From Candidatus Saccharimonadales bacterium (lineage in GTDB: Bacteria; Patescibacteriota; Saccharimonadia; Saccharimonadales; JBBQKK01), in contig JBBQKK010000002.1 in NCBI GenBank assembly GCA_038326785.1, positions 1 to 42,423 of the forward strand: 42,423 nt of DNA, given 5' to 3'. Of the stretch, positions 1 through 42,423 are shown one piece after another. The notes beneath the pieces were generated by a model. The model was not told the DNA's origin and searched no databases. It saw only the letters and a program-made list of their open reading frames with translations. Made by a program: the position numbers and the translations under genes. Positions within the stretch are counted from its first letter, which is position 1; the number at the start of each line of letters is the position of its first letter.

Positions 1-31
1 TATCTGTTAGTCTTTTAACGAAGATAAATGC

Positions 32-90
32 GGGCTCGTGGTGTAGAGGCCCGGGCATCTTCCTGTCACGGAGGAGATCGCCGGTTCAGA
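32..90 (+). pseudogene. Degenerate 5' two-thirds of a tRNA-Asp(GTC) gene, broken in the T-loop
   Basis: The first 20 nt and a 24-nt block (TGTCACGGAGGAGATCGCCGGTTC) are identical to the intact tRNA-Asp at 218-294. The D-loop and anticodon-stem 5' strand have diverged. Homology ends inside the T-loop (TTCAGA|TAATTG) and no contiguous 3' acceptor strand follows. Confidence 0.6.
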
Positions 91-179
91 TAATTGAAGC
101 GATTATCGACAATTATATGCCGAGCCCGAGATTGCCAAGTCTTATAATAGATAAAAGGCAATCCCGGAGTGAAGCTATT

Positions 180-189
180 ATCCGGTCGG
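180..189 (+). repeat. Isolated tRNA-Asp T-loop/acceptor piece ATCCGGTCGG
   Basis: The same 10-mer occurs inside the intact tRNA-Asp (277-286) and at 365-374. Here it is followed directly by AAATTAACAATTT, not by the rest of the acceptor stem. Confidence 0.55.
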
Positions 190-217
190 AAATTAACAAT
201 TTAGAACTTTGACTGTT

Positions 218-294
218 GGGCTCGTGGTGTAGAGGCCTAACATGCCTCCCTGTCACGGAGGAGATCGCCGGTTCGAATCCGGTCGGGCCCGCCA
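218..294 (+). tRNA. tRNA-Asp (anticodon GTC)
   Basis: The cloverleaf folds by eye: acceptor GGGCTCG/CGGGCCC, anticodon arm CCTCC-CTGTCAC-GGAGG, T arm GCCGG-TTCGAAT-CCGGT, G73 and an encoded CCA. Confidence 0.93.
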
Positions 295-330
295 GTCAAA
301 GCGCTAAATAAATCTTCAAAAGCTCACGCA

Positions 331-380
331 GGATTTTACTCCGAGTAAGATTGCTGAAGTAACCATCCGGTCGGACCCCA
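331..380 (+). repeat. Conserved junction motif (GGATTTTACTCCGAGTAAGATTGCTGAAGTAACC) fused to a displaced tRNA-Asp 3' fragment (ATCCGGTCGGACCCCA)
   Basis: The motif is near-identical to 8565-8598 next to tRNA-Val. The fragment repeats the T-loop-to-3'-end part of tRNA-Asp with two differences and is followed by a T-run. Confidence 0.7.
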
Positions 381-441
381 TTTTTTGTTGTGGATTGGTT
401 CATCTGCGTTTAATATAGTAAAAAGGATAAACATCCATACT

Positions 442-1191
442 ATGGAAAATAAAGAATTAACGCCACAGAATGATACAAGCACACAACCTGCTGCACGGAC
501 CTTATCAGCAGGGGAGAAAGTCATTGAACCCCTTACGCCGGGCTTAAGTATTGAGATGCCGACAGCAACAGAATCTGCTAGTAGCCGTGCCACCGCCGCA
601 ATGCCCATACGTACACAACCGCCAGTCACACCTAATGCAAATCTGCATATTAGTAGTTCAGGTAATGCATTCTTAACGGGTTCGCAAATAGCAGCCGAAA
701 AGAAGAAATTACCTGTAGGTGTATACGTGATCGCGGCCATAAGCTTATTTGGTTTTATCACCGGTTTTATTGACGGCTCACAGACGGGAACAATGTATAC
801 CGTTCTTTTATTTGTTAACCTGTTTTTAGCAATAGGGCTTATATTACGCTTAAATTGGGCGAGGAAATTTATGGTTGTGTTGTCCGCGCTTCTCTTGGTG
901 CTTGCAGCGGGGAGCCTACTATCGTTGGTTGGCTTACAGAGTCGGATGCAACAGAGAAAGGCAGATTATGAAGCCGCTGTCAGTCGCATCGACCAGAACC
1001 GGCTATCACCTTCAGAAAAGAAAACACTGGAAACTACTAGGGAATCTATAGCAAGCGCGGAAAAGCAAACAGGGAATTCGATTGCTGTTACGTATTTTCG
1101 CCTGGGAGGGTCCGTTATTGTGGCGCTGGCCATTATCGTATATCTTACTCGGCCCAATGTTAAAGACATATTCGACAGTTCAGAGGCATAA
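442..1191 (+). CDS. Hypothetical integral membrane protein
   Basis: From ORF 385..1191. I prefer the ATG at 442 because the TTG at 385 lies immediately after the tRNA-fragment repeat (331-380) and its T-run. It has a Thr/Pro/Ala-rich N-terminus followed by several hydrophobic helices. No family recognised. Confidence 0.6.
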   Translation: MENKELTPQNDTSTQPAARTLSAGEKVIEPLTPGLSIEMPTATESASSRATAAMPIRTQPPVTPNANLHISSSGNAFLTGSQIAAEKKKLPVGVYVIAAISLFGFITGFIDGSQTGTMYTVLLFVNLFLAIGLILRLNWARKFMVVLSALLLVLAAGSLLSLVGLQSRMQQRKADYEAAVSRIDQNRLSPSEKKTLETTRESIASAEKQTGNSIAVTYFRLGGSVIVALAIIVYLTRPNVKDIFDSSEA

Positions 1192-1351
1192 TTCAGCCCA
1201 GATAATTTTTAGTTCCCTCCAGCGTAAGTAGCCTAAAAAACTTTTTGTGGGTAACTAACTCTCATCCATTCATGCGTTTTAACAGCAGTGAATGTACTTA
1301 AATGAATGAATAGTTTATATTAATGCTAAAGGTAATAAAGGTAACAAAAAA

Positions 1352-2575
1352 ATGGCACCAAACGAAGAACAGGCAACTCCTGGGCCGCAGAGCCCGGCAG
1401 GCCAATTAACTAGTGTTCCGGTCAACGATATAAATAAGGAGGCCACCACGATGCCGCAACCCTTTTCGGGGCCTCAAGTGGTTGGACCTCAGGCGCCTGT
1501 CGGGCAGCCCGCGTCAGTTGTTGCAATTCCTGAGCCTGCAGCGTATGCGCCTGCAGCACCCCAGGTTCAAACGGTGCCTGCTGCCTATGCACCCGTTCCA
1601 GGCTTCTCTAATCCGGCAGTAGAGCAGTCTGCACCAAAAACAAACGCGGGGGTGATAATCCTGGAGTGGCTAACTTATGCATTCTGGGGGTGGACAGTTC
1701 TGGCGTTATCGGCGCTAACGGCTACTGTATTGGCCAGCTTCATCGCAGATGCAGATACATCTGGTTTTACACCTTACGGCATCGCGGCGGTACTCGTATT
1801 GCTGCCGATCTCGTTTATTACCGATTTCTTTTACTCTAAAAAAGAGTCACAGAAAAAAGCCGGGGCAGAGATGTTGGTTATGATTATCCATGCCGTTCTT
1901 TTTGCGCTGTTTGGGATCGGTGCTTTGATAGGGGCGGTTTTCGCAACGGTCCAACTTATGACCAGTAGTGCCGATACGGCCGGCGTACAGGTCGGTCTTT
2001 ATAGCTGTCTCATCATATCGGTATATTATGCGATGACATTTTTGAGGACATTGAATCCAGCACGACTGGCTAATGTGCAGAAATTTTTTAAATTTGCCAT
2101 GCTGGCCACCGTTGGCCTAATCGTTATCTTGGCTATTGTTGGGCCAGTTTCTCAGGAAATGAGCAGAAGAGACGATAAGCTGATAGAGGCGGGGATAGGT
2201 GATTTGTCTCGAACGATAAACAATTATGCGCAGGAAAACGAAGATCTACCAAAGGATCTGAATCAGCTGACTCTATCGGGAGACGAAAAGAAGATGGTAG
2301 AGAAGGGCTTGATTGAGTACAAGCGTGAGGCCGCGGTAACGATAGGTACCAGCCGGTCGTCTACTGTCGGAACTTCCTCGAGGTTTCAACAGGCGAACAA
2401 TCAGCGGGTCGAGTATCGCTACCAACTTTGTGCCAATTATGCTAAAGAGTCTCGGGGTTACGAAAAGTACTACTCGTCCAGAGCGGAACGAAACGGCGAA
2501 TACGATACATATGTGTCGGCATATTCTCATCCGGCTGGAGAGGTCTGCTACAAACTTAAGTCTTCGAGCTATTGA
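1352..2575 (+). CDS. Hypothetical polytopic membrane protein with a Pro/Ala/Gln-rich N-terminus and a C-terminal soluble domain
   Basis: A 407-aa ORF with about 6 hydrophobic segments and a C-terminal domain containing two Cys. No family recognised. Confidence 0.65.
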   Translation: MAPNEEQATPGPQSPAGQLTSVPVNDINKEATTMPQPFSGPQVVGPQAPVGQPASVVAIPEPAAYAPAAPQVQTVPAAYAPVPGFSNPAVEQSAPKTNAGVIILEWLTYAFWGWTVLALSALTATVLASFIADADTSGFTPYGIAAVLVLLPISFITDFFYSKKESQKKAGAEMLVMIIHAVLFALFGIGALIGAVFATVQLMTSSADTAGVQVGLYSCLIISVYYAMTFLRTLNPARLANVQKFFKFAMLATVGLIVILAIVGPVSQEMSRRDDKLIEAGIGDLSRTINNYAQENEDLPKDLNQLTLSGDEKKMVEKGLIEYKREAAVTIGTSRSSTVGTSSRFQQANNQRVEYRYQLCANYAKESRGYEKYYSSRAERNGEYDTYVSAYSHPAGEVCYKLKSSSY

Positions 2576-2772
2576 TCATAGGCGTTCAGCCTTAAAATCA
2601 CGTGCCGTTTCTTGATGATTTATTCATCGTATAAAGTCGTCTGAATATATCTGCCCGGCGTAGTAGATGTCGGCCTCGGACTAAACAAACCAGTGGTTTG
2701 TGATTAATCTCATTGTTCATATGCTTACCGAGCCCGTACGCTTGAGAAACAATAAGCATGAAGGGGGATGGC

Positions 2773-3333
2773 ATGAGCAAAAAATTATCCGGGATGCGAA
2801 TCGCAATTTTGGCAACCGATATGGTAGAAGAGATTGAGTTAGTGGAACCGCGACTAGCACTGGAACGTGCTGGCGCTGAAACAGATTTAATAGCTCCGCA
2901 TGACGGGGAAATCCTCAGTGCTAATCATTACGACAAAAGCGAGGCATACCCCGTAGATGCCACCCTCGAGGAAGTAGATGATATTGATTACGATGCAGTA
3001 TTGCTACCCGGCGGCACTATGAATGCTGATTTTATGCGAACTCATCCGCGAGCACAGCAGTTTGTTCAAGCTATGGATGAAGCGGGGAAGCCGATTGCTG
3101 TTATTTGCCATGGCGCGTGGCTACTTGTGTCGGCGGGCTTGGTTGACGGCCGCACGCTCACTAGTTACCACACACTCTCAGATGACATCATTAATGCTGG
3201 TGGAGACTGGGTAGATAAGCCGGTTGTCGAAGATGAGAACTGGGTAAGTAGTCGCAAACCCGACGATATACCAGCGTTCAACGAGTCGATGGTTACTTTA
3301 TTTGCACAAATTCACCATAGCTTAGCCGTGTAA
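2773..3333 (+). CDS. DJ-1/PfpI family protein (class I glutamine amidotransferase-like fold)
   Basis: It has the KPIAVICHGAWLL nucleophile-elbow motif, the LLPGG motif and a typical size (~186 aa). The ATG at 2773 follows AAGGGGGA; the ORF track starts it at 2758. Confidence 0.85.
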   Translation: MSKKLSGMRIAILATDMVEEIELVEPRLALERAGAETDLIAPHDGEILSANHYDKSEAYPVDATLEEVDDIDYDAVLLPGGTMNADFMRTHPRAQQFVQAMDEAGKPIAVICHGAWLLVSAGLVDGRTLTSYHTLSDDIINAGGDWVDKPVVEDENWVSSRKPDDIPAFNESMVTLFAQIHHSLAV

Positions 3334-3446
3334 ATTAGATATCATCGTTGCTAGCTTCGATGGTGACCCGCTGTAATGTTGACTAAATGTCTAACAAATA
3401 GCATTACCACTTTACACAATGACACATTTGTGCTACTATGTTGTAA

Positions 3447-5261
3447 ATGTCAGAAATACAAAAAGATCATACGGTAAACAAAATTGTCATGGGGGCTACC
3501 TTGGCCGCTGCAGCACTCACGGGTGCTGCCGCTGAGGCTATGAACGATAGTCCCCAGCAAGAAGCTCATAGCCAACACGAGACTGTAATTGATATTACTG
3601 ATACTTCGGAACAGGTACGACCGGAATTAAGTCAGGCGGAGTCATTAATCCCTCAGCAAAATAATAGGGTAGAGGTTCAGAACGAGAATCCTGTCACGGA
3701 ACAGAATATCACCACCACAAATGAGACCTTACAGATAATTTCCTCTCCTAAAGGCTTACCATCTCTCGATTTCTTGCTTGTACCACAGATTGAGGCAGTA
3801 AAGCCGATAGAGCATGCCGAACCGCCGGTTGTCAAAGTTATCAGTCATCCTGCACCTGAAATATCCACCGAACCAGTCGTAGAGGAACAGCCAGTAGACG
3901 AAAAAGAATCGCTTCAGAGTATCGAATTTCATACCATAGTGCCTCAGGAAGTTTCTGAAATCATGGAACATCGCACCGTTCAGGTGCTAGGTGGCTGTTC
4001 AGGCTTCACCATAGAAGATAAGTCAGGTCAGGCTGCCGGCGTTGCGACCGCTAAGCACTGCGGTCTTAGTGATGGCTACATACATGGCAATGATGGCCAG
4101 ACCTATTTGCCGGTCAGCAGGCCACTAGATATTTACTCAGGAAGCAGTGCCGACGCCATGAGTATCAAGGGCCGTCTTGCCCATGCCTACATTTCTGCTG
4201 AAGACGGCTCAGCGCGAGACTTGGCCATTGGTGTATTAGAGGGCAATAACCCCCAGGATGTTCTGAATATGTATAAGCAGAATTCCTTGTCCTCATCCGA
4301 AATGGCGAACCTGCGCCAAGGTGATGTGATGTACCTGTCTGGATGGCCTGGAGATCAAGATAACAATACGGGAACACGGCGCCGACAAGAATTCGCCATG
4401 ACTGTACTGGGTAGCTCGGAGAAACCACATACGGTCAACAGCCAGAAATATTTGTGGACCGCCATCGAGAGTAACGCTGATGGTGCCGAATGTAGCTTCG
4501 GCAATAGTGGTGGCGAAGCTTTTGTAATTCAAGAATCTGTCAGTAGCGATGGTACGAAGCGACTAATGCCTCGATCTGCGGGAGCCCTAGCATGGTTTTA
4601 TGATTTAGCTGGTGATACCTGGATGGCGGACACCCCAGAATATGGCGCTCAAATGCGTGCAGAATTCGAAACTATGTTTGGAGTAGCACTGCCTGATTCC
4701 ATTACCGCGATATGTGGATTTGCGTATGACACGCCAAGCCCTGAGAACAACGGTATTTTAGTAAAAACCGTTGAAAGTGCCGATCTTATCCCAGGTTATG
4801 AATCGCCAGAGGCTAAAATGAACAAGGCGGCACGCGAACACTTTATGGATCCAAGTACTGAGAAAATGATTGCCGATGGCTACTTCGGTATCGGCGGTGG
4901 CAAAGAAGGATCACTAGTACTCGACCGCGTTTACTTATATTTTAATGCGCAAACCGGTCAGGTTACCGTCGGTTCATACTCGGATGAGGATGAAGGCAAT
5001 CTTCGTCTCGCTACGTATAGCAGCTTGGGCGAAGTGCAGCTGTACGACCGCGATGCCACGCCTGGCATAGAAATCACATCAGTCACCGGGCTACTGACGC
5101 CGGATACCGCGACCAAAAGCTTCATAGCTGCAGACGGGACTGCGGGCATCGGACTTGCTAGATTTATAAATACGGCAGATATAACCAGCGAGCTTTATTA
5201 TCTAGGTATAGCTGAGCCAGGTAAGTTGGCTGCGTACCCTGCGAGCCAGAGTTACAAATAG
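3447..5261 (+). CDS. Secreted trypsin-like (S1 family) serine peptidase-like protein with long N- and C-terminal extensions
   Basis: It has an N-terminal hydrophobic signal/anchor and a candidate triad of TAKHCG (His), ARDLAIGVL (Asp) and GNSGGEAF (Ser). TGcTACTAT lies 7 nt upstream of the ATG and there is no SD. Confidence 0.6.
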   Translation: MSEIQKDHTVNKIVMGATLAAAALTGAAAEAMNDSPQQEAHSQHETVIDITDTSEQVRPELSQAESLIPQQNNRVEVQNENPVTEQNITTTNETLQIISSPKGLPSLDFLLVPQIEAVKPIEHAEPPVVKVISHPAPEISTEPVVEEQPVDEKESLQSIEFHTIVPQEVSEIMEHRTVQVLGGCSGFTIEDKSGQAAGVATAKHCGLSDGYIHGNDGQTYLPVSRPLDIYSGSSADAMSIKGRLAHAYISAEDGSARDLAIGVLEGNNPQDVLNMYKQNSLSSSEMANLRQGDVMYLSGWPGDQDNNTGTRRRQEFAMTVLGSSEKPHTVNSQKYLWTAIESNADGAECSFGNSGGEAFVIQESVSSDGTKRLMPRSAGALAWFYDLAGDTWMADTPEYGAQMRAEFETMFGVALPDSITAICGFAYDTPSPENNGILVKTVESADLIPGYESPEAKMNKAAREHFMDPSTEKMIADGYFGIGGGKEGSLVLDRVYLYFNAQTGQVTVGSYSDEDEGNLRLATYSSLGEVQLYDRDATPGIEITSVTGLLTPDTATKSFIAADGTAGIGLARFINTADITSELYYLGIAEPGKLAAYPASQSYK

Positions 5262-5365
5262 GCTCCGGAGCTTATAGACCCTTTCTAGCATTTAGTCCCA
5301 CAAGTATTAGTATGGATTGCCGAGCTAAGTGGTGTTAGCATATTCAAAGTATATTTGCTGCAAAT

Positions 5366-5441
5366 GCCGTCTTAGCTCAGTTGGTAGAGCGACGCACTCG
5401 TAACGCGTAGGTCACCAGTTCGATCCTGGTAGACGGCTCCA
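5366..5441 (+). tRNA. tRNA-Thr (anticodon CGT)
   Basis: Acceptor GCCGTCT/AGACGGC, anticodon loop CTCGTAA, T arm ACCAG-TTCGATC-CTGGT, U73 and an encoded CCA. Confidence 0.9.
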
Positions 5442-5502
5442 TTGTGTAATTTATTAGCTCAGGCCTTTATACTTTTACCAATTCCATTTAAACTGAATAC
5501 AA

Positions 5503-5859
5503 ATGCATATCCCCAAAAAATATTTTCATGATCGTATTGTTCTGCTGCTGCTAACCGCTAACACCTTTATCGCCATCCTTTTAAGCCTACTTATACTGCT
5601 TCGGCTAGATGGTGGCCGCGCTGATGGCTACATTGTTCAGTACCGGGCTAACTTAGGCCTGAGCGGGTTTAGGACTGGAAGTTCAACCACGCTCGTTAGC
5701 TTTATCGTTTTTGCAGCTGTAGTGCTCGTATTGAACACCGTTTTAAGTATCCGGGTCTATCACGTTCGTCGCTACTTGGCCGTGGCTGTGCTTACTATGG
5801 CCTCGCTTTTGCTGGTAATGACATTGATTGTTAGTAACGCGCTATTGGTTATACGATAA
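5503..5859 (+). CDS. Small integral membrane protein, coupled to the downstream glycosyltransferase
   Basis: 118 aa with 3-4 hydrophobic helices. Its stop is 2 nt before the next ATG (5862). Confidence 0.65.
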   Translation: MHIPKKYFHDRIVLLLLTANTFIAILLSLLILLRLDGGRADGYIVQYRANLGLSGFRTGSSTTLVSFIVFAAVVLVLNTVLSIRVYHVRRYLAVAVLTMASLLLVMTLIVSNALLVIR

Positions 5860-5861
5860 TT

Positions 5862-7469
5862 ATGAAAAGTATTGAAATTCCTTATGTAGAAGAGCGCGGC
5901 CGAAGATACCGGTTTTTTGAGATGCTCCCAGGGCTTATAAGCTGGAGTGTGCTGTCGCTACCGTTCGTACTGAGTGTGGTGAGTCCGTTGGCCTGTATAT
6001 TCTTCATTATTAGCTATCTACTCTTGTGGTTTACGAAAGCAATGGGACTGAATATACGATCGCTTCATGGGTATCGGATGCTGCAACAGCATCAGAAGTT
6101 GCCATGGCTCAAGATGTTGGGTGATTTAGAGAAGGGCAGTGTTTCTGCGGCTGGCGATTTACCAAAGTGGCACACCGAAAATATTAATCGTCTGCAGGAG
6201 ATCCCAGCCGGCATAAAGCCTAACGAAGTTATACATGCGCTGTTTATTGCTACATACAACGAGAGCAGGGAAATACTAGAGCCCACTTTTAAGGCTATTA
6301 TCGATTCAGATTACGACCTAAAGCAGGTGATTGTGGTGCTCGCCTTTGAGGAGCGGGGTGGAGACGACGTAGAGAAGTTGGCGGGTGAGCTGGTAGAGGA
6401 GTACAAGGGACACTTCATGCACACAATGGCCGTGAAACATCCTAAAGATATTCCGGGTGAAGTAATTGGTAAGGGTGGAAATATAACCTACGCCGGCCGA
6501 CGATTTGCAGAATGGCTAGATAAAGCAGGCGTGGATCCACTGCGAGTGGTGGTAACAACGCTCGATGCTGACAACAAGCCGCACAAACAGTATCTTCCGG
6601 CCCTGTCTTATCTGTACTGCGTAGCACCAGATCCAGTGCATGTATCGTTTCAGCCAATTCCGATGTATACCAGCAATATCTGGGATGTTCCGGCGCCGAT
6701 GCGCGTGATTGCGACAGGAAATACGTTCTGGAACGTAGTGTTAAGCGTTCGGCCGCATATGATTCGAAACTTTGCTTCGCATGCACAGAGTATGAGGGCG
6801 TTGATTGACACTGACTTTTGGAGCGTACGAACCATTGTCGAGGACGGCCACCAATTCTGGCGGACGTATTTCCGTTTTGACGGTAACCACGATGTGTATC
6901 CAATTTATGTGCCTATTTACCAGGATGCAGTTCTGTCTACTACTTTATTAAAGACACTGCGGGCGCAGTTTGTTCAGCTTCGTCGCTGGGCTTGGGGTGC
7001 CTCTGATATTGCATACGTGGCAGAGAAAGGGTTCTTCACAAAGAACGACGTGCCAAAGCTAGACCTTATTTTCAAATTTGCGAGACTAGTCGAAGGACAT
7101 ATTAGCTGGGCAACTGCACCGCTTATACTGGCATTTGCTGCGTTCATCCCTCAGTTAATCAATAATGATGACTTTGCGGCTAATCAGCTTCCGCATATCG
7201 CTAGTAGCATTCAGACGGTGGCCTTAACGGGAATTACTATCACGCTGTTTCTGAGCCTCAAGTTATTGCCGCCAAAACCTGCACGATATAAGCACCATCG
7301 CTCGCTGTTTATGGTGCTTCAGTGGGTGTTGCTGCCTGTGACCACGGTCTGTTATAACTCGCTCTCAGCACTGAACTCACAGACTCGGCTAATGTTTGGC
7401 CGTTACTTAGGCAAATTCGATGTAACGGATAAAGCGGTAGTTACCGATGACAAGGGCAAGGTTCTTTAG
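5862..7469 (+). CDS. Processive family-2 glycosyltransferase (cellulose/chitin/hyaluronan-synthase-like), membrane-embedded
   Basis: All four motifs appear in order: ATYNES, TLDADNKP (DxD), IVEDGHQ (TED-like) and QLRRWAWG (QxxRW). TM helices lie at both ends. Confidence 0.8.
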   Translation: MKSIEIPYVEERGRRYRFFEMLPGLISWSVLSLPFVLSVVSPLACIFFIISYLLLWFTKAMGLNIRSLHGYRMLQQHQKLPWLKMLGDLEKGSVSAAGDLPKWHTENINRLQEIPAGIKPNEVIHALFIATYNESREILEPTFKAIIDSDYDLKQVIVVLAFEERGGDDVEKLAGELVEEYKGHFMHTMAVKHPKDIPGEVIGKGGNITYAGRRFAEWLDKAGVDPLRVVVTTLDADNKPHKQYLPALSYLYCVAPDPVHVSFQPIPMYTSNIWDVPAPMRVIATGNTFWNVVLSVRPHMIRNFASHAQSMRALIDTDFWSVRTIVEDGHQFWRTYFRFDGNHDVYPIYVPIYQDAVLSTTLLKTLRAQFVQLRRWAWGASDIAYVAEKGFFTKNDVPKLDLIFKFARLVEGHISWATAPLILAFAAFIPQLINNDDFAANQLPHIASSIQTVALTGITITLFLSLKLLPPKPARYKHHRSLFMVLQWVLLPVTTVCYNSLSALNSQTRLMFGRYLGKFDVTDKAVVTDDKGKVL

Positions 7470-7871
7470 CTACACCTTGTGAAAAGCGGTGTACTGTACG
7501 TGCGCAGCATAATCAAACCGCTTTAGCGTTCCGGCACTGACCTCCACAATTTGATCGCGCATGATTGATGCACTGTCGATAGATACAAGCAGCTGACTAA
7601 TAATAGTTGCCGTAAGGGCTGTAGCAGCCTGTACAGCGTCTTTTCTGTGTCGAAGGCAATCGTAGACGCTCAAGAGCAATTTTTCGCGTTGAAACGGCTC
7701 TTGTGCATTATTTTTCTGTACAAGTAGTGAAGTGGCGAGATCGGCGGATTCTGTAGTCGTAAAAATATTGTCGCAATTTAAGCATTCCCGTCGGCGCCAA
7801 ATCTGGTTAGCCCGCTTCTGCGGCCTGGAGTTGTTTACGCGGGTGTTGCCACCACAATATATGCATACCAT
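7470..7871 (-). CDS. nrdR: Transcriptional repressor NrdR
   Basis: MVCIYCGGNTRVNNSRPQKRANQIWRRRECLNCDNIFTTTE is the NrdR zinc ribbon, followed by an ATP-cone-like region. I prefer the internal ATG at 7871; the ORF track extends it to 7976. Confidence 0.85.
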   Translation of the reverse strand: MVCIYCGGNTRVNNSRPQKRANQIWRRRECLNCDNIFTTTESADLATSLLVQKNNAQEPFQREKLLLSVYDCLRHRKDAVQAATALTATIISQLLVSIDSASIMRDQIVEVSAGTLKRFDYAAHVQYTAFHKV

Positions 7872-7968
7872 GACAACATATTGACATACGGCAAGGAAAA
7901 ACGCTAGTGGATAACTGTGGGAAAAGTGCGTATAACTGCGGATAGAAAGTGCTTCTAAGGTGTTAGCC

Positions 7969-8010
7969 AAAAACAAAAACCCCGGAGATCATATAGACGT
8001 CCGGGGTTTT
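7969..8010. terminator. Hairpin terminator, stronger on the minus strand
   Basis: The stem is CCCCGGA (7980-7986) with TCCGGGG (8000-8006). An A-run on the plus side before it gives a U-run on the minus strand, and TTTT follows it. Confidence 0.6.
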
Positions 8011-8158
8011 CCACCCACCTAACTACTAGAAGTAGTCGGACGGGTGCGTCGTATTCGACTTATTACATTCTTGGGGGACATAACCTCTTCGTAGAAAAGC
8101 TTAAAATCCTCCAAGGACGCGTTATTGGTACTCAAACTCTGAGCGCCTCCCAATTAAC
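7969..8158 (-). ncRNA. Candidate ~190-nt small RNA bounded by a promoter and a terminator (unknown family)
   Basis: On the minus strand, TTGACT, a 17-nt spacer and TATCAT lie at 8193-8165, and the terminator is at 7969-8010. Only a 20-codon ORF without a proper SD lies inside. Confidence 0.3.
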
Positions 8159-8286
8159 ACGCTTATGATAACACTAAACGGTACAAAAGTCAATATACTG
8201 GAGACAGAACAACAGGGGTAGGGCAATAAAGGAAAGCGTCAGTTCCAATTGCATTTATAACAGATATTCTGTATGCTTGAAGCTGA

Positions 8287-8313
8287 GTTAACAGGGGCGG
8301 TTGGATCATTTGG
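8287..8313 (+). pseudogene. Degenerate duplicate of the tRNA-Val 5' end with its upstream GTTAAC..CAG context
   Basis: GTTAACAG+GGGGCGGTTGGATCATTTGG compares with GTTAACGAATAACAG+GGGGCGATTAGCTCATTTGG at 8377-8411 (17/20 identical in the tRNA part). tRNA likeness is lost after that. Confidence 0.5.
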
Positions 8314-15750: not shown

Positions 15751-16422
15751 ATGTGGCAAACAATCGAAAACAAGTTATATAAAAAGTTTACCTTCAAAGA
15801 TTTCAATGAAGCGATGGCGTTTATGAATCGAGTTGCTGAAATTGCCGAGCGGCGAAATCACCACCCGACCATGAAAAACACCTGGAACACTGTAGAATTC
15901 TGGCTCAGTACTCATGATGCAGGCGACACTGTGACAGACAAGGATCAAGAGCTTGCGAAGCAAATCGATGAATTAATCGAGCCAGTGGCCAAGCAGGCAA
16001 CTGCGGTTCAGACAACTGGCATTAAGCTGTATGGTGACGGCGGCTCGAGAGGCAATCCGGGGCCTTCTGCATCCGGGTTTGTGCTGCTGGATAAAGACGA
16101 CAACATTATATTCAAAAAAGGCGTATACCTAGGAATTACAACAAATAACCAGGCAGAGTACCTGTCCTTGAAGTTCGGCCTCGAAGAGGCGCGAAAAATG
16201 GGGGCAAGGGAAGTCGATGTGTTTATGGACAGTATGCTCGTCGTGAACCAGATGAAGGGCATATTCAAGGTAAAGAACCGCGACCTATGGCCAATTTATG
16301 AGTCAATCAAAGACATGTTGAGTGATTTCAAGAAGGTCACCTTCACTCACGTACCACGCGAACTGAACAAATTAGCGGATGCTGAAGTCAACTCTACTTT
16401 AGATGCAGAGCTAAAATCATAA
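15751..16422 (+). CDS. Fusion protein: pterin-4a-carbinolamine dehydratase (PCD/DCoH) domain plus RNase HI domain
   Basis: The N-terminal ~95 aa carry FKDFNEAMAFMNRVAEIAERRNHHP..TH (PCD signature). The C-terminal ~130 aa carry DGGSRGNPGPSASG, NNQAEY, DSMLVVNQ and the LADAEVN acidic residues of type 1 RNase H. Confidence 0.8.
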   Translation: MWQTIENKLYKKFTFKDFNEAMAFMNRVAEIAERRNHHPTMKNTWNTVEFWLSTHDAGDTVTDKDQELAKQIDELIEPVAKQATAVQTTGIKLYGDGGSRGNPGPSASGFVLLDKDDNIIFKKGVYLGITTNNQAEYLSLKFGLEEARKMGAREVDVFMDSMLVVNQMKGIFKVKNRDLWPIYESIKDMLSDFKKVTFTHVPRELNKLADAEVNSTLDAELKS

Positions 16423-16452
16423 TTTCTATATCGTTAATGGTATAATTATGTA

Positions 16453-16990
16453 GCCAGATTATCGGCTAATCGCTTGCCCCTCTTGGCGAACGAATAAGGT
16501 GGCGCACACAGAGTGCAGACTCGTGGCCGCTAAGTATCGCTAATCAAGAGGGGTAAGAGGAAAGTCCGGGCAGCGTAGGGAAAGACAGTCGCTAACGGCG
16601 ACCGGGGGCAACCCTAGGGAAAGTGCCACAGAAACAAAACCGCCCTCGCTCTTCACAGGCGAAGAGCATTTAACATTTTTCAGTTAACATTTAACAGTTG
16701 CGGCAGCAATTTCCATAAATGTAAATTGCTAAATGATACATGAAAATTGCTCATCGCTTGCGATGAGCGGGGGTAAGGGTGAAAAGAGTAGGGTAAGAGC
16801 CTACAGTCCCCTATGGTGACATCGGGGAGTGGTAAACCCTGTCTGCTGCAAGGAGATGGACTCCCGTCGGTTAATTCCGGCTGGTTTCCCGCCAGAGTTC
16901 ATCATCAAGAACCCGCTTGAGCCATCGAGCAATTGGTGGACTAGATAGATGATTAGCTAGAACAGAACCCGGCTTACGGATAATCTGGCG
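16453..16990 (+). ncRNA. rnpB: RNase P RNA, bacterial type A, unusually long (~540 nt)
   Basis: Conserved blocks GAGGAAAGTCCGGGC (P4 5'), ACAGAAACAAAACCGCC, GGGTAAGGGTGAAAAGAGTAGGGTAAGAGCCTAC, GGTAAACCC and ACAGAACCCGGCTTA. P1 pairs CCAGATTATC with GATAATCTGG. TGgTATAAT lies just upstream and a terminator is at 16998-17029. Confidence 0.92.
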
Positions 16991-16997
16991 CATGCAC

Positions 16998-17029
16998 GAA
17001 CACCGCTTTAAGGGCGGTGTTCTGCTTTA
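16998..17029 (+). terminator. rnpB terminator
   Basis: GAACACCGC-TTTAAG-GCGGTGTTC followed by TGCTTTAT. Confidence 0.6.
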
Positions 17030-17135
17030 TGAGAAAACCGAGATAGGTTTTCTCATCGCGCGGTGAAATCAAAGATTTCGCCGGCTGCTCTTTCCTGGGT
17101 AAAGACAAAAATATCTCGGAGTAAATCCGAAATAT
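17028..17135. repeat. Copy 1 of a ~105-nt structured repeat (three hairpins), downstream of rplT
   Basis: About 90 percent identical over 17028-17097 to 18400-18469. The hairpins are ATGAGAAAACC/GGTTTTCTCAT, CGGTGAAATC-AAA-GATTTCGCCG and TCGGA-GTAAA-TCCGA. Confidence 0.7.
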
Positions 17136-17148
17136 TTTTAATTTGATA

Positions 17149-17180
17149 AAAAAGACCTCCTGTGGGAGGTCTTTAAATAT
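17149..17180 (-). terminator. rplT terminator
   Basis: AAGACCTCCC-ACA-GGAGGTCTT followed by TTTTTT on the minus strand. Confidence 0.75.
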
Positions 17181-17195
17181 TCGCTTTCGGCAAGG

Positions 17196-17540
17196 TTACT
17201 TTTCGGAAGCTTTTACTACTGCGGTGAATGCAGCTGGTTCGTTAACGGCAAGTTCAGCTAGAATCTTGCGATCAAGCGTTATGTTCGTATTCTTTAGAGC
17301 TGCGATAAATCGACTGTAAGTAGTGCCGTTTAGGCGGGCAGCCGCATTGATGCGGGTGTTCCATAATTCACGGAATGTTCGCTTACGATTACGGCGATCA
17401 CGGTATGCATACTGTAATGCTTTAGTAATCGTCTGCTTACCGCGCTTAATGCTAGAGCGGTTACCGCGGGTCATACCCTTAGTAGCTTTTCGAATCTTCT
17501 GGTGTTTGGCGTGTGTAGTAACGCCTCTCTTAACGCGCAT
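17196..17540 (-). CDS. rplT: 50S ribosomal protein L20
   Basis: [22 protein letters not shown]...[11 protein letters not shown] is typical L20. Confidence 0.95.
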
Positions 17541-17544
17541 TCTA

Positions 17545-17739
17545 TTAGACTCCTAGTCTCAACTTAATGTTCTTGGCTGATTTGCCGGTCATCTGATTAC
17601 CTACAGCAAAACGACGCTTACGAGCAGCGCTTTTCTTGCTGAGCAAGTGGTTAGCAAATGCGCGGCCAATCATAACCTTACCATTTTTGGTAATGCGTAC
17701 ACGATCTTTAGTTCCGCTATGCGTCTTTAGCTTGGGCAT
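17545..17739 (-). CDS. rpmI: 50S ribosomal protein L35
   Basis: [22 protein letters not shown] is typical L35. Confidence 0.95.
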
Positions 17740-17740
17740 C

Positions 17741-18328
17741 TTATTCTCCTGCTTCTATTATTGGCTCTGGGGCTTTTTCTACTGGCTGTTGCTTCACAAG
17801 GCTATGTAAAACTTTTCCTGTCGACCCCGCCCGGACAACAAAACTGAGTTGTTTACCGGCCATTTGTGGGGTAGACTCGGCGATTGCGGTGCCACCGAAA
17901 CCTTCAATTACCTTTTCTGCTAGTTTGAACCCGAGCTCTTTATGAGCGAGTTCACGACCGCGATAGAATACCGTAATTTTAACTTTATGTCCAGCATTCA
18001 GGAAGCCGACAACTTTCTTTAGCTTTACGCCGAGGTCATGATCACTGATCTTTAGCCCGAAACGCATTTGCTTTACTTCTAGTGCTTTGGCGTTCTTTTT
18101 GCTCTTCTGTTGCTGCTTCGTCTTCTGGTAGTTGTATTTACCCCAGTCAACGATTTTTGCTACAGGCGGTTCAGCGTTAGGGGAGATTTCTACCAGATCA
18201 AGTCCGCGTTCTTCTGCTAGTTCGAGTGCCTCACGACGCGATAGGACTCCGAGCTGTTGCCCTTCTTCATCTACGACGCGTAATTGTTGGGCCCGAATTG
18301 CGCCATTTAGGCGGGTATAAGTGCTGAT
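17741..18328 (-). CDS. infC: Translation initiation factor IF-3, probable non-canonical ATC start
   Basis: The ORF track shows only the C-terminal 108 aa from an internal Met. The same frame stays open up to a stop at 18344-18346 and encodes ..NGAIRAQQLRVVDEEGQQLGVLSRREALELAEERGLDLVEISPNAEPPVAKIVDWGKYNYQ (IF3 N-domain). ATC at 18328-18326 lies 8 nt after GGAG. Confidence 0.85.
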   Translation of the reverse strand: MSTYTRLNGAIRAQQLRVVDEEGQQLGVLSRREALELAEERGLDLVEISPNAEPPVAKIVDWGKYNYQKTKQQQKSKKNAKALEVKQMRFGLKISDHDLGVKLKKVVGFLNAGHKVKITVFYRGRELAHKELGFKLAEKVIEGFGGTAIAESTPQMAGKQLSFVVRAGSTGKVLHSLVKQQPVEKAPEPIIEAGE

Positions 18329-18366
18329 ACTTTCATCTCCTACTTAATAACAAGCTGATTGGACTA

Positions 18367-18395
18367 ATAGTAACAGATAAGCTTACAGAGGTCAA
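18367..18395 (-). promoter_or_regulatory. infC operon promoter
   Basis: On the minus strand: TTGACC (18395-18390), a 17-nt spacer, then TACTAT (18372-18367). Confidence 0.6.
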
Positions 18396-18399
18396 CAGA

Positions 18400-18505
18400 T
18401 ATAAGGAAACCGAGATAGGTTTCCTTATCGCGCGGTGAAATCAAAGATTTCTCCGGCTGTTCCTTCCTGAAAAAAGTTAAAAATGTGCCGAAGTAAATTC
18501 GTCTC
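18400..18505. repeat. Copy 2 of the ~105-nt structured repeat, between the comM stop and the infC promoter
   Basis: The hairpins are ATAAGGAAACC/GGTTTCCTTAT, CGGTGAAATC-AAA-GATTTCTCCG and CGAA-GTAAA-TTCG. Stem changes relative to copy 1 are compensatory. Confidence 0.7.
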
Positions 18506-18577
18506 ATTTTTTGTATATAATTTCGGGCTTCGGTGTGCTGTAATGCATGGTCAGACTTTTGGGAGTGGCGAAATGTG

Positions 18578-20107
18578 TTAGAGAGTGGTGGGTGGGCGGC
18601 GATATTGTAGGGCTTCGGTTATATGGGGAATTTCAATCGTGTTCGAGTCGGCCAAATCTGCTATGGTGCGCGCCACCTTTATTGTCCGCATATATGCGCG
18701 AGCCGAAATACCAAGCTTTTCGGCCGCTTGATTGAGTATTTCCTGAGCGGCGGATGATAGCAGGGCGCCTTGTTTGATGTCTTGGTTTGTCAGATTAGCA
18801 TTAGTTTTGTGCTGACCCTTGAAGCGGCTCAGCTGTTTGCGGTGGGCTGCAGCTACTCGATCTGCTATCTTTATGCTCGCCTCTTCTTGATGCGTATTAA
18901 GGAGGGAAGCATGCGCGACTTCGTCGACTTCTACGTGTATGTCTATGCGGTCAAGTATAGGGCCTGATAACTTTCGCTGGTAATTAACTATTTGCTGCGG
19001 CAGACAGCTGCAGGGTTTGCTGGTTCCATAGAAGCCACAGGGGCAGGGGTTGCAAGTCGCAATCAACATGAAGTTGGCCGGGAAGGTAACACTGTCTTTT
19101 GCTCGTGCCACGGTTATTACTTTATCCTCGAGCGGCTGGCGCAGCGCCTCCAGAGTAGACCTACTATATTCAGGCAGTTCATCAAAGAACAGGACACCGC
19201 GGTGGCTGAGGCTGATCTCGCCTGGCCGTGGGTTTGCCCCACCTCCTAATATCGAGGTCCCACTGGCCGAATGGTGTGGGGCCCGAAATGGCCGAGCGCG
19301 TACTATCTGATCATATTGACGGCTAGCTAAACTATGCAGCTGGGTTATTTCAAGAGTTTCTTCGCGGCCTAATGGCGGCAGTATTGAAGGGGTCGCTTTA
19401 GCGAGCATGCTTTTGCCGGTGCCAGGAGGGCCGCTCAATAAAATGTTATGGCCTCCTGCTGCGGCGATCTCTATCGCCCGTTTAGCACGCCCCTGGCCAA
19501 TAATGTGCATGAAGTCTGGTCCCGTAGGCTTCTGGCTGGATTCCTCGAAATCCCCAGAGACTGCGTGGGGAAGGATGGCAGTGCCAGTTGCGTGCATATA
19601 CAATTCTCGCAAATTTTGAATAGGAAGCAGTCGAATATTGGGCACTAGCTTTGCCTGAGCCAAATTGCCCAGTGGAATGTAAAAAGTCGTAACTCCACTA
19701 TTGCGGGCCGCCAGCAACTTACCAATTATGCCGCGGACTGGTCGGACGGCACCGTCTAGTCCTAATTCTCCAATTAGCACCGCGTCCGCAATACTGGCAG
19801 CCGGCACCTGCTTGCTGGCGGCCAGTATTGCTGCGGACATAGCAAGGTCGAAGCTGGTACCGTCTTTTGGCAAATCAGCAGGCGCAAGATTAATGGTAAT
19901 GCGTTTGCGCGGCAGCTCAATGTTGGAGCTAGCAAAGGCACTGCGCAATCGTTCCTTGGCTTCGTCCACCGCCTTATTAGCAAAACCCACGATTATGATA
20001 TTGGGTAAGCCATTGGAAATATGACACTCAACATCAATGACGACGCCGCCCGTGCCGGCATCAGTAACGCTTCGTACTTTCATGCTCATCCCGTAATTGT
20101 ATGCCAA
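18578..20107 (-). CDS. comM: Mg-chelatase-like AAA+ protein ComM/YifB
   Basis: N-terminal Lon-protease-like domain, then LLSGPPGTGKSML (Walker A), VLFFDELPE (Walker B) and the CPCG zinc-like motif. The exact start Met is uncertain (20107, 20089 or 20083). Confidence 0.9.
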   Translation of the reverse strand: MAYNYGMSMKVRSVTDAGTGGVVIDVECHISNGLPNIIIVGFANKAVDEAKERLRSAFASSNIELPRKRITINLAPADLPKDGTSFDLAMSAAILAASKQVPAASIADAVLIGELGLDGAVRPVRGIIGKLLAARNSGVTTFYIPLGNLAQAKLVPNIRLLPIQNLRELYMHATGTAILPHAVSGDFEESSQKPTGPDFMHIIGQGRAKRAIEIAAAGGHNILLSGPPGTGKSMLAKATPSILPPLGREETLEITQLHSLASRQYDQIVRARPFRAPHHSASGTSILGGGANPRPGEISLSHRGVLFFDELPEYSRSTLEALRQPLEDKVITVARAKDSVTFPANFMLIATCNPCPCGFYGTSKPCSCLPQQIVNYQRKLSGPILDRIDIHVEVDEVAHASLLNTHQEEASIKIADRVAAAHRKQLSRFKGQHKTNANLTNQDIKQGALLSSAAQEILNQAAEKLGISARAYMRTIKVARTIADLADSNTIEIPHITEALQYRRPPTTL

Positions 20108-20134
20108 TTAAAGCACTGCAAAATGAAATATAAA

Positions 20135-20165
20135 TGAAAAAACAGCCCCGGATCGGAGCTGTTTA
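20135..20165 (-). terminator. Minus-strand terminator just upstream of comM
   Basis: ACAGCTCC-GATC-CGGGGCTGT followed by TTTTTT on the minus strand. Confidence 0.6.
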
Positions 20166-21203
20166 CTTGTTTATAAGTTGTTTGTTTCGTTTTATTTGTA
20201 AGGTGTTATTGGTGTTGTTCTTATGGAACAACGGCTTGCGAGAAGCCGTTGTTGTATCTGTCGTTTTTTGTTTTTGAGCACTTTTTTTATTCAAGTGCTA
20301 CCCATATATTAGTAAGCCATGAATAACCTGTCAACATGATTGTGGTTAAAAAGGGAAGGAGATATAACGACCCTGTGCATAACTATTGGTCGCTTCACCT
20401 GTAACTGGGCTTCGCTTCCTGTGGATTAGTTGCGGGTAACTCAAAAAAAATACATAACATGTGCGGGAACCTGCATACACATTTTGGGGTAGCAGCTACA
20501 AGCACGTACCTTGCATACCTAAATTGAAAAATGAAAAGTTACTATGCCAACATGTAAAAATTATTGGTTGAATAGAGTCAGGTAGGGGAGCGGTAGATTA
20601 GTATGCCTATTTTTGTTTGCGGATTTACCAGTACATTTAATAGTCACACGCATGCCTTCAGACTGCTGCGGGCTTAATGGTAAAAATTGCTGGCCAGTAT
20701 GCATGTATAAGGCCGCGATATTTAATATGGATTTGTGCCTAGTGTTAACGTAAAGCTGGCTAAGGCCTAGTTCGAGCTGCATTCATAAGGTCCTGGACTG
20801 TGTGGGCTGATCGTATGTAATTTGTTTATAGCTATGGCATATAAAGCGACCTAGTTGCATATAGGTTGCGTTTGAAGTCCAGCAAAGGCTTGCTGGACTT
20901 CATGGCATCGGAAAGTCTGATGGCCAAACGGTAAGTATGCTGGAGCCGTAAAATATGCTGTAAATTGTCAAACTTATGTGGAATGAATCGATAGAGTTTT
21001 CTACGTAAACTACTTAGTATTAAAGACGCGTAACTGAACACGTTTTAACAAATAAAACACACTATTTACAAGCAACTAATTGTATTCATTAAGTAAAATT
21101 GCATATTGTCTGTTGTAATTATAACTATAATAATATTGTTCAAATTTAACTATGCACGTAGGTGCTAACAGATAGCTGTTGTATATAAAGCATCAGGCAT
21201 GTA

Positions 21204-21232
21204 TTGACAAAACTGTATTCCTGTAGTAGTAT
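21204..21232 (+). promoter_or_regulatory. Near-consensus sigma-70 promoter
   Basis: TTGACA (21204-21209), a 17-nt spacer, then TAGTAT (21227-21232). Confidence 0.6.
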
Positions 21233-21436
21233 TTGGGGTGTAAGAACAAAACAAAAACTTACAAACCTACGGTTAAATTCCGATAACGCTCTCGCATGAG
21301 AGCGGTCAGTCAAAAAGCCACAGACGGCAAGCGCTAAATAGTAATTTTTCTAGAGCGGATTTGTCGTCTCGGCTCCACGCATATTAACGCTGCACTATCG
21401 TGTTTGATAGTGCAGCTATTCATTTATAATTAGATT

Positions 21437-21799
21437 ATGACAAGCCAAAAAAGAAAAATTCCTGTAGCAGGATTGGTGATTGCGCTCTACGCTGCGTTGC
21501 CATTATTCCTAGCATCTACAAACCCCCAGCATTTACCACTGCCACTACTCCTGGTGCCATTCTTGCTGCTGTTTATCGCGTTATTTGTCACTGCTTTTTG
21601 GATAGGGGGGCATAGTAGGTTCCTTAAAGGACTTACTTTGCGCAAAAAGATCGCTATAGCCGGTTTTATTGCGCTTGTACCAATGATGCTGGCAGTATTT
21701 CAGTCGCTCCACCAGTTAACTGCACGTGATTTATTGATTGCGATAGCACTAATAGTAGGTGTAATTTTTTATATTAGCCGAGCCGATTTTTTGCGGTGA
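21437..21799 (+). CDS. Small integral membrane protein (4 TM)
   Basis: 120 aa and strongly hydrophobic. TATAAT lies 6 nt upstream of the ATG and there is no SD. Confidence 0.65.
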   Translation: MTSQKRKIPVAGLVIALYAALPLFLASTNPQHLPLPLLLVPFLLLFIALFVTAFWIGGHSRFLKGLTLRKKIAIAGFIALVPMMLAVFQSLHQLTARDLLIAIALIVGVIFYISRADFLR

Positions 21800-21842
21800 T
21801 TATCTCTGTTTAAACAGGGAAAATTTTGCTACACTGTAGCTA

Positions 21843-22253
21843 ATGAATCAGCCAGCTAATAATTCTCCAGAGATTAGTTTGCCTGCGCCACAAGCGGAAG
21901 GTCTGCCACAGCCTGTAGAGGTTGCTCGTGTAAACAATGGGATAGAACAGGATAGCGCCCGTGCGTTGGAGCAAGGTCACCCCGGTGATAATCCCGCTGT
22001 AGTAGTGCCTGGTCAAGCGCCAGTTGGACTGCCTAGTGTAGCCCCTCCTATGCCTGGAGTAGCACAGGCGGTTAGTACATCGAGCCCTCATATTGCCGAT
22101 GACGCTGATTTGATCGAGAAGGAGTGGGTGGAGAAGGCGAAAATGATTGTACATGTGACGAAAGACGATCCGTACAAGCAGACAAAAGAAATGACCCGCA
22201 TGAAAGCGGATTACCTAAAAAAACGTTATAACAAGGACCTCAAGCTAGGCTGA
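21843..22253 (+). CDS. Hypothetical protein: Pro-rich N-terminal half and charged helical C-terminal half
   Basis: A 136-aa ORF. TGcTACACT lies 7 nt upstream of the ATG. No family recognised. Confidence 0.55.
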   Translation: MNQPANNSPEISLPAPQAEGLPQPVEVARVNNGIEQDSARALEQGHPGDNPAVVVPGQAPVGLPSVAPPMPGVAQAVSTSSPHIADDADLIEKEWVEKAKMIVHVTKDDPYKQTKEMTRMKADYLKKRYNKDLKLG

Positions 22254-22272
22254 GAATAGAACTACCTCAAAA

Positions 22273-25200
22273 ATGGACACACTTATTACACTTCTCATGA
22301 TTTTCTTCCTCGTCTTACTGGGCCTTGCCCCAGTGGTTTTCTGGCAAGTTCGCAAAATCTTTAGAGAACAGAAGAATTATGAGCGCGGCCTGAAGATGGT
22401 ACCGCTTCTTATACATCTACCTCCGCAAAGTGATGACGCTGAGGGTGGTGGCAGGGATGTACGCGATGTGGTTGATGAAAACATCAGCAAAGCGCAAATT
22501 CTGTATAACATCATCGCTGGTCAGTTCAAAAAAGGCTTTAAGAACAAGTTTTACGGCCAGCCACATTTTGCATTTGAAATCGTTGGCACAAATGGAATCG
22601 TCCAGTTCTATGCAGCCGTACCGATGTCACTAGTAGAAGTTGTTAAGCAGGCAGTCGTTAGTGCATACCCGACCGCACGAATGGAAGAAGTAGCTGAACA
22701 CAATATTTTTAGCCCAGTAGGTAAAATTAGTGGCACGATTGGTGGTGAGCTAACTCTGAAGGAAAATTTTGCGTTTCCAATTGCAACCTATCAGGACCTG
22801 AAGCGCGACGCCATGCAGTCATTACTCAATGCGCTATCAACGCTAGAAAAAGAAGATGGCGTCGGAATTCAGATTCTTATGCGTCCCGCAGGTTCGGATT
22901 GGCGCAAAGAAGCTACCGGTGTAGCGAGTAAGAAGCGAAAAGGCAAGGATAAGAGCAGGGGAGCGACCGGACTTCTGAAGGACTTTATTGTTGCATTTAA
23001 CAAACCACCAGATGATAAGGGCGGGTCAGGTGATAAGCATGAACTCTCGAGCATAGATCAGGCGATTGTGGACGCAATCGATGATAAAACTCGTTACCCT
23101 GGCTTCGAAACCATGGTACGGGTCGTAGCATCGTCAAACATCTCCCAGCGGTCACAGGCAATACTCAGTAATGTAGTTGCAACTTTTGCGCTATTTGATT
23201 CTCCGGGCAAAAACGGCTTTAAATACACACCCGCTAAAGACATGGAACGATTCGTGACCTCTTACATTCTGCGCTTTTTCCCTCAAGAAAATAATCGAAA
23301 CATATTGAATTCCGTCGAACTATCGACGCTGTTTCACTTTCCAGACCAAAAGAATATTCCTACCTCGCAGCTATCGCGCCAGGCATCCAAGCAAGTTGAT
23401 GGCCCGCGAAACATCCCTGATGAGGGTATGTTGCTGGGATACAACATATTTAGAGGCGTAAAGAAGCCAATACGCTTGGCTCTAGAGGACCGCAGGCGGC
23501 ATATGTATGTTGTGGGACAAACTGGTGTAGGTAAATCTACCTTCTTGGAAAACTTAGCGCTTCAGGACATGCTGGACGGCAATGGTTTTGCGTTTGTTGA
23601 TCCGCACGGTGACACGGCGGAGAAACTGCTGTCGATGGTGCCAAAGGAGCGCGTGGAGGACGTTATTTACTTCTCTCCGGGCGATATGGACTATCCGATG
23701 GGGCTGAACTTATTTGAGTTTAATTTGCCTGAGCAAAAAGACTTCTTGATTCAGGAAGCGATTAACATGCTGTACAAACTGTACGATCCCCAGCGCCAGG
23801 GAATTATTGGTCCGCGCTACGAGCACTGGTTCCGTAATGCCGCGCTAACAGTTATGGCTGGCCCCGAGGGTGGAACATTTATTGATATTCCAAAGGTATT
23901 TACGGACAGTAAATACGCGAAGCAAAAACTGCAGTATGTGACTGATCAGACCGTCTTGGATTTCTGGAATAAAGAAATGGCTGCAACGAGCGATTACCAT
24001 AAGAGTGAAGTGCTTGGCTGGTTCGTGAGTAAATTCGGTGCGTTTTTGAGCAATGAAATGATGCGCAATATCATCGGTCAGACCAAGAGTTCGTTCGATC
24101 TGCGCGAAATTATGGATAATAAAAAGATCCTTATTGTGAACCTCAGTAAGGGTAGGACAGGGGAGTTAAACTCTAAGTTGCTTGGTATGATCTTTGTGAT
24201 GAAGTTCCAGGCGGCAGCGATGTCACGCGCGAATATACCCGAGGAACAGCGACCTGACTTCTCGCTATATGTCGACGAGTTCCAGAACTTCTCCACCGAA
24301 AGTTTTGCGACCATCATGTCAGAAGCTCGAAAGTATCGTCTAAATCTTATCGTCGCCAACCAGTTTACTACGCAGTTAACAGATGAGATTCGTGACGCAG
24401 TATTCGGTAACATGGGTACAATCGTGTCGTACCGCGTAGGACAGAATGATGTTGAATCACTGTCGCGTTACTTCCAGCCAACGTTCGAAGGAGAAGATCT
24501 GCTGCGAGTGCCTAACTACAATGCTATTGTAAGGACTCTTATTAGCGGAGTCCCGACGCAGCCGTTTAGTATGGCCGGGTTGCCGCCTCTGGGAAATCCG
24601 AACGCGCAGTTGGGTAACGCGCTCAAACAGCTCTCGGCCGCAAAGTACGGCCGAGCTAAAGCTGGGGTGGAGAAAGAAATCTTCGCAAGACTAGCTACCA
24701 TTGAAGAACCAAGGCCAGCTCCAAGACCTGCAGCGGGCGCTCCAAGTCCGTTTGCACCTCAAGCAGGTGCAAAGCCGACTGCAAGTCCATTTGGGCCACC
24801 AGTAGCACCTAAGATGCCTAGTAGCGGGTCATCATTCCTAGATGACTGGCTTGCCAAGCGAAAAGCACCTGCAGGTCCGCTTCCTCCAGGGGTACCGGCT
24901 GCACCCGCATACCCTAATCCAGCTGCCGCGCCACTAGCAGTGCCGCCCGCCGTACCGGTAGCTCCGAAATCACCATTGGCACCGCCAGTCGCACCCGTGG
25001 CTGCTCCTGTGCCTCCAGCTCCAGCAATACCTGCTGTACCGGTACCAACACCGGTAGCCGCTACTCCAGCGGTCTCGCCTGTACCAGCACCGCCTACAGT
25101 AGCAGCTGTTCCTGCAGCACCGTCGCTCGATACACCTATCTCATCTATGCAATTAACGCCGTTATCACCACCAGCGCCTCAGGAGGCGCCTGACGCAGCT

Positions 25201-25380
25201 CCACAAGCGACGCAGCCATTGGCTGCTGATGCAGCCGTTGCGGCCATTGCGGAAGAGCTCAAATCAGCCACCGAGGGCGAGATGAAGATTGATAAGGCAG
25301 CTGCAGACCCAGCAAAGCCTAAAGATCCAGATGGTGACACCATCTACATCGACCGCGACGGCAACATTCAAACGGTGTAA
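22273..25380 (+). CDS. TraD/TraG/VirD4-like (type IV coupling protein-like) membrane-anchored P-loop ATPase with a ~220-aa Pro/Ala-rich C-terminal tail
   Basis: N-terminal TM helix, then VVGQTGVGKST (Walker A), LYVDEFQNF (Walker B) and ARKYRLNLIVANQ. The tail is PAP/PVA low-complexity sequence. Confidence 0.55.
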   Translation: MDTLITLLMIFFLVLLGLAPVVFWQVRKIFREQKNYERGLKMVPLLIHLPPQSDDAEGGGRDVRDVVDENISKAQILYNIIAGQFKKGFKNKFYGQPHFAFEIVGTNGIVQFYAAVPMSLVEVVKQAVVSAYPTARMEEVAEHNIFSPVGKISGTIGGELTLKENFAFPIATYQDLKRDAMQSLLNALSTLEKEDGVGIQILMRPAGSDWRKEATGVASKKRKGKDKSRGATGLLKDFIVAFNKPPDDKGGSGDKHELSSIDQAIVDAIDDKTRYPGFETMVRVVASSNISQRSQAILSNVVATFALFDSPGKNGFKYTPAKDMERFVTSYILRFFPQENNRNILNSVELSTLFHFPDQKNIPTSQLSRQASKQVDGPRNIPDEGMLLGYNIFRGVKKPIRLALEDRRRHMYVVGQTGVGKSTFLENLALQDMLDGNGFAFVDPHGDTAEKLLSMVPKERVEDVIYFSPGDMDYPMGLNLFEFNLPEQKDFLIQEAINMLYKLYDPQRQGIIGPRYEHWFRNAALTVMAGPEGGTFIDIPKVFTDSKYAKQKLQYVTDQTVLDFWNKEMAATSDYHKSEVLGWFVSKFGAFLSNEMMRNIIGQTKSSFDLREIMDNKKILIVNLSKGRTGELNSKLLGMIFVMKFQAAAMSRANIPEEQRPDFSLYVDEFQNFSTESFATIMSEARKYRLNLIVANQFTTQLTDEIRDAVFGNMGTIVSYRVGQNDVESLSRYFQPTFEGEDLLRVPNYNAIVRTLISGVPTQPFSMAGLPPLGNPNAQLGNALKQLSAAKYGRAKAGVEKEIFARLATIEEPRPAPRPAAGAPSPFAPQAGAKPTASPFGPPVAPKMPSSGSSFLDDWLAKRKAPAGPLPPGVPAAPAYPNPAAAPLAVPPAVPVAPKSPLAPPVAPVAAPVPPAPAIPAVPVPTPVAATPAVSPVPAPPTVAAVPAAPSLDTPISSMQLTPLSPPAPQEAPDAAPQATQPLAADAAVAAIAEELKSATEGEMKIDKAAADPAKPKDPDGDTIYIDRDGNIQTV

Positions 25381-25381
25381 G

Positions 25382-25933
25382 TTATCGAGCTTTGCGGATA
25401 AGGTGAATAAATAGTTCTACTATAAGTCCGGCGGTAAAACCGCCAGCAAACAAGATGACAAAGATAAGGTAGTTGTAGCTAAACCCGTAGCGTCTTGTGA
25501 AGTACGTTAGAAGCAATGTTCCTATTAGTGCAAAAATACTGCCGCCCAGTATGCCCGAGGGCCGCGCAACGGTGTTGCCCGTAACGGTGCTTATAGTTTC
25601 TACGACAGGCGCATGTATTACTTTGCTCAGAGCCTTTTCGGGCCCGTTTAAGCTGTTTTGAGTGCGCTCTAGGGTCCTTTTATATGCGGACTGCTTAAGG
25701 TCTCGGTGGAGCCCTGGAACGTAAGCGGCTTGTTGTTCCTGCTCGCCAGTCGAAAATTCTTTTGCGCTGACGGCTTGTTGCTCAACATGATCTTGAAGAC
25801 CTTGTATTTGTTCTGCGCTGACAGCCGTCTCGGCTGCTTGCTCGCTAAGTTTTTCCAGTAGTTTCTTTGACTCCTGAGATGTGTCGACTCGAAACTCGGC
25901 TGACTCGCCTCGTGGAATTAGCTTTTCACTCAT
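25382..25933 (-). CDS. Hypothetical membrane protein (acidic N-terminal half, two C-terminal TM helices)
   Basis: A 183-aa ORF that starts 2 nt after the stop of the upstream LPXTG gene. Confidence 0.6.
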   Translation of the reverse strand: MSEKLIPRGESAEFRVDTSQESKKLLEKLSEQAAETAVSAEQIQGLQDHVEQQAVSAKEFSTGEQEQQAAYVPGLHRDLKQSAYKRTLERTQNSLNGPEKALSKVIHAPVVETISTVTGNTVARPSGILGGSIFALIGTLLLTYFTRRYGFSYNYLIFVILFAGGFTAGLIVELFIHLIRKAR

Positions 25934-25935
25934 TG

Positions 25936-27624
25936 TTAGTATCCTCCTGTTGACGCGAACTCGGTCCGCACTATGTCTAGTTCTTTGGCAACTAATCGGC
26001 TGCGCGCAAAGAAGTATGAAGCCATTGTGGCGATCACAACAATTGCCGCCAAGCTCTCGCCTGGACCGGTGTTAGGCAGGGTAGTCACAGCTTGTTCTGC
26101 TGTTTTTAATGTGCTGGCAGGCAGTTTGATATTTACCGTGTCACCATATACATTCGTCATAATCAGATCAAATGATCCGGGGTGGGATGACGACACAGGC
26201 GTTTCCGGTATTGGGTCTTTTATAGTCACGAGCAGGTTCCGCTGAACGGTTTCGCCAGCTTTGATATCAACTGGTTTCCAACGAACGATCTTCTTGTCAT
26301 CTATTGCGCCACCGCCAAGGTCTACGATATCAGCGTATTCAAGCACATCCCCGAGAGTTTCTTCGATGACAAAACCTTTAGCAGTGCTAGAGCCGGTGTT
26401 CTTTACGGAAAGGATGTACTGGATTGTCTCGCCACCGCGCGCCATTGTGTTGTTTGCGTCTGCGATGTTACGGCTGACGTTACGCGCCTTTTTATTCAAA
26501 ACTAAGTTTGGTGGTGTAGGGGTATTAACCGTAACGGCTGGTGGAGCGGGAGGAGTTACGGTCGGTACCGGAGCATTAAATTTAACGGTATGACAGATTT
26601 GATTAGACGGCGTCTGCGGAGTCTGTACGGACCTAATGAACGCTGTATTACAGATACGCTGACCGTTGGGGGCGTTAGCGTTTACTTTGACCGTGAACTC
26701 TACGTAGTAGCCGGAAGCACGAGCGGGGAAGTTGTTGTAAACCCAAAAGACATGGGGTTCTTTTCCGTGGCCAGGATACACGGAATTAATAAAACCATGA
26801 CGGCTAGCGCCACCCGTTCCCTGAGAAACAAAAGTGGTATGACCTGGTATAGAGTCTTCTACGAAGAGGTATGTCGCAGCCCCATCACCAGCATTGTTGA
26901 AGTACATACGATAACCGATGTTATCTCCTGGCCGTACATTAGTACTCGCTTGAGGCAGGCCTGGTATTGTCGTCTTATTTATTTGTGGGTTTGGCTTGGT
27001 GGGTGGTGCGACTGGCGCAGGAGGAGGTGGAGGGGGGCTGTACTTGCCAATTGTAATGATATTGGCGCAATCAAACATGATCATGATTGTTTGACCGTGC
27101 TTGTTCTGCATTTTGAGTACCTTATATGAAGAGGAACTACTTGAATCCCATGCCCACAAGTTTCGCATGTAATAACGCGCACCATTGATGTCTACGGGGT
27201 ATTCATCGGTCGGCTTGCCGGTCCTGGCAATTGTTGGACCCTGGGCCCAGCGACCCATCGAGTCTAATTGATTACCGTGATCTGTTGATCGTATCCACAC
27301 TTCTTGGGCGCCTGCGATTGAGGTACAGTCTAGCCCGTAGTAATTGACGATCTGAGCGAATTCACTAAAGACACCTTGTTGGCAGTGCTGCACTGCTTGT
27401 TGCTTGGTGCTAAAGCCTCCCTCAATGATGTCGTTCCCTGATCGGGCAAGTGTTGGTTCCGGTGGATTCAATACGGAGAATACTTGTAGGAACATGGCCA
27501 TGGTTAGAATAATTAGGCCTGTGCGCCTAAGGGCAGACTCGCTGTGCATACGCTGGGCATAGAAAGAAACCTGGCCTATGAGACTAGGATTGAAGGGTAG
27601 ATTACTCAGCAATTTTTTGAACAT
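25936..27624 (-). CDS. LPXTG-anchored surface protein with DUF11-like repeat domains and poly-Pro linkers
   Basis: N-terminal signal/anchor, PPPPPPAPVAPP and PVPTVTPPAPP linkers, two Ig-like conserved-repeat (DUF11-type) segments, and LPNTGPGES followed by a hydrophobic helix and ARSR. Confidence 0.75.
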   Translation of the reverse strand: MFKKLLSNLPFNPSLIGQVSFYAQRMHSESALRRTGLIILTMAMFLQVFSVLNPPEPTLARSGNDIIEGGFSTKQQAVQHCQQGVFSEFAQIVNYYGLDCTSIAGAQEVWIRSTDHGNQLDSMGRWAQGPTIARTGKPTDEYPVDINGARYYMRNLWAWDSSSSSSYKVLKMQNKHGQTIMIMFDCANIITIGKYSPPPPPPAPVAPPTKPNPQINKTTIPGLPQASTNVRPGDNIGYRMYFNNAGDGAATYLFVEDSIPGHTTFVSQGTGGASRHGFINSVYPGHGKEPHVFWVYNNFPARASGYYVEFTVKVNANAPNGQRICNTAFIRSVQTPQTPSNQICHTVKFNAPVPTVTPPAPPAVTVNTPTPPNLVLNKKARNVSRNIADANNTMARGGETIQYILSVKNTGSSTAKGFVIEETLGDVLEYADIVDLGGGAIDDKKIVRWKPVDIKAGETVQRNLLVTIKDPIPETPVSSSHPGSFDLIMTNVYGDTVNIKLPASTLKTAEQAVTTLPNTGPGESLAAIVVIATMASYFFARSRLVAKELDIVRTEFASTGGY

Positions 27625-27754
27625 ATTATTTTTCTTTTGTATCTAACTAAACGCTCATGTTTATTGAACCATAAAAGTATGTGTTCAAACAAGGGGTTCA
27701 GTTGAAGATCATGAATAATTCGGATATACTATGTATAAGCGAAAATAAGGGTAA

Positions 27755-29728
<1,974 letters not shown>

Positions 29729-29729
29729 T

Positions 29730-32264
29730 ATGGAAAACGAAGAAATTACACCACAAGAAAAAGTAATTGAGCCAACAATCGAGACTACGCACTCAAAGAC
29801 TGTTATTGCGCGTAGCGTTGAATCTGAGATGGAGAGTAGTTATCTCCAGTATTCTATGTCCGTTATTGTGGCTCGTGCACTACCTGATGTTCGTGACGGT
29901 ATGAAGCCGGTACACCGTAGAATTCTATACGTTATGGACAAGAGCGGCCTTCGTTCAACAGGGAAGCACACAAAAAGCGCGCAAATCGTTGGTGAAGTAA
30001 TGGGTAAGTACCATCCTCATGGTGACAGTGCCATCTATGACTCTATGGTACGTTTGGCGCAGCCATTCTCTACGCGCTACATGCTCGTAGACGGGCAAGG
30101 GAACTTCGGTTCTATGGACGGCGATCCAGCGGCTGCTTATCGTTATACCGAAGCACGCATGACGCGAGCATCTGAAGCGCTGTTGGAAGATATAGACAAA
30201 GATACCGTGCCATTCCGAGACAACTTCGATGGATCACAGCAGGAGCCAGAAGTGCTGCCAGCGAAACTACCCAACCTGCTCTTGAACGGACAGATGGGTA
30301 TTGCCGTTGGTATGGCCACTAATATCCCACCACATAACCTAAACGAGCTTGTCGATGCTACGATTGCACAAATCGACAATCCGGATATTACCCTTGATGA
30401 AATCATGGAGCACATGAAGGGTCCTGATTTCCCAACTGGCGGAATCATCTATGGCAAAGAATCGATTAGGACTGCATTTGCCACCGGTAAGGGCGGCGTG
30501 GTTATGCGTGGTGTAGCTAATGTCGAAGAAGTGGGCAAGAAAACCAGAATTATAATTACTGAAATTCCATATCAGGTTAACAAAGCAGGACTTGTTGAGA
30601 AGATAGCTGATCTTGTAAAAGATAAGAAAATCAGCGGTATATCTGACATTCGCGACGAAAGTTCAAGAGGTTCTGTGCGGGTAGTAATCGATCTCAAGAA
30701 AGACGCGTATCCTAAGAAGCTACTGAACCAGCTATATAAATTGACACCACTTCAGATGAAGTTCCACTACAATATGCTGGCGCTTATCGATGGAATCCAG
30801 CCACGCGTACTCGGGGTGCAGGATATTCTGAACGAATATATTAAGCATCGCCAGAATGTAGTACGTCGTCGAACTGAATTTGAACTCAGGAAGGCCCGTG
30901 AGCGCGCCCATATCCTAGAAGGTCTAAAGATTGCACTTGATCATATTGACGAGGTTATTGCGACCATACGTGCGTCACAGACGACTGATGAAGCTCACGT
31001 CAACTTGGTTGCGAAGTTCAACCTGAGTGATATCCAGGCGAAGGCAATCTTGGCAATGCAGCTCCGCACGCTTGCCGGACTTGAACGCCAGAGAATCGAA
31101 GATGAACTTGCAGCGCTATTAAAGACAATTGCTGAGCTTGAAGGCATTCTGGCTGACGTAAAGAAAATTCTTAAGATCATCAAGGATGAGCTTAGGGATA
31201 TGAAGAAGCAGTTTGGGGACGAGCGTCGAACGATGGTTGTACCACAAGAACTTGGCAAGCTGGGTGATGAAGACTTGATTCCAGACGAACAGGTTGTGGT
31301 AACGCTTACATCAGCAAACTACATTAAGCGCAGCCAAATCGCTGAGTACCGCCGTCAAAACCGTGGCGGGAAGGGCAAGCGAGGCATGGTGACGCGCGAA
31401 GAAGACGTCATTGAGCACGTTGTAAATGCTTCAACACATGACTACCTTTTGTTCTTTACGAACAAGGGAAGAGTATTCCGACTGAAGACCTATGAAGTGC
31501 CAGCTACAAACCTGAGCGCCAAGGGAGTTGCGATTGTTAACCTCCTACAGCTACAGCCGGAAGAGAAGGTTAGCTCGGTGATAAACATCAGCAAGCAGAA
31601 TAACGAGGGTAACCTACTTATGTGTACTGTCAGGGGAGTGGTCAAGAAGACGCCTTTTGAACAGTATAAGAATGTACGCCAGAGCGGACTTATCGCTATC
31701 AACCTCGACGAGGGTGATGAGCTAAAGTGGATTCGTATGACTGGTGGTGACAATGAAGTAGTAATCTCTACTTCTCAAGGTCAAGCAATCCGATTCCACG
31801 AAAAGGATTCTCGACCAATGGGCCGCGTATCTAGGGGCGTGCGAGGCATACGTCTACGTCCTGGTGACCAGGTTATAGGCATGGATCTAGTAGAAGAAGG
31901 CTCAACTATATTTGTCATCAGCGAACAGGGCTACGGTAAGCGTACGAAGGTTGCGCAGTTTACGGCACATGCTCGTGGCGGCGTTGGTATACGCTCTGCA
32001 GTGGTGAATAGTAAGACTGGCAAGCTAGTTGGAGTGAAGTCCCTCAAGAAAGATGATGAGCACGAAATTATCATCATATCCAAGCAGGGGCAGACAATAC
32101 GACTAGGCCTCAAGGATATTCCGGAGCTCGGTCGAGCTACTCAAGGAGTCCGCATTATGCGCCTAAATGATGGTGACTGCGTGGTCTCACTGGCACTCGT
32201 TGAAAAGACCGTGGCTGAAGATGGTGAAGAAATTCTTTTGCCAGCCGAAGACATCGAACAATAG
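29730..32264 (+). CDS. gyrA: DNA gyrase subunit A
   Basis: [29 protein letters not shown] and [10 protein letters not shown] (catalytic Tyr), with C-terminal beta-pinwheel repeats. Confidence 0.96.
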
Positions 32265-32285
32265 CTCACTGAATAATTGTGTGTA

Positions 32286-32322
32286 AAAATGGCCCGTGCA
32301 CCGCAGCGCGGGCCATGTATTT
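32286..32322 (+). terminator. Possible gyrA terminator
   Basis: TGGCCCG...CGGGCCA hairpin followed by a weak T-run. Confidence 0.4.
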
Positions 32323-32375
32323 AACAGATACAAATGATGAAGAACGTTGTAAAATTGATTTTATATCAAAAATGC

Positions 32376-32405
32376 TTGACACTTGGGCAATATAAACGGT
32401 AAGAT
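32376..32405 (+). promoter_or_regulatory. Candidate rRNA promoter
   Basis: TTGACA (32376-32381), an 18-nt spacer, then TAAGAT. The sequence upstream is AT-rich. Confidence 0.45.
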
Positions 32406-32655
32406 ATGCGGAGTCTTTTGGAGCTTCTGTTGAAGTGTCTCTGAAATATCAGAGATCAATGGATGATCATTAAAAATTTATGTAGTGCAAATCAACGTCA
32501 GTTCAATTTTGAACTATGTTTTAAACACGAATCATTTTAGATGATTCAACAGTAAGTCAGTTTTTGACTGAAGTTTAGGCAGATTCTTTTGTTAGAGATA
32601 AGTAGTCATGGAACAGAAAGTTTACTTTCGAATCTATGTCCAACTACTTCTAACT

Positions 32656-34217
<1,562 letters not shown>

Positions 34218-34394
34218 TAGGGAGAAACCCAGAGCTATCTGTTTACAGATAGACTCGAGGTCGGTCTCGTAACCAATGCTCGAACTTGATTGGTTGCATT
34301 TTAAAGAGATTAAGTTAGACGTTTGATTTGCACTACTAAGATTTTCAAAAAGCTTTTAATACAGATGACTTTTGCCTAGCGTATAATTATTTAT

Positions 34395-34673
34395 ATGACA
34401 GAACATATTTCGACAGCTATTAATCCCGAAGACGAGTCTCATATATCTGAGGCACAACTAGACGATTGGTTGTCGGTTACTTTTGGCGATTTTAATGACG
34501 AAGTATACGCGCGGCAAGAGATGCACGACGGCTCAGTTGCGGTTATTCATGCGACCCATAGGGGAGTAGTATCCAGAGGCTTAGCTTTCTTAAGAGGCCA
34601 AAGGCCCCAGCCAAAAATACGAACAATTAACGATGCTATATCCCCGCCATATTCGAACACTGAAATACATTAA
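34395..34673 (+). CDS. Hypothetical 92-aa acidic protein encoded inside the 16S-tRNA spacer
   Basis: TATAAT (34382-34387) lies 7 nt upstream of the ATG and there is no SD. No similarity recognised. The hairpin at 34728-34753 follows. Confidence 0.35.
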   Translation: MTEHISTAINPEDESHISEAQLDDWLSVTFGDFNDEVYARQEMHDGSVAVIHATHRGVVSRGLAFLRGQRPQPKIRTINDAISPPYSNTEIH

Positions 34674-34725
34674 TCTTTTAGCAGTTTTAGTTTTTGGTCG
34701 AAAAATAATTTTAATTATAAGTTAA

Positions 34726-34925
34726 GGCCCCCTGACACCGAAATGTCAGGGGGCTGGGGGGAGATGCCGGAGGGGCGGAGAAGCCTTGTTTGCAATCAGC
34801 CGAGGCCGATCAAAAGTTCTTAGCCCTCTAGGGGCGTTGCTGGGCGCCACATTCGGCGCTGATCTGCCGCTGGTTCAGCGGCGCCCAGCTGGGTCCCCCG
34901 ACCCGACGTACAGACCCAAGGAGGT
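34726..34925 (+). other. GC-rich, highly structured ~200-bp island of unknown function
   Basis: It contains CCCCCTGACA-CCGAAA-TGTCAGGGGG, nested helices CTGGGCGCC...GGCGCCCAG enclosing GCCGCTG-GTT-CAGCGGC, and GGGTC-CCC-GACCC. Both flanks are AT-rich. Confidence 0.4.
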
Positions 34926-35002
34926 CTAGTAATAATATTATCACAGCTATTCCTGAATAGACTTATAGCTTAATTTTAGATACAATACCCCTGTTCTTTT
35001 AA

Positions 35003-35037
35003 GGGTTTGTAGCTCAGCTGGTTAGAGCACGTCAGTG
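35003..35037 (+). pseudogene. 5' half (to the anticodon loop) of a second tRNA-Ile-like gene
   Basis: GGGTTTGTAGCTCAGCTGGTTAGAGCACGTCAGTG matches the intact tRNA-Ile at 30 of 35 positions. Its acceptor strand is complementary to 35276-35282. Confidence 0.7.
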
Positions 35038-35058
35038 TTATTTAACAATTTGGGGTAA

Positions 35059-35135
35059 GGGCACGTAGCTCAGCTGGTTAGAGCGCGTCACTGATAATGA
35101 CGAGGTCCCTGGTTCGAGTCCAGGCGCGCCCACCA
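35059..35135 (+). tRNA. tRNA-Ile (anticodon GAT)
   Basis: Anticodon arm CGTCA-CTGATAA-TGACG, T arm CCTGG-TTCGAGT-CCAGG and an encoded CCA. The acceptor GGGCACG/CGCGCCC contains an A5.C68 mismatch. Confidence 0.88.
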
Positions 35136-35231
35136 AATGGTTAAATGTATCAGGTATTTTATCCTGATATAATGACGTATTTAACTTGCTTGCGCGAAGA
35201 TAAATCTTCTTGCAAGGCCAAGCAAGGAAAA

Positions 35232-35288
35232 CGTAAATGTCCCCCGGACATTTACGGGTCGCAGGTTCGAGTCCTGCCAAACCCACCA
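35232..35288 (+). pseudogene. 3' half of the split tRNA-Ile-like gene, preceded by an 11-bp junction hairpin
   Basis: CGTAAATGTCC-CCC-GGACATTTACG, then GGTC, T arm GCAGG-TTCGAGT-CCTGC, acceptor CAAACCC, A and CCA. Confidence 0.7.
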
Positions 35289-35291
35289 TAT

Positions 35292-35368
35292 GGGGCATTA
35301 GCTCAGCTGGTTAGAGCACCTGCTTTGCAAGTAGGGGGTCGTCGGTTCGAATCCGACATGCTCCACCA
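35292..35368 (+). tRNA. tRNA-Ala (anticodon TGC)
   Basis: Acceptor GGGGCAT/ATGCTCC with a G3.U70 pair, anticodon loop TTTGCAA, T arm GTCGG-TTCGAAT-CCGAC and an encoded CCA. Confidence 0.93.
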
Positions 35369-35393
35369 TCGCAAAGGCACGGCCTTTGGGACA

Positions 35394-35440
35394 AGAACCT
35401 AACGATAGAATGAATCTGCCGTTAGGTTCTTTGTCTTTGT
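35394..35440 (+). terminator. Terminator ending the 16S-tRNA transcription unit
   Basis: An 11-bp stem (AGAACCTAACG with CGTTAGGTTCT) followed by TTGTCTTTGT. Confidence 0.7.
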
Positions 35441-35626
35441 GGTCGGCCTCTGCTCCTCCGTTTTGTAGAGCTCCCCACAAAACGGAATAAACCAAAATCG
35501 CAGCTGCGCATGAAATAGAATAGACCGAGCGTCAAGGTTCTATATCTGAGAAAAAGGAGATGGGTAAGTATTGACTAAATTAAGCAAAAGTAGTATAATC
35601 TAGCTAAATCTAAAGGAGTTCGTAAG

Positions 35627-37339
35627 GTGAGGAACAATCCCCTAAGCGCAGTTCGCAAGTTTATTCCTATATTTTTAGCGTCTTTTCTTATTGCCAGCCC
35701 TAGTCTGGTCGGTAACCTTATTTTTCCGATTCAACATGGCTCCCCTCAATCTGTAAGCAAGTACCAAAAAAACAAGCTACACCTTAAGATTGATCCTGCC
35801 AGCGATGTAACTTTGATAAACGGTAGTTTTAGCGGTAATCCTGCTGACCAAGTTACCCAGCTTAACCAAATAATTAGCTCTGGCGGCAAAATCAAAGCCG
35901 AAAAGCTAAAAAATACTGCCGGCCAATCTGATATTGCCAAAAAACTAGATAACGCCCTAAACGGTTACTTTGTAATCACCTTTAAGGGCGATACTGATAT
36001 TAATAGTGTTATTTCCCAGCTAAAAGGCTTATCTATAGTAGAAACAGCTTACGGCGAACCTACGGCCGCGCCAGCGCCATCTAGCCCTAGTTTTGTTAAC
36101 TTACAGAGCTATTTGCAGACTGCTCCGACTGGCATTAATTCTACATCTGCCAAGGCTTACCCTGGTGGCAATGGTTCTAACGTGCGGATTTTTGATATTG
36201 AATATAGCTGGAACGTTAACCACGAAGATATTACCAAGGCCCGTACGGCACTAATAGCTAACGGCACGCCCAATGACCCGTTTAGTGATAATAATCACGG
36301 TACAGCCGTAATGGGGATACTTGTCGCTGATGATAATGCTTATGGCGTCACAGGAGCGGCTTCTGGCGCGTCTTTGGGGCTTATCAATGTTAATGATGTT
36401 GAACGCGGTTACGACCCGGTAGGCGCCCTGAGTGCGGCTGCTGCTTACGCCAAGCCCGGAGATGTCATCAATATAGACCAACAGACCTGGGGCCCTACTA
36501 CTGATACTTACGATTTTGTTCCTGTTGAATGGATCCCCGAAGTCTACGATGCCATCAAAACCCTTACAGCTAACGGTGTTATTGTGGTGGAATCGGCTGG
36601 TAATGGCTACCAGAACCTAGATGACCCAACCTATTACGGAACCTCCTTCCCGATGGGCAAGGCTGATTCTGACGCGCTGATAGTAGGAGCTGGCGAAAAT
36701 TGTTATACACCTAAACTATCTCGCATCAGTTACAGTGACTACGGCAAGCGCGTAAACCTGCAAGGCCCTGGCGATTGCGTTGCCACAACTGGTTGGTACG
36801 GCGATTTATACAGCGCTGGTGGCGTAAACGCTTACTACACCCAAAGCTTTAACGGAACCAGCTCAGCGACTCCGGTCGTTTCGGCCGCTGCGGCCGATGT
36901 TAGTTCGGCCTATAAGGCCAAAAACGGGATATTTGCTACTGTTGCTCAAATCCGCGACATTCTATCGCGCGATTCTACCGCCCAAGACACCTCAGCTAGT
37001 GGCCACATCGGTCCGATGCCGGACCTTGATAAGGCCATGAAAGAAATTAGTGCTACTACATCTGGCGATATTACGCCTCCTAGCACGCCTCAGAATCTAA
37101 AAGCTATTCTAAGTAAACAAGGTAAACCAGTGTTAGCTTGGAGCGCTTCTACCGATAACGTCAAGGTTTCTGGCTACAAGGTCTATAGAAATGGCGTCTA
37201 TTACACTACTGTTGGGGCTACCAGTTTTACAGATACTTCAGTAAGCAGACGCACCACTTATAAGTATCAAGTCCAGGCAATAGATACATCGGGCAACAAT
37301 TCGGCTCTATCGGCTCAAGTTTCTATAACTACTAGGTAA
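35627..37339 (+). CDS. Secreted subtilisin-like (S8) serine peptidase with a C-terminal fibronectin type III domain
   Basis: GTG start after AAAGGAG, a signal peptide, and the triad context FDIEYSW (Asp), NNHGTAVMG (His) and GTSSATP (Ser). The C-terminal part PPSTPQNL...YKVYRNG...YKYQVQAIDTSGN is FN3-like. Confidence 0.85.
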   Translation: MRNNPLSAVRKFIPIFLASFLIASPSLVGNLIFPIQHGSPQSVSKYQKNKLHLKIDPASDVTLINGSFSGNPADQVTQLNQIISSGGKIKAEKLKNTAGQSDIAKKLDNALNGYFVITFKGDTDINSVISQLKGLSIVETAYGEPTAAPAPSSPSFVNLQSYLQTAPTGINSTSAKAYPGGNGSNVRIFDIEYSWNVNHEDITKARTALIANGTPNDPFSDNNHGTAVMGILVADDNAYGVTGAASGASLGLINVNDVERGYDPVGALSAAAAYAKPGDVINIDQQTWGPTTDTYDFVPVEWIPEVYDAIKTLTANGVIVVESAGNGYQNLDDPTYYGTSFPMGKADSDALIVGAGENCYTPKLSRISYSDYGKRVNLQGPGDCVATTGWYGDLYSAGGVNAYYTQSFNGTSSATPVVSAAAADVSSAYKAKNGIFATVAQIRDILSRDSTAQDTSASGHIGPMPDLDKAMKEISATTSGDITPPSTPQNLKAILSKQGKPVLAWSASTDNVKVSGYKVYRNGVYYTTVGATSFTDTSVSRRTTYKYQVQAIDTSGNNSALSAQVSITTR

Positions 37340-37342
37340 GTC

Positions 37343-39463
37343 TTAGAACAAAAAGGTCAGTAGCCTAGTGCCAACGGCGTGCAGGGCGCTGCCTATCGGC
37401 TTTGTAGCGATAGTGCGCTTGCTCCAGCCTTTGCGAGCGGCTGCGGTGGTAGAGAACAACCAGGCAAAGCCTAAGATACCAATGCCAGCGGCAATAATCG
37501 TAAATGAATCATTGGCGGCTTGAGTGCCTGTGGGCGGGCTTGTTCCAGTAGTCTTGCCTAACAGGAATTTAGCCTGATGATCGTTAACGGCACTATTGCC
37601 GGCTACGGCGCTTAGAACTTGGCTGTTAACTTTAGCGAAAGCAGTAGTGTTGCCCTGAGGCACAAACTGGAATACTTTTACATTCTGTACGGCACCAGCA
37701 GGCCCACCACCACCTTTTCCGCCCACTGGGTCACCAGCGGACGTATTTACGCCAAAACTGCCGCTCCAGCTGCCAAAAACGTTGATGAACAAAATGCCGA
37801 GCCAATCGCTTAGGTTCAAGGTTGAGCCTTCTATGTTGGTCAAATCCACGCTGGTTGAGGCATTACCGGTAGTGGCGTTACCGCCCGTGGTGTTTTTGGT
37901 AACGCCGGCGTTACCGCTGGCGGCGCTAACATTGATATTGTTATTGATTGCCTGGTTGGTGGTGGAATTTAGGTTAGCTGTGGCGTTGTTGGTGCTATTG
38001 GTGGTCAGGTTGCCTCCTAGAGCTGCGGCGGTGGAGCCGGTGGGCGAATTAACAAGCATACCTACCCAGTTACCCAGTACGTTTACAAAAACTAGCAGGC
38101 AATCTTTGCCGATGATAGTGCTGCCAGTTAGGTTAAGAACATTTACCTTATTGCTGGCATTACCGGTAGTGGCGTTGCCGCCCGTGGTGTTACTACTTAC
38201 AGCGGCATTACCGGTAGTGGCAGTGCCAGTAATGTTGTTGTGTATAGACTGATTGTTGGTTACGTTGGCGTTTAGAGCCGCGTTATTAACGCTTGATAGA
38301 TCAACCGTGGCATATGGTCCGCTAGATGCAATCAAGCTGTTAAGTGCATCCTGAGGCAATAAAATATCTCCGTTTAAGTTGCCATTAATGTTAATTACGC
38401 CCACAAACGATTTACCTGCACCAACAACCGAATTAACTATGTTAGTTATACCGGCTAGTACTGCGGCGTTACCACTGGTGGCGTTGCCGCCAGTGGTGTT
38501 ACTGGCAATAGTGGCATTGCCGCTAGCTGCCGCCAGGTTGATATCGTTATTTATCACTCCGCTAGCTTGATTGTTAACTGTTAAGGTATTGTTAGTCTGA
38601 GAGTCGGCCGTGGTGTTAGAGCCAGGGCCCAGGTTGCTGGGGTTTAACAAAATATCGCCGTTAATATTACCGTTTATGTTCATAGTAAAGGTAGTTAGGT
38701 TATTGCCTTGCAGGCCGCCAATCGATGATTGCAGAGCGTTAATTACCTTGGCCACATCTTGGGCGTTGCCGCTGGCGGCGTTGCCGCCCAGGGTGTTAAA
38801 GGTTACCGAAGCATCACCAGTTTGGGCTAGCTGGCTCAGGTTGTTGCTAATAGATGCATTGTAAAAACCGTTAAAAACGCCGTTAAAGTTATTTGAGTTA
38901 GATAGGTTGCTGGTGGAATCTGGACCAGTGTTATTTATACCAGCGGCGCTAAGCGGACTATTAAGCAAGAGCGCACCAGCTGGTGGGGCGGTAACCTCTA
39001 CTACATTGGGCACATACTTGCCGGCGGCGGCATCATATACCCAATTAACAGTATCCCAGCGTCCCGTGGTGGGATTATAGCTATAGGTTTGGGTAGTTTT
39101 GGGGCTGGTTTGTTTGGTAACGGGATTCCATGTAAAGAAGTCGTTTTCCCATAAGCCAGTAGACGGGTTATACATATAAGTGCTAGACGCCGCTCCACTG
39201 GGCTGGGTCGGCCCGGTGGAGGTTGTGGGTGGGGCTGGAGGAGGCACCGGAGCTGGGCTAGGATCGGGCGTAGGCGCCGGGGCTGGAGTTATTGAAGACG
39301 TGTTTGTAGGATCGCTAGGACTGCTGGATGTTGTGGTAGAGGGGTCGGTAGTAGGCGGCAAGGTATCAGCCAAAGCCGCGGCGGGGTAGGATGTTAGTAG
39401 CACTAGCGAAAGTACAAACAGGGTAGTTTGCCTTAGGACCGTTTTGAGCTTATTAATTATCAT
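37343..39463 (-). CDS. Secreted, C-terminally membrane-anchored Asn/Gly/Thr-rich repeat protein (four ~100-aa modules, beta-solenoid-like)
   Basis: Signal peptide, Thr/Pro/Ser-rich linker, and four modules containing ..SGNA.V..NTTGGNATSGNA...(I/L).N.. followed by a hydrophobic VNV.GN(W/L).G block. A C-terminal TM helix is followed by a basic tail. Confidence 0.75.
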   Translation of the reverse strand: MIINKLKTVLRQTTLFVLSLVLLTSYPAAALADTLPPTTDPSTTTSSSPSDPTNTSSITPAPAPTPDPSPAPVPPPAPPTTSTGPTQPSGAASSTYMYNPSTGLWENDFFTWNPVTKQTSPKTTQTYSYNPTTGRWDTVNWVYDAAAGKYVPNVVEVTAPPAGALLLNSPLSAAGINNTGPDSTSNLSNSNNFNGVFNGFYNASISNNLSQLAQTGDASVTFNTLGGNAASGNAQDVAKVINALQSSIGGLQGNNLTTFTMNINGNINGDILLNPSNLGPGSNTTADSQTNNTLTVNNQASGVINNDINLAAASGNATIASNTTGGNATSGNAAVLAGITNIVNSVVGAGKSFVGVININGNLNGDILLPQDALNSLIASSGPYATVDLSSVNNAALNANVTNNQSIHNNITGTATTGNAAVSSNTTGGNATTGNASNKVNVLNLTGSTIIGKDCLLVFVNVLGNWVGMLVNSPTGSTAAALGGNLTTNSTNNATANLNSTTNQAINNNINVSAASGNAGVTKNTTGGNATTGNASTSVDLTNIEGSTLNLSDWLGILFINVFGSWSGSFGVNTSAGDPVGGKGGGGPAGAVQNVKVFQFVPQGNTTAFAKVNSQVLSAVAGNSAVNDHQAKFLLGKTTGTSPPTGTQAANDSFTIIAAGIGILGFAWLFSTTAAARKGWSKRTIATKPIGSALHAVGTRLLTFLF

Positions 39464-39648
39464 TTAGGGTTATATCTCCAAAGTATTGTTAGCATTAGCC
39501 CACCTGTGGGAGAGTTTGGTTGCAACCAAACTCTCCCTTTTTGCAGAAGTTTAAAGAACCGATTCCTTTTATTGTTCGCGAGGCGCCTCTTTAAAAGTGC
39601 TCCAAGCAGAAATCTTTTTTACTATCTAATGTAATGTCTTATCTTAAA

Positions 39649-40242
39649 TTAGTTAGTGATGCTCAAAGTTACGCTTGAGCTGTTGCTGTTGCTTGCGTCA
39701 CCACTAGTAGCGCTGCCACCAGATGTGTTTTCGGTAACACTTGCGTTGCCGCTCTGAGAAAATTGCTTGTTGTTGCTACTAACAGAAACATTGTTGTTGT
39801 TAGTAACATCAATGTTTACAGTGTTCTTGTTGGTGATCTCGTTGTGAGATTCAGGACCGGTCAAATCGATGCTGCCGCCTTGGCTGCCATCGCCGAAACC
39901 GCTCATGCAACCACAGCCAGCACCACCGCTGTTATCAACGCTAAGATCAGCGCTAAAACTGTTGTCGTTCATGGCGCTACCGCTAGTAGCGTCACCGGCA
40001 GTAGTGTTTTCGTGAACCTTGGCGCTGCCAGTCTTAGAAAACTGGTCGTTGTTGCTGCCCACTGTAACATTGTTGTTGTTAGTCTGGTCCAAATCAAAAC
40101 TATTAGTAGTCTTTACTTTGTTCCAAGATTCCGGACCGGTGTCCGTGATTGAACTGCTGGCACCTACGGTGCCGGCTAGACCCGCGGCAGCAATGCTAAG
40201 GCTGCTTGCCACTGCGACGGTCGTTTTTACGATTTTGTGCAT
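39649..40242 (-). CDS. Small secreted protein with two ~75-aa Asn/Ser/Gly-rich repeats related to the 706-aa protein
   Basis: AGGGGAG SD and a signal peptide. The repeats are I(T/D)xTGPES(W/H)N...NNNNV(T/S)V(G/S)SNNxQFSxxG(S/N)AxVxENTxxGxATSGxA, separated by a GGAGCGC Cys-containing linker. Confidence 0.75.
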   Translation of the reverse strand: MHKIVKTTVAVASSLSIAAAGLAGTVGASSSITDTGPESWNKVKTTNSFDLDQTNNNNVTVGSNNDQFSKTGSAKVHENTTAGDATSGSAMNDNSFSADLSVDNSGGAGCGCMSGFGDGSQGGSIDLTGPESHNEITNKNTVNIDVTNNNNVSVSSNNKQFSQSGNASVTENTSGGSATSGDASNSNSSSVTLSITN

Positions 40243-40373
40243 TTTACTCCCCTTTCATTGAGAGTTAATTTATATTGCTGCTCGGGCTTCTGCTCACCCG
40301 ACTTTGCTAGAAAACCTCCACCTAAGTTTTCCCGCAAAGTCGATTGACCATCGTAGGTAATAAAGCCTTTAAC

Positions 40374-40928
40374 TTATGGGCTACTATCCGTATAAACATT
40401 AGTCGTAGAGTGTGACCGGACTCTTAAATGGCTATTGGTGTTCTGGGTACCTCCGCTTGTAGAAGAAGATGTGCTATTGGTAACGGTAACATGGGTAGTC
40501 TGGCCATCGCTGGTGGTAACCGTTTTGTTTAGCATTCCTTCATCCGGCACCTCAAAATCTTGGCCGTCAACGTTGACGCTAGCCGATGAGTCCCCAGCCT
40601 TAGCCCCACTATCATTACTGCTTGTTATGGATTCGGTGCTAACACTGCCTTGATGGTTATTAACATTATTTTGGCCCTGCGCATCGGCGGCCGAAGAACT
40701 TGAGGATACTAAGTTAAGTCCAGTACTAGACGCGGAACTGCCCGTCCATACTAAAGCGGACAAAGGAGCAACTAAAAAGGCCAGCGCGGCGGCTGACCAA
40801 AAAGCGACCCTTTTATATATAGAAGCGTGCTGGATTGAACTAACAGGACTAGATAATTGAGAAGCAATCAAAGCCCGGCGTGCGTGCCAGCTAGTCTTGC
40901 TTGTCAATCCGATTACTCGTATCTTCAT
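40374..40928 (-). CDS. Secreted/anchored Ser/Thr-rich hypothetical protein
   Basis: GGGAGG SD 7 nt upstream, an N-terminal basic segment followed by a hydrophobic anchor, and a Ser/Thr/Asn-rich remainder. Confidence 0.6.
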   Translation of the reverse strand: MKIRVIGLTSKTSWHARRALIASQLSSPVSSIQHASIYKRVAFWSAAALAFLVAPLSALVWTGSSASSTGLNLVSSSSSAADAQGQNNVNNHQGSVSTESITSSNDSGAKAGDSSASVNVDGQDFEVPDEGMLNKTVTTSDGQTTHVTVTNSTSSSTSGGTQNTNSHLRVRSHSTTNVYTDSSP

Positions 40929-41621
40929 CTAGTACCTCCCTAAATAATAATAACCTCGCACTTGAACGTCCCTGTTATCGTATCCGCACTCCACCCGGGT
41001 ATTTGTTCTGAGTCGAAGTATATCAACATGTATATGCATAAACAGCTTCTTTAGGTTAACGATAATAATGATTTTGCTTTTTTAACAGACATATTTTCGT
41101 ATACTTTTTCACAGCAGTTTTGTCTTGACAACATTTGATCACCTGGACTCGACATAGCTTTGCTCCTAACTATAAAATTGCGGGATTCCAACTGCTTATA
41201 CTTAAGCTAAATGATTGCGCTTAGAACCAGCTTAAAAACTCGCAGCGACATAAAAAGTCTAACCGCGTATGAATAGTATATGCAGTAAAAAATATCACAA
41301 GAACAATAAAAGCTGGGCAACTTTCAACTATATGGGGAGCCAAAAACTTGAATGTCCGAGCTGAAGCATAAGTATGTCCATTATTGTTATATTTATAACA
41401 ACGATTATTATGAAATAAACAGTTAAAATATATAAAAAATTTTTAAATATCATTGTTTTATTAACAATAAAGTATGATGCACAAATAAACTAATAACCAA
41501 AAACGCTTTTGGTTCGCTTAAAAATCGCGGCATAAATTTATTATTCGAAGCACTAACTAACAGCTTGGTCCTAAACTCAAAATTGCACAGCTGTAGAGCA
41601 TAGGCATACAATGTATTATAT

Positions 41622-42386
41622 ATGAGCAATAGCCCGGAGGATCGGCCAACCAACTTACGAAAAGCCTGTACTTTTGAAGCTTTTAATATATCTGGAGAAA
41701 GACTCCGCGAGCTATCGGCCAACGTGGGATTTTCTTTAGACAATCAAATAAATCAAAGCAGGGAAATGGAAGATTCGAACCCGACACTGTATGCCTATAT
41801 TGATGTCCGCGGAGAGCTGGCTCAGCAACGTTTTTTTCAGCGGGCGCGTGACTATACTAGTTATAGTGAAGACCAAAAATCACAAAAAAAGGATCTAATA
41901 GTAGAGCACTTTTATACAGGAGCTTTTATGACTTTTGCACTATTACAGGAGGCTGCCAGAGAGGCGAATGTTTTAATTCCGGAGGTGGATTTTCCTGGCG
42001 ATGCTTATAATCCCGACAATATATCCGGAGGATATTTAGACACGGTCTTGGAGGAGAGTCAGAGAGCTTTTTTGGTGCGTGAACAAATGCCAAGGCTTTT
42101 TTTTGATGGTGTTTTAGCATTATTAGAAAAACGTACCAGAAAATCAGAGCCGGAAGTTTTCGATTTAGTTACTATGGCGAGATCTGCTGGAAGGTCTACG
42201 ATATTTAATAATGAAGCCTTTGCCGCCAGTTATTTTCTGGCCGGTTCGGCAGAGGTTGTGTTGCCCATTGAAGCTGCAGCCCAAAGACTTGCCAAGCAAA
42301 TGGCAACCGTAACCCAAGTTGGTGAGTTGGAATACTTATTCAAGCAGCCAAGCTGGGGCGAAGACAGCCCGAAGCCGCTTAAGTAA
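41622..42386 (+). CDS. Hypothetical cytoplasmic protein
   Basis: A 254-aa ORF with no TM segment or signal peptide. No family recognised. It follows a ~700-bp AT-rich intergenic region. Confidence 0.55.
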   Translation: MSNSPEDRPTNLRKACTFEAFNISGERLRELSANVGFSLDNQINQSREMEDSNPTLYAYIDVRGELAQQRFFQRARDYTSYSEDQKSQKKDLIVEHFYTGAFMTFALLQEAAREANVLIPEVDFPGDAYNPDNISGGYLDTVLEESQRAFLVREQMPRLFFDGVLALLEKRTRKSEPEVFDLVTMARSAGRSTIFNNEAFAASYFLAGSAEVVLPIEAAAQRLAKQMATVTQVGELEYLFKQPSWGEDSPKPLK

Positions 42387-42423
42387 TACCTCTTGCAGAA
42401 GCCTATAATAGGGGTGTATTCTA

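Follow-up and report, generated by a model that had tools for sequence, protein, structure and literature searches.

Islands that insert into tRNA genes restore the gene they enter, and a displaced fragment of that gene marks the end of the island (PMC4383910). Arrays of integron cassettes bearing attC sites, such as those of the Vibrio VCR type, grow by serial insertion at a fixed site, with the newest unit in the proximal position (PMC4889954). We analyzed a tRNA-Asp locus in 42,423 nucleotides of a Candidatus Saccharimonadales bacterium (hereafter the window, meaning the whole of this stretch) and compared it with related loci, in which a short unit behind an intact tRNA gene ends in a conserved 52-nt hairpin module followed by a displaced 3' end of the same tRNA. 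The genomes of Saccharibacteria are tiny, most of their tRNA genes occur in a single copy, few mobile elements have been recognised in them, and the gain and loss of their accessory genes are poorly understood. We found no description of such units in the open-access literature on tRNA introns, cassettes, or islands in this lineage.

Comparison with described elements

Like the islands and prophages of tRNA genes (Islander, PMC4383910), the units restore the tRNA and leave a displaced 3' fragment in direct orientation at the far end (in the window, 277–294 versus 365–380 and 180–189), form tandem arrays at one tRNA gene, and are associated with accessory and toxin–antitoxin genes. They differ from islands in being only 90–190 nt long or carrying a single gene, in sharing one end module among many tRNA genes, and in having a distal T-arm copy that is interrupted in the T-loop and preceded by an antisense copy; no integrase gene was seen inside the element by an att site, among the scanned open reading frames (ORFs) of the window or in the related loci, and there is no continuous crossover identity block with uninterrupted att sites. 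As in attC arrays, the units are added serially beside a fixed site, where the newest lies proximal, and share a repeat that is highly similar within a genome and a cassette-end imperfect hairpin with compensatory changes and conserved mismatches; many units are empty, like empty cassettes, and a small number may hold a single co-oriented gene. In contrast to integrons, the units are anchored at a tRNA gene and have arms specific to that tRNA; the window and the fetched loci contain no intI with an adjacent attI and promoter (Pc), and the hairpin ends of the module lack the RYYYAAC/GTTRRRY core sites. Because an integrase and attC core sites are missing and the distal site is interrupted, the layout falls outside the definitions of both islands and integrons.

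Other compact elements offer partial parallels. Elements of the CTX-phage type integrate at dif as folded single-stranded DNA by means of Xer recombinases. At one end of the integrated element, antisense and sense copies of the target can pair to imitate the double-stranded chromosomal site around an irregular centre, and successive elements stack at the same site, as here; however, their target is dif and their genomes span several kb, whereas the units described here target tRNA genes and hold no phage genes. IS200/IS605 elements, their miniature derivatives, and TnpB guide RNAs resemble the units in inserting 3' of a fixed short sequence without target duplication, in their subterminal hairpins, and in a conserved scaffold followed by target-matching sequence, in the style of a scaffold plus guide. 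They differ in that the tRNA 3' end is duplicated here and the guide-like fragment decays freely, and no ORF for tnpA or tnpB and no tnpB-derived scaffold was found within or beside the units. A scaffold-and-guide reading, as in homing RNAs of TnpB or CAST-like systems, was accordingly rejected: there is no tnpB or cas gene, the guide-like fragment decays, and the tRNA 3' end is duplicated. An IS110 bridge RNA was also set aside, given arms that are far too long and the lack of a recombinase gene. Rickettsia palindromic elements and the intervening sequences of rRNA genes likewise place a short extended hairpin at a tolerated point of a structured RNA gene, but the interrupted copies here are truncated, non-functional, and always accompanied by a duplicated tRNA 3' end and a terminator.

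Organization of the tRNA-Asp locus

The window is an entire contig, and the tRNA-Asp locus thus lies only 31 nt from a contig end. All features described in this section are on the + strand, and every element that the earlier note had listed between positions 32 and 380 is present at the position it gave. The locus opens with the dead 5' part (nt 1–58) of an older tRNA-Asp copy (32–90), whose T-loop end reads TTCAGA. This copy is identical to the intact gene over two blocks (32–51 versus 218–237, 20/20; 62–87 versus 249–274, 26/26), between which the D-loop and anticodon stem differ, the latter with a 1-nt deletion; ARAGORN makes no tRNA call in 32–90, nor does Rfam even at E ≤ 10. In place of nt 59–65 of the older copy stands an AT-rich hairpin (91–120; inverted repeat I4, ATAATTG/CAATTAT at 90–116), and a homologue search with 88–220, which includes this hairpin, returned nothing across all fetched loci. 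There follow CGAGCCCG (121–128) and, after a short gap, CCA (135–137). CGAGCCCG is the perfect complement of GGGCTCG and equals the acceptor 3' strand plus G73 of tRNA-Asp in the relatives L015 and L017 (CGAGCCCGCCA); judged by this match, 121–137 is probably what remains of the older copy from its acceptor 3' strand through G73 to CCA, with 6 nt inserted. The remaining interior of what appears to be a decayed unit (138–179) ends in the 10 nt TGAAGCTATT, part of direct repeat D3 (170–190 versus 355–375). TGAAGCTATT resembles the module end TGAAGTAACC, which we take as weak evidence of a correspondence; the covariance model of the module (R1, below) detected nothing in 138–179.

A displaced tRNA-Asp 3' fragment, recognised as a sequence repeat, covers nt 59–68 and stops after 10 nt (180–189). 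It is followed by the leader of the intact gene (190–217), which contains AAATTAACAATTT and pairs with the trailer (inverted repeat I1, 199–224 with 284–309, 81% complementary). A similar sequence, TTATTTAACAATTT, occurs upstream of tRNA-Ile. The intact tRNA-Asp(GTC), the second copy, occupies 218–294 (called by ARAGORN; Rfam, 59.7 bits), with its T-loop 58/59 junction at 276/277. Compared with the tRNA-Asp units of L012, L015, and L017, the 18-nt trailer (295–312) has lost the terminator and left arm by deletion. Next come a divergent type 1 variant of the 52-nt hairpin module (313–364), lying within an R1 match at 305–368, and the outermost displaced 3' fragment ATCCGGTCGGACCCCA (365–380; direct repeat D4), which corresponds to tRNA nt 59–76 with 1 mismatch and a 2-nt deletion, has the same junction with the module as 25 related copies, and is followed by a T run (381–386). 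Between the tRNA-Asp array and a conserved gene for a 407-aa protein lies a cargo-like ORF for a membrane protein (443–1191) with no Pfam match. Two proteins of the window, looked up by their exact sequences, returned no entry.

The 10-mer ATCCGGTCGG, previously read as an att-type core flanking the intact gene, corresponds to tRNA nt 59–68 and occurs not twice but three times, at 180–189, at 277–286 inside the tRNA, and at 365–374; the short repeat does behave as an att-type core would. By itself the repeat is not significant, as 3 matches with at most 1 mismatch over the whole window arose in 14 of 100 shuffles; the exact 10-mer is expected about 0.08 times per window, and all three copies fall within 200 nt, each at a tRNA-homologous junction. 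Extended into the flanks, both outer copies are embedded in TGAAGnnnnnATCCGGTCGGA, which occurs twice (D3), and the inner and outermost copies extend to 277–290 versus 365–378 (D4, 13/14). The three repeat families of the window are spaced by 186, 187, and 185 nt. Over the 88–89 nt between T-loop break and fragment, the two units of the window show only chance-level similarity, whereas the tRNA parts flanking these nucleotides are 90–100% identical. The proposal that 190–364 forms a 175-bp unit carrying the tRNA and bounded by a 10-bp target-site duplication is not supported by comparison with the relatives, in which the unit runs from tRNA nt 59 to the module end.

A conserved hairpin module at different tRNA genes

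The module recurs within the contig. Downstream of tRNA-Val (8392–8468) lie a terminator, a T-arm-like stretch, a homologue of the module (8547–8598, homologous to 313–364; 35/40 over 329–368 versus 8563–8602), and 18 nt identical to the tRNA-Val 3' end (8599–8616), joined to the module at 8598/8599. A second terminator is 78% identical to the first and shows compensatory stem changes, and further 3' fragments of tRNA-Val lie at 8763–8771 and 8848–8858, each preceded by a structured segment. Outward from the tRNA, the fragments shrink and decay (18/18, then 9 nt, then 10/11). A 5' tRNA fragment is located upstream of tRNA-Val (8294–8313), and tRNA-Ile is enclosed by an older, split tRNA, the two acceptor halves of which (GGGTTTG and CAAACCC) pair without a mismatch.

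The covariance model R1, built from the module in relatives, matched the window at tRNA-Asp (305–368; 64.5 bits, E 6e-17) and tRNA-Val (8539–8602; 79.4 bits), with a partial match at 8702–8741 that represents a related second module type. In all sequences scanned, it recovered 25 module copies from approximately 15 Saccharibacteria assemblies. The earlier note had singled out 331–364 as a conserved motif and suggested building such a profile; the motif is indeed conserved, also by tRNA-Val, and constitutes the 3' two thirds of the base-paired 52-nt module. The module consensus is TCTTCGAGGACGCGCACAGGAACTTGTTCCGAGCACGCCGCAAGAAGTAAAC; copies start with TCTTC, end with GAAGTAA(A/C/T)C, and meet the tRNA 3' end at ...AAC|ATCC. 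GAAGTAAAC is a module end sequence.

The module is a selected hairpin. In an alignment of 14 copies, 96% of cells are paired and 6 pairs show compensatory changes, compared with 27–50% paired in controls in which the partner was slid by 1–3 columns, and no shuffle reached the covariation score. Inspection of this alignment showed positions 13/35 and 16/32 to be mismatched in every copy indexed by hand; these conserved mismatches are A·C and C·A on the + strand and would be G·U on the − strand. Indications of the folding strand are mixed: the − strand fold of the module is the stabler one for most copies, and wobble pairs in the arm adjoining the module favor the + strand fold. At the Rfam 15 gathering score, the known RNAs of the window are tRNA, 16S rRNA, and RNase P only, and the module itself had no Rfam match even with the threshold relaxed to E ≤ 1 for L007, L008, and L017 and to E ≤ 10 for window 1–450. 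The motif CUGAAGA is present only in the Val copy of the module. A hammerhead or other small ribozyme was considered and dropped, with this motif confined to the Val copy and no Rfam match.

A common layout in related genomes

Comparison with relatives, a check proposed in the earlier note, showed the fragments to be present and ordered, with the same architecture in independent assemblies. The nearest relatives (L001 and L002) share 73% protein identity with the window; the syntenic site of L001 holds no intact tRNA-Asp, but instead GCCGGTTCGA, 52 nt, and ATCCGGTCGGGCCCGCCA, and the tRNA-Asp locus of L014 likewise contains no intact tRNA-Asp. A pattern derived from three module copies matched 10 sites in 9 genome loci plus 5 metagenome loci, and all named genomes with matches except one are Saccharibacteria.

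The layout is shared by tRNA-Asp, -Val, -Glu, -Tyr, -Arg(TCG), -Arg(GCG), -Ser(GCT), and others, one of them unnamed, and about one third of the tRNA genes in the fetched loci carry a unit. It comprises, in order, the intact tRNA, an intrinsic terminator whose stem reaches into CCA, an antisense T-arm segment, a small GC hairpin, the T-stem 5' strand with GGTTCGA, and the 52-nt module. Beyond the module, the sequence resumes with AT and then the 3' strands of the T-stem and the acceptor of the same tRNA, up to its CCA; wherever the neighbouring tRNA gene was available, the fragment matched it. The antisense and sense arms of the unit fold into a three-way junction. The module junction always falls between T-loop nt 58 and 59, after TT(C/T)(G/A)A, with neither duplication nor ambiguity, and the window junctions 364/365 and 8598/8599 (module|ATCC of the tRNA 3' end) are the same as in the related copies. 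In none of the 25 copies is the distal T-arm continuous, as the module interrupts it at 58/59; these copies begin at about nt 44–49 and are devoid of D and anticodon arms. The displaced repeat is the tRNA's own 3' end, 16–20 nt when intact, rather than a duplication of fixed length, and exact repeats of 18–20 nt occur at tRNA-Val, L008, and L013. The tRNA of L021 has the T-loop TTCGATC and is not the source of the AT that precedes the T-stem 3' strand there; therefore, the tRNA-specific repeat may start at nt 61. A reverse-transcription stop at m1A58, tried as an origin for the 18-nt fragment, leaves the T-stem 5' strand across the module and the uncopied AT of L021 unexplained and was rejected.

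Within a single genome, one near-identical module adjoins at least 4 different tRNA genes, which argues against a classical sequence-specific integrase. Either recognition of a generic T-loop or targeting via the cassette's own arms would fit, and the latter would explain how one module serves many tRNA genes. Distant relatives display the same layout with different modules.

Gain of units, ordered arrays, and cargo

The tRNA-Tyr locus of L018 equals the orthologous locus of L013 and L016 plus a 159-nt unit, composed of an 18-nt tRNA 3' end, a terminator, and a different module, that sits precisely at 58/59, with the tRNA body on one side and the older unit on the other. Between L013 and L018, the 3' fragment of the older unit and its T-stem 5' strand with TTCGA are 100% identical and the module is 94% identical, with a compensatory difference; the corresponding values are 84% for the terminator, 48% for the left arm, and 44% for the downstream flank. 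In arrays (tRNA-Val of the window, L009, L011, and L001), the fragments become shorter or more mutated away from the tRNA. The idea that events recurred at a single T-loop position and left an ordered record in the locus is borne out by presence and absence of units at 58/59, by the arrays, and by varying cargo.

Single accessory genes, all co-oriented with the tRNA, lie between successive module-plus-fragment boundaries. The cargo is an ANT(2'')-like nucleotidyltransferase in L011, a Fic-like protein in L001, and a GIY-YIG nuclease in L006, and ParE toxins are encoded just distal to the array in L010 and L013; the combination of a single co-oriented gene with a folded site was seen in the few cases of L011, L001, L006, and possibly the window, whereas many units hold no gene. 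Between tRNA-Asp and the gene for the 407-aa protein, the slot has unrelated contents in the window (an uncharacterised membrane protein), L001 (the Fic-like protein and a second module), and L022 (four other genes); directly upstream of the 407-aa gene, the window and L001 share a conserved stretch of ~80 nt.

Neither the scanned ORFs of the window nor the surroundings of any unit yielded an integrase, recombinase, transposase, or reverse transcriptase. The tyrosine or serine integrase for which a search had been suggested is likewise encoded neither in the window nor adjoining the related units. The sole recombinase seen is an Xer-like protein of L012, on the 5' side of another tRNA, and tblastn with this protein gave no match in the other loci. 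BLAST with the module found no match in phage and plasmid collections, neither a stricter nor a looser DNA pattern of the module matched any of 2.9 million viral contigs, the stricter pattern also gave no match in genome contigs, and cassettes in free or circular form were not found.

Proposed serial cassette insertion and alternative explanations

We favor the view that small cassettes entered the 3' part of tRNA-Asp one after another, always in the same orientation, and that the locus preserves this history in decayed form, a view that seems to us about as apt to be right as wrong. As the relatives show, the first elements of an intact unit are a fresh tRNA 3' end, which spans nt 59 or 61 to 76 and includes CCA, and an intrinsic terminator. 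A single accessory gene in the same orientation can come next, and the unit closes with the T-arm 5' half repeated in inverted form around a small hairpin (TCGAACC/GGTTCGA) and with the 52-nt module, abutting the displaced old tRNA 3' end. A new unit would enter beside the tRNA body, keeping the tRNA intact and shifting older units and 3' fragments outward. We infer that insertion occurs by att-type recombination with a crossover inside the shared nt 59–76 segment; as cassette and target share tRNA nt 59(61)–76, a crossover there would give the observed products. The cassette site might be read as a folded three-way junction, in an attC-like or CTX-phage-like manner, by an enzyme acting in trans; in this fold, the antisense and sense arms would rebuild a double-stranded T-arm, with the 52-nt hairpin protruding at 58/59. 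A broader version, according to which Saccharibacteria carry an integron-like cassette system anchored in tRNA genes, with entry at T-loop 58/59, a folded three-way-junction site, and a target set by the cassette arms instead of a site-specific integrase, is tentative and, in our estimate, rather doubtful.

Read in terms of serial cassettes, 32–90 would be the old tRNA-Asp 5' part, 91–179 a decayed first unit with its fragment at 180–189, 190–364 a second unit with a complete tRNA-Asp (218–294) and an intact module (313–364), and 365–380 the original, oldest 3' end; the second complete tRNA-Asp would have left the first gene free to decay. Against this stands that the cassette model yields 3' fragments only, and the 5' pseudo-copy at 32–90 needs an extra assumption. 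That copy may stem from a cassette carrying a whole tRNA gene or, just as well, from a local duplication of 186 bp that gave rise to the second gene; the near-equal spacing of the repeats (185–187 nt) hints at duplication. The tRNA-Asp locus of the window, taken alone, could be a tandem duplication of ~186 bp, comprising leader, tRNA-Asp, downstream unit, and fragment, with the upstream copy decayed. The constant spacing (186, 187, and 185 nt) speaks for this account, as do 5' fragments upstream of tRNA-Val and tRNA-Ile in the window, but the middle 88–89 nt are at chance similarity while the flanking tRNA parts are nearly identical, and the module family, the arrays, and the polymorphism among relatives are left unexplained. 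We consider it decidedly unlikely, and a simple tandem duplication was rejected as the whole story because the two units are unrelated to each other over their middle 88 nt; duplication fits the cassette explanation only insofar as it accounts for the 5' copy.

The conservation of the module in place could equally reflect a host RNA function. The unit might be a structured noncoding RNA kept by the host, a three-way-junction copy of the 3' third of the neighbouring tRNA with the 52-nt hairpin in its T-loop, which could act as a decoy, signal processing of that tRNA, or regulate it, in which case the window fragments would be decayed paralogues. Compensatory changes in the hairpin fit this idea, as do the conservation of the module and adjacent T-stem strand between diverged flanks, the use of different modules in the same layout by distant relatives, the lack of a mobility enzyme in the window and units, and the position of the junction, the T-loop motif fold being known to tolerate extra nucleotides at 58/59. 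However, the unit sits behind an intrinsic terminator, with no consistent promoter in window 1–600, only about one third of the tRNA genes in the fetched loci have one, distal 3' fragments decay freely, and no Rfam family matches; decayed tandem arrays, genes between units, and a clean insertion polymorphism would be unexpected for a housekeeping RNA. On balance, we regard such an RNA as unlikely. An origin as ordinary attL/attR scars of large prophages or islands, inserted at the T-loop by a tyrosine integrase and later almost wholly deleted, is highly unlikely. An intact tRNA with displaced 3' fragments in direct orientation is its classic signature (PMC4383910), and ParE toxins and accessory genes lie nearby; nevertheless, random deletions would not produce the same small layout (~90–190 nt, or one gene) at more than 20 loci, a T-loop crossover by a tyrosine recombinase would not leave the distal T-arm copy split by a module, no integrase genes or remnants were found, and the module is absent from the viral contigs and the phage and plasmid collections. 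An insert placed precisely at one tRNA position and free of duplication, together with loci that have no intact tRNA-Asp (L001 and L014), could suggest that the interrupted copies are functional tRNA genes with a T-loop intron or intervening sequence, or split-tRNA halves. Yet the module-bearing copies lack D and anticodon arms (L001 is without a CTGTCAC anticodon loop), nearly all adjoin an intact gene for the same tRNA, the module, at 52 nt and with no Rfam match, is not a group I intron, and on inspection no bulge–helix–bulge could be drawn at the junctions; with no complete cloverleaf rebuilt by the insert flanks, this explanation is close to refuted and retains only a very slight probability. 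The position of the locus 31 nt from a contig end raises the question of a chimeric or collapsed-repeat assembly, but like fragments, junctions, and module occur inside the contig at tRNA-Val and tRNA-Ile, the same architecture is found in independent NCBI, ENA, JGI, and Logan assemblies, and L001 and L002, from two sequencing runs, agree; an artefact is therefore barely credible.

Implications for Saccharibacteria

The tRNA-Asp locus of the window is a degraded example, and its main value lies in pointing to the module family. If small cassettes that renew the 3' ends of tRNA genes are real, they would constitute a compact route of gene flow in Saccharibacteria, would account for fragmented tRNA loci that confuse annotation, and would add a conserved folded DNA or RNA module worth testing. 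Should the tRNA-specific arms set the target, the family would provide a natural case of nucleic-acid-programmed insertion; should the unit instead be a host RNA, it would represent a new class of tRNA-linked RNA.

The tRNA-Val array and a possible remnant by the tRNA-Asp array

A clearer example than the tRNA-Asp array is provided by the tRNA-Val array of the window (8289-8858). It opens with a 5' fragment (8294-8313), followed by tRNA-Val (8392-8468) and its terminator, and then by a type-1 module (8547-8598), the conserved 52-nt hairpin that joins the tRNA sequence at T-loop position 58/59. On the 3' side of this module lies an exact 18-nt 3' copy of tRNA-Val (8599-8616), and a second terminator, which displays compensatory changes, follows the copy. 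Beyond this terminator are a module of the related second type (type 2) with a 9-nt 3' fragment (8763-8771) and, outermost, what is left of a further module together with its 11-nt fragment (8830-8858). Downstream of the array, about 800 nt of noncoding, AT-rich DNA extend up to position 9660.

Next to the tRNA-Asp array, the sequence TAAACATCC (406-436), located directly 5' of the ATG at position 443, resembles the end of a module joined to the start of a fragment. It scored 9.9 bits (E = 0.05) against R1, the covariance model of the type-1 module built from relatives, and could be either another remnant or a chance match.

Loci in relatives

In one related locus (L006), the minus-strand region 6141-6712, between the tRNA and its module-bearing distal copy, contains 3 tandem repeats of about 37 nt and a gene for an 88-aa GIY-YIG nuclease. 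Two loci from more distant relatives, L021 (5468-5700) and L022 (2554-2830), show the same layout with different modules, the tRNA genes bearing the unit being tRNA-Thr(CGT) and tRNA-Asp, respectively. The distal T-stem strand of L021 is preceded by AT, compared with TC in the tRNA itself, and in the distal fragment of L022 an extra 22-nt insert separates the T-stem strand from the acceptor strand. The sole match outside Saccharibacteria, L013, is labeled Limnocylindria; across the approximately 390 nt aligned, it shows no differences from L016, part of a 294-kb metagenome contig, and may represent a mis-binned contig.

Other features and the rRNA region

The rplT-infC gene pair is flanked on both sides by a 63-nt direct repeat (17035-17097 and 18407-18469; 92% identical), which has no match in Rfam and could represent a ribosomal-protein leader-type element. 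At 465 nt, the class A RNase P RNA (16529-16993; 205.7 bits) is longer than its model, which has 367 positions, and therefore carries about 100 nt of insertions. The ORF at 15751-16422 encodes a fusion of a pterin-4a-carbinolamine dehydratase domain and an RNase H-like (RVT_3) domain.

The tRNA-Ile (35059-35135) is enclosed by an older split tRNA (35003-35288), the 5' half of which (35003-35037) starts with GGGTTTG and the 3' part of which (35256-35288) ends with CAAACCCACCA. The structured 78-nt insert of this nest (35178-35255) matches, on the opposite strand, a module of the related locus L018 (5629-5651) at 23 of 23 positions. In the surrounding region (32656-37339), a subtilase gene takes the place of 23S rRNA after 16S rRNA, tRNA-Ile, and tRNA-Ala, and the rRNA operon of the window appears to be split.

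Follow-up and report, generated by a model that had tools for sequence, protein, structure and literature searches.

A two-hairpin element at the T-loop junction of tRNA genes in Saccharimonadales looks like a new miniature mobile cassette

Behind tRNA genes of Candidatus Saccharimonadales bacterium lie non-coding units of ~150 nt, each built around a conserved two-hairpin scaffold and followed by a second copy of the 3' end of its own tRNA. The element looks like a new miniature mobile cassette. Our best explanation, which we give an even chance of being correct, is that a 34-nt motif described in a first-pass annotation of this DNA forms the right end of a miniature, non-coding insertion cassette, non-autonomous and directed at the T-loop of tRNA genes. 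The motif is no stand-alone element: it is the 3' part of the ~80-nt scaffold and is made up of hairpin P3, the 3' strand of P2 and a linker of 5 nt. In literature searches we found nothing that describes these elements.

The window, by which we mean the whole stretch of 42,423 nt that was analysed (contig JBBQKK010000002.1, forward strand), contains the motif at 331–364 and 8565–8598. At both sites it continues without a gap into ATCC and the tRNA 3' end, of tRNA-Asp and tRNA-Val respectively, just as the first-pass annotation had described. The diverged third copy that it had placed at 8831–8847 was found as well, as a piece at about 8830–8847 (..GAAGACTGAAGAAGTAATC); its last base is 8847, and a decayed tRNA-Val end follows directly at 8848–8864. 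The features around these sites are as follows, where R1 is the covariance model of the scaffold that was used for the genome counts:

32–191, + strand: decayed upstream tRNA-Asp copy, read from the sequence; the 5' part (32–90) stops in the T-loop after ..GGTTCAGA and is followed by an insert of ~90 nt and by ATCCGGTCGGA at 181–191, corresponding to tRNA position 59 onward
218–294, + strand: intact tRNA-Asp(GTC) (ARAGORN; Rfam tRNA), the last 18 nt of which recur in decayed form at 365–380
280–358, + strand: degenerate family-1 scaffold behind tRNA-Asp (R1 match, 41.3 bits, E 2e-7)
331–364, + strand: motif copy 1, i.e. P3, the P2 3' strand and the 5-nt linker TAACC (360–364); GAAG at 356–359 pairs with CTTC at 314–317
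365–380, + strand: displaced, decayed tRNA-Asp 3' end (ATCCGGTCGGACCCCA), followed by a T-run (from the sequence)
8392–8468, + strand: intact tRNA-Val(GAC) (ARAGORN; Rfam tRNA)
8464–8508, + strand: long terminator-type hairpin of unit 1, the stem of which reaches 5 nt into the tRNA 3' end (CACCA pairs with TGGTG)
8514–8592, + strand: family-1 scaffold of unit 1, with P1 and its cap P1a, then P2 and its cap P3; best R1 match (85.3 bits), with five-helix covariation
8565–8598, + strand: motif copy 2, i.e. P3, the P2 3' strand and the linker TAACC (8594–8598); GAAG at 8590–8593 pairs with CTTC at 8548–8551
8599–8616, + strand: direct repeat 1, identical to the final 18 nt of tRNA-Val (positions 59–76, through CCA)
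8612–8743, + strand: unit 2 of tRNA-Val, with a terminator hairpin (core at 8625–8643, terminator scan) and a diverged scaffold at 8664–8743 (R1, 48.6 bits)
8744–8771, + strand: linker of unit 2, with the mini-hairpin GGAC-AAA-GTCC followed by the truncated repeat ATCCTATAT
8826–8864, + strand: remnant of a third unit, with only the P2 3' strand and linker (..CCGAAGACTGAAGAAGTAATC), then the decayed tRNA-Val end at 8848–8864

In the scaffold behind tRNA-Asp (280–358), P1 is decayed and the terminator is absent, and P2/P3 (about 312–359) are intact. The decayed tRNA-Asp copy at 32–191 is broken at 58|59, the same point as in the scaffold units, and the end of its insert resembles the 'AAAAGG..' linker type of other units.

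Could the motif be a product of chance, or a generic promoter or terminator consensus? For the main motif this idea is refuted, as TTTACTCCGAG occurs three times in the window against an expectation of 0.01 from shuffles, and as R1 gives about 300 matches in 60 genomes, in a single orientation behind tRNAs; we regard it as next to impossible. What does fit it are two side observations of the first-pass annotation. The first of these is the 10-mer TTAACAATTT, proposed as a second word shared by sites upstream of intact tRNAs, which is indeed present at 193–202 and 35042–35051 but is near chance expectation (0.21 per window, with two copies in 3 of 100 shuffles), and the genome has five copies, three of them away from tRNAs. 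In the window, each copy is flanked by a tRNA pseudo-fragment on one side and an intact tRNA on the other, so TTAACAATTT could possibly be a common -10-like promoter box. The second is an 11-mer on the minus strand near infC, which exists, albeit at 17115–17125 and not at 17116–17126. The hairpin at this site and its proposed paralogue at 18489–18501 exist too, but they do not belong to the family: both lie in a separate repeat of ~105 nt that flanks the infC operon and gives no R1 match at E<=0.1. The word in common is the loop and 3' stem of the infC-side hairpin (TCGGA-TTTAC-TCCGA), and in the scaffold its register differs (GGAG-TTTA-CTCC). The 'TTTAC hairpin' of the first-pass annotation was mis-registered; the scaffold hairpin is G-G-A-G-(T/C) / (A/G)-C-T-C-C with a TT mini-loop. 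All in all, we consider the earlier observation partly confirmed, and its interpretation partly supported.

Across the 737-kb assembly, in which 33 tRNA genes were examined, the same layout recurs downstream of tRNA genes: a long terminator-type hairpin with an A-tract and a T-tract, the conserved segment of ~80 nt, a short variable linker, and a direct repeat of the tRNA's own 3' end. In tRNA orientation, a unit consists of tRNA positions 58/59–76, its own long terminator or cargo genes, the scaffold (P1/P1a and P2/P3) and a linker of 5–30 nt. As it is located between T-loop position 58/59 and a second copy of tRNA positions 59–76, the resident tRNA retains a complete 3' end and a terminator. 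The distance between scaffold and tRNA is less than 100 nt for 45 of the 60 scaffold matches that have an upstream tRNA within the fetched DNA. An intact repeat extending to the CCA end was found in 38 units, over 21 tRNA species, with lengths of 18 nt (n=18), 19 nt (n=15), 20 nt (n=3), 17 nt (n=1) and 15 nt (n=1); in 36 of these 38, a direct repeat of 18–20 nt of the tRNA 3' part ends at CCA. These lengths indicate that the break is fixed at T-loop position 58/59 whichever tRNA is concerned, with 58 and 59 about equally frequent, and the junction consistently follows the short word ..TTCG(A) of the T-loop (position 57/58). As such, the proposal that small non-coding elements with defined ends form a family linked to the tRNA T-loop has held: the right end always abuts 58/59, and the family is order-wide and covarying.

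The remainder of the junction is far less constrained. Directly before the break there is no conserved sequence, and linker types vary (GTAAYC, GTGCRYT, TATA..AAT, mini-hairpins). The left end (an A-rich terminator) and the right end (the linker) are not inverted copies of each other, and no terminal inverted repeats were found. All tRNA genes in this genome encode CCA, so its presence in the repeat is not diagnostic of a retroelement origin. The terminator stem pairs with the NCCA end of its own tRNA (TGGTG, TGGTAC, TGGCTG and similar), and in this genome such pairing covers on average 3.6 nt for unit-bearing tRNAs versus 0.84 nt for other tRNAs; because of this, the terminator seems to belong with the tRNA-specific 3' end module. 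Furthermore, the repeat matches its own genome's variant of the tRNA perfectly despite differences between genomes, for both tRNA-Glu (loci L015, L017 and L034) and tRNA-Arg(GCG) (L038, L046 and L051). A point against the cassette reading is that every unit needs a 3' end and terminator that match its own tRNA, with one scaffold family at 21 tRNA species.

Folding of ten scaffold copies with RNAalifold resulted in two hairpin domains. In 73 distinct P2/P3 sequences from many genomes, 98.9% of cells are paired, with 177 double changes, a level reached by none of 500 shuffles and nowhere near approached by slid controls. A five-helix model (P1, its cap P1a, the P2 base, P2 and P3), evaluated on 18 hand-checked sequences, is 91.4% paired compared to 73.5% for shuffles, with changes on both sides in 17 of the 26 pairs. 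The P3-closing pair covaries between T-A and C-G, leaving the TT mini-loop. Occurrences of G·T outnumber those of A·C by 25 to 1, which implies that the folded strand is the tRNA-sense strand. Cap loops are mostly C-GNA-G triloops, CTTG or TTTA loops. C-GNA-G triloops and CTTG or TTTA mini-loops are classic stable DNA mini-hairpins, and CUUG is also a stable RNA tetraloop. The loop types are therefore suggestive of a DNA fold, though CUUG would fit RNA too. Two further pairings were considered and dismissed. In the tRNA-Val unit the P1a cap can pair with the repeat, but this looks coincidental, as by eye the Ser (C7) and Ala (C28) units have no such complement; an 'anti-repeat', a stretch before P1 that is complementary to the repeat, is strong in L038, L044, L029, L008 and L047 but not general, with a mean rank fraction of 0.43 and a place in the top 10% in 6 of 29.

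So is this structure read as RNA or as DNA? One alternative to the cassette holds that the scaffold and the 18-nt tRNA end are transcribed, by read-through or from a cryptic promoter, into a structured small RNA with a tRNA-like 3' tail, which would act as mimic, decoy or guide for a reader of tRNA 3' ends; this reader might be a toxin or a processing enzyme, or else a protein that RNA guides to the tRNA gene. The strand-specific, tRNA-sense fold and its strong covariation are what one would expect of an RNA, and so is the CUUG loop; however, Rfam matched no family to it. At gathering threshold the window gave only tRNAs, 16S rRNA and RNase P, and eleven loci with both scaffold families, searched at E<=1, gave only tRNA matches and chance matches off the scaffolds. 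Another terminator follows every unit, as would suit a transcript, but a strong terminator also opens each unit, with P1 only 5–15 nt further on, which is too little space for a promoter, and a search for promoter-like sites gave no match. For this reason, a DNA-level site fits better than an RNA gene. The perfect match of the repeat to its own genome's tRNA variant does keep the RNA or guide idea alive, as does the sister element behind tRNA-Val, which is an acceptor-stem minihelix ending in ACCA. Conversely, scaffolds are intact despite a decayed repeat at tRNA-Gly (contig C51), tRNA-Arg (C13) and tRNA-Ala (C28), complements to the repeat are not consistently found, and guide-using proteins of the TnpB/Cas12 type are absent here, PF07282 being present in 4 of 101 genomes. 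The absence of the family from 40% of the genomes of the order moreover marks it as dispensable. We therefore regard a small RNA as unlikely, while taking it seriously as an alternative.

Related to this is the thought that the scaffold and the 18-nt tRNA tail together might be a programmable recognition module, in which the conserved RNA or single-stranded DNA fold would present a target-matching segment, and a host or helper enzyme would thereby recognise any tRNA T-loop. This would amount to RNA- or ssDNA-guided insertion unrelated to TnpB, Cas and IS110, and we think it improbable.

With R1, 14 copies were found in this genome, none of them away from a tRNA gene or fragment. They are located at Asp (1), Val (2), Ser(GGA) (1), Ser(GCT) (1), Arg(GCG) (1), Glu(CTC) (1), Glu(TTC) (1), Ala(GGC) (1), Gly(TCC) (1) and a partial His, and the remaining copies lie in orphan arrays that still end in tRNA-like 3' ends. 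Of 101 genomes sampled from this order, 60 carry the family, with 1–23 copies each and about 300 in total; 144 genomes from the phylum's other orders gave no match. The first-pass annotation had named two outcomes that would count against it, a spread over many non-tRNA intergenic regions or absence from all related genomes, and neither was observed. A phage origin was rejected: in IMG/VR, a degenerate core pattern matched 8 contigs, none of which has a true scaffold or a tRNA.

Such patchy, multi-copy spread is typical of mobile DNA, and so far as genome comparison can tell, the units also stack and exchange parts. Three units are found behind tRNA-Val in the window. Behind a tRNA-Gln in another genome (G097), five scaffolds are spread over 7 kb, three in small units and two at 4.5 and 7 kb out, and this array encloses Ig-domain genes; NADAR and GIY-YIG genes are found in other arrays. 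The tRNA-Arg(TCG) units of G095 and G035, which are orthologous, share about 96% identity over terminator and P1 but only about 75% over P2 and linker, where the differences are mostly compensatory. The P3 core of the G095 unit (about 30 nt) recurs at tRNA-Gly in G035, and this comparison points to module exchange within the genus. Among 80 metagenome loci sharing a common 40-mer of the tRNA-Val 3' end, many empty sites, family-1 variants and the tiny minihelix element were found. Clean filled-versus-empty pairs were obtained for the minihelix element only and not for family 1; in these, one unit is found in two different downstream backgrounds, and the resident terminator is preserved behind the repeat (L108 vs L066; L135 vs L082). 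Direct signs of movement, in the form of an excised or circular form, were not seen.

Do small units move at all? They could instead be passive scars of integrase-driven islands of the tycheposon or P4 type, left after internal deletion, so that only attL, attR and the non-coding end next to attR persist and nothing small moves alone. Repeats from the T-loop to the 3' end are reportedly a classic signature of tRNA-integrating elements, and the units carry exactly such repeats. In tycheposons, stacked elements split by partial tRNAs, together with decayed remnants, have been described (bioRxiv 10.1101/2020.12.28.424599), which resembles the arrays seen here; some of these hold cargo, and recombinase genes do adjoin tRNA 3' ends in this group. 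However, the gap between terminator and P1 is 5–15 nt in more than 45 units, and independent deletions would not repeat the same boundaries. Furthermore, a single scaffold family serves 21 tRNA species, as opposed to classical integrases that are tRNA-specific, an integrase is absent in or beside the arrays examined, and compensatory change maintains the structure, unlike in a dead scar. We consider this explanation improbable as well.

A still more doubtful alternative has only P2/P3 and the linker (~50 nt) as the mobile part, an IS200/IS605-type or REP-like hairpin that would insert as single-stranded DNA just 3' of the T-loop word TTCGA, which would serve much as a TAM does. On this reading, a partial tRNA copy would have been split, with the P1 stem (..GGTTCGA) and the 'repeat' as its two halves. 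Consistent with this, P2 is invariably preceded by GGTTCG(A/G)N in P1, a word also found before tRNA position 59, the decayed tRNA-Asp copy at 32–191 is split at the same point without a replacement end, and the P2 module was swapped between orthologous units while P1 was kept. The hairpins are strand-specific, and their loops (C-GNA-G, CTTG, TTTA) are of stable DNA hairpin types. On the other hand, P1 covaries as a helix and constantly accompanies P2, and an extra step would be needed to make a partial tRNA copy that bears the hairpin. The expected enzymes do not follow the scaffolds either: only 32 of 101 genomes have Y1 transposase-like ORFs, with no relation to the number of scaffolds, and TnpB is nearly absent.

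If the units are mobilised as cassettes, which enzyme would do so? A search for recombinase or nuclease genes that co-occur with the element had been suggested in the first-pass annotation, but no family tested co-varies with the element or accounts for the units. A tyrosine recombinase was not found in this genome, nor in G026, a 98% complete genome with 15 scaffolds; relatives have about one Xer-like gene per genome, with or without scaffolds. Among ORFs inside or beside the arrays examined, there was no recombinase or integrase. A TnpB/omega-RNA guide system fits the layout, but was rejected on the absence of PF07282 here and its presence in only 4 of 101 relatives. Priming of reverse transcription by tRNA, copying 18 nt up to m1A58, was set aside given that PF00078 occurs in 19 of 101 genomes and is absent from G097, G026, G035, G095 and G000, and that the break falls at 58 or 59 about equally. 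For a Y1/RAYT-like transposase, the PF01797 ORFs (about 205–240 aa) in those 32 genomes show no correlation with the number of scaffolds, and G000, G035 and G095 lack them. Neither Cas1-like ruler integration of the casposon type (PF01867) nor an IS110 bridge-RNA system (DEDD transposase) is a candidate, both being found in 0 of 5 scaffold-rich genomes. Large serine recombinases are present in 4 of these 5 and adjoin tRNA 3' ends in C18, L158 and L161 (tRNA-Met and tRNA-Glu cases), but the L161 and L158 elements are bounded by 6–8-nt repeats of the CCA end, so that they look like separate insertions at the very CCA end of the tRNA. Lastly, a small GIY-YIG nuclease adjoins a scaffold in L035, and the only ORF with this domain in the present genome is one of 553 aa, probably UvrC.

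Returning to the insertion cassette, we envision the following. A cassette would enter at T-loop position 58/59, supplying its own tRNA 3' end and terminator, by which the old tRNA 3' end would be shifted downstream to become the 'displaced remnant', and further insertions next to the tRNA body would produce stacked arrays. The scaffold would fold on the tRNA-sense strand, most likely as single-stranded DNA, and could then be a cis-acting structure that is read by a putative recombinase or nuclease acting in trans, a helper that may have been lost from most genomes. It is plausible, as the first-pass annotation proposed, that the units are recombinase recognition sites. Natural transformation may aid spread between lineages, with the conserved tRNA and the 18-nt repeat serving as the two homology arms, and recombination over short homology may help in this. 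What makes us favour a DNA-level element is the upstream terminator and lack of promoter space, in combination with the patchy distribution and stacking.

The nearest described system is that of the tycheposons. Like these Prochlorococcus elements and P4-type islands, the units have a direct repeat of the tRNA 3' part from T-loop to CCA and supply a new 3' end, newcomers next to the tRNA body push older ones outward, and arrays contain cargo and decayed remnants (for tycheposons, see bioRxiv 10.1101/2020.12.28.424599). Unlike them, the units are about 150 nt and non-coding, their conserved part is a covarying two-hairpin structure instead of a protein-coding module, and one scaffold serves all 21 tRNA species where islands have one integrase per tRNA, with no integrase in or beside the arrays.

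For the folded scaffold, the nearest analogies would be integron attC sites, the folded attP of CTXphi and the ends of IS200/IS605. Integron cassettes are likewise promoterless, with a structured end that is conserved in fold more than in sequence and folds strand-specifically; their arrays grow at one anchor, and many cassettes are tiny or empty. Here, however, the anchor is a tRNA T-loop and not attI, there is no adjacent intI, and an 18–19-nt repeat flanks each unit. The attC core (RYYYAAC...GTTRRRY) was not found at the junction, the sole GTT word being GTTCGAT in P1, which is internal and about 55 nt away. IMEX and CTXphi, with their folded single-stranded attP, also do without a recombinase of their own, and a folded single strand may serve as the site; the single host Xer-like recombinase that is nearly universal in these genomes makes for a parallel. 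In contrast to those elements, the target is a tRNA gene and not dif, and G026 has its scaffolds without a tyrosine recombinase. With IS200/IS605 ends and hairpin MITEs, the units share strand-specific hairpins and insertion just 3' of a short word (TTCGA), and with TnpB omega-RNA the order of a scaffold followed by 16–20 nt of target sequence. However, TnpB and TnpA are absent or uncorrelated, and, unlike IS605 elements, the units bring a terminator and a replacement for the tRNA end. They differ from a classical MITE in having no terminal inverted repeats, and in a repeat of 18–19 nt that is a tRNA end and not a short fixed duplication.

The genomes of Saccharibacteria are very small and contain few genes that can be recognised as belonging to mobile elements, and yet about 300 copies of this element are present in 60 sampled genomes, where it marks sites at which extra genes accumulate behind tRNA genes. 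If the units do move, they would rank as the smallest integrative elements described that target tRNAs, and the question becomes what recognises the universal T-loop and inserts DNA there without harming the tRNA. A generic and harmless docking site behind tRNA genes could then be an aid to genetics in these bacteria, which are hard to manipulate and naturally transformable. Should the scaffold instead act as RNA, it would represent a new, order-wide RNA family with a tRNA-like tail, and should the guide reading be true, such an insertion system would exist in bacteria that are largely devoid of classical mobile-element enzymes. Either way, the covariance model provides a ready marker for annotating these loci.

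A second scaffold family is present in the source assembly (737 kb) behind four tRNAs, namely tRNA-Tyr, tRNA-Arg(TCG), tRNA-Leu(CAA) and tRNA-Glu(TTC), and it returned no match against Rfam. Its loci are:

Contig C1, 48490-48690: second-family locus (L009)
Contig C19, 6340-6512, minus strand: second-family locus (L005)
Contig C43, 5650-5972, minus strand: second-family locus (L010)
Contig C53, 2250-2530, minus strand: second-family locus (L008)

These four loci share the core ..CCGATGAAAACTYGTTTTCAAT.., and the junction with the tRNA copy falls at 54|55 (..G|TCGAATCC), which is earlier in the T-loop than the junction of family 1. An orphan unit of the latter family was found on contig C26 (3330-3550) behind a tRNA-like 3' end, ..GGTTCGAATCCAGTCCCCGGAGCTA, that is without CCA. 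ARAGORN made no call on this tRNA-like end, and no tmRNA gene was called across the whole assembly.

A tiny third element was observed behind tRNA-Val in eight metagenome loci (L088, L091, L108, L113, L134, L135, L117 and L076), where it combines a terminator with a 'minihelix' of the acceptor stem, in which a loop or a hairpin separates GGCGCGATA from ATATCGCCCACCA; in some cases the element is stacked. Its presence or absence differs cleanly between otherwise similar contigs, as in L108 versus L066 and L135 versus L082.

Within the window, the 16S rRNA gene (32656-34216) is followed, after a spacer of about 840 nt, by tRNA-Ile and tRNA-Ala (35059-35368), and then by protein genes, not by 23S. 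Directly upstream of tRNA-Ile lies a 5' pseudo-fragment of a tRNA (34995-35058; positions 1 to about 33). The space between both tRNAs holds a module, ..CAAGCAAGGAAAACGTAAA-hairpin-TTTACGGG.. (35136-35291), to which a T-arm and the 3' acceptor half, ending in CCACCA, are fused. A module resembling it is also located behind tRNA-Met in a relative of the same order (G035, locus L176). Elsewhere in the window, a multi-hairpin repeat of about 105 nt occurs as two paralogous copies on either side of the infC-rpmI-rplT region:

17028-17135, minus strand: copy of the infC-flanking repeat
18400-18505, minus strand: copy of the infC-flanking repeat

The repeat has no relation to the tRNA scaffold and may be a leader or an attenuator.

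Large serine recombinases of about 525-575 aa are encoded by genes whose ends fall within, or abut, the 3' end of a tRNA-Glu or tRNA-Met gene:

Source assembly, contig C18, 1372-3093, plus strand: recombinase gene, with tRNA-Glu(TTC) at 3053-3127 on the minus strand
Locus L161, 7777-9432: recombinase gene
Locus L158, about 2100-3670: recombinase gene

In L161 and L158, a CCA-end repeat of 6-8 nt is found about 5.5-6 kb away. The recombinase genes likely represent a separate class of integrative elements that target tRNA ends. An ORF family of about 205-240 aa is multi-copy in relatives G027, G012, G044 and others, with up to nine per genome; its members match the Y1 transposase profile over its C-terminal two thirds only, and may constitute a family of HUH enzymes in this order that has been domesticated or has diverged. 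A single Xer-like recombinase gene often lies 1-3 kb or less from a scaffold match (relatives G039, G082, G076, G021, G035 and G042), which may reflect conserved synteny or a functional link. The tRNA is a scaffold-bearing tRNA-Arg(CCT) in all four Xer-adjacent loci that we read (L022, L030, L032 and L039).

On contig C16 of the source assembly (9650-8960, minus strand), two decayed copies of tRNA-Glu(CTC) lie 5' of the intact gene, split at the D-loop (18|19) and the T-loop (54|55) by inserts resembling the second family, and another insert is flanked by a further short repeat of the first 8 nt of this tRNA. In this genome, the loops of tRNAs seem to serve generally as sites of insertion.

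Follow-up and report, generated by a model that had tools for sequence, protein, structure and literature searches.

The nested tRNA-Ile locus belongs to the rRNA region of a Saccharibacterial genome and lies on contig JBBQKK010000002.1 of the Candidatus Saccharimonadales bacterium assembly GCA_038326785.1. By 'the window' we mean the whole stretch of this contig that was analysed, 42,423 nt in length; only these 42 kb of the genome could be searched. At this locus an intact tRNA-Ile(GAU) gene (the inner gene) is surrounded by the pieces of a second, interrupted tRNA-Ile gene (the outer gene), and a tRNA-Ala gene follows. The features are, in order:

34958-34986, + strand: promoter-like site TAGACT-17-TACAAT (9/12 match), just upstream of the outer gene
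34973-34997: block TACAATACC..GTTCTT, homologous to the spacer-tRNA leader in relatives
35003-35034, + strand: outer tRNA-Ile piece 1 (p1; tRNA positions 1-31), with the acceptor 5' strand GGGTTTG, the D arm, A26 and the anticodon-stem 5' strand CGTCA
35035-35058, + strand: left part of insert 1, a boxA-like leader block GTTATTTAACAATTTGG (35036-35052) and then GGTAA
35040-35146, + strand: 14-nt inverted repeat ATTTAACAATTTGG / CCAAATGGTTAAAT, 13/14, bracketing the inner tRNA
35059-35135, + strand: inner intact tRNA-Ile(GAU), with an A5.C68 mismatch; the presumed functional gene
35146-35171, + strand: 9-bp hairpin TGTATCAGG / CCTGATATA, spanning the junction between insert 1 and piece 2
35164-35177, + strand: outer tRNA-Ile piece 2 (p2), CTGATATAATGACG, with the anticodon loop CTGATA[TA]A and the anticodon-stem 3' strand TGACG (tRNA positions 32-43 plus a 2-nt insertion)
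35178-35255, + strand: insert 2, which separates tRNA positions 43 and 44 by 78 nt, with a composite hairpin (about 35184-35228) and a perfect 11-bp one (35232-35256)
35256-35288, + strand: outer tRNA-Ile piece 3 (p3), with the variable loop GGGTC, the T arm GCAGG-TTCGAGT-CCTGC, the acceptor 3' strand CAAACCC, A73 and CCA
35292-35368, + strand: tRNA-Ala(UGC), 3 nt past the outer CCA and 76/77 identical to the tRNA-Ala of the relative L001

Insert 1 comprises 129 nt (35035-35163) and lies between tRNA positions 31 and 32; the two inserts sit at a stem/loop and a stem/variable-loop boundary, respectively. The outer gene and tRNA-Ala(UGC) probably share one transcription unit, and the ORFs running over the inserts are only antisense or overlapping artefacts of the ORF listing.

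The first-pass annotation of this DNA described the outer gene as two halves separated in the anticodon loop. While the nested topology stands, the division into two halves does not: the outer gene consists of three pieces in order, p1, p2 and p3. What had been said of its two ends is largely borne out. Positions 35003-35037 match the first 35 nt of the inner gene at 30 of 35 positions, the acceptor strands GGGTTTG (35003-35009) and CAAACCC (35278-35284) are complementary throughout, the T arm is perfect, and both A73 and CCA are present; the two ends are parts of one gene, with the acceptor differences from the inner gene compensated between the outer pieces. The anticodon stem fared differently. 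The 3' strand claimed for it, TTACG (35252-35256), pairs at only 4/5 positions and forces a 4-nt variable loop, the ensemble probability of the claimed stem pairs is 0.0, and the two-piece join is called by the tRNA search as tRNA-Val(GAC), not tRNA-Ile. The true partner strand lies inside the supposed insert, where p2 pairs 6/6 with the ACGTCA of p1. When p1, p2 (less the TA) and p3 are joined, the resulting 77 nt are called as tRNA-Ile(gat) with every stem perfect; the extra TA makes the outer anticodon loop 9 nt long. A loose form of the p2 pattern (CTGAT N1-5 TGACG) occurs at four unrelated places across the two strands of the 42-kb window, which puts the chance that one of them falls, correctly oriented, into the 210-nt gap at about 0.01. 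The predicted uninterrupted (empty-site) sequence is GAGCACGTCACTGATAATGACGGGGTCGCAGG.

The joined outer pieces and the inner tRNA-Ile are identical at 65/77 positions. Ten of the 12 differences make up five compensatory base pairs and the remaining two fall at positions 26 and 44; no stem is broken and the loops are identical (hypergeometric P = 0.028 for at most 2 differences at unpaired positions). Functional orthologues show just such a pattern: the acceptor and T stems are likewise the only places at which the inner gene, its L001 counterpart and the consensus of the clade differ. As the differences are compensatory and the stems flawless, we infer that the outer gene worked as a tRNA up to its disruption. 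We judge it dead now because of the 2-nt insertion in its anticodon loop and the two separate inserts. In situ it is called neither by ARAGORN nor by Rfam, and the intron mode of ARAGORN (0-400 nt) does not find it either. With clear homology, no contiguous cloverleaf and a functional isoacceptor at hand, the outer gene has the characteristics of a tRNA pseudogene.

The inner gene is a genuine tRNA-Ile(GAU), as previously proposed: it is called by ARAGORN, scores 68.9 bits in Rfam and does contain the A5.C68 mismatch. Its nearest counterpart is the tRNA-Ile of L001, from which it differs at 8 positions, all in the acceptor stem. If the outer gene is the resident one, this result is surprising, for it is the inner gene and not the outer that stands nearest to L001. 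The perfect 11-bp hairpin reported at the second junction is also present (35232-35242/35246-35256, loop CCC), but its right arm starts 2 nt before the claimed 3' half.

The 10-mer TTAACAATTT, which had been taken as the mark of a cassette, does occur twice in the window, at 193-202 and 35042-35051 (2 matches versus 0.21 expected; 3/100 shuffles reach 2), but it matches the rrn boxA antiterminator instead. As a cassette signature it was ruled out, being a boxA-like rRNA-operon motif that is present in relatives. The window sequence TTTAACAATTT (35041-35051) matches the E. coli rrn boxA-spacer, ugcucuuuaacaauuua (PMC2724277), over 11/11 consecutive nt, and the surrounding leader block is 15/17 identical to GTTGTTTAACAGTTTGG of the relative L173, a score that 0/500 shuffles reach. 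In relatives, ACTTAACAATT is located 125-285 nt upstream of the 23S rRNA, which is the classical position of the spacer boxA. Matching the consensus inside an rRNA operon spacer, the window motif is a putative boxA element. It differs from rrn boxA in that it precedes a tRNA, with whose trailer it also pairs, and in that its second copy in the window precedes tRNA-Asp, outside any recognised rRNA operon.

Relatives were reached via homologues of the S8 peptidase and GyrA. The closest ones share 78% (S8), 92% (GyrA) and 93.6% (16S) identity with the window, and exact-protein look-ups returned no other contig with an identical S8 peptidase or GyrA. The nearest relatives available are 91-94% identical in 16S, a distance that puts the recency and the direction of any event beyond checking; among the relatives examined we detected no empty site, no donor and no GGGTTTG/CAAACCC sequences (the contig of L176 ends before the tRNAs). 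The leader block of insert 1 is homologous to the spacer-tRNA leader in L173, L010 and L018, and the block upstream of p1 is homologous to the adjoining part of that same leader, with a score reached by 0/500 shuffles in the case of L173 and by 1/500 in the case of L010 and L018. For insert 2, compared with the Ile-Ala or post-Ile spacers of relatives, the best match is to L169 (1/300 shuffles reach the score); this is marginal, fails correction for 9 tests, and the homology was not accepted.

Four relatives (L173, L169, L088 and L018) carry tRNA fragments around their intact spacer tRNAs, 5' fragments upstream and 3' fragments downstream, which shows that the locus is prone to rearrangement. 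L173 is nested in a similar way to the window, with positions 1-19 of tRNA-Ile, then a tRNA-Ile, and then positions 66-77 of tRNA-Ile. The fragment is exactly identical to the intact gene in L088 (tRNA-Ile, 21/21), L018 (tRNA-Ala, 22/22) and L173 (tRNA-Ile, 19/19 and 12/12), whereas the tRNA-Ala fragment of L169 has decayed and drifted from its tRNA, indicating that such fragments do drift. The fragments break at differing tRNA positions (19/20, 43/44, 55/57 and 65/66). No tRNA fragments were found in L001, L010 or L005; in the tRNA-Ile region of the loci that were read, they are absent from L169 and of differing extent elsewhere.

We favour, at a probability of roughly 60%, the explanation that the outer gene is a recent rearrangement scar, formed by non-homologous insertion of a spacer segment bearing a replacement tRNA-Ile, and that its remnants are transcribed and discarded. 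The outer sequence would have been a working tRNA-Ile(GAU) gene until recently, when inserted DNA split it into three collinear pieces. Insert 1 would be Saccharibacterial rRNA-spacer DNA in which the boxA-like leader block is followed by a whole tRNA-Ile(GAU), diverged in sequence, and then by a short trailer, with the hairpins between positions 43 and 44 forming insert 2. The junctions carry inverted copies of neighbouring sequence (the left arm of the 9-bp hairpin is an inverted copy of anticodon-loop sequence), which suggests illegitimate recombination or template switching and not a site-specific enzyme. The donor may have been the homologous locus of another Saccharibacterium, through uptake of external DNA, or a diverged paralogue. 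Such an event would have been survivable only since the insert supplied a working copy of an essential, probably single-copy tRNA; because only a rescued insertion survives, the disrupt-and-replace look of the locus would reflect selection on the outcome and not a property of a dedicated element. The array would be transcribed from the promoter-like site upstream of p1, RNase P and 3' processing would free the inner tRNA-Ile and the tRNA-Ala, and the outer pieces would be discarded as leader and spacer RNA, never being joined. The leader homologies, the similar trailers after the two CCA ends and the fragments beside intact tRNAs in relatives also speak for it. On the other side, the outer stems, with all 21 base pairs intact, and the perfect junction hairpins, which we take as signs of recency, may equally reflect selection on RNA structure. 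If the locus is a one-off scar, as seems likely, its value lies mainly in being an annotated curiosity and in cautioning those who annotate tRNAs in CPR rRNA operons.

An alternative that we consider possible, though unlikely, is that replication slippage or template switching duplicated parts of the resident locus in a series of tandem steps, and that the copies diverged later. Copying would have proceeded to position 31, jumped back to the leader, run through tRNA-Ile to 2 nt into tRNA-Ala, and jumped back to position 32. This route accounts for the leader block after p1, for the palindromic junctions and for the likeness of the trailers that follow the two CCA ends (AATGG after the inner gene, TATGG after the outer, the latter leading into the start of tRNA-Ala). 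Furthermore, whenever a tandem duplication takes in only one end of a gene, a truncated copy results, either a 5' part upstream of the intact copy or a 3' part downstream of it. L173, L169, L088 and L018 show just this, and in three of them (L173, L088 and L018) fragment and gene are identical; partial tandem duplication is plausibly the origin of these simpler fragments. For the window, however, an identical start demands 12 substitutions, including five compensated pairs, in a functional inner gene and none that breaks a stem in the outer one, and this divergence is highly improbable unless the inner gene was later replaced by another allele. In addition, the TACAAT block is missing from the second leader copy, and no clear boxA block is seen in the first. 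The simple decaying tandem duplication offered by the first-pass annotation conflicts both with the nested order and with the five compensatory pair differences.

It is similarly doubtful that the nested layout is non-accidental, being either a disrupt-and-replace cassette that invades tRNA-Ile or an outer shell selected as an RNA scaffold; if it were, the fragments in the four relatives would reflect a clade-wide mechanism and not random scars, and an arrangement that proved conserved or mobile would amount to a new element class or precursor architecture in CPR bacteria. The former version, which we regard as rather improbable, posits a dedicated non-autonomous cassette with terminal inverted repeats that targets the tRNA-Ile anticodon arm, carries its own tRNA-Ile and is mobilised in trans. 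Insertion of DNA with its own replacement tRNA, as the first-pass annotation suggested, does fit the nested topology, the complete tRNA within the insert and the divergence of the two genes; moreover, the 14-nt inverted repeat exactly brackets the inner tRNA, L173 has its tRNA-Ile nested in a similar way, and in L003 and L090 the anticodon loop of a tRNA is interrupted by a group I intron with an HNH gene (Rfam, 67.5 bits), which implies that tRNA-targeting endonucleases exist in the clade. It is the dedicated, mobile nature of the cassette that finds no support. As regards the hallmarks of a MITE-like or IS-derived miniature element, neither the inverted repeat, nor the hairpin, nor the cassette has a second copy in the 42-kb window; the flanks GTGTT and GTATC are not a target-site duplication, and none was found at the locus; and the window contains no homologue of the HNH gene. 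The left arm of the repeat is part of the boxA-like leader block common to relatives in the same operon and need not be an element terminus, and the right arm starts in the inner CCA; the two arms are predicted to form a leader-trailer stem (pair probability about 0.65). The differing break positions in relatives argue against a common target.

Patterns for the outer half, the junction and the inner gene gave no relevant hit in the metagenome or viral collections. A 32-mer of the outer 5' half matched nothing (0 hits) among metagenome contigs. Among viral contigs, both the outer 3' piece and the 5' half of the inner gene likewise had 0 hits, and the only hits of a 26-mer of the outer 5' piece were unrelated phage tRNAs, namely tRNA-Lys, tRNA-Val and one of suppressor type with the anticodon CTA. 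ORFs in the gaps between 16S and the tRNAs (window positions 34395-34673, and L001, L018, L088 and L169) belong to no Pfam or PHROG family and so give no hint of a mobile-element gene, and the inserts, at only 129 and 78 nt, hold no integrase, recombinase or other cargo. A link to the intron of L003 was considered and rejected: ACAATTTGG, just after the 5' piece, is shared with L003 but is the common TTRACAATT box, and the window has nothing that corresponds to the intron core or to the HNH gene.

Fragments left by integrating elements beside intact tRNA genes offer a comparison. In Caldiarchaeum, an element that encodes a recombinase separates the intact tRNA-Thr gene from a 5' fragment located 1.8 kb upstream (PMC3293823). 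The window likewise has a partial copy beside an intact isoacceptor, foreign DNA between and function preserved, and the fragments in L088, L018 and L173 match their intact genes exactly, as att-site direct repeats do. The window differs in that its outer pieces are not near-identical to the intact gene (30/35 for the 5' piece; 78% over 37 nt for the 3' piece against the inner 3' end): both broken ends are present, and each has its cognate partner in the other and not in the intact gene. Furthermore, the inserts lack a recombinase gene, and the intact gene lies wholly inside the insert instead of being a hybrid restored at an att site.

Selection on the outer gene as a tRNA-shaped scaffold of acceptor, D, anticodon and T helices in a functional nested precursor seems to us very unlikely; such a scaffold might, for instance, act as a platform for RNase P or for processing, insulate the folding of the spacer tRNAs, or amount to a stable tRNA-like RNA. 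All outer helices are intact and predicted to form, and folding of the 286-nt transcript gives probabilities of 0.6-1.0 for its outer acceptor, T and anticodon stems, and so the outer gene may be functional in this capacity rather than a scar. The outer CCA is encoded, 3 nt before tRNA-Ala, and L169 and L173 keep a 5' tRNA-Ala-like leader and hairpin (GGCGCAGCTTGCTGCA) in an otherwise unalignable spacer. However, a fold z-score such as that of the nested structure (-5.2) is expected for any stretch holding a tRNA and perfect hairpins, a single sequence offers no covariation, and the fragments are missing from L001, L010 and L005, variable in the tRNA-Ile region and drifted in the case of the L169 tRNA-Ala.

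An assembly artefact, in which a chimeric contig blends two strain alleles of tRNA-Ile, is highly improbable. The nested structure is known from a single metagenomic contig without read-level support, and two tRNA-Ile alleles together with a 19-nt D-arm repeat present in three copies could confuse a de Bruijn graph; yet the junctions are not at this shared repeat, the pieces keep strict order, the palindromes are junction-specific, and comparable fragments recur in the assemblies of a relative from different samples and archives (L173 and L174, ENA and JGI, identical over 451 nt including the tRNA fragment).

Bacterial group I introns are found in the anticodon loops of tRNA-Leu and tRNA-fMet of cyanobacteria and of tRNA-Ile(CAU) of Azoarcus. 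The window shares with them an interruption of the anticodon arm and collinear exons, and the L003/L090 intron is a genuine case in the clade; still, the window has no catalytic core, and in place of a single loop insertion it has two inserts, of which neither separates loop nucleotides and one consists mostly of a tRNA. Its outer anticodon loop has also gained 2 nt. At the gathering threshold, Rfam reported only tRNAs and 16S rRNA plus noise in the window. At E<=10, no intron or ribozyme was detected in 34150-35700 (the noise being tmRNA, YrlA and plastid models on the T arm), including the catalytic core P3-P9 of RF00028 (Intron_gpI). Protein-dependent tRNA splicing by the bulge-helix-bulge endonuclease (EndA) is archaeal and eukaryotic and not known in bacteria. 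While the collinear pieces jointly encode a complete tRNA-Ile, the earlier suggestion that the outer gene has introns, or is a split tRNA, and that its parts are united in the RNA is barely credible: no ribozyme is at hand, the inserts at 31/32 and 43/44 and the 2 loop nt would all need removal, RNase P and 3' processing of the complete tRNA within the first 'intron' would sever the precursor, and the intact isoacceptor makes a spliced product needless. The nested tRNA-Ile is most likely a rearrangement scar rather than a spliced or split gene.

Whether interrupted and split tRNA genes arose by late insertion of mobile DNA or descend from ancestral split genes has long been debated. Archaeal split, multi-intron and permuted tRNA genes are described from Nanoarchaeum, Caldivirga and Thermoproteales (PMC3218864). 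Their pieces, which are the sole copy of the tRNA in question, are united by the bulge-helix-bulge endonuclease together with a ligase, whereas the window is bacterial, with an intact isoacceptor present and no joining mechanism evident. Common to both are a tRNA in two or three pieces, broken at the anticodon arm or close to it, and neighbouring sequence that is GC-rich or palindromic. Read as a rearrangement scar, the locus would be a bacterial snapshot of a tRNA gene apparently soon after its disruption, with helices intact and breaks at the borders of the anticodon arm; it would illustrate how an essential single-copy tRNA gene can tolerate an insertion when rescued by an isoacceptor within the inserted DNA, and how tRNA 'halves' can arise without any splicing system.

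The outer gene, the interrupted tRNA-Ile, begins 790 nt beyond the 16S rRNA on a complete metagenomic contig (42,423 nt; a member of the Saccharibacteria/Saccharimonadales) that stops shortly before the position where relatives have the 23S rRNA.

Features of the window
16529-16993, RNase P RNA, bacterial type A (205.7 bits)
29730-32264, gyrA
32656-34216, 16S rRNA
35003-35034, outer tRNA-Ile, piece 1 (tRNA positions 1-31)
35035-35163, insert 1 (129 nt): GTGTTATTTAACAATTTGGGGTAA, inner tRNA-Ile and a 28-nt trailer
35164-35177, outer tRNA-Ile, piece 2 (positions 32-43, plus TA)
35178-35255, insert 2 (78 nt): two hairpins
35256-35288, outer tRNA-Ile, piece 3 (positions 44-76 plus CCA)
35292-35368, tRNA-Ala, 3' of the outer tRNA-Ile
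35627-37339, S8 peptidase gene

The first-pass annotation had read the outer gene as two halves of one gene, and its account of the ends, which are cognate to each other, stands: 35003-35037 is identical to the inner gene, the intact tRNA-Ile(GAU) at 35059-35135, at 30 of 35 positions, the GGGTTTG/CAAACCC acceptor strands pair completely, and the perfect T arm (GCAGG-TTCGAGT-CCTGC) is followed by A73 and CCA. The A5.C68 mismatch of the inner gene and a perfect 11-bp hairpin (35232-35256) were likewise confirmed. The number of pieces was wrong, as the true anticodon-stem partner lies inside the supposed insert. TTACG (35252-35256), taken for the 3' strand of that stem, pairs at just 4 of 5 positions, leaves a 4-nt variable loop and has a partition-function probability of 0.0; ARAGORN identifies the sequence joined from two pieces as 'tRNA-Val(GAC)'. 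When 35003-35288 is folded, ACGTCA of the 5' piece pairs with TGACGT at 35173-35178 (probability ~0.6), and directly 5' of this partner lies CTGATATAA, which is the tRNA-Ile anticodon loop CTGATAA lengthened by two nucleotides. With the partner strand and loop at 35164-35177, the outer gene therefore consists of three collinear pieces, which when joined without the TA give 77 nt that ARAGORN calls tRNA-Ile(gat), all stems perfect. A loose piece 2 pattern has four unrelated occurrences within the window, so the chance of one in the right orientation in the 210-nt gap is ~1%.

Between the outer and inner genes, 12 of 77 positions are different: three pairs in the acceptor stem and two in the T stem, all compensated, plus positions 26 and 44; the loops, D arm and anticodon arm are identical. 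Among relatives, functional tRNA-Ile genes likewise vary only in the acceptor and T stems, and thus the outer and inner genes both diverged under tRNA constraint. Later decay in the outer gene is almost nil, the TA insertion being its sole sign. The compensated differences and near-absent decay exclude the suggestion that the outer gene is a simple decaying duplicate of the inner one, and imply that a fairly recent event brought together two functional tRNA-Ile(GAU) genes that had diverged long before. With 8 differences, the inner gene is nearest to that of the related locus L001; the outer gene is about equidistant from all others (10-13 differences).

The inner tRNA is bracketed by a 14-nt inverted repeat (13/14 matching), and palindromes span both of the right-hand junctions (35146-35171; 35232-35256). 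A promoter-like site, TAGACT-17-TACAAT, is predicted 5' of piece 1; the block around it, TTTTAGATACAATACCCCTGTTCTT, shares homology with the leader that precedes the first spacer tRNA of the related loci L173, L010 and L018. Insert 1 begins with GTTATTTAACAATTTGG, which is homologous to the L173 block directly 5' of that leader block (15/17 identical, 0/500 shuffles). AATGG follows the inner CCA, and TATGG, running into tRNA-Ala, the outer CCA. Given these leader blocks and trailers, the inserted unit appears to be copied from a locus of this type and not from unrelated DNA: insert 1 looks like a Saccharibacterial spacer tRNA-Ile together with its leader and the opening bases of the gene that follows. 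The TTAACAATTT 10-mer, also present 5' of tRNA-Asp as first reported, was rejected as a cassette mark: it is a boxA-like rrn operon motif matching the E. coli rrn boxA-spacer ugcucuuuaacaauuua (PMC2724277), and ACTTAACAATT occurs in relatives 125-285 nt 5' of the 23S rRNA. The boxA-like AATTAACAATTTAG at 191-204, 14 nt 5' of tRNA-Asp (218-294), lies near the contig start and not within any recognised rRNA operon.

By 16S identity the closest relatives are L173 (93.6%), L169 (92.4%) and L001 (91.1%). Order and orientation of the spacer tRNAs vary among the window and six relatives (16S identity 88-94%): the window, L010 and L018 have Ile-Ala on the plus strand, L169 and L173 have Ala-Ile, and in L001 and L088 both genes are inverted. 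Such variation suggests that the 16S-23S interval has been inverted and rearranged repeatedly, and the spacer tRNA locus is clearly rearrangement-prone in this clade. In several relatives tRNA fragments, sense and antisense, adjoin the intact spacer genes.

Partial spacer tRNA copies in relatives
L173, 14496-14515, 14837-14855, 14889-14900 and 15057-15068, partial tRNA-Ala/tRNA-Ile copies
L169, about 16301-16372, drifted tRNA-Ala 5' fragment
L088, 1652-1672 and 1758-1769, Ile[57-77] and Ile[44-55], 3' of tRNA-Ile
L018, 4149-4170, Ala[56-77], 3' of tRNA-Ala

L173 carries Ala[1-20] 5' of tRNA-Ala, and its tRNA-Ile is nested between Ile[1-19] (5') and Ile[66-77] (3'), resembling the window's layout. 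Throughout these four loci, 5' fragments lie upstream and 3' fragments downstream of the intact gene, the exact product of a tandem duplication overlapping one gene end; a gene-restoring insertion gives the same. L173 and L174, from different samples and archives (ENA and JGI), are identical across one such fragment, so structures of this kind cannot be put down to assembly noise.

We propose, with a probability of about 0.6, that a homologous spacer segment with a diverged tRNA-Ile, from another Saccharibacterium or a diverged paralogue, was inserted into the resident tRNA-Ile by illegitimate recombination or template switching, breaking its anticodon arm. The insertion would have survived because the insert supplied an essential tRNA; a complex template-switch event would fit the palindromic junctions and insert 2. 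The outer pieces may now be transcribed as leader and spacer RNA from the upstream promoter-like site and discarded as RNase P and 3' processing release tRNA-Ile and tRNA-Ala.

Self-duplication by serial slippage, an unlikely alternative, accounts well for the flanks, but does not explain why the live copy shows 12 differences of the constrained type and the dead copy none, unless the inner allele was replaced later. Somewhat less probable is the dedicated mobile disrupt-and-replace cassette of the first-pass annotation: while the nested topology and inverted repeat agree with it, the inserts lack a target-site duplication, the window holds no further copy of the inverted repeat or hairpin, a common target position is missing, and no nearby ORF has a mobile-element domain. 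Searches found no match to the outer 5' half in a metagenome collection, nor to the outer 3' piece or inner 5' half in viral contigs, where a generic 5' 26-mer matched unrelated phage tRNAs only. Selection for a tRNA-shaped RNA scaffold, with which the intact helices, all predicted to form, agree, is very doubtful, as covariation is absent and the fragments in relatives follow no consistent pattern. An assembly chimera is highly improbable, and joining of the pieces at the RNA level scarcely credible: the intron-containing or split tRNA envisaged earlier is not supported, with no match to Rfam intron or ribozyme families (34150-35700, E<=10) and no ARAGORN hit in intron mode.

The locus is a real, unusual feature, best described as tRNA gene remnants of a new variant. 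It is similar to the tRNA fragments left by integrating elements (PMC3293823), but has both ends of the broken gene, cognate to each other and not to the intact gene, and has no recombinase. Likeness to group I intron tRNAs is limited to the position of interruption, and the window does not pass the test that defines the family. There is also a likeness in form to archaeal split and multi-intron tRNAs, but a joining system is not evident. A genuine intron case occurs in relatives, in L003 (4952-5628) and L090 (about 2830-3505), where tRNA(CAU), directly 5' of the S8 peptidase homologue, is broken after U33. The group I intron (~600 nt; Rfam RF00028, 67.5 bits) has an antisense HNH endonuclease ORF (L003 4941-5369; PHROG HNH families, E=7e-17); ARAGORN misses the interrupted tRNA.

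Several further observations concern the interval. The gap between 16S and spacer tRNAs is long (0.8-2.7 kb), with lineage-specific ORFs (window 34395-34673; L001 1997-2581; L018 986-3728; L088 613-1521; L169 15852-16172) that match no Pfam or PHROG family; that of L001 has internal repeats and probably encodes a secreted protein. In the window this gap holds a 200-nt island of stacked hairpins (34727-34930; 64-67% GC; fold z-score -4.0), including a perfect 11-bp hairpin (34727-34754), with no Rfam match and no homologue among the loci retrieved; its stretch 34734-34753 shows 80% complementarity to 35241-35260, around the start of outer piece 3. A leader hairpin, GGCGCAGCTTGCTGCA, is conserved in L169 and L173, and an antisense D-arm piece in the L173 leader has a predicted 14-bp pairing with the D arm of the intact tRNA-Ile. 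The operons of L169 and L173 are compact, in the form 16S-Ala-Ile-23S-5S. Elsewhere (window 35627-42423, L001, L005, L010, L018, L088, L092 and L093) the stretch from the spacer tRNAs (if the contig reaches them) to the 23S rRNA contains protein-coding genes, always including an S8 peptidase, so that part of the clade has an interrupted rRNA operon. The window's S8 peptidase has its own strong predicted promoter (35571-35599, 11/12 match). Finally, the window's RNase P RNA is longer than its model (465 nt vs 367 positions) and therefore probably carries insertions.
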